From NCBI GenBank assembly GCA_020536535.1, contig JAHLWZ010000805.1, positions 1 through 64,000 of the forward strand: 64,000 nucleotides of DNA, in the 5' to 3' direction. This DNA comes from Pelomyxa schiedti. Lineage: Eukaryota > Protista > Evosea. The first letter of the stretch is position 1; the number at the start of each line of letters is the position of its first letter. The notes under the pieces were generated by a model that searched no databases, was not told where the DNA came from, and saw only the letters and a list, made by a program, of their open reading frames with translations. The translations under genes were made by a program, and so were the position numbers. Positions 1 to 64,000 of the stretch are shown in pieces.

Positions 1-1023
1 ATGTTGCAGTCTGGGCATTGGTAATATCCATCCCCTTATGAAGAAAAAGTGTTAATACTTCGTGATTCCAGGATATATTGGGGAAATACTCACACTGGCC
101 AACCGTAGTATCTTGGATGGTACATATCTTTTCATGGAAACACTGTAAAACAGGAGTGAGACAGAGTAGTACATGTAAAAGAAAAAGGGTGAGTACGGAA
201 GAGTGAAACATACTGTCCTGCAGTAAATATGCCGGCAGCCCTGTGGCTTCAGTACAAGCTGAAGTGTTTTGCACCTTGAGCACACTCCTTGCTCAATTCT
301 GGTTGGTGAATTGAAATCACATGGTTCTGTATCCCACAATGGCTCCGATCCCACTGCGGTAGATGGACGCCGTGACTCCGGAGAAGCCGCCGAGATGCCT
401 GAGGGAATGGGTGTGGACTGATTCATGGATCCGGGCTCAGACTTGGCCTGTGACGCAGTGATTACTGAAGCACCCATTACTGCAGGGGGGGCATTAAACT
501 GGGTGAATGCAGAAGTAGGACTGCCTCTGCTGGTGTCGATCCCCCGTCCTGTCGGATTGGAATTGGCAACGGCGAAGCCGCTCCCTGGCTGCCTTGGCAC
601 TGCCTGTGGTGTAACTTGCAGTTGTTGGGGCTGTGCCGGTTGTGCCGACTGCGGCGGCTGCGCGGATTGTGGGACAAACTGCTGCGTCTTGTTGAGAGGT
701 GGCGGGGCTTGCGACGGCTTTGGCGCGGCGGGTGCGGCCGTGAACTGCGGGGCCTGCGTCACTCTGTCGAACTCGGAGCTGTAGGGGGGCTGAAGCATTA
801 TGGGAGGAGTCCTGGTCTGGGCCGAAAGAGGCGGCGTGAAAGCCTGGGGAGGCGGGGGGCCGCCCATGGTGGCCGGGCGCGACGGCGGGGGGACGACCAG
901 GTTCGCTCGCTGTTGCCTCTGGACCCATGTCTCCATCATGCCCTCTAGAACGCCCAGCAAATCCGACACCCCAAGGTTCGAAAGATCATTCCGTTGCTTG
1001 TTGCCGCCAACCGAGGTTGTCAT
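1..1023 (-). CDS. Pro/Gln-rich protein with a C3HC4-type RING finger; 3' end runs off the window
   Basis: ATG at 1023 (MTTSVGGNKQ...). Splicing out GT-AG introns at ~145-214 and 35-93 (GTGAGT donor) gives CSRC-x11-CRHIYCRTC...WDGYYQCPDC, a complete RING pattern. Confidence 0.7.
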
Positions 1024-1183
1024 ACGGGCGGCACTAGAGTTCGGTTTTTTTTTTTTTTTCGTGGTTTCTGCTGGCCAACATTCCGTAAGGTTCCTACAAG
1101 TTGGCGGCAAAACCAAGATGTTCTCGGCCAGCGCGTTGTGGTTTGGTGTTGGGTGTAGGGTTCCATTGTGTTTTGTCATAAAC

Positions 1184-3031
1184 TCAGGGACTATCTTGTA
1201 CTTGGTGGACCAGGTAGCGTCCGACCTCGCACAAAATCCACGTGGGGAGTGTGACGAGGGGGCTGCCGGCGCCAGCCCTGGGGTGGTGTCCCATAAGTAG
1301 CGCCACGGCCTGCCCCTCCCACAGAATGTGCTGCTGCACCACGCCAAGGTGCCGCGCGCACCTCTGCACAGCCTCCTCCGCCTTGCTGATCTTTTCCTCG
1401 CCGCCGCTCGCCAGCGCCAGGACCCCAACCCTGGCAATGTCGCACGCCATCGATGCGTACTTGAGCGCAGTCCTGAGGTCCCTCCTGATGGTCCACCTTG
1501 TTGTGTTTTGGGGATCTGCTGGTGGTGTTGGTGCCGCAGTTGCTATTTGGGTTTGGGTGGATTCGCGGCTGCAATTGGTGGTGTTGGTGTTGGTGTTAAT
1601 GCTTGTTGTTGCTGTTGTGGAATCGGCCGAATTGGGTGTAGTTGTTGAATTGGAATTCAGGCTCAGATTGGAAAATAAATCATCCAGGGGTGTGGTCTGT
1701 GTGCTGGTATATGTGCTCACACTTTGGGCATTGATTCCATCATCATCCTCGACATCTTCTGGAATATCGATACCGGAAGCGTTGTCACATATGGAGTGAT
1801 CCAATTCTTTGCCATTTTCAACTCCGGCGAGATATATCTTGGAAAGTGCTTCTGCAGAATCTAGTGCTCCTATTTCTGCGGCATTGTGCAAGCACTGGAT
1901 GTATCTGAAAAAGTTTATTTTGACTTCGCGTCCACCAATTTCCATCCAAGCATTCAATGATCCTAATTGTGCCGCCTTCTTCAAGAGTGTATCAGCTTTG
2001 TGACGGTCTCTACCTGCGTGTGGGCTTCCATATCTGTAGTCAAAATACATGCACATCATGGATCCAACATCTCCATAATTCGCAGCTTTTTGTGCCAGCT
2101 CGAATGCCTTTGAAAGGTTCCTAGGTATGGCAGCGTTCCCCTCCTATTTTGGGCATTATGAAAGAGAGAAAAAAGAGTTAAGGTAAATACAGTATATGAA
2201 AGAGACAGGTTGTACATTGCCACAGTGTTTCCCAAATCGGCAGCGCTATGATAAAGGCTCAGAGCCTTAGCATGGTCAACTGGAGTGCCATCCCCATTGT
2301 CATAGCAAAAAGCAAGACTGAAGGAGGAATTTGTGTTTCCAAGATTGCTTGCTTGTTTGAAAAGCCGGAGAGCTTCAGAAAGGTCAGTTACAATTCCAGC
2401 GCGGGGACAACCATAATAAAAGTAAAGGGCTAGCTAAGGTTGATCAGGTGGAAACGCGTTGGGTGAGGCATACTTGATGAAGAGCTACTGGGTACCACTT
2501 TGATGTCTTGGACACCTTTCTGAAAAGGTTAAGAGCCACCTTATCATTAAACAAGAAAAACCTATGTACAGTTTCCATTGCTTTTCAAAAAATTGGAACG
2601 GCTTACTTCTCCCACAATGCGTGAACAGTGACACTACCAGGTTCACTTGTGCACAAAGGAAATGTAGTGTTGAAGAATAATGTCCCAGCATCTACAATAG
2701 GTTGTCGAATTTGAAAACTCTTCAGGCAACAATAAGACGACGGTCTCAAATCCTCCCGTTCTTGGCACTTTGGAAACATTATCACAAGTACCTAGCAGCG
2801 GGGGAAAAAAAAAAAAAAAATATTCAAAACAGTTGATTAGCAGGGCCCAGCAAAACAAAAGGTCTCTTTCAGTGATACTTTCTCAAGAAACATGACCGAC
2901 GGGGCAAACGAGCGGCAACTCTGCAGGGACGCGGCCAACTTGTCCGCGCACTTGTCAAGGCACCCGGCAGTGAACAGACCAATGGCGTCGATCAAGCTGC
3001 ATTCGGCGCTGCGCTGTTGCTCGTGAATCAT
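1184..3031 (-). CDS. Sel1-like repeat (SLR) protein, multi-exon
   Basis: SLR-type segments: GNAAIPRNLSKAFELAQKAANYG, GSPHAGRDRHKADTLLKKAAQLG, RRDLRTALKYASMA. Stop at 1184; start inferred at the ATG at 3031 (MIHEQQRS). Confidence 0.7.
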
Positions 3032-3260
3032 GTCGTAATTTGTCGAACAGATGAATGTGGTCTTCGAATGACAACAGGACCATTGCTGAGGTTGGCCTCC
3101 CAACAGCCAAGGTCCCCCTTACCTTGTAAACAAATTCTGTCAGAATTCCCCCCAGATTCCAGACAACTTTCCAAGGAAATCAATCAAAATCCCCGAAGCC
3201 ACGAAGCGTTCTTCGCATGGCACGCGACACGAAACGGCATAAAACAACAAAACGACTTTG

Positions 3261-4783
3261 ATGCAAACACACATGCTGCCTTCATCAGCCACCACGACTT
3301 GTTGTACCACCACTACGGCGCCAGTGCCGACTTATGGGACCACGCCGACAACGAGGACAGCACCGATGTCGACTTCCGCGGTTTGCCATGTCACACGTGC
3401 AATTGCTTACTCTCTCTGTTTTTGTCACAGGGTGCTGCATTCCAGGAAACCAGTTGGACGTGGGCTTCTTTACGATCCTTTGGAGTTATTGGGGGCAGGC
3501 GCCAGTTATGACGTCATTGCGGACCGGTGTGACTTGTCTCATTGTTGCGCAGCTTCACTTTGGAAAACATTCCACAAGGAGGGACAGGAGGCTGCAAAAC
3601 AAAAGCTAGCTCAGTCTTTTTCCAGGCATTCAAGGCCTAAGTGAGTACCGGGAAAGCTTGGATTTTTTCGGGGACTAATTAATCGACTTGGATTCTATTG
3701 CTAGTTCGAAAGATGCAAGAGTGTGTACATTTTTGCAGAGTTTCTATGGCAAAGCATTAGAAAGTCCCAAGGCACTCTCAGAGCTTGCAACAGTACACCT
3801 TGGCCAACCTATCACACCCAGAGATATCTCCAAGGTATTCCTTTGTGAAAGGTAGTAGTTGCAACTCCATAAAGTTGTTTAATAGGGGATCTCCATGCTT
3901 CAGCTATCAAGCAAAGAGACAAGTGCAACCCAAGCTGGTGGAGATACGAGTCAAAACGCTTGCCAGGAAGTCGACAATTTTTCACTGACACGTTTGGTCT
4001 GGAGGGCTGACCAACTTGTATTCACAGATAAAAAAGTTTTTAAAGCACGCGATATACCTGCTAGGTTGTTCTAATTCACTTTCTGAAAATGCTGAAGTAA
4101 ACCTAGAATGCCACCTTTCAGAATTCCCAATACTGACAAAACGATGGAATGGGTCAGCCCAAGCTTTCGTAAGGCACTTGCTACAAAATTCTGAACTTTG
4201 GAGCATAATATTTTCCTAGGTTGAGGTCATTGTTGCAATTGGAGTTGTGCAGCTTGGGCAATTGTTAGATGGGACTTGGGGTGACATTGGGGCACTCACA
4301 TTTTATCTTGCACAAGACAGGCTTTCAAAGGAAGAGAAAACCCGTTTTTACACTCAGATATTACCTCGCAAACTTTCTCCATATTCAGGTTACTTGTACT
4401 TCCTATCCACGATACAATTTGATTCATTGTCAACAGGGCCACGTAGTGTGGTAGTTTTGGACAATAAACCCCGTTACCGGCAGCAAATATCAGACATAAG
4501 TTCAGCAATTTCTGCTGCTGGATGCTTTTCAACATGGAGGTCTCCTCAATCCCCTGAACTTAATCTAGGGGAAATATTCTGGGATGCTGTCATGAATCGT
4601 CTTGCTCAACTACACCGGGAGCACCTCTTTGGTTCATCTTCCCACCTTCTACATGCATCACTCATTATTATAGGAGTGCACGGTTTTATTAAATGTGCAG
4701 ACCTTGATGACCTCATAGAGTGTTTAAAAACAACAAGGATATCACGAGATTCCTTACATTCTGTTGGTCTCAATTGGTTGTAG
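3261..4783 (+). CDS. Hypothetical protein, multi-exon, divergent from the Sel1 gene
   Basis: Chain of open frames separated by short GT-AG introns, ending ...LHSVGLNWL* at 4783. No recognisable domain. Confidence 0.5.
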
Positions 4784-5188
4784 TCAAATAAACAACAATT
4801 TTTTTGGAAGGATTTCCTGTAAGTGGGGAAGGTGCTGTATGACAAACCAATGAAGCCTCTAGGGACGAGAATAACCCCCAAAACATTTGGCGAAGCCTGC
4901 CCAGGGCTTCTAGAATTCTACCAACATCTACACCACAATCCACCATTTGTGTGTGACTCCTCTTTAATTTTTAAATGGTCTCTGGTCCAGTAAGATGAGG
5001 TCTGAGACCCTTTCCTTCTTTTTCCCAAAGGGGCATAGCTGTGACCAACAGACCTGTTCAACCAAAACCAAAGGTGGTCACCAGTAGAAAATCTGTCCAC
5101 ACGTTGAGAGCACCTCTAAGAACAATTGCTAGACTGAGGAGGGTAGTGACGTGGCTCGTTCGAAAAAAGGAGAAAAATAATGAATAGG

Positions 5189-6235
5189 TCAGTAGGGGGT
5201 GGTGTTCATCTCCGCTACCAGGGCAGTGACAGCCTGGCCCAGGATTTTGACCCTGCCTCCTTCGGCGAGGCACACACGCAGGTCGCCCCCACGCCTCGAG
5301 GCCTGGCGAGACACCATTGCCCTGCCCCTCTGCTCCCCCGGCGGGATTGCGGCCCCCAGGAGCCGGGCCCAGTATGGCGTGAGCGTCGAGTGCGCCGAGC
5401 CCGTCACGGGGTCCTCGTCGATGCCGACGGCGGGCGCGAAGAAGCGGCACACAAAGTCTCGCGGCTGCTGCGGCCCGCTGCTCGAGGTAGCCTGGCTTGT
5501 AACTATGATCCCGCGGTGGGATTCCGGCAGGTCGCGGATGGCTCCCATGTTGGGCTTCAGCCCGTTCACTTCCTCCTCGGTTTGCACGTGAACAAAGAAG
5601 TCAGTCCTAAGGCCGAGCAGTAAGAAACGGGGCATGAGGAAGATACTCGAGGGAGGGGGGGGGGCAAGTCACAGTAGAGTGATTTAGTAGTAATAATAAT
5701 AATAGGAGTGCATGTAATCAGAGATTATTATCACATACCTCGACTTGCCAATGTAAATTGGGGGAGTCTTGAGCCCCAAGGCCTGGCGAATCTTCACACC
5801 CAAATCCGACTCAATGGGCACGACCGTGTCTGGTGGTTCTTGTGGGAAATCCATCTCTATCCAATTGCTTCCGTCGGGCATCTGGACCCTGGTGGCACCA
5901 AGCACCCCCCTGCGCCTGGTGTGAGCAGATATCGGGACACCGGTGGGCACCGCCCCAGTCTCCCACAGCACATGGCAGCTCCCCAAGGTAGCGTGCCCGC
6001 ACAGATCCACCTCAGCGCAGGGCGTAAACCACACGATGCTGTACTCTGCCGGCCCCAACGTCGACGAAGAAGGGAGCGGGCACAGGAAGGCAGTCTCGGC
6101 CAGATTCATTTCCATTGCCACGGACTGCATCCAGGCATCAGAGGGCGGCGGGGCGTCCGCGGACAGGATTACCACCCCGGCGGGGTTGCCGCCAAAGAGT
6201 CGCGATGTAAAGGCGTCGACTTGGTAGATCCTCAT
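5189..6235 (-). CDS. phzF: PhzF/PhzC-family (diaminopimelate-epimerase-like) isomerase, 2 exons
   Basis: MRIYQVDAFT...GGNPAGV, EMNLAETAF, EVDLCGHATL, RFFAPAVGIDEDPVTGSAH, QASRRGG. One intron at 5607-5738 (GTATGT...TAG). Confidence 0.92.
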
Positions 6236-6397
6236 GTTTCGAAGGGTTTGTTAGTCGAAATATCCCTTTATTTGTTGTTATTAACAAAAAAAAAGTAAAG
6301 GTCAAACCCCCACAAGATTTGGGGGATTCTAACTTCTATGCCAGATATCTATATATATACTGGATATTTTGAATGGAAAAAGTTTTTGATTCGTGTC

Positions 6398-8114
6398 TCA
6401 CACAACCTCAGGCAATAGAGCCATGAGCAAAGTTCTGTCCTGGTCAGAGAGAATGCTGGTGTTGGCTATGAGCTCCCTTGCTTTAGTAGGTATGGAGTGA
6501 ACCTGTAAGTTGTGAGATAAATCAAGTTTATAGGACTCTCACTTCGAAATTGCGCAGTGCCCTAATGCCTACAAGTCTGTCGAACATACACCACTCTCGA
6601 GAATAAAGCTCCTTCCACTTGGCCTCACAGCGTGCTGGCTCAGCAGACCAAAGGTTTTGGTCTAAGTTTGATTAGGTTGTTCAGAGAAAAAAAAAAAGAG
6701 CAGACATTGATCGGTTGAATGTCCAGGATAGACCGACGCAACCACTTTTTTTCGTGCCAGGGTTAAGACCTCAGTTACTAGATTATAGATACGGATATGC
6801 TTTAGAGCGAACGGGTTAGAAATCAATGCTGGAAAAAGCTTAGGTACCTCGATTTCCTCCTATTTTTCAGTTAGTCTATGATATTGGTTAAGGTGTGTAC
6901 TTGAACGGTGTTTAGCTGCTGTCTGAGGGCTTCTAGCGAAGTGGCGTGCCCAGCGCTGTCGGCCACCAGCTTAGCAATGACTGTCTCCTGATTAGCAATG
7001 ATGGTCGCATGATTAGCAATGATGATCGCCTGATTAGCAATGACGGCAGCTTGCTCGGCGATGTCGGTCTGCAGCTTAGCAATAATGGTGCCCTGCTTAG
7101 CAATAGTGTCGCCCTGCTTAGCAAGAATGGCCCCCTGCGCGGCTAGCATTTTGTCTATGTTCTCCAGACGTTCTGTAAGCTCATTATTTTCTTTCTGTTT
7201 GTGGAGGTTACATTTGTAAAGTGTCAAGCATATGAATTACCTGAGAACTTGTAATTTTACTTCTTACACCGTCAATTTCTTTAATGTACTTTTCTTTTTC
7301 TTTCTAACAGGTTGCCCATTAAAAAAGGCTTGGCAGTTAGTCAATGCACAACCTTACGCTCGTCTTTCTCAAAGCAGGTAGAGCATTTCTTTCGCAGTCC
7401 TTCAACACGCTCTTCTATTGAAACTTTCAGTATATTTGGAATGATGGGATACTCCTACCAGTTCTCTGTAGGACATTGCGTAGTGAACGGGGCTGATGTA
7501 AAGCGTCCAGTCTCTCGATTCTTACGTAACCACCACGGTTTTGGAACTGGTCAATTGGAATGGTAGAATCAGGCTTGAGTCTCACAAGAAACGGCCGCTC
7601 AATGTAATACGATATAGATATCTCTTCAAACGAAGGCATATCAGCCTCAGCGACTCCCAAAAAGCCAGCTAGGGGCCTTGCGATGTCCGACCACATGCCT
7701 GTCCTGTTCCCTGTCAGGCGGAAGCCTGCTCCCAACGGTACGAATCACAGGAAACGACCAGTTGTAAACCTCACCATATTGGATGCGATGCTCCACCGAT
7801 GTTGCATTGGCGCACGTGGTGCTGCTGCTGCTGGTGGTGGTGGTGGTGGTAGCACTTTCGCGTGTCGAAACGGGCGCCGCAGTAGCCGTAATGCTGGGTG
7901 TAGATGTTGAATCAACTGGCGATGCATAAGTAGATGCAGACGCAGAAGTAGATGTGGATGCAGAAGTAGTAGCGGTGGCCCCTGTTGTGGTGTCGGTGCT
8001 TGTGGCCACCGAGGGCACTGCCGTAGTTGTCGCCGGCGGGTCTGCACCTGACTGAGACTTGACTGTGGTGCGACGCTGGTGTTGTTGGTTTCTGTTTGTC
8101 CCTTTCTTGGTCAT
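6398..8114 (-). CDS. Hypothetical protein: Thr/Ser-rich N-terminus, heptad coiled coil, C-terminal helical domain with an RNxxxH motif
   Basis: ATG at 8114 (MTKKGTNRNQ); several GT-AG introns; last exon VHSIPTKARELI...LLPEVV* with TGA at 6398-6400. Confidence 0.65.
6968..7150 (-). repeat. About 8 imperfect 21-nt tandem repeats encoding coiled-coil heptads (AKQGDTI/AKQGTII/ANQAIII/ANHATII/ANQETVI)
   Basis: ttagcaa(t) recurs in 21-nt register at 6971, 6992, 7013, 7034, 7076, 7097 and 7118. Confidence 0.85.
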
Positions 8115-8271
8115 GTGGAGGTGCTCGTGCGGCTGCACTTTTCTTATTTACACAAAGTAGATAGTAGATAAATTGGGTAATTTAGATTAGATCCAGGATC
8201 GGAGAAAAAAAATTGGCTTTTTCTTGTCATTTGTGTTGATGCTGCACACCGTATCTTCTACAACTTGCAGG

Positions 8272-10567
8272 TTACATCAGGTTGCATCCAGAAGGAGCGG
8301 GGTGCGACTGTGGGAGGGTGTTCTGCATGAGACTGTGGACTCTGGACCAGGCCCGCAATGCTTGTTCGAAAACCTTCTTGGTGTTCAGAGTCCTGTTGCC
8401 AGAAGTCTCGAGGAACTTTTTGGTTTTAGGGTAGGTAGGAGAGGAGAGACTCTACAGGAACAAGGTGTTGTCTGGCTAAAAGAGTGCCATCAAACGGTGA
8501 TACTTGGCGATATTGCAAATCGGCCTTACAGCCACAGAGTACAACTGGCATTGCACATCCGAATTTCCGGCGTAGAATAGACATAAACTTTTGTGCTTCT
8601 GTGAAACTGGATAACTCCTCTACGCTGTAGCAAACGATATAGGCATGTGCTCGCTGAAGTGTTTTACTTGGTTTTTTCTTATGCTTACGGCTTATCTTAC
8701 TTGAACCTGGTTCTGTGCTGCAGAGTCGAAATCGAGAACATGAACCGGTACTTTTTCTTTTCTGTTTCCCTCACTGGAGAAATTGGGGACTGCGCTGCCA
8801 TCCACTTTCTAAGACAGGGGTGAAAACCTCTCAAATAATAAGGCGGGTGTATTGCCTGCTTCGTTGCACTTTCCACAAGGGTCTTCTTTCCAATACCGGG
8901 AAGCCCACAGATATTAATTGCCAAGCAATGGAAGCGTTCACTGAAACTATGAGCATCAGAGTAACAAAAACTTTGGGAGTGACTATCAGTAAAGGCCATG
9001 GATTGCTGAAGAGCAGTTTTCAGTGAATAAGACTCTTGGAATGGAAATTTGTTGCTGAGGGCAAGTTTTTTGGTGACTCGGCCACTCCAGCACAAATGAT
9101 GAATTCTCGTGTTTACCTTACTTGTTAATTGTGAAGGTAGGAGGTGTAAGAGGAGGTTATACCTTGGAGAAATTGACTACAATATCTCTCAGGGGTAGAA
9201 AATACATTATATTCACGATCAAGGAGTCCGGCAGAGAAGATAGTTTGTCAAGTTCGCCACCTGTAAATGTGCAACACCATACTGAAGGTTCGCTGAATTC
9301 GGCAGTTATACCACCGAAAATGAGAATCCTTAAGAAAGGTTAGGGGGTCTTTAATATGCTTTCTGAAGCAACCTTCCCTTCCAAGGTGTTGCCGTATGCA
9401 AGTAAATTGGAGTGTTGTCCCCTATACACATCAATTCTGAAATAAGTCGTCAGTAGTAACATTACATAATTTGAATGGCACCTTTCCAGCGTTCTGTGTT
9501 GAGATCTAGTGCAGATGCAGTACTCACAGAATTTTTTTGTAGTGTGTTGAAGCCTCCTATGACCACAAGTCTGTTATCCACCAGGGATACAGAGTGGCCA
9601 AAGAGAGTAGCCTGTGGTCGAGGTGGCATTCTGTGTACTTCTACCTTTGACGTGGGAATGTCAATTGAGTAAAACGGGCTAAGAGGAAAATAAGTGAGTG
9701 AGTGATAATGCGCATTACTTCGAGTGATTAAACCTGGTATAGTGAGCTAAAGGTCTCACTTTCCCTGCAAGTACATGGAGCTGGTTGCGGACTACAACAG
9801 CACTATGAAAATGAGGACAGGGTGGTAGGTCTTCATAGGAATATTCATTGATTAGTTTCCGGTGCTCCCAGTGCAGTGAGTCCAGGTGAATTACCCACAA
9901 GTCATCATCGTGGTGTCCCGGCTCGGAGTCATCGGTAAAACCACCATGAATAATCATCTTTCCCTCGTGTATTGCAGCTACATGGCCACATCTTGAAGAA
10001 CATCGGTCATTATGCAGAAATAAAACTGGCTTGACCAAAAAAAGAAGTACCTTGGAGAAGGAAACTCAGAAGTAGCTCTCACCTCCTTCCATGTGTGTGT
10101 AGAGAAGTTAAAAAACAGCAGCTGATTACTTAGCCCGGATGAAGTTGCTCCACCAAACACAATCCTATTATGAAATTTGGGAGTCAAATGCAAAAATAGA
10201 AGTCCACACATGTTGCCATTGTGAACTACAGCAGAAGCACTGTGCCTTGGTTCAGGAGGAGCTGGGTTCTGAATAACTTCTCTCCAGGGAAGTTCACTGA
10301 AAGAAGGAAAGCAAGAGTCCACAGTGGGACAATAGAAACTGTCCCTAGCCACTTCCAAATCAACAGCAATCATGTCACCTTTGTGCAGTAGTACAAGTGT
10401 TGTTGGAAGAAGAAAAACAACCAAACACTCCAACAGCAAAAAAGGAACACACCCATAATGGTGCCGTTGTAGCCTCCGTAGATGTACAACACTGAGCCGT
10501 TTACTACAGCGCAGTGCGAATTCCTCTTGGGCCAACCCCCTCCAACGGCCACACGTCGCCACTCCAT
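8272..10567 (-). CDS. Kelch-repeat protein fused to a C-terminal degenerate Ras-like domain ending in a CaaX box
   Basis: Kelch blades (RNSHCAVV..LYIYGG, RHSASAVV..IVFGG, RCGHVAAI..IIHGG, FGHSVSLV..VVIGG). Then GLPGIGKKT, YIVCYSV, VVLCGCKADL, FLETSG and a terminal SGCNLM*. Confidence 0.8.
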
Positions 10568-10614
10568 TCTCGTAACAAAAGTTTCTTTTATCAGTTTCTT
10601 TTATCAGCTGCGCC

Positions 10615-13600
10615 TTAATTTGAGTCCTTTGGCTTGGTGTCATCACCAAGAACGACCTCGACTTCATCAGGGAGTTCTGTCGAGGAAGAGGAGTCCGGGT
10701 GCGCCTTGTCCTTGCTGCTTGATTCATGTGGCTTAGCTGTTACGGGAGGTTCGCCGGCGGCGGACGACGACGAAGGCCTGGGCACTGGTGACAGCACCAT
10801 GATGGAATCTGACACCTTGAGCAAAGTGTCCTTTGGCGGGTTGGTGAACACGTAGGGAAGCTGGTTGTCCTGGCTGAGAGCCGCGCGATATAGCGCGACG
10901 GGTATGAGGCACCGCGGCGCGACGCCGTGGTGCGTCCGGCTTTTGTATTGCACCAAGTATTTGAACAGGTCCTCGAATGTCTTCTGTTCGTGGCTCTGTT
11001 CGGTTTGTTTTTGGTTGGTTGGTTGTCAGGGAATGTGTGTCGAGTATTATATGGGAACTACAACCATGAGGGCTCTTACGAAATCATCGGGCAGGGGGAT
11101 AATGTGAGCTTTACTCTGTGATTCTTGGGTCTGGGTGAAACGTTAGGTAAGACTTGTGGGGTTTTACTGTTTGTTACCTTATTGGCACCGGGAACGAGGT
11201 AAGTCAAAAATTCAAACAAGTGCGGTTGAAGGAAAGGCTAGGGGGAAGATGAGAACTTTTCTGCCTGAATGACTCAGGACTTACTTTAAGAATTAGGGTA
11301 TGCAATGCTTCTGAACTGCTTAGATGTCCCGCAGCAACCATTGGATGTGTATGGAAGGGTAGTGTCGACTCCAACATCGAATTGCAAAAGTAAAGGATAT
11401 CACGTTTGTATTCTATTTGAGGTGAGATAGTAGTACAAATAAAAGGAAGGTGGTACTTAGTTCAAAAATGATATTTGGCTGCGTGGTTTGACCACGGAGA
11501 ACTCTAGCAATGTTTTGCCTGCCAAGTATAACATCCTGAACGGTTCATTGTCAATAAAGAGCTTCGCAATGGAGGCATACAGCATCTGCAGTTTTTGGGG
11601 AGATGTTGTCCACAGCTGGAAGAATTATTGATGCTGCCTCTTTGATATTGACTCGGGAAAGGTCATAAGGGTTGAATACGGTACCCTAAGGGAGTAAACA
11701 ATAAAAACCAAACTCAAATAGAACCTTGATAATGAACAGATTGTCCAAGTTGTTGACCAAAGAAAGTTCGTCAGTGGGATCCTCAGGGCATAAAATTACA
11801 ATGACTACATTTGAGAGCGTGCGAATTGCTACCACAAGTTCGGGTACACTTTGGAAGGTAAGATAGATAGTTAATTAAGAGGGACCGAACCAAGAGAAAT
11901 TTCTTGCGCAAATTACGATGTGCTGTTTCAGGTGGGTAACTTGAAGCTGTTTTTTATCAGAAAATAACTGGGTAATAGCCTCCTCGTATTCAGGTTTACT
12001 CTGTACCTTCAGGAGGGTGAATTTAAAGAATTTTGGTAGGGAGCTTACTGATGGCAATAATGACGACGCTATTTCATCAGGGTGAACATCGGCGAGGCAA
12101 TGCGAAGATAGGATCCTCTGCAATACTTTCTGGTGGGCTTCCGAGCACACTCTTCCTACCAATCCACCACTGGGACCTTCACTCCACTCTGGTACGTGCT
12201 GGGCATTCATCGTGGGACTGCCTATTACTGCATCCTCCCCATCGCTGTCATTGTGTGTAGGAGTACTCGGAGTTTTTGTACTACTATGATCAGAAGGCAA
12301 TAGGGGTGTTGCTTCTGTTGACTCTATTGTGTCTTGGTGGTATTCAACACCACTGCTATTTGTACTGTGCTCGGCATGTTCTAGGTGTCTATGTTTATGC
12401 CGATAATGCCTCGCAACATCTTTAACGGTTTGCTTGTCTTGTGCAAGTACAAAAAGGCATTCTTTTCCTTGCATCCTATACTGATGGCCAGGGTTTACAA
12501 AATACTATTCAATGGAGTTAGGGCTCATCCCACTGTTAGATTTAACTTATGATTGTGCTTTACATACTGCAGGCTTTTTGTCTTGCTTAGTCTGGACGAG
12601 TCCTAATGCCAAGATGGAATTCTCGCAATACAAAATCTATTTATCTCAGTTGCAAAAAGTATGGATGACAGTACATACATAAGCAACATAAGCGAAGGTC
12701 CTCCCAACAAATAAGCTCGGAAGAGTAAATGTGTACATTTCATTTCCAGCACCCTCCACTAGAAAACGGTCAGTTATGTTTCTTAATTTGAGGATAGTCT
12801 AACAATAATTGTGTTTCCACTCTGCTGGGTCATCTGCATCACGTAATGTTGACATTAAGTTGGAAATGAGGGTTGTGAATCCTGGGCAAACAGTATTATA
12901 GCCAAGCATCAGCTGAATGGTCTTTAGCAAATAAAAATTAAAAATACAAATAACCTTGTTTAAACGGGAAAGAGAGTGCACAATGTTTACTTCTTTCGTC
13001 CCCAAAAGAAATTTCTGAGTTAGAATAAGTTCAGTGCGGCGTGTTATATTTAAAAGAGACCTCTGTGACTTGCTTTGCAACTGAGACGTAAATTGGAACT
13101 GCACTGTTGAACTTTCTTATTGCACATACTTTGATCAGGGTGTCTGTGTCTGAGGGGAAAAAACACGAATAAAAATTTACTGAAACAAAAAGCTTAGGTT
13201 GAAACCTGTATCATAGTCTATAGTTGGTGATGCTAAAATAAACACAGCACTAGCATTTTTAATATTACATTTTTCAATCATTTCGGTAGGGTCCTTCAAA
13301 TAGAAAATGAGAATACATGCATTTACAACAAAACACACCGTGCAACTTCCAATGAAAAATGAAACCTTCAGTGGTGAGAAAAGTGCTACAATATGTAATA
13401 CATACCCTCTGAGAAAAGAATGGTTCAATTAAAAGTCTAGCAATAGTTACAAGTGTGCAAGAGTAATTTCCCGCTAATTACCTCTCCATGAGTAAGGGTG
13501 GTTCCTTCTCTGAGACAATAAGCATTTTGGTTTCAGAATTATTGTTGTCCTAGTCACCATGGTAAAAAGTAATTCCGACTCGAAGTGTTAACTACCTCAT

Positions 13601-14858
13601 GATAAAACTCTAAAAGGAAATCAACTAGTTTCTCAAATGAGAGCTGGAAGAGTAATTAAGTTAAAATAACAAGCCAAGGGAAGTCTTCAAGATACATCTC
13701 CACAGACAATGACATGCTGCCGGTCATGAACCTTGGAGTGATACCTTATAATTTGAGAGGAGTTGCATGATTTTCATTGTAGGTACTTGGGAGCGCTTTG
13801 CAACACTGAAACAAGTTGTCCAACTTCCATGGGAACAACACATATAGCTAAACAGATGGAAAGAATAGCAACAAATTTGCCAAGATCTTATCAATATGAA
13901 GAGCTTAGACAGCGCAGAAATAACATAAAATACAACCTGTTGGTGGGCAGATATCTCCATAGCCAACAGATGAGAGTGTCTGTGGAAAAAAAAATAAAAG
14001 GGCTTATGTTTTACCACTAACTTACCACTGTAGCCCAATAGATAGCATGCCAATACTGTATTGGCGGGTCAAAGTCATCGGTTCCATTGTAGACAGCATC
14101 AAAAAGCCCGGCACAACAAAAAACAATGCAAAAAAGTAGGTACACAGCTCTGCACAACTCATAGAAGAAATCGGATATAAGGGCTACAGGGCGTTATTGG
14201 AAATTGAAAGCATAAACGCCATACAAAATGGCCACTGCTGGCGGAATACATGCCACATCAAGACAACATAGATGCACCGTAAAAAATTTAGTTGCACATA
14301 GTCCATGGTTCCAGTATCCCCATAGGTTTCCGCAACATTAACAATGGCTACCAAGATAGGAATCACAGTCACTAAGTCTAGAATAACAAGAGGAGACAAA
14401 ATAGCCCACAACCTATATTGTGTTCTGATGAGTGGGGTCAGAGTCTGTCACTACACACACCGTTCTTTAGATGTGGCAACTCTGTGAATTGCGCCCATTA
14501 CAAAGATGCAAGCACAACAAAGGTCAATCACAAGACAGGCAGTTCCTTGGCCTTCATATGACTCGTACACTGAAAATCCAGCAGAGAATATGTTGATCAG
14601 AATCATGCTAAACTCCTGTTGAAGGTATAAATGAATACTTCCACAAAAATAAGAGTTTTTCGCTACACACCCACGCACGGTAAACTGGAGAATAAGGACT
14701 CGAAAAAAAAGCCACAGGGTTTTTTGTGACATTTATATCCTTTTGCATGGACCTGCACGAGTCAAAAATTCAAGGCTGAAAGTTGTAGAGTAAACGAACG
14801 CTGTAATGGCGTCGTGCATGACCCCGAGTTTGACCTTGTCATTTTCATAAGTGTCCAT
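10615..14858 (-). CDS. BK/Slo-type (RCK-domain) potassium channel alpha subunit, multi-exon
   Basis: TM segments (ILDLVTVIPILV; LNFLR); spliced pore YWATVTLSSVGYGDICP; RCK1 HVIVCGD, CPGFTTLISNL; RCK2 HIVIC, DLSRVNIKEA; C-terminal LYRA...PYVFTNPPKDTLL..SD.I.VL. Start (MDTYEND) inferred. Confidence 0.85.
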
Positions 14859-15007
14859 CCCCAACGAGTTGCCTGGAATTCTGTGAAAGAATGAAAACGA
14901 TTCAACCAGGCGAGATCTCAGAGGGTTCTGAAAAGGCAACGATGATGACGGCTTAAGGAATCGTTGTCGGGCTCTAGGGAGCAAAGTTTAACAAGAGACA
15001 GTCGGTA

Positions 15008-17343
15008 ATGGGCCGAGACGCCAGAGGATTCGAGCGATGTGCTTGTCTCAAAGAAAGATGCGATTGCAAGGAGTTCGAGGCCAACCACGAGGGGCGGTGC
15101 TTTTACTGCGGTCACTTTCCTTCAAGACACACGAATCTAACGACGCAAGCTATCTCCACCGCTCCTTCTACCTCTACTTCTGCTTCTTGTTCGATGTCGG
15201 CTCCTCCTCCCACTTTGGCTACGGAAATCGCTCGTGTGTCCAAGCTACTGGCGGCGCTGGAACCTATTGAGCCCTCCCGCGTATCTGATGCAATTCAGAC
15301 GTTGCAGAAGTTTCCAGACACTATCTTTCACGTATCACGCCTTGCCAGTTACAGCAATGCCGGGCAAGCCTTGGATGAACTGTCCCCAATTGTTCGCCCA
15401 CTACCAGTAGTTTCGACGAGATTTGCAACCCATCCTTGTCAGGCAGTGAACCCAAGAGGTTTGTGTATAAATTTATCTTGTATAGCATTAATTCTTTGTT
15501 CAGTCGAAGGAGTGCGGACCAGTGATATCATTTTAAGCAGAAGGGAACACAAGGTTCAGCAGCTAGTTTCAAATGCGTTTAAAAATGGAGCCATACTGGT
15601 CATCGGCCCTCCTTTTTGTGGGAAGACTTCACTGGCAATGACCTTGATTGGTTCTCAAATCACCAATATTCCAGTACGCCCCTTCGCCTTCCTTTCGTTC
15701 ATCTGACTTGCCAAGATTTTTTCTACAACAATGCTTCGTGATGGTTGTGACAATTTTTGGAGTGACACAAACACCTTTTTGAGGAGGAGACAGGGATTAT
15801 TTGTGATGGATGAAGTTCAGAAAGCCTACTTCTCTGACCAATCTGAGTTCATGTGGCAAACAGCCAAATCTTTGATATTAGAGCCAACCCCTAATTTCGC
15901 GATGTTACTGTTTGCAGTTCATGGTCAGCCAAATGATGGTGGTTTCCACTTTTTTTGTGTTGAATTAAACCCAATCCAGCCACACCACTTTGCTTCCCAC
16001 CCTCAGTTTCACTTGGATTCCTGTGCTTTTCCAAAGTTGACATGCACTTCTTTCTTCTCAATATCAAATTGTTCCTAGGAAGAACTGGAAGAGATACGAC
16101 TGCGTATCAATTCTTATTTGGAGTCCACACAGTCTACAGCAGGGAGTATTAGCCCGCAGGTATTTAATGAGCTCTTCCTACTCACAAATGGGCACCCTGG
16201 GCTATGCAGTACCCTTCTCAGTCATATGTTGAGTCTGGATACCTTGTGTGATAAGGATATTTTTTGATTACTTCATTCAGGTTACTCTTAAGCTAAACAT
16301 TTCCTACTCATCAGTGCTAGAGAGGGCCATTCAAATAGCAATGGAGACCAGATCGGTCATTAATTACAACAGTGACCCTTCGAACAAGGCTTTAGCGCAA
16401 GAAAGAGTGTTAATTGATGAGATGCTGAAGCAGTCTGGTGCTTCAAGGATTAAAGCTATGAAGACACAAAGTGTAGACCCGATTATCAGCCGGCTTGAAA
16501 AAAAGGGGATCATTAATATCAGCAGCACAGGAGTTGTGACTTTTGCCTCACCTTAATTGCAAACTGCTGTAAGTCACCTGCTGCTTTCATAAACTAACTT
16601 GTTTTCAGACTGGTTGATGCTTTACCATGGTGACAAATGTCCTTATCCCGTTGCATGCTCGTCTCTCTTTGATTACGTTCTGGAATCTTTGAAAATTATA
16701 TCCTGGAAGGAACTCCACTATAGTGTTGGGTCTTTAAGTTTGCATTTGTTGCTTTACTGATTCCCCCATAATGCCGGCACAGGTTCTCCCCATCCAAAAG
16801 AGGAGAAGTGAAGATTACTTCTATACAAGGCTTTAAGCTTTTTGCTGCCGTCAGGTACATCTTCCCAGCAAAAAATGAAGCAACGATAAAAACTAATGGA
16901 CACCCAACCAAACAACACTGAATTAGAGTGCTTCGTCGTGCCTGATGTGGGGCCTGAATTTGGGACCAGTGGCTATATGGACCTTTATATCAACAACAAC
17001 CTAGACTGGGCCTTGGAGCTTGTCAACAGAGGTATAGTTTCAAACCCCACATAAACCTAAAACTAAAAGGGCCTCCTCTCTGATTGAAAAAAAGATTTAC
17101 TTAAACATCTTCGAGGATTCGAAGGCCGTGGTTCAGCAATTCATGCTAAGGACTGGTTTCTTTTGGAGATCTGTGACGGCACACCACAACAATACCCAAC
17201 TGACTGCTCGAGGAATCTCAGAGGCGCCGCATCCTTCAATTTGTGTACAAAGGTTCCTCAGGAGTCTGAACTCTATCAGGGTGGTTCCCTTCGTGCACCA
17301 TTTTCATTGAGGGAACAGAGCAGTTTCGTTTCTCATTACTAAG
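15008..17343 (+). pseudogene. Crinkler/CR-effector-type NTPase + restriction-endonuclease-fold gene with two disabling lesions
   Basis: Walker A GPPFCGKTS, Walker B LFVMDEVQ, TNGHPGL, and C-terminal PDVGPEFGTSGYMDLYINNNLDWALELVNR..LKHLRGF. A 1-nt deletion at 16551-16556 (CCT TAA where CCT TTA fits) and a TGA at 16809-16811 in PKEEK*RLLLYKA. Confidence 0.72.
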
Positions 17344-17356
17344 AATTACAAATCAA

Positions 17357-18771
17357 ATGTGTTATAGAAGACGGCGGAGTTCGGCGTCCGTGGTGCCATT
17401 GGTTCCAGCAGAGATCTCAATACAGGGGATAAGACGTGCGCACGGTGTCGGTGGTGTAACGTCGTCTGCGGCAGATCCGGCACACAGCAGCGCAGACGAC
17501 ACACACGCGACTGGAGATCTGCAGAGCCACGGCGATGTTCACGACAAAGGTGCACAAAAACAAAAGCACGCAGGAGGTGTCGGACTGAAGAGCGCGAAAT
17601 CCAAGAAGACCAAGTCCATCATTATCAGCAAGATGACTGCCAAGGCAAAGAAGAAGAAGTCTAGTTTCAGTGGTGAAAGCAGCAGCAGCGGCGATGATTT
17701 TTTGGCACATGAAGACCCGCCCGTTGCAGAATTCCAAAGAACCGCTTCTTCGGCAAAGGGAAAACAGCAGCAGAATGAGAGATCACCTGAGGTTATTCCA
17801 TGTGTAGAATTATTATGTATCACAGTCTGTAGTGTGTGGCCAGAAACACCTGCTTCTTGTGCTAAAAGCTACTAAAGATCAGGTCCAAGTTGGCTGCGTT
17901 GGGCGAAGTATTTCTCAATCTGCCCCCACTTGAAGAAGAAACTGTGGTATTAGACAGTAACTCAAAAGAGGGCACTCCAAGTCAAGAGTCAAAGGATGAT
18001 ACTGATGAAGAACTTACAAGTCAGAGTGAATCCAAACCACCACAGCCACCACCTAACGAACGTGCAACTTCACTATCCCCTGGCACCATTACACATTTAC
18101 CTCAGTCTAGCACTTTGGAACCTGCTTCATCTCCCGCACTTTCAGATTCCCATACAACTTTGAACAATTCCCTGTCTCCCACTTCTCCTTCCCTCATCCT
18201 TCACGATGCTCTTTCCGCACAGCCGAAACCCAACCCATCAGTACTCACGCCTGCCCCCATTTCTACTGCCGCCCCGGCAACGGAGGTTGATTCCTCTGCC
18301 TCCAGCCTTCTACCTGTTCAAACAATTCAACAGCAATCTGCCTCTGAGACAGTTCCACCTGTTTCAAAAATCACACAACCAACATCCACCACAGAAGCTC
18401 TTCAACCTACAGTAATACCCTCAAATGAACCCACGCATCCAGAATCTCAAGCTACAATTACTGAAGACTCAAACCCACCAACCCCCACAGGGATAGTAGG
18501 TACCGGCATTCAATGTAGCCCCTCAACCAACCAACTGGCAGTCGAGAGTAACCTCTTAATTGCTCTAAGCGGAGTTCTAAGTAGACAATCTCCACAATCC
18601 GAACAAGTACAAGCACCATCCCCAAAGAGAGCAAGGGTATCAGAGCCACCACATGTTGGTCCTCAGACAACAACAATTTTAACCCAGGAGCAGCCAACCA
18701 CTACCACGGTACTTGACAGTTATATTCATGGAACAATTTCTCTTATTGACAATACTTCAGGTTTCCCCTGA
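17357..18771 (+). CDS. Hypothetical low-complexity (Lys/Ser then Pro/Ser/Thr-rich) protein
   Basis: Long ORFs 17357-17875 and 17890-18771 with candidate short introns between them; basic NLS-like stretches. Start and end uncertain. Confidence 0.45.
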
Positions 18772-19008
18772 CTCTTCTTGGCCATAAAGAGCCTTACCTC
18801 CTCTGTTGTATTATAGCTGGACTTTTCCTTTTGTTGTTGTGTCTGTGCCTTTGTTTCTAAAGTTCTATTTGGGTGTCCAAAATCCGTCACAGTGCCAGGC
18901 TGCCCAAAAACGGATTTCCGAGAAGGAGGGGAAACTCAAAAACGTACAAAAAGAAAAAACAACAAAGAAACAAACAACACAAAAAAGACCGCGAAAGGCA
19001 AAAAGGCG

Positions 19009-22000
19009 ATGTCGTCGGACGGACATCATCGCAGCAGCGGAAGCACGAGCAGCAGCAGCAGCCACCACTCGTCGTCGTCTTCGTCGCACTCGCACGGGCA
19101 CAGGTACTCGCCTTCGACGGCGGTGTCGTCGTCCCGGAGCAGCTCGTCCGGGGACCGGCCCCACCACAAGCGCACGTCCAGCGACACCGACAAGGCCGCG
19201 CCGCTCATTGCCAGGCCCGTGACCCTGGCCAAGCCCGGCTCCTCCTCCTCCTCCTCCCCTTCTTCGGCACTCACGTCGTCGTCCTCGTCCAAGTTGCCGA
19301 CCCTGACGCGGCTCAACACCCCCCCTTCTTCCTCCTCGTCTTCGACCCACTCGTCGTCGTCCTTGACGAGGGCGTCGTCGAGGGATAGCCTCACGTCCTC
19401 CTCCTCCTCGTCGTCGTCGCCCTCTAGGCACCATAGCGGGGGGGACAGCACGGCCGTGTCGGAGCGCGACAGGCGGCACCACGAGTCCAAGCCCGCAGCT
19501 CCCTCCTCCCTGTCCGTGTCATCCAGCGTCGACCCCGCCCCGGCAGCAGCAGACGCCGCCGAGGCCACGCCGACAATGGGCGCCGCGACGACCACCACAG
19601 CCGCCACCACCTCCACCTCCACCACCACCACCAGCACAAGCACAAGCACAACGACCAAGGGGAGCGTGGACGGCGATGACAAGGAAAGGAGCAGCAGGGA
19701 CAAGTACGATGAGAGAGATCGGGAGAGGGAGTCCAGAGACAAGGAGAGGGATAGGGGCGACAGGCACTCCAGCGACGACAGGGACAGGCACTACAGCGAG
19801 GAGAGGGACAGGCACTATGGCGACGAGAGAGACAGGGACCGGTACTACAGGGAGGAGCGGGACAGGAGGTACGACGAGAGGCACTCGCACGACAACAGGG
19901 ACAGGAGGTACTACGAGGAGAGGGACAGGTACTACGAGGAGAGGGAGAGGCACCGCAGGGAGCGCGACTACTACTACCACCGCGACCGGTACCGCGACGA
20001 GAGGGACAGGGACAGGTACCGCGACGAGAGGAGCAGGTACCACGACCGAGATAGGGATCACGATCACGACCGCGACCACGACCGCGACCGAGACTACAGG
20101 GGCAGCGGCGGCAGGTACTCTGAGCGCGTGAGATACATGCGAGATCGCGGGTGGACGACCAACAGGTACAAGAGCTACCAGAAGCACTCCAGGGCCACGG
20201 AGCCTCCCGCGGACGAGGCGCCCGCGCAGATACCCGGGCCAGCAGTCCCTCTTGGCCCGCCGCCCCCGGGGCCTGCAGCGCCCCCAGGGAAACCTCCGGG
20301 GCCTGGGGTTCCTCTTGGGCCCCCGCCAGGGCCACCACCAGGCAGCCCAGGTGGCAAGGGGCCTGGTGTCCCGTTAGGGCCCCCTCCTGGGCTCCCGCCT
20401 GACGGTACGTCGTCGAAGATAAGGGCTTCCCGTGTGTCCTTGTCTGGGGGGAAGGAGTTTGTGTTGAACAATCTGGCTATCTACAGCGACAAAGATGAGA
20501 ACGCGCTAGAAGATGTCTTTGCATTACTTGTTTTGAAGGCGCCTCAGTGAGTCCACAATTCATTGTTTAGGTCTCAATATCTTCATAGGACGTTTGGAGA
20601 CATTTACTCACTTGTAAGCCCTGACAAATGGGATGAAATCTCTGAGTTATTCATCAATCTCTCTTTAAGTCGAGGTGTAACACTACAGTGTGTACTCCCA
20701 CAAACCACTTTACCCCATATAATGCCTTTTCAAGTTTATTGCGCTATTTTATTGAAGAGGAACTTCAGTCACATGTGGGCACTGCAAATACTGCATTCCG
20801 TGAAACCTCAATTGTCTACAAACTTTCAAAATCCTTCCTTCGTACGATGTTTGGAGGCACCTGACCCTTTTAATATGAATTAGGCAAAGTTGGACTCAAA
20901 TACATCAGTGATCTTCTTGGACCCACCATGACCCAACTCTGCAACGATACTAAAATATCATTTGAAGTAGACCCAAGGTTCGCTCCTTTCTCTGTTTCCG
21001 TTTTTTTATTCATTTGCCACAGTGTTGTATCTGCTGATGAAGTTAAAAAGAATAAAGTTGAACTTACCAACCGAGCCGAATCTATCATTGCCAAACTTAT
21101 TTCCCCCCCTATGGTGGAGCGATTACCCCCAGCCATAAGGTGATTTTTTTTTCCCCCTCCTTCTTACAAGATCCTAGGACGGTGGCCTGGTTTTTACTTG
21201 AGCGCTCACAAGCAATACTCCCTGATGCCAAGCCTCTCCTTTTCGTGGCAAGTTTTATTCTCAGGTACAGCTTGAACAAGTGATAATAACTAACTTTCTT
21301 TTCAGATACATCAATCCGGCAATTTTTTCACCGGAGCAATATGGGCTTGCCAATGCGGCTAAGATTACTCAAAAAACTCGACGGAACCTTACACTACTCA
21401 GTAAAGTCATTCTGGTATCATCTACAATTTCCTGTTGCCATTTCTCATTAATTGCATGATTTAGGCTATCGGAAATGGAACGACTTTTGGGCAGAAAGAA
21501 CCTTTTATGTCAGTATTTAATGAGTATATTGAAGAACACTCCAGTCGTATACAGCAGTACCTACAGAATATCAGTGTAGAGCAGGCAGATTGGATGAGTG
21601 TTCCTGTTGGTACGGCAAGAGTAGACATATGTGGAATGCTTATTTTAAATGTAGATGCTGAGCCAAATGTTGGGGCCAAAGAACTATTTTACTTCCATCA
21701 AATACTATGGGAAGTTAAGAAGGTCATTCCCTCCTACATCACCGTGGAAGACAAGCAAAGTAACAACAGTGTGCTCACTTTAACCGCTTGACCACTCTCA
21801 GATTTGAAAAAAATCACACAAAGCTTAAATTCTCTTGAAACTCAGCTTGTTTACACTTCTCTGGAAGGACCAGAACAAAGTAATTTTTACTATAACATTT
21901 ACTCGCAATTACTCATTCCCTCACTAGGAGTTGTCAAAGACCTTCAGCTTAGAGATATGGAAGACATCGTTTTCCTTGGCCGTCTTACCAAACAGGGAGA

Positions 22001-24584
22001 AAGTAAACCACATTTGCTTGCTGTAACAAACAATCGTATATTGATCATCAAAGGAGAAAAGGTATTTCGAAGTGGTATTGTGATCTCCTCATTTTTTAAG
22101 GTTGTTACTGAAGGTCACTGCTTTGCTCTCACGGAAGTTATCAGTAACAGCCCCACAGAGGTATGCTATCCGTGGCTCAGCAAATTATTACCCTTAAATA
22201 TTGTTCTCCAGCTGAAACTGGTATTCAAAAACTCGGAACTTGATGTTATAGGCACAATGCCCAATGTGGATGCAGCTATCAAGTACATCAAACGCGCTTT
22301 CAAGCTCAACTTCTGTGGTCTGAAACCTGACCAAAGATTCAAAGTAACAGCAACACCTGCCAAAAGGTAGGGAAGTTTGTCTTTGTTGCCTTCTAACACA
22401 TTTTAAGGGCGAAGCAGATGGTTGTACCAGGTTGTTCTTGGACCAAGTGGAAATTACGTGGTTAACACCTCATTAGATCACCCTTGTGGCGGTTTTACTC
22501 CCACTTACAAATCAATGTGTGATTTCCTTGAACAACCTTGTAACATGGAAGTGTGTTGGTATGTCGACCACATGCCAAAAGGACATAAGGAGTTAAGACT
22601 AGGCAACTTCCAAGGTGACCCTCTGTAACCTCATAATCTCCCTTAAATATCCCAGAGGAAAGCGATGATCCCAATACTTCTGATCTACCACCTCTCCTAC
22701 AGACCTTATGGTTTGTTTAGAGTATTCGTTATTTCCTCTCAAGCTCTATAGGCACAATAACTACTTCACACTTCTTGAATTAAAAGACCGCTCTAAAGCC
22801 GACAAAGCCGTTACAGCACTAGTTGACCTTGTTAGACTTAATACGAATATCACCTCTCTGATACTCACCAGCGTCTCCCTTGATGACCGAATGTTCGCCA
22901 CATTGTTTGACGCCATGGCAGGCAACTTAGGGGTTGAGTAAAATTTACACATTTTATGTTGTTTACCCTACCCCAGTGCAAAATTGAGCACCTTGATGTA
23001 AGCGATAACCCAGTGTTCGATGAAAAAGCTTTGACTGGCTTGTGCAGCTTCATTCAATCAACGAAATCTGCACGTGGCCTGGTTTCCTTAAAACTGGCCA
23101 ACACTATTGCCAATCCGAAAGCCTTAGTGATGCTGTTCAGCACTTTGGCTACAGTCACAAAGGTTTAGTATGTTTGGGGCACTTATGAGATCTCAACCAA
23201 CACAGACTTCACCTGAGAGAGCAGTATCTTTCTTAGATCTTTCCCGTAACAAGATGTCTGACGCTGTCTCTCCATTATGCCAATGGCTCAATATGGGGCC
23301 ACCTTCCCTAAGGCACCTCAATCTTGGCAATACCAACCTACCAAACGATTCGAAAGTTATTATCACACTTATGACTGCCATAAGTGCTTGCAAGAATCTC
23401 ACATTCCTTGATGTTACTGGCAGTATGTAGCATTCTACCTAGCCTTTGGTAACTAACGAAACAAAGTCAAGATAACTCAGCCTGAGGAAGCTGTACCCAT
23501 AAATAAATTCCTTGATGAAGTGTGTCCGACGTCAATAAATTTCTCTGATTGCATAGCTTCTGCACCCCTTCTTCAGGTTTTCGTCTCTACAGGAAAAATT
23601 TAGGTCTAACAGTAAACAGAGTATCCTCCCTCTCCTGAAGACTGCAGTTCAAGAACCTGTGGGACGTATGAATTTGATACTTGCCAACAACAATCTTGGC
23701 CTTGCAGGGGCTCATATCCTCCATGACTATGGTAATAATAGGAATAACAAAAGTGAACCATCCATGTTTCTAATGCTGTACAGCACCAAAAACAAGAGGG
23801 CTGCTATCTCTTGACCTTAGTAACAGCGAATTGGTAAATTGTGCTTAATAACCTCCAACTGAACAATTTTCAGGGAGATGAAGGTGTAATATCAGTCGTT
23901 GATGGCCTTATCTGTACACCTTCAATCAGAGCTGTGAACCTCAGTGGGTGCTTTGGCGGAGTTCCTAAAGGACCCAAACCAAGGAGCGAAGTTGTGCACG
24001 CTCTTGTCAAGTTAGTGACCGGTTCTTGCCAAGTAGAAAGTATGCCTGCAGCTATTTTCTATTCCCAGCTTACATCTTTAGAACTCAATGTCTCTGGTGG
24101 CGTTAAGCCGACTCAGCAGTTGGGAAAAGCAATTATTCCCTTCTTGCAAGGACTTGCCAGTAATAATACACTTACCGAACTGGATATATCATCACACGGG
24201 TTTGGCAATAGCGGCGCACTGGCTCTCGCCGGTGCTTTGCAGGTTTGTAGTTCACCCAAAAAAAATCAAAGTATTTCCTACACCACCATTAGGTTACAAC
24301 CAAGCTGAAGATCATTTCTTGGGATGACAATGTTGTTGGACTTTCTGGTTTGTACTATGTGAGGGACTCTCTCAAGTGTGCACAGGTACATATGAGTTTC
24401 TCTTTCTTTTCTTTTTTCCCCTAACAAGCCTGTTTAGACACGGAAAGTGTTGTACTCATTACATGTACCATACAATGATATACAACTCCTGATGGTAGGG
24501 AACGTACCAGAGGAGGTAAAGAAGAAAGTGAGGGCAGTAACAACTGAACTTGAGGACCTTTGTACTGTTGGCAAAAGGTTGTGA
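19009..24584 (+). CDS. RasGAP-domain protein with Ser-rich, Arg/Asp-rich and Pro-rich N-terminus and CARMIL-like PH + LRR C-terminus
   Basis: Spliced RasGAP motifs TAFRETS (arginine finger), FEVDP, FILRYINPAIFSP, RRNLTLLSKVIL, KEPFM. CARMIL-like PCGGFTPTYKSMCDF; RI-type LRRs (LDLSRNKM, LNLGNTNL, LTELDISSHGFGNSG). Stop TGA at 24582-24584. Confidence 0.82.
19670..20100 (+). repeat. Low-complexity GAC/AGG/GAG-rich coding repeat (RDR/RYYEE)
   Basis: Recurrent agggacagg and tactacgaggagagg units encoding an alternating-charge RD/RE tract. Confidence 0.8.
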
Positions 24585-24712
24585 TGGGAAAGTGTATGTT
24601 GCGTTTCGTAAATAAAAAAAAGACATGCAGTGTGTACACAAATCAATGTTTTCTTTTATTGGGTACTTTACGTTGTTGTTGCTTTGATTCAAAGAGGGTC
24701 CTGGTTTTCTTC

Positions 24713-26177
24713 TCAGTGCAGGTCGGTTGCATCAGGCGGAGCCCGGCTGATGATTGTTGGTAACTCAGTTAACTGGACATAACCAGGCCCTGTAATTACA
24801 CGTCTCCGGCGGTATAAAAACATAGCCAGTGACAGTTGCAATGTGGTCAGGAGGAGCGCAGGTATACCTTTGGTGAAGTTGGTAATAAATCTAAAAGCCT
24901 ACGATGCAAGCATACCAACTGTCAAAGAGTGATGAAGGGAAGCAGAAACGCTTGTAAAATACTCTTGATCAGACACACAATCTCTTGCTGTTATATTTAA
25001 GGGTTGGCTGGAGAGCAAGGTGGGCTCCATCACGGAATAGTATTGATTGCATTCACTAAGAGCGTAGGTACACAAACTAGGTACGGTTAGGGGTGATTTC
25101 TAGGTATTTTTCGTGCCTGTTATCTAGTTGATGAGATTGAAAATCCACGGAAACAAGCATGAACCACTGTGAAGAGTCTAAAGTAAAATTGAAGTAAAGC
25201 AGTGCTACAGTCAGTCCCACTTGAAGGGATCAGTCAGGAATACTATTAATATCGAAAATACCTGTTACGGGCCAGGTCAAAATAGACAAAGAGAGAGACA
25301 ATTTCTGTACAATTGCAGATGCGCCACTACAGTATCTGGAGATAATTCTTGGTTATGGGTACAGAAAAAAGAGGGATAAAAACTTTTTAATCCATGTTGG
25401 TTTGCAACATAGAAGGCACATGGTACAAGGGCAACAACAACATAGAGGTATGCTCAAGACACACCAGGCAACCATAGGAAGCACAAGACCCAAAATGTCG
25501 CAGACATACATCCCATCAAGTATGCTAAAGAGTATTAGGCTAATTGGAGGATAAGAAGCGAGAAAAAGTACTTCAGGGAAGGATTTTGTTCCATTTTATG
25601 CATAACGAGATTGGTTTCTACTGGATTGCAAGTATCATTTACAGTGGCACACAATTGAGGAAGCCTTTCATAAAATGAGATTACAGTGTACGTCGAACAT
25701 AATTGCTAACAGGTCTGAACTTGGATCCACGGTTGAACATAACGTTGGTTGGTCACTTATAGAGGTATTTGCAAGGAATTGGATGTCCTCTTTGGTGAGC
25801 TTTCCATAGATTCCATACAGCGTGAAACATATACCAACAATACCACATATCTTGAAACTAGATTGGTTTGGGAGTTGAACATATTTCCAAGGAGTCCACG
25901 AGCCCACAATACAAAAAAGCTCACCTGAATGATCAACTTTTTCAAAAAAGTGAGGTGAGGAGAAAAACCCTTCAGTAACGAAAGAAAAAGTTGTCACCTG
26001 TGTCACATTGTAGATGTGCCACCAAGATTTCACCGACATGGCTTTCAGTTGCTTTTTGGGGTTGGGAGACACGCAACACGGCTCCATCATCTTCTGCGCA
26101 TCGGCGACCCCGCTATCCCCGTATTCGTCGGCCGTGGGCGCCGCAGCAACCATCTCCACCGGTGCCTCGTCGACCAT
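24713..26177 (-). CDS. Hypothetical multi-pass membrane protein
   Basis: ATG at 26177; hydrophobic spliced segments (ICGIVGICFTLYGIY, LSLSILTWPVTVGLTVALLYF, GIPALLLTTLQLSLAMFLYRRRR); stop at 24713-24715. Confidence 0.6.
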
Positions 26178-26429
26178 TTGCAGCGGGAGGCCTTATTTTC
26201 CTAGATCTTTCGTTATCTCGATTTCTGACTGCCAATGCAGCGAAGTGGGTTGGAAAACAAAGAGGAAGAAAAAAATATCAAAACGAAACAAAAAGCAACA
26301 AAAAGACAAAGCGTCGTTTTTCGCCAAAGAGACCCCCCCATAAGAAGTACTGGTTCACCGCCTCCCCCGTTGTGTACCGTTTTTTTTTACCCCCCCTTTC
26401 GTATCCCACAATAGCCGCCAGCCGCCGCA

Positions 26430-29400
26430 ATGTCGTCGTCTACCACGACGCCCTCTGACTCGCCCAATTGCACCCCAGAGTCGCGACGTAGGCACCACAA
26501 CAAACAACATCAACCAACAGACCACCCCTCGTCAACGTCAACATCAACACCTTCATCACCCTCGTCCCCTGCCAAGGACGATACCTCTCAGCAACAACAA
26601 CCATCGAAAACAAGCACAAGCAACAGCAGTACCAGTACTAGTAGCAGTAACAGTAGTAGCAGTAGCAGTAGCAGCAGCAACAATAAGCCCGACGTAGAGG
26701 GACCAGCGGTCTCGCCGCTGTCTCTGGGAGGGAGTGGCGACGACGACCGGGGCGACCAGCAGAAACACCGGCACAAAAAGCACCACGGCGCAGCGGGCGG
26801 CGGTTCCTCTGCGTCGCCTTCGTCGTCTGCTGCTACCAGCAGCGGCGGGGGCACGGCGGCCCCCGATAACTCTGGCTCTGGGTCCTGCGTGGGGGGCGCC
26901 CAGTGTGGCGAGCACGGCGCGGCGAGCTCCCCGGGCAGCGGCAGCGCCCTCGCCGTGGGCCCGAGAAGCGATGGGAGGGGGGGTGGGGAGGAGGAGGGGA
27001 GCCGGTCGCCCGGGAGGAGGCGGCACGGCCACCACAAGGACGGCCCCCAAACCCCCACTGGCGACGAGGCGGCCGCGGCTGCTGCTGCTGCTGCTGCTGC
27101 TGCTTCCGCTTCTGCTGCTTCCCCTGCTTCGCCCTCGAGCAAGCAGGGGACGGGAGCGGGAAAAGGACCGGGAACGGGGGGAGACACGCAGGAGCCTGCC
27201 ACAGGGGGTACGCCGCCGAACCAGAACACAGCGGAGAAGGCCAAGTTGAGTGCAGAAGAGCACCCATCAACTGCCATGACCTCCCCGAGGCCCAAGAGAG
27301 CCAAGAATGTTGTAGATAGCACGGAGAGTGGTTCTAAACCTGCTCGGGAAGAGCCTTGCGAAGATAGTGGGGAACCGGACGACGAGAGTGACGATGGCGA
27401 TGACAGTAGCGACGGAGAATGTGATTCAGATAGCAACAACACCAGAGAAGACCAATCTGGTTCTGGTTCAAATGGAGCAAGTGCCCCTTCAGGTATGCTA
27501 ATGGTCCGGCGCCCTCCGCGGAGGCAGACAGATTCTAATCTAAAATACGAACAAAAACCTGCTCGTGACCGCACTACTTCCTGTCCTACAAGCACCGGTA
27601 CAAGGAGTAAGCGCGGGGCTGTTATACTGTCTTCTCTCCAAGACGGAGGTGCGCCACAAAGTTCAGCTGCCACAGAGAGCGAGTTCGGCCCTAATGAGGC
27701 ACATCTCTCCCAGGATATGAAGCCAAAGGTTTATCTCCTCGAAGCGTTTTCTCCTGTAACATTTTTAGATTGTTCTGGAGTTTGTCCCCAAGAATCCAGC
27801 AGGCATCATCAAGCCCTTAGCTGATCAACCCCGAATAAAAAACCCACCCAGGAACATGACAGAATTTGTTTTGGACTTTTTGTGTGCATTACGCACTTGT
27901 GTATGCCTTACTTGAACTGTTTTCCTGGCCAAAAGCCACTTGAATCACATTTGGTAGATAAACATGACTCCTATGTATATTCAGGACCCTGCTGCGCGGA
28001 GAAAGTTTGTCAGTAGTTCACTTTCTGCTTCCTCAGAATCTATTAATGCATTCCCAACTACCACCACATCGGCGACCCCAGTTTCACCACCACCTAGCTC
28101 ACTCCCAACCGAACAAGTTCAACCAGAAACGGTTAAAACAGATACGAACAAGGGTTCCCAGACAGAGTCAACAAAATCACCCCCAACACCGCACTCTCCA
28201 AGTATATCTGCTTCTGCCACGCCTCCTCCTACTCCACCCACTTCCCGGGCAAATCGTACAAATTCTGCACCTCAAGTACCTTCGCTTTCTCTTTCCCCAG
28301 CAACAGCAGCCACTACACCAGAAAAACCCCAAGAATTGGAAGACCTTGAATGCTTTCACATGATTCAGAAACACCGGATCTCAAGACCAGGAGCAAAACA
28401 TCAACTCAATGTTAAAGATTATGCTCCAATTGTCTTTGAGAAACTGAGACACCTTTATGGACACACAGCCATGGAATATTTGGTAATATACCTATCACTA
28501 TTCCCAATAAAATTATACTCAATTGGTTTAGGAGTCATGGTCAAATCCAACACCTCCTAGTTCATCAACTGGAAAAAGCGACTCTACTCTCATTTTTTCC
28601 CGTGATGGTGAACACTTGTCACTTCTTTCATCTCCTTCTAACTGCATAAACAGGGAAGTTTGTAATGAAAACATTAAACAAACAGGAAGCAAAAAGTCTG
28701 TATTTGCTTCTACCCTTTTATTACCAGGTAATTCCAAACAACAACAATTTGGCAGCCTTAAATTTTCTTCCTTTTCCAGCACATGGTCAACAATCCAGAG
28801 TCTCTTCTGCCTCGATTTTTCGGATTACATAGAATAGTGGGAAATGGCTATACCACCCATGTGATTATTTCTAATAATGTTTTTACTGGTAAAAAAATGC
28901 AAACCGTCTATGATTTAAAGGTAGGGCAGTTTGGTTTAACTCCTTGCACAAACACATTTGCCTCAGGGTTCAACAGTTGGGCGGCACACAGACCTCAATT
29001 TGAATCCAAATGCTGCCTTAAAAGATCTCGATTTCCAGAGGAAATTACCTTTTCCAAAAACTTTCCCTAAGATACCGTTCATTGAGCAAATTGCAATTGA
29101 TGCCAAGGTTTGAGAATTTGTTACCCTATTGAATTCTCCCATTTGCCACCAGTTTTTGGAAAAGCATGACCTTATGGATTACAGTCTACTTATTGGGATT
29201 TTTGATCCTCTCCACCCCACAACAAAAGTTACTAGTGCCACTCCCCCTTCCACAGCTCCAGTTTCAACCACAACATCATCTTCAACATCACCCACTGCCC
29301 CATCAACTCTAAAAGAACCGGAACCAAGCACCGAAGCCGCCACATCAAAATCGCCATCCAGATCAAAGGGGAAAACACCCACATCACCTTCAATTACCTC

Positions 29401-30162
29401 ATCACCTTCGCCTTCTGCCTCGGTTCCTCCTTCACCGGATTCATCAAGCACCACTCCAACTTTACTCCGAATTACCGCGGGCGCCTTAGCATCACATGCA
29501 CACAATATGCACAGTGGAGAAAATACTCCTCCCAGAAAAAAGAGTGTGTCTTCCCAACCCTGGAAAAGCTCAGGTTGACTTGTAAACGTAGAGGTGGGCT
29601 TTGTATGCTTCTTGGAAGAAACAGTTGCCCCACAGGTTGAACACATCTCTCACAGCAGACAGGCAGCAGTTATTAAAAACACAGCAACAACAGGTTTTCC
29701 ACAATTCATCTATCTCCACAAAAGTAGACACTACCACATACACTACATCGTACAGCACAACAACCCAACATATCTGTCATCTCAGTGAACAAAACAAAAC
29801 CAGATACAACAACACCATCAGTAACAGACCTCTCGCGAGAAATACCATGGCAGATTCTTCACGAAACACCCAAGTCAGACATGTATGTCATAAACAAACA
29901 ACCTTTCCTCTCACCCACAAATCACAATAGTAGCAACAAGTATTCTGTTGTACCAAGTAGTGAACTTCTGCCTGACGGAAACCCCAAAGAGGTTTTCTAC
30001 TTTGGAATCATAGACATTCTACAGCGGTACGATGGGACCAAGAAGTTTGCTTCTTTGGTGAAATCATTGAGACACGCCAAAGGAGGCCTTTCTACTGTGG
30101 ACCCGACTTTCTACTGTGAACGATTTTTGTCTATGGTCAATAAAATAGTAACAAATGAGTGA
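26430..30162 (+). CDS. Phosphatidylinositol-phosphate kinase (PIPK family) with a long disordered N-terminus
   Basis: VKDYAPIVFEKLR, STGKSDS..FSRDGKFVMKT, LLPRFFGLHRI, YDLK|GS, LKDLDF, LMDYSLLIG, YFGIIDILQRY, STVDPTFYCERF. Confidence 0.92.
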
Positions 30163-30371
30163 AACAAAAAGACTCACGGAATTTCTTTAAAAAATAAGTC
30201 AACAACTCACTTTGCTTTGCGTCCAACAAGACGATACAGAGAATTAAGAGAATCCTTTCGTACGATAGGTTCGCAGTTCTGCAGGGTACACCCCTTCATC
30301 CACAGAGTTCTCACACAATATCTCTCCCCGAGCAAGACTCTCCGGTCAGGCCCCAATAATAGGTGAAAACA

Positions 30372-30386
30372 TTTGAACTTCCCGCC
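30372..30386 (-). promoter_or_regulatory. CDE/CHR (E2F + LIN54-type) tandem-like element
   Basis: Minus strand reads GGCGG-GAAG-TTCAAA, i.e. an E2F-like GGCGGGAA plus a TTYRAA hexamer at 4-nt spacing, about 80 nt upstream of the predicted non-coding transcript. Confidence 0.35.
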
Positions 30387-30459
30387 CAGAATATTCCGTA
30401 AAAATGATTTGGGCTCTTTTAAACTCGGGATCTTCTTTTTTAAAAATTAACAAAGCAGT

Positions 30460-31800
30460 AAAGTACATGTGTGCGGCGGTGTGTGGGTGCGCGGCAAGCC
30501 CATGAGGTGGCAGCACGCACTAGGAGAGATCTCACGTATTTCCTCTTGTTTTTTTTTTATCCTTTGTCTCGTGGCTTTTCTTTCTCTCGCTTGTCCTGTC
30601 GTGTCGTCTCGTGTCGTGTTTGGTGGTTTTTTTCCTTGCTGTTTTGGGTTTTTTTTTTCCCCTACAGGCTCCTTTTTGTGCGCGAGATACGACGCTCTGG
30701 TGGGAGTGGAGGAGGCTGGTGTTGGGGCGGCTGGGGGTTTGGTGTGTTGGTTTTGCTGGACTCTCGTGACACGAGCGGGCTCTGACTCTCCCAAGTTTGT
30801 TTTGGGTTATTATAGTTATTATAATATTATACTGTGGGTTATAGGTTTCGTTTCTACAGTATTACCTTCTATTCTTTTTTGTTTTTTTTCGTGCAGATAC
30901 AGGTGCATTTCATTGAGATGCTGAGCGCCGCATTCTGCTGTTGCAGCTGGAAGAAGAGGGGGGGGGGGATCAACATATATCAATACCGGACGTGACGACA
31001 TTCAGTCAGTCCTAATCGGGTTTGTTGACGGCATTCAGTCTCGACCCAGATTGCCCCAGCCCACCAGTGACGACATTCAGTCAGGGTTGGGCTGGGAATC
31101 ATTTGGCTGGTGGTGACGACATTTTGTCAAACCAGTTCAGTCTTCCGTGTTTCCGTGACGACATTTTGTCAGGACCGGATTACTGCCTCGAATCCCAGAA
31201 CGTGTCACGACATTTGTGATGCTCTGGATTCAACTCCAGTCCAGTCAATAAAAGTTTGACGACATTTTGTCACGCTGGATTGGAATTCATTCCCCCTCCC
31301 CTCTCACTTGACTCCCGCTGACTTGGCTGACCTGCTTTGGCTGACTTGCTTTTCATTTCGTAAGAACACTCCCACTCCTCTACAATACAGGCACAGGTTG
31401 AAACAGGAGCAGCAGCAGCCGGCGCAGCAGCAGAGGCAGGAGGAACACTCTGGGGGGTCTCTAACCCCCAAGTAAGACCCCATTCCCAATTAATTTCGAC
31501 TCTTCTGACTTCCCTTCACATACACACTCTCCAGTGAACTTGAGTACCCCGACGGAACGAACACTCAGGTGAATTCCACTCTTCCGCCAATAAACAACAA
31601 CTTACTTTTCCCCCAGAGAACCCAGAGAGGCTGATGACAACAACTGCGGCTTTTCGCGGCTTCTTGAGGCTCTTTACGTTTCGCGATGGTCTCTCTTGGG
31701 GTCTCTTACGCTCTTTCAAGTGCACCCTCACCCTCACCCTCGCCCACACCCAGTCTGTTGTCTTTCCCCGTGCTAAATAAAACCCTTTTTTTCTTGTTAC
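30460..31800 (+). ncRNA. Candidate spliced long non-coding RNA carrying a 7-hairpin array
   Basis: Five + strand GT-AG introns with pyrimidine-rich 3' ends (30536-30667, 30795-30896, 31360-31390/96, 31472-31534, 31569-31616); AATAAA at 31776; no ATG-initiated spliced ORF longer than ~62 aa. Ends approximate. Confidence 0.55.
30988..31284 (+). repeat. Array of seven stem-loops with a conserved GACAUU(CA/UU/U) loop
   Basis: Cores TGAC-GACATT(CA|TT)-GTCA at 30993, 31026 (variant), 31068, 31114, 31156 and 31257, plus TCAC-GACATTT-GTGA at 31205. Each has its own complementary outer arms. Confidence 0.88.
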
Positions 31801-32067
31801 ACATCTCTTTTCTCGATTCCCACTACTTTATTATCTTCACCGCCGAGATAGCCGCCACTATCCACCGATAGCTTGTCAGCGGACACGGGCTCGAACTCGT
31901 GTATTTGTCAGGGGACATTTCCCGAAAGACCTCAACAGTAACAAGTCGTTGTCAACAAGCATGCTTCTTTTGTGTTCAAGCAGTTCCTACACACAACAAT
32001 CATGGCAGTGGGTGGCCAGTCAGTGTGTGTGACCCCAAGTTCTTGTTGAGTCAGGCAAAGGAATAGC

Positions 32068-33021
32068 TCAGACAGAGCAGGGCCATTCCTTTTCAGTGAT
32101 GCATCCTCTTGTGGTGGTGTGTGCTGTTGCCTGTGTGGTGATTGTTATTGGGACTGCGGCTTCGGTTGGGCTTGGGCTGCTGGCTGTTGTTATCATGCCC
32201 GCTTTTGGTGTTGTAGCAGTGTTTGGGACCGCGGCTCCTGATGTTGTGGTAGTGAATACTGTTGGCACTGCCGCGAAACTGTGATGGTGATGATTGGGGC
32301 TCGGACTGAGGCTTTGGGTGTATGTTGTGATTGTGGTTGTAATCAGAGACATCATTGCGGTCACGGTAATCATCATCGTCATAATAATGGTAGCGGCGGG
32401 GATAATGGTCCCGGCGTGGGCTCCTGCTGTTACTGCGGTTGTGGGGTCAGTGTCATGTTGTAATGGTGGCTGGGACTGTGGAGGTGTGGTGGGAATGGTG
32501 CAAGAAGCGGTGGTGGTGAAGCATAACAAGAAGAGGGTTGAGGCTGTGGGGGTGCAAGAAGAAGAATGTTGGACTTGATAAGCTGTTGCACCATGTTGGG
32601 AATTGTGTCCGTTCTGATTGTCATTGTGCCGCCGCAGGGGTATTCGTAGCCCTCCGCCAACGAAGAGTACTTGGTTATTCTCCGAACCCTGGCAGTGGAT
32701 TAGATCCGCTTAAATTATCTGCCATTCTCTTCTCCCCATACCTTGTGTGTACTACAGCTGAGCTCAACGGGACCTTGCTGGATACCACGAACGGGAAATG
32801 AGAGGGGTCGTCCAAGTTGCACCTGATGAGAAATACTGCTCCCTCTCCTCCTCTGGCAGAAGAGGTGGAGTGTTTTGCATACTAGTGGTTGCCGCACTTG
32901 GTGGCGCAGCGCAAGCCATTTCCTTGACGCCCTCAATGCTGTCATAGTAGGCGAGAGATTCGTTCCTCAACGCGGTTTCGAAACACCCCTCCTTGTGGCG
33001 GGAGACCGTTGCTGCCTCCAT
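32068..33021 (-). pseudogene. Probable decayed gene remnant (fragmented frames, Thr/His/Pro-rich tail)
   Basis: CpG-rich 5' part at 32900-33020 (MEAATVSRHK...), then overlapping short minus-strand ORFs in changing frames without intron signals. Confidence 0.3.
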
Positions 33022-33057
33022 CCTTCAGATCAGCTGGGAAGTCAAGAATAAGGTTTC

Positions 33058-34374
33058 TCAAAGTTCCAACGACATGACAATGCCGGGTCTCTGTTGTTGT
33101 TGTTGTTGTTGTTGGGGAGGTGGGTGAGAGGAGATGGGATGTGATCGTGATCGTGATTGGCACCACCATACCTTCCTTGGATCGTGGTCACAGCATGCAC
33201 CACAAACCAATTCGATTGGCATGTATGTAGAAAACTCGAGAGGGAGCTTGGCAAGAATTACATTCCTGTACCAACTCTTCTTGTCTGTGTAGTGGCCACT
33301 CCATGGAATCTTCCGAGACCAAATCTCCAATTTGGGTAGGAGGGTGTCAGGGAAGATATAACTCCATTTGGGGAAAACCACTGTGAGAACTCTGAACTCA
33401 GAGAGTGCATCCAAAACCACAATAGTGCTCTTGAGCACTTGTTATGACACGGAATGACTCCGCCACGGTTACACGGTTATCCGGTTCAGGAAATCGAACA
33501 GCTTTCAGTGCCTTGGATGGTCCTGTGCTGTCCTCCTTACAATCCCACACTTCATAATCAGGTTCACCTTCATCAGCACCACTGTAGCAAACGATGAACT
33601 TGGAACCAGCCAACCAAGACAGCTGAATTTCTGCTGTAGAAGAAGAAGAAGTGGGAAGCACTTGCTTTTTCCCACTGTCTGCCACCTTCCAAACTTGCCA
33701 CAACAACATCTCATCTGGGTTAGGATCAGAGCTCTTTGGGTGGACTTGAGCAACAAAAACTCCACTGCCAGATTGCTGGTTACTCCCCTTGATGTGAAAG
33801 GCATTTTCCACCCATTGCCCCTCGTCAATGTTGCAGAGCGAGGAGATTATAACAACAAGGCTCCTCGTTGAGTATGTCAATCAGCACAAAGATGGCGGTG
33901 TGTGGCTGGGGGGCCAGAACCAGGATAAGCTCATCTTCGGCCGCGCTATTGCATGCCACCATGAAGAAGCTGTCGTCCGAGGCGATGCACGGCAGCGGGA
34001 TAGCGGCAACACCACCCGGCTGCCCCCATCAAGTGTCGTTATTGCGGCCACACCGCACCGCCCACCTCCTGTTGCCACAGTGGCCCTTGCCAAAGTATCC
34101 GGGCTCCCGCACATTGCCATCGCCGCCACCGCCCGCGTCTGGGGGCGCCCGACGAGCCCGAGCAGCGAGGGCGGCACGCCGAACAGCGCGTGCGCGGTGC
34201 CCCTGTAGCCGTCCAGGTCGACGACCACACGCGCAGCTGGGTCGCCAGGACGCGCGACCACACCAGCCACGCCACCGTGCTGGGCCCGCCGCTGTCACCG
34301 ACGACGCCGCACGAGGTCGCCCAGGCCCACGGCGTGCCCACGCGGGCCCAAGTTGACTTCGATGTCGGGAACAC
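33058..34374 (-). pseudogene. Intronless, disrupted member of a probable lineage-expanded family
   Basis: Colinear ORF fragments 34039-34374, 33881-34270, 33398-33880 and 33058-33438, joined by a frameshift near 34240, an in-frame TGA at 33881-33883 and a frameshift near 33440. Protein-like segments EPDYEVWDC...VAESFRVI...IVVLDALSEFRVLTV. Confidence 0.5.
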
Positions 34375-35370
34375 AGACGTTCATTGTTCAGTCAGGTGAT
34401 CTGTGAAAAGGCTGTGTTTCAGACCCAGAGTGGGTTCCAAGCTGTTATCACTGAGTGGGGTGATAATAAAACAGGAATGTACCTGGATGTAGATTGTGTA
34501 GGCAGGTTGGGCTTACAAAAGTGAGAACAAGCCAATGTGGAGTGATCTGAAACTCCAACCAGAAGGAGGTCAAGGTTGGGATGAATGCTCAGAATGTGTA
34601 ATGGTGGCTGTGATGCATTCCGAGATTTTTCTCCCTTGTGGGATTTCCCTGTTAAAATGGCACATGGGGGAACTGAGGCAGTGGTGTTGCATTGCCAAGT
34701 GAGGAAAACTACTGTGGTGCTGTGGATAAGTGGTGACTGAAAGTTGTGTTGTTGTATTTGATTTGATATTAGGGGGAAGTCAGGCAGCCCTGTTAAGTGT
34801 TCTTGTACCCAAAAGCTGTTAAGAGAACACTACATCAACTTAAGCACAATAAGACATGATGCCCTGAAAACCCTGCAAACCAAGTGCAACCACAATGCAC
34901 TCAAACTTCATCTCAGCTTGTTCAACCACCCCCTCAAACAGCCCCCCACCTGCTCTCCTCTGTGCTCCCCCTGTGATACAAATTGTTCTGTCACTAGTTT
35001 TCTTCCAGTGCCAACCACATCTTCAACTACATCTTACAAGTCAATTATTTGTTTTTAAGTTTACACTTTGCTAGCTGGTGGTACCATCACAACTGAGTAC
35101 ACTGCCTTTGCTTTGAAGCATGCAATCAATTCTTGTTGATGAATTTGCACAAGGTTACCAAAACAAAGTGCATAACTTTGAGGACAGAAAAAAAAAATCA
35201 TTGCACACCCTGTGAATGGGAAAGAAAATGCAATATAAGGTGGCACTGTGCTCCAAAACATCTCTTAATTGCTGCCAGCAGGGAATCCTCCTCTTCCATC
35301 TCCACAAAGGCAGCAACTCCATAGGTAAACCACTCTCTTTGATTGGCACGTTAACCTGCTAAACAACAAA

Positions 35371-35396
35371 AACTTTATTTCCATGGAAATAAAGTT
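35371..35396. repeat. Perfect 26-bp palindrome
   Basis: AACTTTATTTCCA|TGGAAATAAAGTT with no spacer. Confidence 0.9.
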
Positions 35397-35898
35397 CTAA
35401 GACTTTGAATTTTTCAAAGGTGAGGGATCTAGAAGTGCACTATATATACCTTGGCACAAGAAGGGGAAAAAAATACACCACTGTCCTTCTGCAAACAGAT
35501 GGTGCCCTCTGATGCTGCAGAAGACACTATTTCTATCTTTGTGGGTCTCATGGTAGTTGATAAGAGTCAGGTCCTCTCTGTTGGTTACCCTCTTTCACTT
35601 GTGACCCAGTATGCAATTGTCTAATCAAATGGTGCTGGTCCAACCTAACCTTCATATGTTGATAAATTTCTGTTTTGAAGGTGGTCTAGAAGTGTGCTCC
35701 AGGATACTCAGCTCCACCATTGCTTATATGTCTACAGTTGCTGGTCATGTTCCCTTTCTTCAGCACCATACATAATCTCTTCAATCTCGAAAAGTCGGGA
35801 TCTGTAGAGCAGTTGCTACGGGAAATCAAGATTCGGGTAGCGAGGAAAATTAATTAGTGCCTAATTATTCGTCGCAATAAGCACGAAACCGTACGGCA

Positions 35899-38800
35899 AT
35901 GTCGACAGCGTACGACTGTAACGAATGGGACAACAAAGGCAGTACAGCAACGGACGTCGCATCTACTTCCATTTCGTCGCTGTGCGGCGGCGATCGCGAC
36001 GCCGCCCCCCGTGCCGTTGCCGAAGACACGGCGAGAGATCTCGCTGCCGACGCCCTTGAAGCGGAGATAAAGCGGTGCTGCGGTGCGGAGAGCACGACGG
36101 CGATCGCGAGCTACGGCCTGTGCGTAGCGTCGCCGACGGGGAAGCACGTAGCCGCTGTGGTTGAAGGCTCGAAGGTTTGCTCATATTGTGGTTTGGTGAT
36201 TGACGACTGTCAACTCACCAGTACCTGCGAGTTGGTCATGCACCAAGGTGTGCTGTGGCGCGTCATTTTATCATACAATAATAAAGAGGTGGACGTGGAC
36301 AGCGTGCTGACTTCTCCCCCCCCCCCCATTCTAGGGAAAGCTGTGCCTACTGGGCACTTGGTTGATAGCAGAGGGGCCGTGTACCGTCAGCATAATAAAA
36401 TACATAGTGAAGCACAAAATGCCTTACGCAATGAGGTATCGAAATTTCCGATTCCCTCACTTAAATTCTTAATGGAAATGGTTCAGGAAGTTTTGAGGAA
36501 AATAGTGGAATCTGTAACAACAGACTTCCATCTTCCAACTAAGCTTGTTTCTGAGATATTGGCAAAAGCACGGCTACTTAAAGACCGTATTTAAGTACAT
36601 ACGAGAAGCCATTTCTAAATTGTGGCAGGTAATGTTTGGCGCAATGGCGAGGCTGGAAAAGAAATAGTGGCGGCCCTTATCTACATATTCGGAAGGCAAA
36701 AAAAAGATGGGTTCCAAATGTTTACTGTCAATCAAGTTGCTGTACGCCAAATCAGTTCAGCCAATACACTACTTATGTTAAAACAGGTAAGAACCGGCCT
36801 TTCTCCAGATGCCATTGGCAAGGCTTACCGAAGCTGTGTGCTTGAACTAGACATGGTTGTCCCGCCACTTGATCTCCGAGCTCTACTTTCGCGGTGTGTA
36901 AAGGAAGTCAAGCCTGATTACCGTGCGAGTAAATCAACACCTGAAAAAACCGTCAATAAGGTTTTTCACCAGCACTTTCCCACTTTCAATCTCAAAATGG
37001 AAAAGGCAATGGCGTTGATTGAGTTCCTTCGACACTACGAGTTAATGAATGATGTGAAACCGCCTGTACTTGCTGCAGCTGCTTTGCACCTTGTGCTAGA
37101 AGCAGAAGACGTTGCGTACATTCAGGGTAGTGAGGCCCCTAGTGCAGAGAGCCAGCATCAAATTAATGCAGACCCTCAGCACCAATACAATGCTGATCCC
37201 CAGCATCAAAGCAAAACTGATCGTCAACCAAACAAGGAGATCCAGCCCAGACAGCCAATTAGTCCTTTCATTTGTCAGGCGTTTTTGGTTACACCAGGGC
37301 CAGTAGAGAAACAGTGTGTTTATTTGCACCTTTAATTATCTAACAAGCCCAAGGGTGCGTGACATTCTAAGAATTCTACTTGATGCTGCTCAGAAGGCTC
37401 CATTTGCCTCTCATTGGTCTTTAAAAGATGCCCGCTCAAGTTTGCCTTACCTCCTTGAAGTAAGTGCCTCACTCCTAAGGCCCGATTTTAATAAGTTGAG
37501 TAGAATCTTGGGTTAATACAGCTGATCTGTGATCACGCTCTGAGTTCACAGAGTTTTCATATTGCATCACAAGAATGCAGTGAGAGTCAAAATACATTGC
37601 CTCCCGCCAGTCTACCAGTTCAAGAATCAACTGCGAACTCTGCTTCATCAAATTTCGAGCAGGTACAATCGAAATCTGAAGTGGAGGAAAAAGAGGTCTT
37701 CTGCAATAGCTTGCAACCTGGAGTGGAGTCCCTTCAATCAACCATCCTTAAACCCGTGCCGTACTTCGTCTATCAACCTGAAAGAGCCAGTTTACCAACC
37801 AAGTCTGTGTTCAAGAAAGATAGAAGAAGATCGATGAGGAAATTAACAGGCCGTACCGGCGGGAAGGAGAGCGACTACCAGATTAACTATACCACCGTGG
37901 CAGAGACCATACCGCCACCTCCAGTAGTGGAGAGCAGTTCCACCACTCTCTCCCTTCCTGACAATCAAGTGTCCGCGACTCAAACACCTCAACACTTTAA
38001 TTCCTTCCAAAGCATAATCCCAACAATACAGAGCAAGTCACAGAAATCTACCCCTGCTGATTCTTCATTATTTCCCTCTCTCTCTGATTCAGTCTCGAGC
38101 CCATCAGGGTCCTCCCAGTCAGGCCCAGCCACACCTTCATCTTTCATGAGCACACCCTCATTACCTCCATGTACTCCATCCGATTCTATTTATTCACCTC
38201 TGGCAAAGTCAATAGCAGTAAGCCCCTCATTGGACACCACATATCCAATCACACCATCATCGGCATCGCTGATCACTCCTGCTGCATCCCCCATGACACC
38301 TTCGGTGCAATTCCTGTCAGGAAACCCGTTCGATCCCTCATTAAGCCTGTTGGCACCAGTCCAAAGGCAACTTCTTGTGGCACCTCACTTTGAAGGAACT
38401 GCCCAGCTACCAAGATCATTTATCAAGCAACAAAAAGCTACAGCCCGTCTTGCATATAAAATCGAGCAGGCAGCTAAACGCATTGAGATAGCTAACAGGC
38501 CCTCCGCTACTTTGTCCATGAAAAGCCTGCAACCACAAGGATTTGAAGCGCTTGATGAGATGCCTTCTCAGATCCCCGACCTCAGTGAGGAGGAAGCCGA
38601 CCTGTTCTGCAACATAGATAACGAGGACGTAGCAATAGAGACACTATTACACTGGGGCTGCCCTCCTGAGAAGATTCTATGTGGACACCTTGAATCACTA
38701 CTGGCCGAACAGCGTGATCACGCCGGCGGCTACTCCTCTGACGACGAGGAAGTGAGCGCTTGTGTTAAGCAAGTGGAGGGACATGCCGGAGTCTGCCAAC

Positions 38801-38970
38801 AAATGTACGCCTATAACGACCTGGAGCCTGTTGCCGGCAGAAAGAGGTCCTGTGCCTGTGGACCCAAGCCCACCTTGCCCAAGGAAACTGAACCCAAGCG
38901 AAGCAAGGTCAATTTGGACAAACTTTTGGAACTGGAGTTGGCAAAAGAGCTGCAAAGCCAGAGCTGGTGA
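35899..38970 (+). CDS. TFIIB-related factor, BRF2/PTF2-like (Pol III initiation factor family)
   Basis: Zn ribbon C-x7-H...VCSYCGLV; cyclin-fold motifs IVAALIYIFGR, IGKAYRS...PPLD, KPPVLAAAALHL; C-terminal KIEQAAKRI and NEDVAIETLLHWG..EKILCGHLESLL. Confidence 0.75.
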
Positions 38971-39431
38971 GTTGGGTGTCAGCAGGGAAAAAAAAAGAAC
39001 CCCCACTGGTGAAGCCTTATCTGGACTGGCTTTCTACATACAGGACTTTGTGATTGATGTATACTACTACTGCCTCTACTAACCTATTGGTGGGAGGGTG
39101 TTAAAAAGACTTGCACTTGTTAGTGCACTAGTCCACACCTCAACCATACATAGAATACCAAAAGGGGGAAAATTAAACCTTTCCCCCTTACACTCTCACA
39201 AACAAAAACTCATCATGCAAAAAGGGTGCAACTGGCCTCAATTGGGCCACTTGGCCAAAATTACCAACTAAGGTCCGCAACGTTGCGAACGTAAAAAAAG
39301 AGAAAATAAAACAAAGCAACAAAAAAATAACCGATCTTCTTCTAGATCTTCCGATGCCAAAAAAACCTTCATCACGCTTTAAAATCTGTAGCGTATTTCC
39401 ACAAAATAAAAAGTAACCACGTTGACGTGAC

Positions 39432-41701
39432 ATGGTGCGGTCTTCCGTAATTGTCGGCTTTTGTCGTTTTGACGGGGTTTAACAGGAGAAGAAGGCTCTC
39501 AAACTTAAGTCAAAGACTGACGCGGTGAAGACCCTGTTCAACTTGTATGTTGCTAGTTCTAAGTGGCGGAGGCGGTTAATGTGTGACTCCCTTTTCTTTT
39601 AGACCCTCCACCGAGAGTGTCATCCAAGACTACAGATGTTACTTGAAAGGGTTTATGACTGTCGGGCGCATGTCTATCACCCAAAATTACATTTTGTGGA
39701 AGAGCAAGCTATCTGCTGCTCAGGTTGAATAATGAAAAACCGCACGTGGTCTGAAAAGGTCTCATTAGGAAAGTATCCATTTTACCAAGGTGAAGCAAAT
39801 TGTACAAGAGACAGCGTTCTTTAAAACTATTGTCATACAGACAGATTCTAGTGCTGTAATAACATTCTTTCATCTTTTTCCCTACTAATAATAAATCCTT
39901 CAGTACACATTCAATGGGTTTATGCACTACCAAGAGACGTTATATCTTCTTCTTTATTTGTGGAAACATCCCGTGTCTTATGTGACAATGGATAACATTC
40001 CGGACCCTACAGTCACAGCAAAGCCTGTGTGATACCTAGCGTTTACGAATTTTGTAACCTGAAACTAGGCAAAGCCAAAAAGAGATGCAGATGATCTTTT
40101 GTCGGGTGGCGGATATTCTGGCACGGGCAGGTAATATCAGAATCTCAGTAGAAAACTTACTTGCATAGGACTTCTACAACCACGTCTGTTTCAGCAGGTT
40201 ATGATGGAGAAGAGGACCAGTTACTGGACGTAGAGGTTGTGTGTCTTTTTGGTCTAGGCAATACTAAATTCCTGAAGGTTGATGTGGGTGCTTCCAAGGA
40301 GGCATTAAGACGAGCCTTAGAATGTAGGGATATATCAGAGGCAACAATGGCAGAACTCGCCTTACAAGGAGGTTCCTATAGATAGCGCAATCACCCACGT
40401 TTCACCTTAAAAAAGAGGTCCTTGACGTGATGGAGCACGATGTGGAAAAAATACACCACGATTTGGACAAAGGTGAAAGACATATCAGGGGTTGTGAGTC
40501 AATTGGTGGTACTATCAAGAATAAAGTCACACACGTTTCGAGAGGGGCTCATAAAGACATGCACTATATAGATAGAACGGTACCTTCTTCTTTTCCTAGA
40601 CATTGAATAACATAGCATTGAAAAGATACAAGTTGCTGAGAAAGTCGTAATTGAAGAGATTGACATACTGCAGAAGCTAACAAATGACGATTGTGTGTTC
40701 TCTTCACGCAAATTGCCTCTTACCAAAATAACAACTAGTCATTCCTGCTGTTTTACATTTGGAACCTGAGGGATTTTCTTTGCTTCCTGCACAGCATTCA
40801 TTGCCAGCCACTGCCACGCCAACTCCAGCAACCACAACTTCAACAGCATCCTCACCACCACCTGATAAGTCAAAACCAGCAGACAAGTCTAAGTCTACAG
40901 CTGCATCGACTACACCTGCTAAACCAAAGTTGACTCCATATGATACCATTCACCAAATAGTGGTTCGTGCCAGACCCCAGCACGTTGATATAAGGCAGTT
41001 TCTGTTATCATCTCTGATTGAATTAATTTTCTCTCCAGATTCCCTGCTAATAAAGGCGAGCGCATGAGAATGATGACATCGTACTTTTTTGTTAAAAAAA
41101 AAAAACTATTTTCTAATGAAATTTAGTTACATGCAGTGGGTTCTATGTGAATTTCACAAACGAGCTCCGACTGCACTGATAGTGTGTTTTTTCCCCTCGA
41201 GACATTTTCGCAACCTTCCAACTAGGTATTTGAACCCAATGCCCCTCGGTTTGAATATGAAGATCCCCACCTCCTGGAACGATGTGCCACCAACAGGTAA
41301 CGTTACTTCCCCAACGTTTACCAAGTAACTTTCCTTCAGGAAGACCAAGTCTGGTGCGGCTGGGGCCGTTACTGCCAAGGTATTACTTCCCACGTGTTTT
41401 TCCTCACACCCACGAGCCTTAGGGTGTTGACCCATTGATCAAGAGCGCCCCATCACACCTCCAAGCCGCCCTTCTTGAACAAGACCGAGATTTGGATGAA
41501 ATCACCGATGTGATAGGCGATTTGCACGGAATGGCCAGTGCCATGGTTGGTCCTCACCGGCTCCTACATATTCTTACCCCTTTTGTCTAGACAGGAACAA
41601 TAGACGACCAAATCACACAGATTGAGCGCGTCACCAAACGAGCAGAACAAGCCAACGAAAGAATGAATGTACAAGGGCAACGCATCGATGGGATGTTGTA
41701 A
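39432..41701 (+). CDS. GRAM-domain + SNAP-25-like (Qbc) SNARE protein
   Basis: Spliced N-terminus LFNLPSTESVIQDYRCYLKG..VGRMSITQNYILWKS (GRAM); SNARE 1 SKEALRRALECRDISEATMAELALQGEVLDVMEHDVEKIHHDL; SNARE 2 QDRDLDEITDVIGDLHGMASAMTGTIDDQITQIERV...RIDGML*. No TM anchor. Confidence 0.8.
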
Positions 41702-41802
41702 ATGAAAGGATCCACGCTGATGTACCCACTAGTTTTAGCGCCTGTGCCGCAGACCGTTTTTTTTTTAATTTGTTAAACCATTCAACATACCAACACCAAA
41801 AA

Positions 41803-42827
41803 ATGTTTAACACAAACCGTTCCACGGCCCATTTGATTTCTAGTTTGAAGGCTGAAGGGCTGTTAAAGACTCCTTCTGTTGAAAATGTCATGCTGTCCAT
41901 TGGTTGTGGTGAAGTCGTTGTAATAAGAGCAATAAAAAGGGGGGTGACTATTTAATTCATTTGTTTGACGTATTGACGCAGACAGGGCCAAGTATACGAG
42001 ACCAGGGACAATGGAATCGGCCTATGGAGACCACCCAGTGAGTATAGGTGACTTTTTTTTTTTTTTTTGTTTCATTGACATATGGTAACAGGATGTGGAC
42101 AGACTATCAGTGCACCCCACATGCATGCGATGTGTTTGGAGCTTCTGCTTCCTGTCATTGGCCCGGATGCTAAGTAACGGATTACTGGCTGTTGTGGTGG
42201 CTTACTTACTCCCGACTGATAAAGGATTCTTGATGTGGGGTCAGGTTCTGGTTACCTTTCTGTGGCACTCTCCCTCTTGGCAGGAAAAGGGTCTAAAGTA
42301 ACAGGAATTGAAAGACACAATGAACTACTTCTTTGGAGGTTCTTGCTTTTTCCTGTCCGTATCTGTGCAGTAACTAACATGTCATTCTCTAGTATCAACA
42401 ATGTAAAAAGTGACCACCCAGAACTACTGGAAACTGGCGCTCTAGAGCTGAAAAGTATGCCCTGTAAAATCTAAAACACTAACAGCTCCTACAGTTGGGG
42501 ATGGCTGGAAAGGTGAACCCGAAAAAGGTCCCTTTGATGCTATACATGTTGGTGCCGCGGCTGCCAGTTGCATCACCCCAAATCTTAGCTTGCATTAATC
42601 AAAAAAAACAGCCGTACCACAAGCACTTGTAGACCAACTCAAACCTGGTGGCAGAATGATAATCCCGGTACTCTTCTCCCACGTTCTTCATACAATTTAG
42701 ATGGTGCGACGAAATAAAGGTGGGGGACTGGGACCAGCACCTCTATCGGATAGACAAAGAACTAGACGGTACCGTGAAGCAGCACAGAATCCTCGGTGTC
42801 AGATATGTACCGCTGGTGATGGACTAG
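41803..42827 (+). CDS. PCMT1: Protein-L-isoaspartate(D-aspartate) O-methyltransferase, 8 exons
   Basis: Fully spliceable with 7 GT-AG introns: IDRAKY, AYGDHP, QTISAPHMHA, ILDVGSGSGYL, GDGWKG..GPFDAIHVGAAA, LVDQLKPGGRMIIPV, VRYVPLV. Confidence 0.95.
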
Positions 42828-42954
42828 TTGGGGATTTTTTCCCTACTTTGACAGCTCCATGTTCTGAAGAAAAAAATGGCGCCAAAAAAATAGCATATTG
42901 CTTTCTGTATTTATTTGCTGTGTATAAATTTATACTGCATTTTTCTTATTTGGG

Positions 42955-45900
42955 TTACTGCTTAAGTAACTCAAACCATTGGCGAATGGCACTGGCCAGA
43001 GTTTCTGGTAGTGCAGAGATTGAGCGGACAACGATGTAGTAATTAAATGGGAATGTGTCCATGTACTTGTTGACTGTCAACTTTCCTCCCGGATATGAGA
43101 TAGTCTTTGAGGACCATTAGTGATTGATTACCAACTGTAGGAGGACTTGTGTACCTGTAAATCGAGAATGGAAGAATTGGCGGCAGGATTGTCAAGGATG
43201 ATAAAGACCAGTAGAACCCGCCTGCCACTTGCCTCTAGAACCCACTTCTGTAGGCTCTCCCTTTCCCCAAATCTCCCTGCATACCAGTTAAGAAAACTGG
43301 AGGGAGGGGAAAAACTGGGAAGATACCATCACTTAGAATGAAGACAATCTGCAAAAACTGGGTAGAGTGAACTGACGTAGGGGCATTAAGCCGTGCAGCG
43401 GCCAGTAGAGGCAGAACCAAAGTCAGCAACTTGCTGAGGTTCGTTGATTTGTCTAGAAACGTAAAGCGTGACACTGCCTGTTTGAGTGATTTGAGTCTAA
43501 TTGTCGGTACACAAGATTGGAAATGAACCTGGGCGCCCTCAGTGTCACTCAGGGCAGTCGGGCAAAGAGGACGTACAACAGATGCTTCTGTGCCAAAGGA
43601 TACTAATGCCAGTTCCCCAACTTCAAGCCTGGCTAGAGCCCTGGAAATGAGAGCAAGAGCACACAAAGCGGTTTCCCCAGCATGGTTATGCCTCATACTT
43701 TCACTGTTATCAATTGCCAAAACTACATGATATCGGCGTGCGTGGGGCCGGGTTCTGCGAAGCCAGATTTTGTCTTTCTTATATTGGCTGGCTATGTAAG
43801 GAATGACCTTCAAAAAGTGTTACCATCACGTAATCAGGATTAAAAATCTAAGTGCTGTACTTTTTTCATGTTGATTCTTTTTCCAGTGCGATAATCTCCG
43901 CGGAGTTGTGTGGCTTGTGTAGGCTCAAGAGTAATACGTAAGTTTTCACACAACTCTTGTGCTAGTTGTGACATTCGCATGTCATATTCTCTCCATTTTT
44001 CCATTGCCTCGATTCACATTTAGACGAATGTTTCCAAGAGTGTTGGTACCTTGCCCAAATCTGTATCACACTCGAGGGTTGAGTCGACTGGATGGGTTTG
44101 TATGGAATCCACTTCCATAGGGGGCGCTGGTTGATTACTTGACATGTAGCCAGTTGACACGATGTTGGCTTTTAAAGATTAAGGCAGTTAAACATGAGGA
44201 ATTCGCATACAGGCATCATTCTCCTGAGGAATGCCTTCATCGTCAGATATCACAATAGGTTCTGTGTCTTCAGAGATAGCAGATTTTTGGGATTTTGGAT
44301 GTACAAAGCGGTTCCTGCATATTGTTGAGTAATCAACTATTTCCAGCTGTATCACACTTTTTGAAGTCAGATTTCATGCTTGGTAGAGTAGAGGGAAGAT
44401 CGGTATTGCGGTCTTCCTCTGGTTTCTCTTCTTCGGCCTTTTCTGGTTTTACTTCTGTTTCTGGTTGAGGTTTTTCAGGCTCGGGAATCATCACTTGATT
44501 TTCTTCTGTTGATGGGCCCTGTGCAAGTTGAGGTTTCACACCAAAAAAAATTTACACAACACCTACCAGTGCTTGAGGAGCCTTCTCAGCCTTCTCCTCT
44601 TCTTCCTCGTGGACATATCTGTGTAGAGAATTTTCATTACCATCCTCTTCCGCGGGATTGGAGGCTTCGTTTTCATCTTCTTTAGCTGGATTATTTGTTG
44701 AATCAATCACTTTGAGCAGTCTTTTCCATTCTTTCAGTGCATCTCCAAGAGAATTGTGAGGATTTGGCTTGGGCATGCTGCGGCTGTTGGGGATATCCGA
44801 GGCTTCGTTGCGCTCTTTGCCGTTCTTGATTGAAGTGGACTCTTGCTGTATGTAGAGAGGTTTTTAGTCTGTGGTGCTTCTTTGGTAGGAGGTACCTGGC
44901 CTGAAGCAGGTTGACCGCCAGACTGTTCTTCTGAAGCACATGCTTCTTCTTGATTTTTGTTTTCCTCATCCTTGTCCTCTACCTCTTGGACTTCAGCACC
45001 AGCATGGCTTGTTGTATCTTTAATTCCAACTGTATCACTTTTCGGGGCAGGGGCATTGTCTTCAGGTTTGGTATCACTATCTTTGTCATCCATAGTGGTG
45101 TCAACATTTGTGTTCGATGGTTGGGTGTTATTTGCACTTGGATCTTCTCCCTTTTTATCTTCCTCGTTCTCTTCGTTCTCTTGAGCTTCCTGGCCTACTT
45201 CAGTAGGTGCTGTAGAATCCTGGGAAGAGTGAATTCCTGGTCACATTATCTATGGATTATAACCTTGTTGCCATTGTCTTCCTTTTCATCTTCCACTTTA
45301 TCTGTTCCACCTTCGGGCTTACTTTCATCTTCACCTTCTTCCTCCTTTTCATCAGGCTTAACTTCTTCCAGGCCTCCCAATTCAGGAGGTTGCTTTTCGC
45401 TCTGTTCTGGATGAAGGGCGTCTTCCAAACCTTCCTGATCAAGCTCTGGTTCCATCTCTACAGAAATTAACATTATTAAAATGATAATAAGTTATAAAAG
45501 TAGTTATTTGCTCTCTAAAACTTGTATTGTGTGTTAAGTAACGTATAATTCGTTGAAAAGATTAACACCTTCTTGTTTTTCCTCGGATTCATCTTCATCT
45601 TCTTCATCACCAGAGGGAGCAGGGAGCTCCAGATCTCCCAGGTCTTCCCTTTCGTCAACATGTTGGTCGTTTGTGGGTGGTTCATCCGTAACCTTAGGCC
45701 AAAATTAACTTGGGGGTGGTGTGACTTACTTACTTGATTGTCAGGATTATCGTCAGGATCCTGCTCTTCCTCTTCCCCTTCTCCCGCATCTTGTTCATTT
45801 TCATCCTGTTCCACAAGTTCTCCTTTAGGAGTTTCTTTTTTATTCTTCTTTTTCTTCTTCTCTTTCATTTCCTCCTCTGTTGGTGCAGCCATTGTCTGGT

Positions 45901-48900
45901 CTGTATTTGCTTTCTTCTCCGACATCCCCGACTCCACCTCTTCTCTATCCGGCTTCTCATTTTCGTCAGGTTCGTTATCTGATTCCTCCCACATTCTTTT
46001 GTCAATTACTTGTGCGTCATCCATTTCACCCATTTCTCGGTCAGGTTCCCTGGTAATTTTATAAGAGACATAAAAATGAAGAAATAAATAAAGGAAAACG
46101 TACTCTTCAGGTTCTTCATTCTCATCTTCATTCTCGGGTTTGTCTTGAAGGTCACCATCTAAATCTCCTTTGGTATCTACTCCCTTGTCGAGATCAGTTT
46201 GTTCTGCTGGAGGTTGGTTGTCCTCTTTATCTTTGTTTGTCCCTGCAAGTTGGTCTTCATCTTCTATTTCGTCACTCACATCCTTAAAAACGTCATTTCT
46301 TGGTTTCATTTATTGTGGAAACCTTTTTCCCTTGACCGTTACCCATGCCTGTTCCTTCCACATCATCAGAAAACTTAGTCTCTGAGGGTTGGGTGCTATC
46401 ATCAGACTTGGGTGGGGTGCAAAATCCCTGGCTGAAAAGTGTATGCAGTATACTTAGGGTTATGTACGCCATTTTGTTGATCTGTGGTTATGGTTAGTGT
46501 AGCCCGAGAAATTCTGAGCCTACAGATTTTTGGAATCCTAGCTGTAGTGAAAGAAGACAAGTAACAACGCCCAAATAGCGAGAAACGACAGGGTAAGCTG
46601 AACGGCAATGTTGTGTTATATAAGCTAGCCTCTCAGCTGAGTTATTCACTTGGATAAATTCAGCCTAGGGTTTCATTAGACTCCAGGAGAAATTGAAAAA
46701 AAACAGAAAAACACACCAAAGAAGTAAGCATTGTACGGAGTTGGGTAGAGAAAACACTAATATTCAAAATATGCAGAATCTTAGTATTGGCCTCGCAAGT
46801 ATCAATTAAACTGCTCTCTTTTTCAAGGAATCCTGCATTAGTTTGTTCCCCTGTTGTGCTGAGAGCAGGCATTTCAGGAGAGGCGGGGTGCTCAGCCAAC
46901 CGCTTCAGTTCTTGCACAGAGAAAACGACATGACGAAGTACTTGTGCCACATTTGTATCCACTTGCTCGGAGGTAATGGAACTTGAAATAGGTGTAGGTG
47001 TCCTAATTAATCTTGCCTTCACTTTGAAGAGTGTTTCTTCAGTCTAAGGAAAATTCAATGAAGGATGCAATGAGTGAAAGAGCCATACTCGGAGGATGAA
47101 AGAAGACACTGATGCTGCCACAGTCACAGGAAGCACAGTGAGTTTTCTCATGGCAGAACTTACTTCTTCAAACTCCTTGATGTACTCAGAGAGAATCTCA
47201 GAGCATTGTTTCGTAAAAATGATGCACTTGTCGAAGTCACAGTCATTAATTTGACTCTTTTGGGGTTCAATAAATAGGGAAAAAAAGGGTGCACTTAATT
47301 GACCTGGAGGCGTGAATACCGCTGTAAACATGCTGATACAACAAGATGAACTTCACTATCAAGGTTGCTTTTAGAGGCTAATTGGTGCAAAGGTCTGGCT
47401 ATTGACTGCAATAGAACAGAAAGTTCGGTCAGATATTGTACAGCAAATAGTACATGCTCCGACATCAAACCCAGGCACTCTTTCATGGATGTTTGATCGG
47501 GCAAGGTACTGGAAGTTGGGGTGTCTTGTGTGCTTTCCGCATTTGAAGAGGGTGCTAGTAAAGCAAGCTCTCCACACATGCAAAGAAGTGTAGAACACTG
47601 GGACAGAGCACCAAGGAGGTGCATGCGGTGAACTGCGGCTACAGAGAAAAGATTGGACACATAAGTGCAGGATCGTTGAACCTTAAAGCACCAAAGTTAC
47701 CATTTTCCATCTTAGTTGATCGGGGAAATACCTCAGAAAGTGTGAGGTCCTTTGAATGCATCCTGGCAGCCGTCTTAAGGGAACCAAACTTCTGTATGCA
47801 TCTGTAATAGTATACATCCCCCTTTTCATGCCAGTTCAGCACCGACTTCATCAACGATTTACCTTTGGTACAGTATGATGACTGAGAGAGGAAGGTGACT
47901 TCCAGACATACTTGCGAAGGTCGTCTTGGACACAAGAAGGTTGACTATTTGCTCCATTGAAGGTGAAGGTAACTGCTGCATAAATGAAGTCATATCGACT
48001 TTTTCCTTTTCTTGATGAAAATACTGAGACAGTAATGGGTGGGAGTACATGTTTAATGTATTTTGGTTTTCCAGAGAGCCCTAGGTGCCGTAATTTTTTA
48101 ATCATTTCAACAAAAGCCATGTGCTTCATGTTCCTATCATTAGCTGGGGGGATACTAGGGGGATTCCCTGGCGTTTTGGTACTAGTAGGGTTCCCACTGG
48201 CTGGCTGAACTGCACCCTGAGTGTGCGATATGTCAGAGGTTGTGGAACCAGCTTTGACGCCACTACTGGAAGTTGGAGTAACAACTGAGGGAGTTACAAC
48301 AGTTTGTGTTTGAAGGTGCTGTAGGTCATAAATGCGTGTGAGGGCATCACTGCACAAGCTCTCAATAGCTAAAAATCCCGAGGTCCCATACAAGCCCTGA
48401 ACTGGAGGGAGTATGGCACATGTGCAAAATTTGTCCATTTTAGTTATCAGGTGTGACAGTCCTTTGGAAAGGAGAGGAATTTCTAGAGCCATAGAGATTA
48501 GGGAATAGTAGAGTTGGGTGAATAAATACCAAGTGGTAGGTTCACTGGAAGATTATGGGTGGCAATGGATGCAATTGACAGGAAAACTTGTAACATAGGT
48601 ACAGTCTTTTCATTTCTATTCAAATGTGAATGAAACACACAGGTGGGAAGGAGAGTGAACTCAAGGTCAAGTGCTGTCTCGCCATTTGGATGTTCATCAG
48701 AAGGGGTAAAACACTCAACCGCAGGAGCCAGAAGAATCTTCTGTTCATGAAATGAACAACTGGAATGTTGCACGATATTAATGTAAGCACACTTCATATT
48801 TCCTGCAATATTTCAAAAGGGTTTTGTGAGACTTGTCTGCTCTTTCTTTCAAAAAGTAATAATCAAGCTTGTCCCATTTGGCGATCTTGACAAAATCTAT

Positions 48901-51900
48901 CAATTCTTTTTCGATTTCTGCCTTTTGTGTATCTATTGCTTGTTTCACTCTGGGTAGTGGTTTAGGACTTTAAAAATTGGTAGAAAACAGACTTCGGTGA
49001 ATGCATTGCGTAATACTTGAAGGTGTTCCATAAAATGTTGCTTAGTAGCTGCTTGTGGGGATTCTGGTGGCCACGCAAATCATTTAGAAGATGGTTGTGG
49101 AAAGATAGTAGCATTGTGAGTCTCGTTTCAAATTCACCCAAAGAAGAGGTGTCCATGAAATGTTCCAGACTAAGAGATATTAAAAAAAAAAAGTGTTGGT
49201 TCCCATTTGTTACTTGGCCTGAAATTCCTTAAGTCCGCACTGGTTTTGCTCAGCGTTATTCGCTTCATTGGTTTGTACAGCACTGTATAGGTGGAACCAC
49301 CACTGTTTTACATTGTTCTTAGATCGAAGTTGAGATACATGTTTCTACCTGGAAGGCTTTCCCACTTATTTCATTTGCTCTATCTTCAAGTACGGCTTTC
49401 CATGAAGATAACTCAACTTTCCTCCACCGTGCCACAAGTTGTGAAATTGGTAACAGAACCTCTGTTCACAAAATAAGCTGGGAGGGGAGGAGAAGGTTTA
49501 AAACCAGAAAGAGATAAATTTCTGCTTGCAGATGCTTCCCATTTCTGTGCTTGGGTCAGGAGAAGCTCTAATCCCGTGAGAAACTACAAGTGAAGTCAAA
49601 GCACCAACATAGAATAGTAGGTAGTACCTTTATAAGCGGCGATGAGACACTGAAAGTCAATATCCTTTGACTTAGCTGAACCAATTGCTTCAGAACCTCC
49701 TGGTCAGGCCATTCTTCGAGAATGACCCTAACACGAGTAATTACATTTTTTAGGGGATCCACAAGAAGCCTTGCTTCTGGGATTTTAGCTATCTTTGAAG
49801 ATATTAGAAAGAGATAGTGGAGGGAGTGTCTAACTTTGTAAATATTGAAATCTGGAGTGTCCTGAGGTACTTCAGAGAATAGGTGGGAGAGGTAGGATGA
49901 CATGGCAACATTACAGCAGTTTTCTTTGGACTCTATTTCCAGTGAAACAGGAAGACCCTCATCTAAATTAAGTTAGTAGAAGTTATGTCACAGAAGAAAC
50001 CATGTAGAAGGGAGTATGCTGCCCGATAGTTGTTTACAATGACATCCGTGACTGTGTCCTTTGCTGTGCACCAGTGTTGGGCCTGGCCAGTGTTAAAAAT
50101 TATTTGGAGGTATATTCTACCATTGGAGCAAACAAGGCGAAGTGATACTTCGTCACAATAAGAGCCAGATCATCGTCAGTAAGATTTTTAAGTAAGCAGT
50201 TTGAGTCATCTGTTGCCTCCAAGCATTGATCCGTTTTCTTTTCTGATGTATCTGATCTCTTTTCTCCTTCTTCCTCCTCGTGTTCTTCGTCAGGTTGGGG
50301 AATCACAATATCAGCATAAGCATCCCGAAAATCCGGGAAGAGTCGCTCCATATCCATTGCTTCCCGCTGTTTCTCCCCTACACCTTCCACATCAAGTGTG
50401 ATGGTTCTTGCTTTAAACTTGAACAACTTTGCCTCTTCCTCCTCTTTCTCGCGTTTCACTGTTTGTCGGCGTTCCCACTCTTGATGATAATTTGAAAATA
50501 CAGCTGAGATGATCTTTGTATAGGATTACTCCATGAAAACAGGAAAAATTACTTACGTTTCGGGAGTCTTCAGAGATTTGTTTATTGACTGCATTACAGA
50601 AAAGTAGGGTGCCACTAAGGAAAGATTGCAGCACTGTTGACAGCGAAGCAGGTGACAGTGATTCCAGCTTGGAAGCATCCTGCCTGGCGTGACAAATTGC
50701 CTTATCAATGCACTCCAAATGTGGGAAGGTGAGAGATAATTGTAATAAAGGCTGTAAAGGAAATAAGTTGGAGATGGGAAACAATAAGGTGAATATCTAC
50801 CTCACTGGTTGAATTTACGGACGAAACGCAATACGCTGTTACATGCATTCCATATTTAATGCTCAGAACAGAAAGAACGATTGGATTTGACACATCTCTG
50901 TAGGAGGAAAACCTATGCTCGAAGTTTTTAATGAAGTGGAGAGTTTCAGCCTAACACTATTAGCAATTTGCCATTAACAGTGCGGGGCAACCTGCCAGGC
51001 TTCCTCCTTTTCTAATGCATATTTGTTTTTTCCATGTGGTCCCTTGGACTGCACAAGCAAGTTAAGTAGTTCTAGTACCTTCTCTATACTTCCTATCATT
51101 GTGGAAAAGCGATGGACTTCATTGAACAGAGCAATGAAATCAGATGTTGAAGGGCGGTCTATGAACTGGTCTTTCAAGGTGTCACACTGAAGTTTCCTTC
51201 TGTGGGCCTCACTTTGCAGACCTCGTATAGTACCATTGCTTTCCTTTCCCGTGAGAATTTGCTCGATCTACATGTATTAGATCTTTGTGAGTGAGTCCCT
51301 TATTTCAACCTTTGTTCGGGTGGAAATTTCAATATCCAAGTCTGAAAGAATTTTTTCCTGAGTCTTCAGTTTGGAGTTTTTACTCATTACGGGATCACAA
51401 GGAACTAGTGGCTCCAAAAGCTTAAATCTAATGAGGCCCATCAATACCCAACCCCTTCCTATTGCCAAAAGCTCCCCAGGCAGAGTAGAAGCCACTGACG
51501 GTGTAAGACCCCAAAGAATTTCTATGAGGGGGACCACAAGGAGATCGATGACTGAGTGGTACCGTCTTTCTGAACAAGTTCTCAGTGCTTGTGTGAATTC
51601 CTCTTTTGATGTTCTAGTGACTTTTTCTTCAGCTGCACCAGGTAGTTTTTGCCATGAAGTTAACGTGGGATAAATCACAGACACCCATTGAGTTTTATCA
51701 AAGTATTTCTCCAAGGCCAAGATGGTTTCCACGAAGGTGGAAATTAGAAGGGAGCACTGCATAGAGAGAGCAGTAACTGGTGGTGTCTCAAGCAGCAATT
51801 TTGTCAGTGATGTCATCTTAGTTGCTCTTGTTTTAGAGGCGGAAATTGAGACTTGGTCATATCGGGCCATAGTATTTACACTTAGATGTGTTATAACGCT

Positions 51901-54900
51901 TTGGAGAAGTCTTGAAGGCCCACAGAGATACGGTTCTTGGGTAGTATCATCAAAGGATGTGCGCCAGCTACGAAGATGGAAGGAGGCATACATGAGAGGA
52001 ACTAGCCTTCTGACAGCTAAAACAGATGAGAAAAGAGAAAAACGGGGAAGATTTGCACACTTTCTGTATTGTCTTCCTTAGTGAGTCTCCATGAAGCCTC
52101 CAGGTAAGGGGAGGCATCCACGGGACTTCGGGAGCTCTGGTCAAGCATCAATTTCAACAAGGACCTGCACTTAGCAACAACTGTCTCGCTGGAAGTAAGC
52201 ACACCCTTTTTACCATCTGTCATCGCTGATGCAGTACTGTGATAAAGTCTTGATATCAACTCGAGCTCCTGAGCCATACTTATATAATCAAAGAAGGGCC
52301 ACAAAAGAGAATCATCATTCTGGGAGTATTCCTCAGAATGGGACTGAATCTTTTTTTGTTCCTCTGTGACTTGACTTTTGAGAAGCTTTATTGAACAGTG
52401 AAAAAAAGGTTGCTGCTTGAAAATTGTACCTCTGAGATTTGCGTGACTTCTTCAGGAGATGTCTGCATGACCCCAGCAACAGTTACTACAGACTCAACCA
52501 TGATACGCTTAAATTGTGACGAGAATAAGGGAAAAACTGACCATTCCCACAGAGCCTGGGTATCTGGCGATAGTTAGTAGGTACATAAAACTCACAAGGT
52601 CATACCAGCCTCAAGGCAACGAAACAACCCAAGACAATCAGATAAAGCAGCATACTCCCAGTTATGTTTAAGGGCTGGAGGATGTATAAACTTCCAAACG
52701 GGCATTGTGTCAATGTAGGCCATCATAGCAGTGTCTAACTTGTCCGTTACTGTGCGGAAATTGGAGGTCCATTCAATATGAGTATGCATGTGTGAACCAT
52801 CTTGACTATTTTGTGGTCCTTCAATAGCTGCACACGGACAACAACAATGCTCAAGCCCCGATTCAAGTTTCTTCACTTGCCTCACTAGGCGCCTCCAGCA
52901 GGGGGCAAAGATGTCCACTGGTATTCCAGGTAGTGGTGGGCCCCTTGCCAACATGCCCCACAAACAATGTACATCCCTCAAAAATTCATTGAAAGGAGAC
53001 TGCATGCAACCACAGGGGGAAATTGAGGCTGCTAACCAAGAAAGAAGTGACTCCCACAGAAAGTGGAAAAAAGGGTACAACAGATACTCCCACTCTGTTT
53101 GCGCTATGGATGAATCTCTGTCAACAAGGTTAAGGGCATAAGGATTATAATAAAGGTGGTTACTTAGTTCCCATAAAAATCGCCCACGATCTTTGTACTG
53201 CTGACAATGTGGAAACTTGTGTGGACTCATCATATTCATTTGCCTCCACAACTGAAAGGAAAATTACCCTTCGGAGCATTTGTACACGTGTCAGAATATG
53301 GTAGAAAGCAGTGTAAGGTTCTGGAGAAGGAGTTTGAAGACATAAATCATAAAGCATGAATAGAGGTAGATTTGCTCCTCTTTCAGTGGTCTGCAAGTAT
53401 TGGTCAAGTGGTAATTTCTTTCTTTATTAGGTCAATAACGGACCTGCATTCTTGTAAGAGGGGCGCCAAGGACTTCTGCCAACTTTGACCATCCACATTT
53501 CAGCTCAGTAACAGCAGGGTGCGCATATAATTTCTGCAGAACAGAAGAAAATATTTCTACTTTTGCCCTGACATCCTTAATGGAGTTGTTCCCTACAGGA
53601 ATGCTGATTGAAGGCAGCACTGCATTTGTTGACCAGGAGTTAAGAACAGCAAGTCTGTGATCCCAATCATCCAGTGAAGATACCTCAATGAAATATTGGC
53701 CAGCCACTTGCAAAGAGGATTGACCCTAGTGGAAATTAGTAATTCTTCATAAAAAGTACACCAACATGTTCGCCATCTGGAACGTGAAGAGCCTTCAGTT
53801 GAAGGTGCCGTAAGAAAGACCCTTGGCGTGATATAAGACCTGCAACTGCGTTCTGACAAGCAAGCTGTGTTGTACAATGCATTGGCCAGTGGGCTGGAGC
53901 AAAAAAGTCTGGACTGTTGTCCATATTAGAAAACTACAAGATAAAAAAAGTCACCAACTTAGATTTGTTCCACTTATTGAAGAGTGCGGAAAATTGAAGT
54001 TTGATAAAGTTTGCATGCTCTGGATTACGGCAAGGGCGAAGGTAGACTGAAGGAACAAGTCAGGTGAGGACCAAAGAGTGGCTACTAACCTTGCTCCATT
54101 GAAATATACAAGGAAAGTATTAAGCCCATTCCCTTTTGAGCTTGATCCAGAGTAAGTTGCGCAAAGTGAAGAAGATCTCTCATAGAATAACCCCATTCAG
54201 AAAGAGATTGCATGTGGGTGCTCACATTAGTATGAAATTCCGCCATGGTTGAGGGAATTTCAGAGCCTTCATACTATGAGATCATCTCTTAAGAGAAAGA
54301 AAGTACAGTACCAGGAATACCAATTGAGTTCAAAATCTGAATTGTGTCTTCTGAAGAAGCTTGCATGGGGGGAACGAAGATCTCAATTCCTCTGTTCCGC
54401 ATTGCTCGTGATACTTCTCCATTTCGGGGATCCATTGTGAAGAATATCCTGAACCTACTGTGAGGGCGGACCTCCTTGATTTTCCCATCTGCAAGAACAC
54501 CACGCTCAGTTACACTTAAAACTCCATTTGGTTCCAAAACTGGGAAATACAAGTCCGTTAAATGCTTATGGAGATTATTGATTACAGACCTGAGTTCAAA
54601 CGATCCAGAACTGTTGGGTTACAGAAGTTCACATTATCAATCAGAACCCATTCCCCACGTTCCATTGCCTTTTTTTTTTGTGGGTAACTAAATGTACTCT
54701 TGAATTGAACAAAATCTACCTGTATCAACAACCCATCTATCCATTCAAATCTTCCTGAGAGCTGCAGAGTTTGTACTGATGACAAGTAATTGGAAAGTGC
54801 CGTTCTTGCTGAGATGACCCTGTCCTGTTCAATGGGCAGACCCAATTTTAAAAGTGTGTCAATATGCTTCATAAGGTTCTCAAGTGCAGATTGTTGTTCA

Positions 54901-57900
54901 GGATCGAGCATTGGGGATCTTCACAAAATGAGGCTGAAGTTTAGAAGAAATGCACTACCTATTGTGGAACTTTTCTCTAAAAGAAAATGCAGCCCAGTGG
55001 TCTTGAAGCTGTTGTAGGGCAGAAAGACAATACCCAGTGGGGTCACATGACTGGTCTTTGCTGCGAGCAAACAGTGTAACACTACAACTGTGTACAAGAT
55101 CCTGTATAAGTGATATTGTGCGCTTTTTGTGTCTGTGTACATCCACCTGTTCGTACCCACCTTAAAGGCTGTTAAGTGCGGAGGATAGAGTCCTGTGTAC
55201 ACACCAAGCAGTTCCATTGTATCAACAGAACTATTCATACTAAATTCGTGTAGTCTATTCCCTGTGAGAACAGAAAGGAGTCGCACAAGTGAAGTCTTTC
55301 CAGATGCTGTTGGTCCGACAAGGATTGTCAACCAACCCATTTCTATGCACTAATAAAAGTTCTTTAGTTGAGGCAAGAGAAATAGTAAGTTTTACTTTCA
55401 TAATGTGTTGCAGAGGGGAAGTGAAACTTTGGAGTAATTCCAAGTTGCTCCTGGTAAGAAAGGAGGGTAAAGGATCACTTCTCATCAGCCAGGAATGTCC
55501 TACCTGAGTTTGTTAACGGCAATCATTGCAGTCTCAAATATACCTGAAAAATTGAAGGGGACAAGTAGTTGTCTAGTCTGTTATCGAGATGTGGGAAGCA
55601 ACCCATTATTTTTTTGTACAGCTCTCTTGCTTGTTTCTTATCCTCTTCTGTTCGGAGGCGAGAAATGAAAACTAACTCCACATATTGTGCATAATCCCAA
55701 GGAGTGGGTGACATTTTTTCTCTTTGTCGTTGTACCGGCTTTGTGAGACAGTCACACCAACGGAAAAGATCTCGAAGGTTAAACTCCCATGGGCCTCCAG
55801 TCCTATTGGAATTAAATGCATGTAAATGGGGAGCACCGAAAAACCTGCCAAAAAGGCCTTTGTCACATACAGAAATAGATAATTCTGCTGTAAATTGTAT
55901 CATTTTGGCTAGAACATGGGGCTCAATTTGTGGGTACATGGCTGCAGTAATGATGGACATATCTGACACACCAAGTTTATCAATAAAAACCTTTCAGCTC
56001 TTTAGGTGAGTGCTTCAATGGAACTAGAATACCTGGGTAAATCTATTTAAGAAAGATTTTGGGAGACCCTTCCGTCCACCTCCTTGATTAGTTGGGTTCT
56101 AAAAGAAAAAAGTCAGCTAGGGTGATTAACAAAGGTGTTTGGAACCTGGCATGCAAATATTCTGAATTCTCCCAGGCAATGGAAAGTCCGGTCAATCTCT
56201 GGGATGTAAATGCTTGTCCTGTGGTCAAGGCATGAGTTCAAGCCCTCCAGTACTGCCTGTGAGGCCAAGTTCAATTCATCCAACAAAACCCAATGTCCTT
56301 CCTGGTACGTGGGAGTGGAGATTACAATGAAACAAGGTGTTACCTTTAAGGCACGAAGGAAGACACCATCCCTCCAAGAGAATTCCCCTCCCATTCCATC
56401 TTCAGTTGGCAGATCGGCACCCACCAAATCACTCATATCTGTGTGTTCTGATAGATTTATCCTTGTAAATTTGTGTCCTGATGCCGCTGCAAGTGCCGAA
56501 ACCAGACTTGTCTTGCCAACACCAGGGCTTCCCTCCTATAGTTGTGTTTAGAGGGAAAAGGGGATGGCACAGCAGACGAACCAGAAGAATTGCTCTAGGC
56601 AGCTGAAGAGCCCGCACCATTCTTAAAGAATTTCGGGCGGTTGTGGGAGCACCGAAAATATACTGTGGTGAAGTCACGGAAATGGCACCATTTTGTATTG
56701 CAAATGGGCCGATCACAAGATGTGTTCCAGTATTGTGCACAGAAATTGTACTTTCCACCAGAGAATCTGTTGATGTCATCAAGGACACAACCTTTGTGTC
56801 TTGTAGAAGGGAATCTGTTTAATCCAGTGAGTTCAAATTATCAGTAGGCAATAACACACCGCGTAAGAAACCAAGGCAGTCATTCCTTAACTTGTGAGCA
56901 GCTTCTTCATGAAGTCCAAGACTTATCCCGACGCCATCAAGTAGTACCTGGAAGGAAAATGTTACCCAAAAAAAGAGAGAACGAAGACTCTACTAGACAG
57001 GCCCCATTTATAAATGACTGATAGGGGGATAATGTTTTTTTGGCAATGACACTGGTGTTCATGAAGTCAACCCAACCAAGAACATCACGAATGCTCATAA
57101 CTTGCTGGTTTCTCTGTGATGTGCTTAGGAGAATAGGTCTTTAGGTAACACCCACCTGCTTTGCAGAAAACCACATCACAAAGTTGATAATATGGGGGAC
57201 AAAGTCCGTGAGAGACGCATGTATTCTGGACTGGATTATATGCGCCTACATATCCTTGAGAAAAAGAAGCAAAGTGTGGCTATGCACATAATCAACAACA
57301 GGATCTAACTGTGGTACCCAAATTTCTGTAAATCGGTTTCTCATAGCAGGTGAAAGTTCTCTGGTGTGCTCTAAGATTAAGACCACAACCAAGAAACTAC
57401 TACCTTTTCCCATAATCGCCTCCGGGATTCATGGTGGCAACAATTTGGAAAGCGGGGTTCGCATACAACTCTTCATAGAATGTTGCATTCTACAGTACCC
57501 AGTTGATGAGGGCAACAAAGATCTTAGAGATAACCTTTTCTGCCAATACCAACAATCTTGAAGGTTCCAGTACACTATTCAATCTTTCTAGAACTGCATC
57601 CTCTGTGCTCTTTGAGCCAATAAAACAAAAAAAAAGAAAAGAAAAAATACCTGCAAGGGATATTTCATCGAGAAGCAGGACACTCCCATCTTTCATTGCT
57701 TTTACAAGGGGCCCGTCACACCACTCAAAGAGGGTATTGTACTTCGTATGTAAATCAGAAATGATTTTCAGTGATGTCTATGAACAGTGAAACCAAGTGA
57801 AGACTATTGAAGAAAACCTTATAAAGATCGCTCTTCTGGGCTACTGGCTCAACAACTTTAGAAAACCAGGACATTAGCTCAGAAATTTGCAATTCTTGGT

Positions 57901-60900
57901 TGTCAGGTGGTGGCTAGAAATAGGTTTTAAACATAACTTACAATCGTTATACCTCAATCCCTATCGAAGAGCTCAACTCCAAAACGTTGGAATGTAGTGA
58001 AGATGCTGTCTGACTGTGACTTCGCACAGGTCTCAATCCACCTAGGAAGTCAGCGGTTTCTGTGTGCTGGTGGCAGTTTACCATATACAGTGCAGAGTGG
58101 GCAAGTTCGGCCCACACTTGACATACTGTAGTTTTGGCACTTCCTGTAACACCCACAAGTAGCACAGGTTCCTTTTACCAACCCCATTCTTAGATGAAGG
58201 TAATTTATTTTTAATTAATAATATCCTGTGGCTCACCTTGTGGGAAAAGCACTTATTCAATAAAGTAAACAGTCGCTGCATGCTTGGTGTCCAAACAATT
58301 TGATCAAAGATTGGAGTTTGGCCAGTCAAATTGCTATTAGACTTCTCAATAGAAGCTTGTGTCATTGCATGCACAGATGATGCTGTGGCAGATGCAAATA
58401 TTGACTCCACATTGATTTCAACTTTCATGTATTTCTCAAGTGCTTGTTTTATCACAAGCTTGTCCTCTGGTTTACGGAGTCTTTCAGCTAGAAGGCAATA
58501 ACCTTCTTCTGCCAACTCCTGTAGACTAGAGGGGTGGCGTTGTGCCCAACGGAAGAGATCACTTAAAGATGTTAAATAGAGACAAGACAAAAGAAATGAG
58601 TACCGGAGAGTGACAAATGCATGCTTCCCTGAGAAAACTTCTGAAACAGTTCGATTTCGTTGAAGCTCTTTCATTACAGACACAATTTTTGCACTGTAGG
58701 AAGGAGGAATAATACACCGCCTTGTTAGAATTGTCTCAAGCTCTGGATCTGGTATCTCCTCGATATGAAGTTCTAAAAACCTATTTCTAAAGGCTCTGGA
58801 TAAAACCTATTCAGGTATTATTATTTTCAAGGCTTTTGGTGTGGGTTGTGTTAACCTTTCTTCCACCATACAACCCTGGCGGGTTTTGGGTGGCAAATAG
58901 CATAAACTGTGGGTGTGGTGTCACAACTTCTTGAGTCTCTGGAATGAATAGTTCACGGTTTGTATCTAGAAGTCTATTCAGGGCCTCAAGAACCTCACTT
59001 GGAGCCAAATTGAGTTCATCAAGTACAACCCAATAACCCTTGCAACAATTTAGAGAGAGAAAAGGGTAACACTACTACCTTTCTCACAGCTTCCACAAGA
59101 ATTCCTTCTTGGAAAACAAGTTTGCCTGTTTCAGTACCAACATATCTGTTTCACAAATGTAAAGGATAAGCCCAAGATACATAGATACACACGAGCCAAA
59201 GTACTCCTGCACATCAGTGTGCTCATGGTTGTTTATACGTACAAACCTGTTCAACATTAATGTTTCAGGGCAAAAAGAATTAGGCACACTTATGTCCTGT
59301 GCACTGTGCTATGTATTCCACCATGGAAGTTTTTCCTGCGGATGTGGGCCCTTGTAAAAGAACTGGATACTTTCCCAATACTACAGCACGAGCAAGATTG
59401 CGTAGATTACTACGAATTGAGGGTGTTATGATGTAATTGGCAGGTGGCGTTATGGGTAAAGAACTTGTGGACCCATGTGGGAGCCAGAACCCCTCAAATT
59501 GTACAGCATTTAGCTGAGGTTTTGGTGGTGCATGTAAATGATTGTGGGTTATCCTTTTCATTTATTAGTTGAAAAAGATATGAAGTGCCAGTGTTACCCT
59601 TTGGGATCAAGCTTTGACAGAAGTAAATTTTCCATTGTGAGAAGGGATTGTTGATTCAGTTGTGTCAGGAAACTCATAGAAAATCCATCGTATCTAGTAG
59701 AAACTAAGGAAACCATAACTATGTGGAAGAATACAGTGCCCGATTGAAGCCATATTGGTGTGTCATGCACACGGTGTATTGTAAGGCACGGCACAGTGTC
59801 CGTAAACTATAGTCGGGTCGTTGATTGGCACCATCTGAATCAGTGTAAGAACTTGGACATGACCTAGAGAAAACCTGAAAGAGATGTGGAGGCAAGTTTC
59901 CGTGCTTCCAAGTAAAAAGAAACAATGGGCTCTACTGGGATGCGATGCACCAAAGTCTAATTGAAGTCAGAACAACAAATAATCAAGAATTCCTTTTACT
60001 CACTTTCAAGTACTCTTGAACCACTATTGTCAAGTCCTCAGATGCAACCATTTCGTCAATAAAGAGCTCTGTGAATCTGCTGCGTAACCCTGGAGGTAAT
60101 TCTTTCTTTCCAACATCTGTTGGGGGATTCATGCATGCAAACAACCTGGTGGAGATTGTTTTAACTTTGTGGAAATGTTTTTCACTTCTTCTAACCTGAA
60201 GTTGGGATGTCGTGGAACAGGTTCAATGTTCCCGGCTTCTATCAACGTTAAGGAACCACCTTCCAGAAGGCCACTCAGACTCTGTAAACAAGTTAGTAAA
60301 AAGAGAGTGGTAGGAGGTGAACTTCTAACGTCTCAGTTGAGGCTAAGTTGATTTCATCCAATAGAAGCCACTCTCCATTCTTCACAGCTTTCACCAGAGC
60401 ACCTTCAACAAAGGAGAATGCAAATTTGTTGTGGAGTTGGTCTCTTTTTAGCACAAAAGACTCCAACATATCAGCAAACTCTGCCCACTGCTTGCGCAGT
60501 TGAGGATTTATAGAAGCTCTGTTTGATGGAGTGCTTTCACTATGACTTCCACCACTTTTTTTTTTCCTGCTGGACTCAGTAGAGGTGGTTGGAGTTGGAC
60601 TGTTTGCGGAATTCAACTTTTGACTCACAAGAAGGGAGACTTTTCTCATGTGTGATACAAAAGAGTTCCAGTCTTTATTGATGTATGTTGCTCGTATTCT
60701 GCAAAGAAAATCGGCGTTTGCCTTGGAAGAGTTATTTTGGGATCACATTGTAACTACACACCTGTCTGGAAAAGGTTTTTGGGAACAAGGTTTCAAATAA
60801 AGCCATTAATGGTTCACACAGGCGCTGCAGTTCCACAGGCCGAAATCCTCCCAGCAAGTCACTACTCTCTGTTTGTTCATTCAGATTCTAATCCCAAATT

Positions 60901-63900
60901 AGATTTTACAAGAGAAAAGGAATCAAAAGCAACCTGAACAACAAGTTTTTGATGTAATTGCTGAGCTAGGTGTTGGACTGTTGCAGTTTTCCCTGTTCCA
61001 GTCTCCCCAACAAGTAGCACAGGCTCACTGCGAGCAACACATGCAGCAATACGCTCCATAGTGCGCAGGACATGAGAAGTGTAGGCAAAAGGCAAGTTAC
61101 CAGTTTGCCTACTTGGAGCATTAACCACAATGTCTTCAGGTGATGTAGAATCCATTGGAATGGGAATATTGGTGGAACTTTGGGTACTTGGGGGTACCCC
61201 AGGTGACACTGACCTTTTGACGCCCACTGGCTTGATATCACTGTCTGTACTTGGTGACCCAACTCTCCCTGGAGTGGCTGACCTATCCACAAGCTCCACA
61301 TCCTTTGGGGTGCCACTAATAGGTTTTCCAGCTGTAAAACGGGACGATGTGCTGGACTCGCCACATAGAGCTAAGGGTAGAGTAACTCGTCCAATTGTGA
61401 GGCGACCCCCATTTGACTGAATTGGAGGCCGGTATAGAGTTGTGTAATAGGTGACACGGTCAGCAAACATCCCCCAGCAAGATGCCAGAGTGTTAACAAA
61501 GAATTCTCTGATATGTCCTTGAGGATAGACCATGCAGAAGCAGTCCACACCTTCTCTATTAAAATTGTGTTGGAAGAAAGTTGGAGGAAGGTCTCCACAC
61601 ACAGGAAAATGATTTCAGCAAGGTATGATGACAGAGGTGTTTCAGGTGTAAGTGTAGAAATTATCTGCGAATCTAATCGGGCATGAACACGCACAACCCA
61701 CTTGAACAAGTCTCTGTAGGAGAGTTAAACACTTCTTTATCAGTCAAGAACCTGGAGGAGAAGTTTCTTGCAGCAATGGTGGGAATATTGCTAGATACAA
61801 TCTGTGAATTTTGGGCAGGTGTTCCCACTGGTTCTTGTTTTCCAGTCTGAGAAAGAGCATTGAAAGTAGCTGGGAAACAATTACACAAAGAAACAAGAGC
61901 AAACTATTGTTCTACCTATAAATCTTGGAGTGAGGGTCCATAGACTAGGCCACTTAATATTAATGATCCTTGAGAGTTCACTGGAAGATAATGTATTGAC
62001 AACCACACGGGTCCACATGCCTCCTAAAAGGGCTCCTCCTGTGGACTGCCTTCCTGCAAGGAGACCACCATCAGGTCCACGTGTGAGAGTTCTTGTAGCG
62101 AACAACTGAAATCCTGGTTGTGCCTCACACATCTAACATAGTTTAGGGATCAACATCTTGTAGAGCAGAGAAACCTCGCCTCTCCCAGGTATAAAAAGCC
62201 ACCGAGTTTCTAAAATTGGCAGCAAAACAGACTGGACGTCATGTGGAGCGAGATCTGACAAAACTTTTAGTAGTCTATAATAGAAACAATGGTAGAACTC
62301 ACCAATATCTTCAATCAGTATCCACATACCCTCTTGAACAGCCTATTCATGTCAGCCAAAGTTAGATGGGTACTTCCAGACCTGTGTAAGGGGACCAGGT
62401 TGCCATTTAAATTCACTTGGTATATCGGTTGCAATGTAACTTCCTAGAAGGGTTTTGGCATCAGCTTGGTCACCCAGGTGAACTTTTATCATATCTGCAC
62501 ATGAGAGAAAACAAGTAAGCTCGTGTCTTGGGGCAATGCCAAACCATTGTTTCCTGTTAAGGCAGCCATAAATTCTACTAGGGATGTTTTCCCTGCACCA
62601 GTTGGGCCTTCCAGCAGGACTGGTGACCCTTGGCTGATTGCAAGTGCAAGTGCGTGTAGGTTGCTCATTGTTGTTTGAGTTGAAACAAACTTTGGCTGAG
62701 TACTTTCAGAGCTGAGTTTTGTTCTAGATTTGGTTGGAAGAAGGACTCCACAAACTTCTGTCAACTGACTCACAAGATCTTCTGTCCCAGCACACCAAGT
62801 ATGACAACAGGGTGAACATTCCACCATTGTGGACAAGGGTGTAAGTTTGTCACTCATTGAAGTTACTGCTGAGTGTGCCTGGCACAAAACAGTTCCACAA
62901 AGCTGACTGCTCTCTGACGTGAATGGTAATGCTCTGTCCAATGCTTTCTGTTCTGTTCCCAGGACATAGTTGCATGTCTCCAATGGGGTTTGAATGGGGG
63001 TGTGCATTGACCAAGAGTGGCACAAAATGTTGTTGCACAAGGATTGAATTTGAGGTGAAGCAGAAAGTGAGAGCAAGTGACACAAACGCTGGTAATTTGG
63101 AATACTGGTGAGAAACATGGGATTCCCAAGATCAATAAAACGCAGAATGAATGTTAATTGTCTGATAAGGGTTTGCTCCTGCTTGTACGTAAGTTCTATG
63201 GTGGAATTTCGGTACTGTACATCAGCATTGTCTGTGATACTGATTGGAAACTGATGAAGAAACGCCAATGCCAAACTACAAAGGGAGGAAGGGGAAAAAA
63301 AAAAAACGTAAACAGAGCTTTTGCTTGTATGTTGACGAAGTACTTGGTTAAATGAGGTGACAAATACAACAAATGACTCAACATGTCATATACATCGTCG
63401 TTTGTGAGACTTGAAGGGGAGCTATTTCCAACAAGTTTCTGGGAGAGATATTAATTTAGTTCGTGTAAACGACAGTGTACCTGGTGAATGTGTAGCACCC
63501 TCATAGCTAAGTCCAAATGTAATGGTCGGGTAGACCGAGCCACATGTAGGGTGAATTTTGGATTTGCAAGGTGTTGTGCCAGTTCGTTTAAAACCTGGAT
63601 GGATATCACAAAATAACTACATGAGGGGAAAAAAAAAAAGTCAACAAGTGAAAACCTGTTGCCTATCAGCAGCAGTCCAATCTCTGGTCTAGAGGGCATT
63701 AATTAAATAATTTTTTTAAAAAGTCATCAACGAAAATAGGGGAAAAAAACCCAAAAATCAAAAACATACCCCCGAAATAAGAGACCGAGAGTATGTGTCC
63801 ACGGGTACGCCTTTTTCTATCAAGTTGGACAGAGTTTTCTTCAAATCAACCCTCAATGGCAACCACCACGAGCCACCCGTAGCATCTGGATTATGGGAGC

Positions 63901-63937
63901 AATCTGCTGTAGACTTCGTGGCACTCGCGGCACTCAT
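42955..63937 (-). CDS. MDN1: Midasin (Rea1/MDN1) AAA+ ATPase, complete, with dozens of short introns
   Basis: Six AAA modules (GPTGAGKTS, GETGTGKTA, GPTSAGKTS, GVTGSAKTT, GSPGVGKTS, GPTASGKTS; LLDEINLA, VLDELNLA), long linker, D/E-rich region, MIDAS domain (IDNSESM, ILSDG), ending LRQWFELLKQ*. First exon from ATG at 63937 splices to TRDWTAADRQQVLNELA. Confidence 0.96.
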
Positions 63938-64000
63938 CGCCTCCCGGTAGCGTACGGCGAGAATTAATGTTTTGTTCCTTATTTGCCGAGGAGGGGCAGT

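Follow-up and report, generated by a model that had tools for sequence, protein, structure and literature searches.

To our knowledge, hairpin arrays that act as protein sponges are a core regulatory device of bacteria, whereas few dedicated cases are known from eukaryotes, and most of these belong to animals or viruses. Single hairpins of related design include the IRE, with a C bulge, a 5-bp upper stem and a CAGUGN loop, and the MS2/PP7 hairpins, with an A bulge and an ANYA loop. The Xist A-repeat and the roX tandem stem-loops combine a spliced Pol II lncRNA with a repeated hairpin module that serves as a multivalent platform, and EBER1 of EBV has a 5′-3′ closing stem. The bacterial CsrB, CsrC and RsmZ are untranslated RNAs with several hairpins, and the titration of one protein, in many copies, has been proposed as their function (PMC4005645, PMC5027483). 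Hairpins hp1-6 of the MAT2A 3′-UTR are bound by METTL16 (PMC10578476), and several stem-loops of EBER1 bind copies of eL22 (PMC2668802).

The locus described here belongs to the single-cell assembly of the anaerobic amoeba Pelomyxa schiedti, which comprises 52.4 Mb in 5337 scaffolds, with about 7.4 introns per gene and 98.4% GT-AG introns (PMC8887013). By the window we mean the whole 64,000-nt stretch that was analysed (C805 among the contigs). The first-pass annotation had reported seven tandem RNA hairpins in it; we located their cores at 30993, 31026, 31068, 31114, 31156, 31205 and 31257, and the spacings given earlier (33, 42, 46, 42, 49 and 52 nt) were all reproduced. Hairpin 1 (30988-31012; all seven are on the + strand) has a bulged G, a UGAC/GUCA upper stem and the loop GACAUUCA, and hairpin 2 (31014-31052) has the loop GGCAUUCA. 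Hairpins 3 (31055-31096), 4 (31105-31137) and 5 (31144-31179) were placed by the fold. The upper stem of hairpin 6 (31190-31231) is exchanged for UCAC/GUGA, a swap already pointed out in the first reading and present in four paralogous copies and an allele. In hairpin 7 (31235-31284), an AAUAAA hexamer described as bulged does lie in an internal loop (31247-31252), but reads AAUAUA in the copy on C794; it is probably not a working poly(A) signal. The loops of the window follow the consensus GACAUUYW, are 8 nt long and are closed by C-G. GACAUU had been called invariant and is in fact near-invariant, with GGCAUU in unit 2 of the window and GACAAU in unit 2 of C1938. In the predicted fold, the loops of units 4-6 can zip to a 4-nt tip (3-nt in unit 6) with p of about 0.9, and the apex of unit 7 is ambiguous (p 0.32). 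The upper stem keeps its sequence from unit to unit and the lower stems do not, a pattern that suggests contacts in addition to base pairing.

The array folded better than shuffled controls, as had been expected of it. On the + strand, its MFE was -121.9 kcal/mol (z -6.15) and 0 of 100 shuffles were as good; the fold of the - strand was weaker (z -3.2). Because repeated palindromic cores inflate fold scores, we also ran core-fixed shuffles, in which the seven 16-nt cores were kept and the linkers alone were shuffled, and z was still -4.8. A lower stem of at least 4 bp formed in 7 of 7 units, against a mean of 2.2 and a maximum of 5 in 200 core-fixed shuffles. The proposed covariation was assessed on 16 distinct units from three copies, with a model consisting of a lower stem, one bulged base, UGAC/GUCA and an 8-nt loop. 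The units do covary, with 81% of cells paired and 22 double changes, a value reached by 0 of 500 shuffles, in a set drawn from paralogs because a single species was at hand, and in a test that kinship among units inflates. The pairing score of the 16 units peaked at register 0, above every slid register.

The G-U wobble pairs had been taken both to fix the strand and to favour RNA over DNA. The + centroid contains 12 G-U pairs and the - centroid 4, which upholds the choice of strand, but folding as ssDNA was likewise significant and also better on + (z -4.0 vs -2.65), so that RNA and DNA are not separated by this argument. Significant, +-preferring ssDNA folding would suit a DNA-level element, in which ssDNA hairpins or a repeated TGAC-N8-GTCA protein site serve as an array for origin, recombination or enhancer function, with transcription, if any, a side effect; TGACG is, moreover, a bZIP-type half-site. 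We consider this improbable, as double-stranded sites need neither unique lower stems nor a closing stem, and promoter-like and poly(A)-like signals bound the unit on the better-folding strand.

The hairpins do occupy 30988-31284 as first annotated, but the feature continues outward to a closing stem that the annotation did not contain. This inverted repeat, 30944-30970 x 31289-31320, encloses all the hairpins. Its 5′ arm (30944-30970, +), predicted from pairing, is G/A-rich with a G-tract; the C/U-rich 3′ arm (31289-31320, +) opens a 110-nt AG-free zone with four YUGAC repeats to about 31346. The pair probability of the closing stem was about 0.98 in the window, 0.99 in C794 and about 1.0 in C1938, and an equivalent stem forms in the latter two despite differing G and C tracts. 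In C1938, both arms have additional bases, and these pair with each other. Cognate arm duplexes outdid shuffled arms (fraction 0, 0.015, 0.001), and cognate arms were the best partners in the window and C1938, but not in C794. The whole 377-nt domain gave a z of -8.9 on + and -6.2 on -. Given so strong a pairing of the closing stem, the object is a closed rosette and not a loose string of hairpins.

A long closing stem is also a possible substrate for RNase III/Dicer, and the genome contains four Piwi/Argonaute and two RNase III loci. A small-RNA precursor, from which cuts in the closing stem or the hairpins free short guides, nevertheless appears quite unlikely. The hairpins are 25-50 nt long, their stems are short and bulged, and there is no Rfam miRNA match. 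While miRNA/siRNA clusters have long stems, conserved arms and variable loops, the pattern here is reversed, with conserved tips and variable arms.

The rosette is located within an ORF-less unit of ~1.4 kb (about 30345-31810), flanked by a PIP5K gene (+) that ends at 30162 and a convergent unannotated gene (-) that ends near 32070. Homology between copies of the unit opens at promoter-like blocks and stops just past AATAAA and a T-rich tract. The following parts are all on the + strand. The putative Pol II promoter (30346-30450) has a CCAAT-like block, TTGAACTTCCCGC and a T/A tract; these upstream blocks are common to C794, C142, C596 and, in part, C313 and C612, and the outer flank diverges. 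A cell-cycle (E2F/CHR-like) promoter was rejected because the other four occurrences of the motif lie away from gene starts. Putative exon 1 (30456-30535) extends from a CAGT start-like motif to the donor CAC/GTATT, whose context is kept in 6 copies; its identity to C794 is 64%, with non-triplet indels. Putative intron 1 (30536-30667; GT, poly-T, CAG) keeps its ends despite a 39-nt internal deletion in C794. Putative exon 2 (30668-30794) contains 11-nt and 1-2-nt indels and a small UGAC-containing hairpin at 30763-30775. Two further putative introns, 30795-30896 and 30903-30946 (44 nt), would enclose a 6-nt microexon, ATACAG (30897-30902), judging from sequence and conservation. An adaptin-like gene of the same genome, the one gene inspected by eye, has introns of 40-51 nt. 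Downstream of the rosette, a GTAAGA donor and a CAG acceptor (31360-31390), 94% identical in three paralogs, may delimit a short intron or mark the 3′ end of a long rosette-bearing one. The family-wide 3′ block (31452-31616) comprises a G6/C5 hairpin, a donor at 31472, CTGAC at 31505, AG/GT at 31567-31570 and a putative 48-nt intron at 31569-31616; it was found at at least 8 loci, some with other arrays or none. The putative last exon (31617-31800) carries repeated GGYUCUU, AATAAA at 31776-31781 and the T-rich end where homology stops. The GGYUCUU repeats, five or so at 31640-31720, are kept family-wide and are possible single-stranded protein sites. We also observed that adjacent AG/GT (or AG/GC) at 30667-30669 and 31567-31570 is kept across paralogs; these may be zero-length exons (recursive splicing), and 3-8-nt microexon candidates stand beside them.

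Across the unit, GT and YAG sites are kept while the intervening sequence takes indels. AATAAA is confined to +, where five of the six copies tested have it, and there are 17 acceptor-like sites on + against 6 on -. GTRAG words are commoner on - (31 vs 13), but these equal branch-like CTYAC on +. Conserved GT-AG sites, a one-strand AATAAA and no ORF are the sequence features of a spliced, polyadenylated Pol II lncRNA, from which we infer a transcript. A protein-coding or microexon gene was rejected, since the copies have no start or frame in common, every putative exon takes non-triplet indels and no product was found: ten exact look-ups of a protein came back blank, and phmmer gave one weak match (E 6e-4, 27% identity). 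Elsewhere in the window, 35899-37335 (+) holds two long unannotated frames with no Pfam match at 1e-3; by eye, the first has a Cys-x2-Cys zinc-ribbon-like stretch and the second is cyclin/TFIIB-like.

Three routes by which the rosette would be carried in RNA can be read from the sequence. For its place in a spliced RNA, within a 413-nt exon between the 44-nt intron (30903-30946) and the donor at 31360, we put the chances at about even. An excised or retained intron is a possible though less probable carrier. Four copies have, 3′ of the array, an AG-free zone of 110-152 nt with repeated YUGAC, a length reached by only 8 of the window's 4,283 AG gaps. Such a zone fits the 3′ end of one long intron, which the closing stem would shorten; the pyrimidine tract is, however, accounted for by the closing stem itself, so the intronic reading stays only one option. 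Back-splicing is possible as well, because the arms of the closing stem juxtapose the acceptor at 30946 and the donor at 31360, but a back-spliced circle seems unlikely. Circular RNAs have been reported from Entamoeba (PMC9607107).

In the genome searched (52,367,397 bases in 5,337 contigs), we found about four full copies and decayed relatives, about ten loci overall. Besides the window, the unit occurs on C794, on C142 and C1938 (one locus, split by a gap), on C498 and as an allele on C3175 and C4115. Four DNA-type contig runs from one sample were used, with contigs that span introns and intergenic DNA; in the two deepest, array depth was about 4-6 times that of the flank, which agrees with four or five copies. 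The array was conserved more strongly than the rest of the unit. Between copies, its identity was 95-96%, against 79-94% for the remainder of its exon, 64-84% for exons 1, 2, 4 and 6, and 80-94% for the putative introns, several of which are themselves well conserved at 84-94%; the high identity of the array could partly reflect gene conversion. Between-copy substitutions shun paired positions (8/24, p 0.002; 8/19, p 0.035, without indel-adjacent sites). Three of the paired-site substitutions exchange G-C and G-U, and the indels sit in linkers or loops.

Some copies are decayed, and in one haplotype of the window copy (C4115, run X4) a 357-nt deletion at a short microhomology (31575-31931) has removed AATAAA together with the last exon. 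Both observations would be at home in a neutral reading, in which a duplicated repeat is decaying and its hairpins arose incidentally, through gene conversion and duplication. To this reading we assign a low probability: in the absence of selection, one would not expect seven lower stems unlike one another, changes that compensate, or a closing stem that matches. The seven-hairpin element is real, apparently selected and undescribed.

The wider family shares modules more than arrays. The 3′ block is also present at C940, C313, C498:53555, C253 and C612; C596 has the 5′ block. C612 and C498b have lost their array, C498b being 5′-truncated, and C595 is an 80-nt remnant. On C940 (-), a 53-nt unit whose hairpin has a GUGUCA loop is repeated three times in tandem, about 300 nt upstream of the 3′ block; this array is unrelated to that of the window, and the gene has only the 3′ exons in common with the family. 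The distant paralog on C313 keeps the promoter, exon 1 and the 3′ exons but has a different array (about 3030-3640). Its ten near-identical units contain two long hairpin types, one with CA-rich and the other with CUACAU/CUCCAU loops, joined by UGAC-GG(G)CCC..UGUC connectors, and can refold into a hairpin of the window type. The unit model matched one connector (E 0.003), in which a lower stem and a bulged G are followed by UGAC/GUC around a longer loop. The fold that C313 favours is a different one, with the UGAC/GUC helix closing the foot of the long hairpins, a permuted register. Bulge, UGAC/GUC and GRC are present ten times in C313, and CAU is lacking in the connectors. As these three features alone are shared with C313, they are the oldest common element, and GACAUU, put forward in the first-pass annotation as the core conserved feature, turns out to be specific to the subfamily.

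The distribution of CAU also bears on a reading of the loops as antisense. CAU is central in 7 of 7 window loops, and GACAUUUU is the reverse complement of the start-codon context AAAAUGUC, so the loops might pair with mRNA starts, much as S. aureus RNAIII loops pair with ribosome-binding sites, or mimic a CAU anticodon. We regard this as very improbable. CAU is gone in unit 2 of C1938 as well as lacking in the C313 connectors, loop pairing needs no sequence conservation of the upper stem, the genome holds no long complementary target, and 8-nt loops without U33 and purine 37 do not resemble an anticodon.

Membership of a high-copy transposon end, like a match to a known Rfam family, had been named among the findings that would undo the interpretation. 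At about ten loci, with no TIR, target-site duplication (TSD) or A-tail, this is not what we observed. A SINE or other non-autonomous retroelement was rejected on copy number and on the missing target-site duplication and A-tail, and a MITE or DNA transposon on the missing terminal inverted repeats and TSD. A TMEM185-like gene piece (PF10269), 93% identical, is duplicated by two family copies on C498, and shorter flank pieces occur at C940 and C612. Together with the absence of TIR, TSD and A-tail, this shared neighbour indicates that the family most likely spread by DNA duplication. A ~100-nt MITE-like inverted repeat in the 3′ flank is common to the C498 and C253 loci.

We must also consider a selfish or satellite element, in which the hairpins are packaging or replication signals for an RNA-virus coat or a retroelement Gag and the unit is a non-autonomous passenger. 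The packaging sites of MS2/PP7 and yeast L-A have the same design of bulge, short helix and fixed loop, and the copies are dispersed, C498b truncated at its 5′ end and some others decayed. The low number of loci without transposon hallmarks, the intron-like segments in all copies and the TMEM185-like piece beside several of them, as in segmental duplication, make this reading unlikely, and neither the assembly nor the viral contigs contain an autonomous partner that bears the hairpins.

Searches for relatives elsewhere left the loop as unfamiliar as it was at first sight. With Rfam 15 at the gathering threshold, the window gave 0 matches, and the unit and C313 gave chance matches only (E above 1); no tRNA or tmRNA was detected. 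A telomerase template, hammerhead, K-turn/box C/D, H/ACA and Sm-site were rejected on inspection of the sequence. For a box C/D or H/ACA snoRNA cluster, a GUGACGA resembles box C but is Watson-Crick paired to GUCA, and there are no ACA/AGA tails and no Rfam match. A two-unit pattern scan found 0 matches in viral contigs and 0 in prokaryotic genomes. Five metagenome matches were unrelated and fell in a 27-nt minisatellite, in a tract of GAC repeats, in a coding stretch and in a REP-like repeat by a GIY-YIG nuclease gene. On metagenome contig Ga0137829_12716708 (1-120), the junction of bacterial REP-like palindromes contains the exact 16-nt core twice; the contig is otherwise dissimilar, and we take the match as chance. 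Literature searches returned no structured lncRNA family from Archamoebae and no description of the element.

Within the genome, a covariance-model scan recovered 28 array units and one decayed fragment, with nothing else significant among the best 150 candidates. Single pattern matches on C423, C570, C636 and C836 were no more than in a reversed-pattern control and were rejected. C636 and C836 carry duplicates of one gene start, identical to each other, in which a B-box-like zinc finger is encoded and the core is matched exactly once, a count within chance. Across the genome, the loop core showed no enrichment (228 occurrences vs 293 in the control, a CpG-confounded comparison). Dispersed single hairpins, which would be the natural sites of a sponged protein, were not found in these genome scans. 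Their absence is the main gap for a decoy, and natural sites may be too degenerate for scans.

The best reading, which we hold with roughly balanced confidence, is a Pol II lncRNA family that acts as a multivalent protein decoy or scaffold. From the multivalent protein-binding RNA first proposed, it retains the structure, the strand and the conserved tip on variable stems, but gives up GACAUU as the deep element and the G-U argument for RNA. Against it stand, besides the missing single hairpins, the haplotype that lacks the last exon, the relatives whose array is lost or replaced by an unrelated one, and the good conservation of several putative introns. In our model, the + transcript of a low-copy Pol II-type non-coding gene family would fold its core into a rosette of one closing stem and seven radiating hairpins. 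Each hairpin would end in a cap formed by a bulged base, the 4-bp UGAC/GUCA helix and a loop that starts with GRC, and the individual sequence of each stem would stop the units from mispairing with one another. Each cap may provide one site for the same RNA-binding protein. Up to seven protein copies could then assemble on one RNA, with titration (decoy) or clustering (scaffold) as the outcome.

More tentatively, the family might constitute a eukaryotic CsrB-like system, a proposal that we consider doubtful. It would consist of non-coding genes with common promoter, splice and 3′ modules and exchangeable, fast-evolving cassettes, whose rosettes titrate a specific protein by an undescribed bulge-helix-loop code. 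The cassettes would be the seven GACAUU caps in the window, the ten permuted UGAC/GUC units in C313 and a third unit in C940, and the rosette might come free in the form of a stable intron or of a circle.

Should the rosette be expressed, its cap could lead to a new pair of RNA motif and cognate protein. With one cap repeated on seven unlike stems, the array is a natural counterpart of the non-repetitive aptamer arrays that are engineered for RNA imaging. Such RNAs are built up by unit duplication and register slippage, as is seen from the paralogs whose arrays are swapped or permuted.

Compared with the known systems, the rosette shares bulge, short upper helix and fixed loop with the IRE and MS2/PP7, but its bulge is G or U, its helix 4 bp and its loop 8 nt, which conforms to neither. 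The genome has five aconitase-family loci, which leaves room for a non-canonical IRE-type ligand. EBER1 is likewise a multibranch RNA with several stem-loops for copies of one protein, as we propose for the rosette, but it is viral and transcribed by Pol III. The eL22 consensus (a G-C closing pair and a 5-7-nt loop ending in U) differs from the C-G-closed 8-nt loops of the rosette, and is fitted loosely, with low information, by one C313 hairpin type (CUACAU/CUCCAU loops). The MAT2A 3′-UTR is a eukaryotic hairpin cluster with one conserved loop motif for one protein, the counterpart of which is putative for the rosette. Its loop is UACAGARAA, and the rosette host has no reading frame and hence is not a cis-acting mRNA UTR. 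With Xist and roX, the rosette has in common a repeated hairpin module in a (putative) spliced Pol II lncRNA; it has no sequence relation to them and no Rfam match, and belongs to a dispersed protist multigene family with exchangeable arrays. CsrB and RsmZ present GGA (ANGGAX) loops in place of GACAUUYW, and CsrA (PF02599) has no match in the P. schiedti draft genome. The rosette unit further differs from them in its splice-like and poly(A)-like signals, in a closing stem instead of a terminator and in that no target sites were found. The resemblance lies in the architecture: in CsrB/RsmZ as in the rosette, one motif recurs across unlike stems, in many hairpins of an untranslated unit. Judged by its sequence, the element itself is undescribed, and the kind to which it would belong, the multivalent hairpin RNA, is already known.
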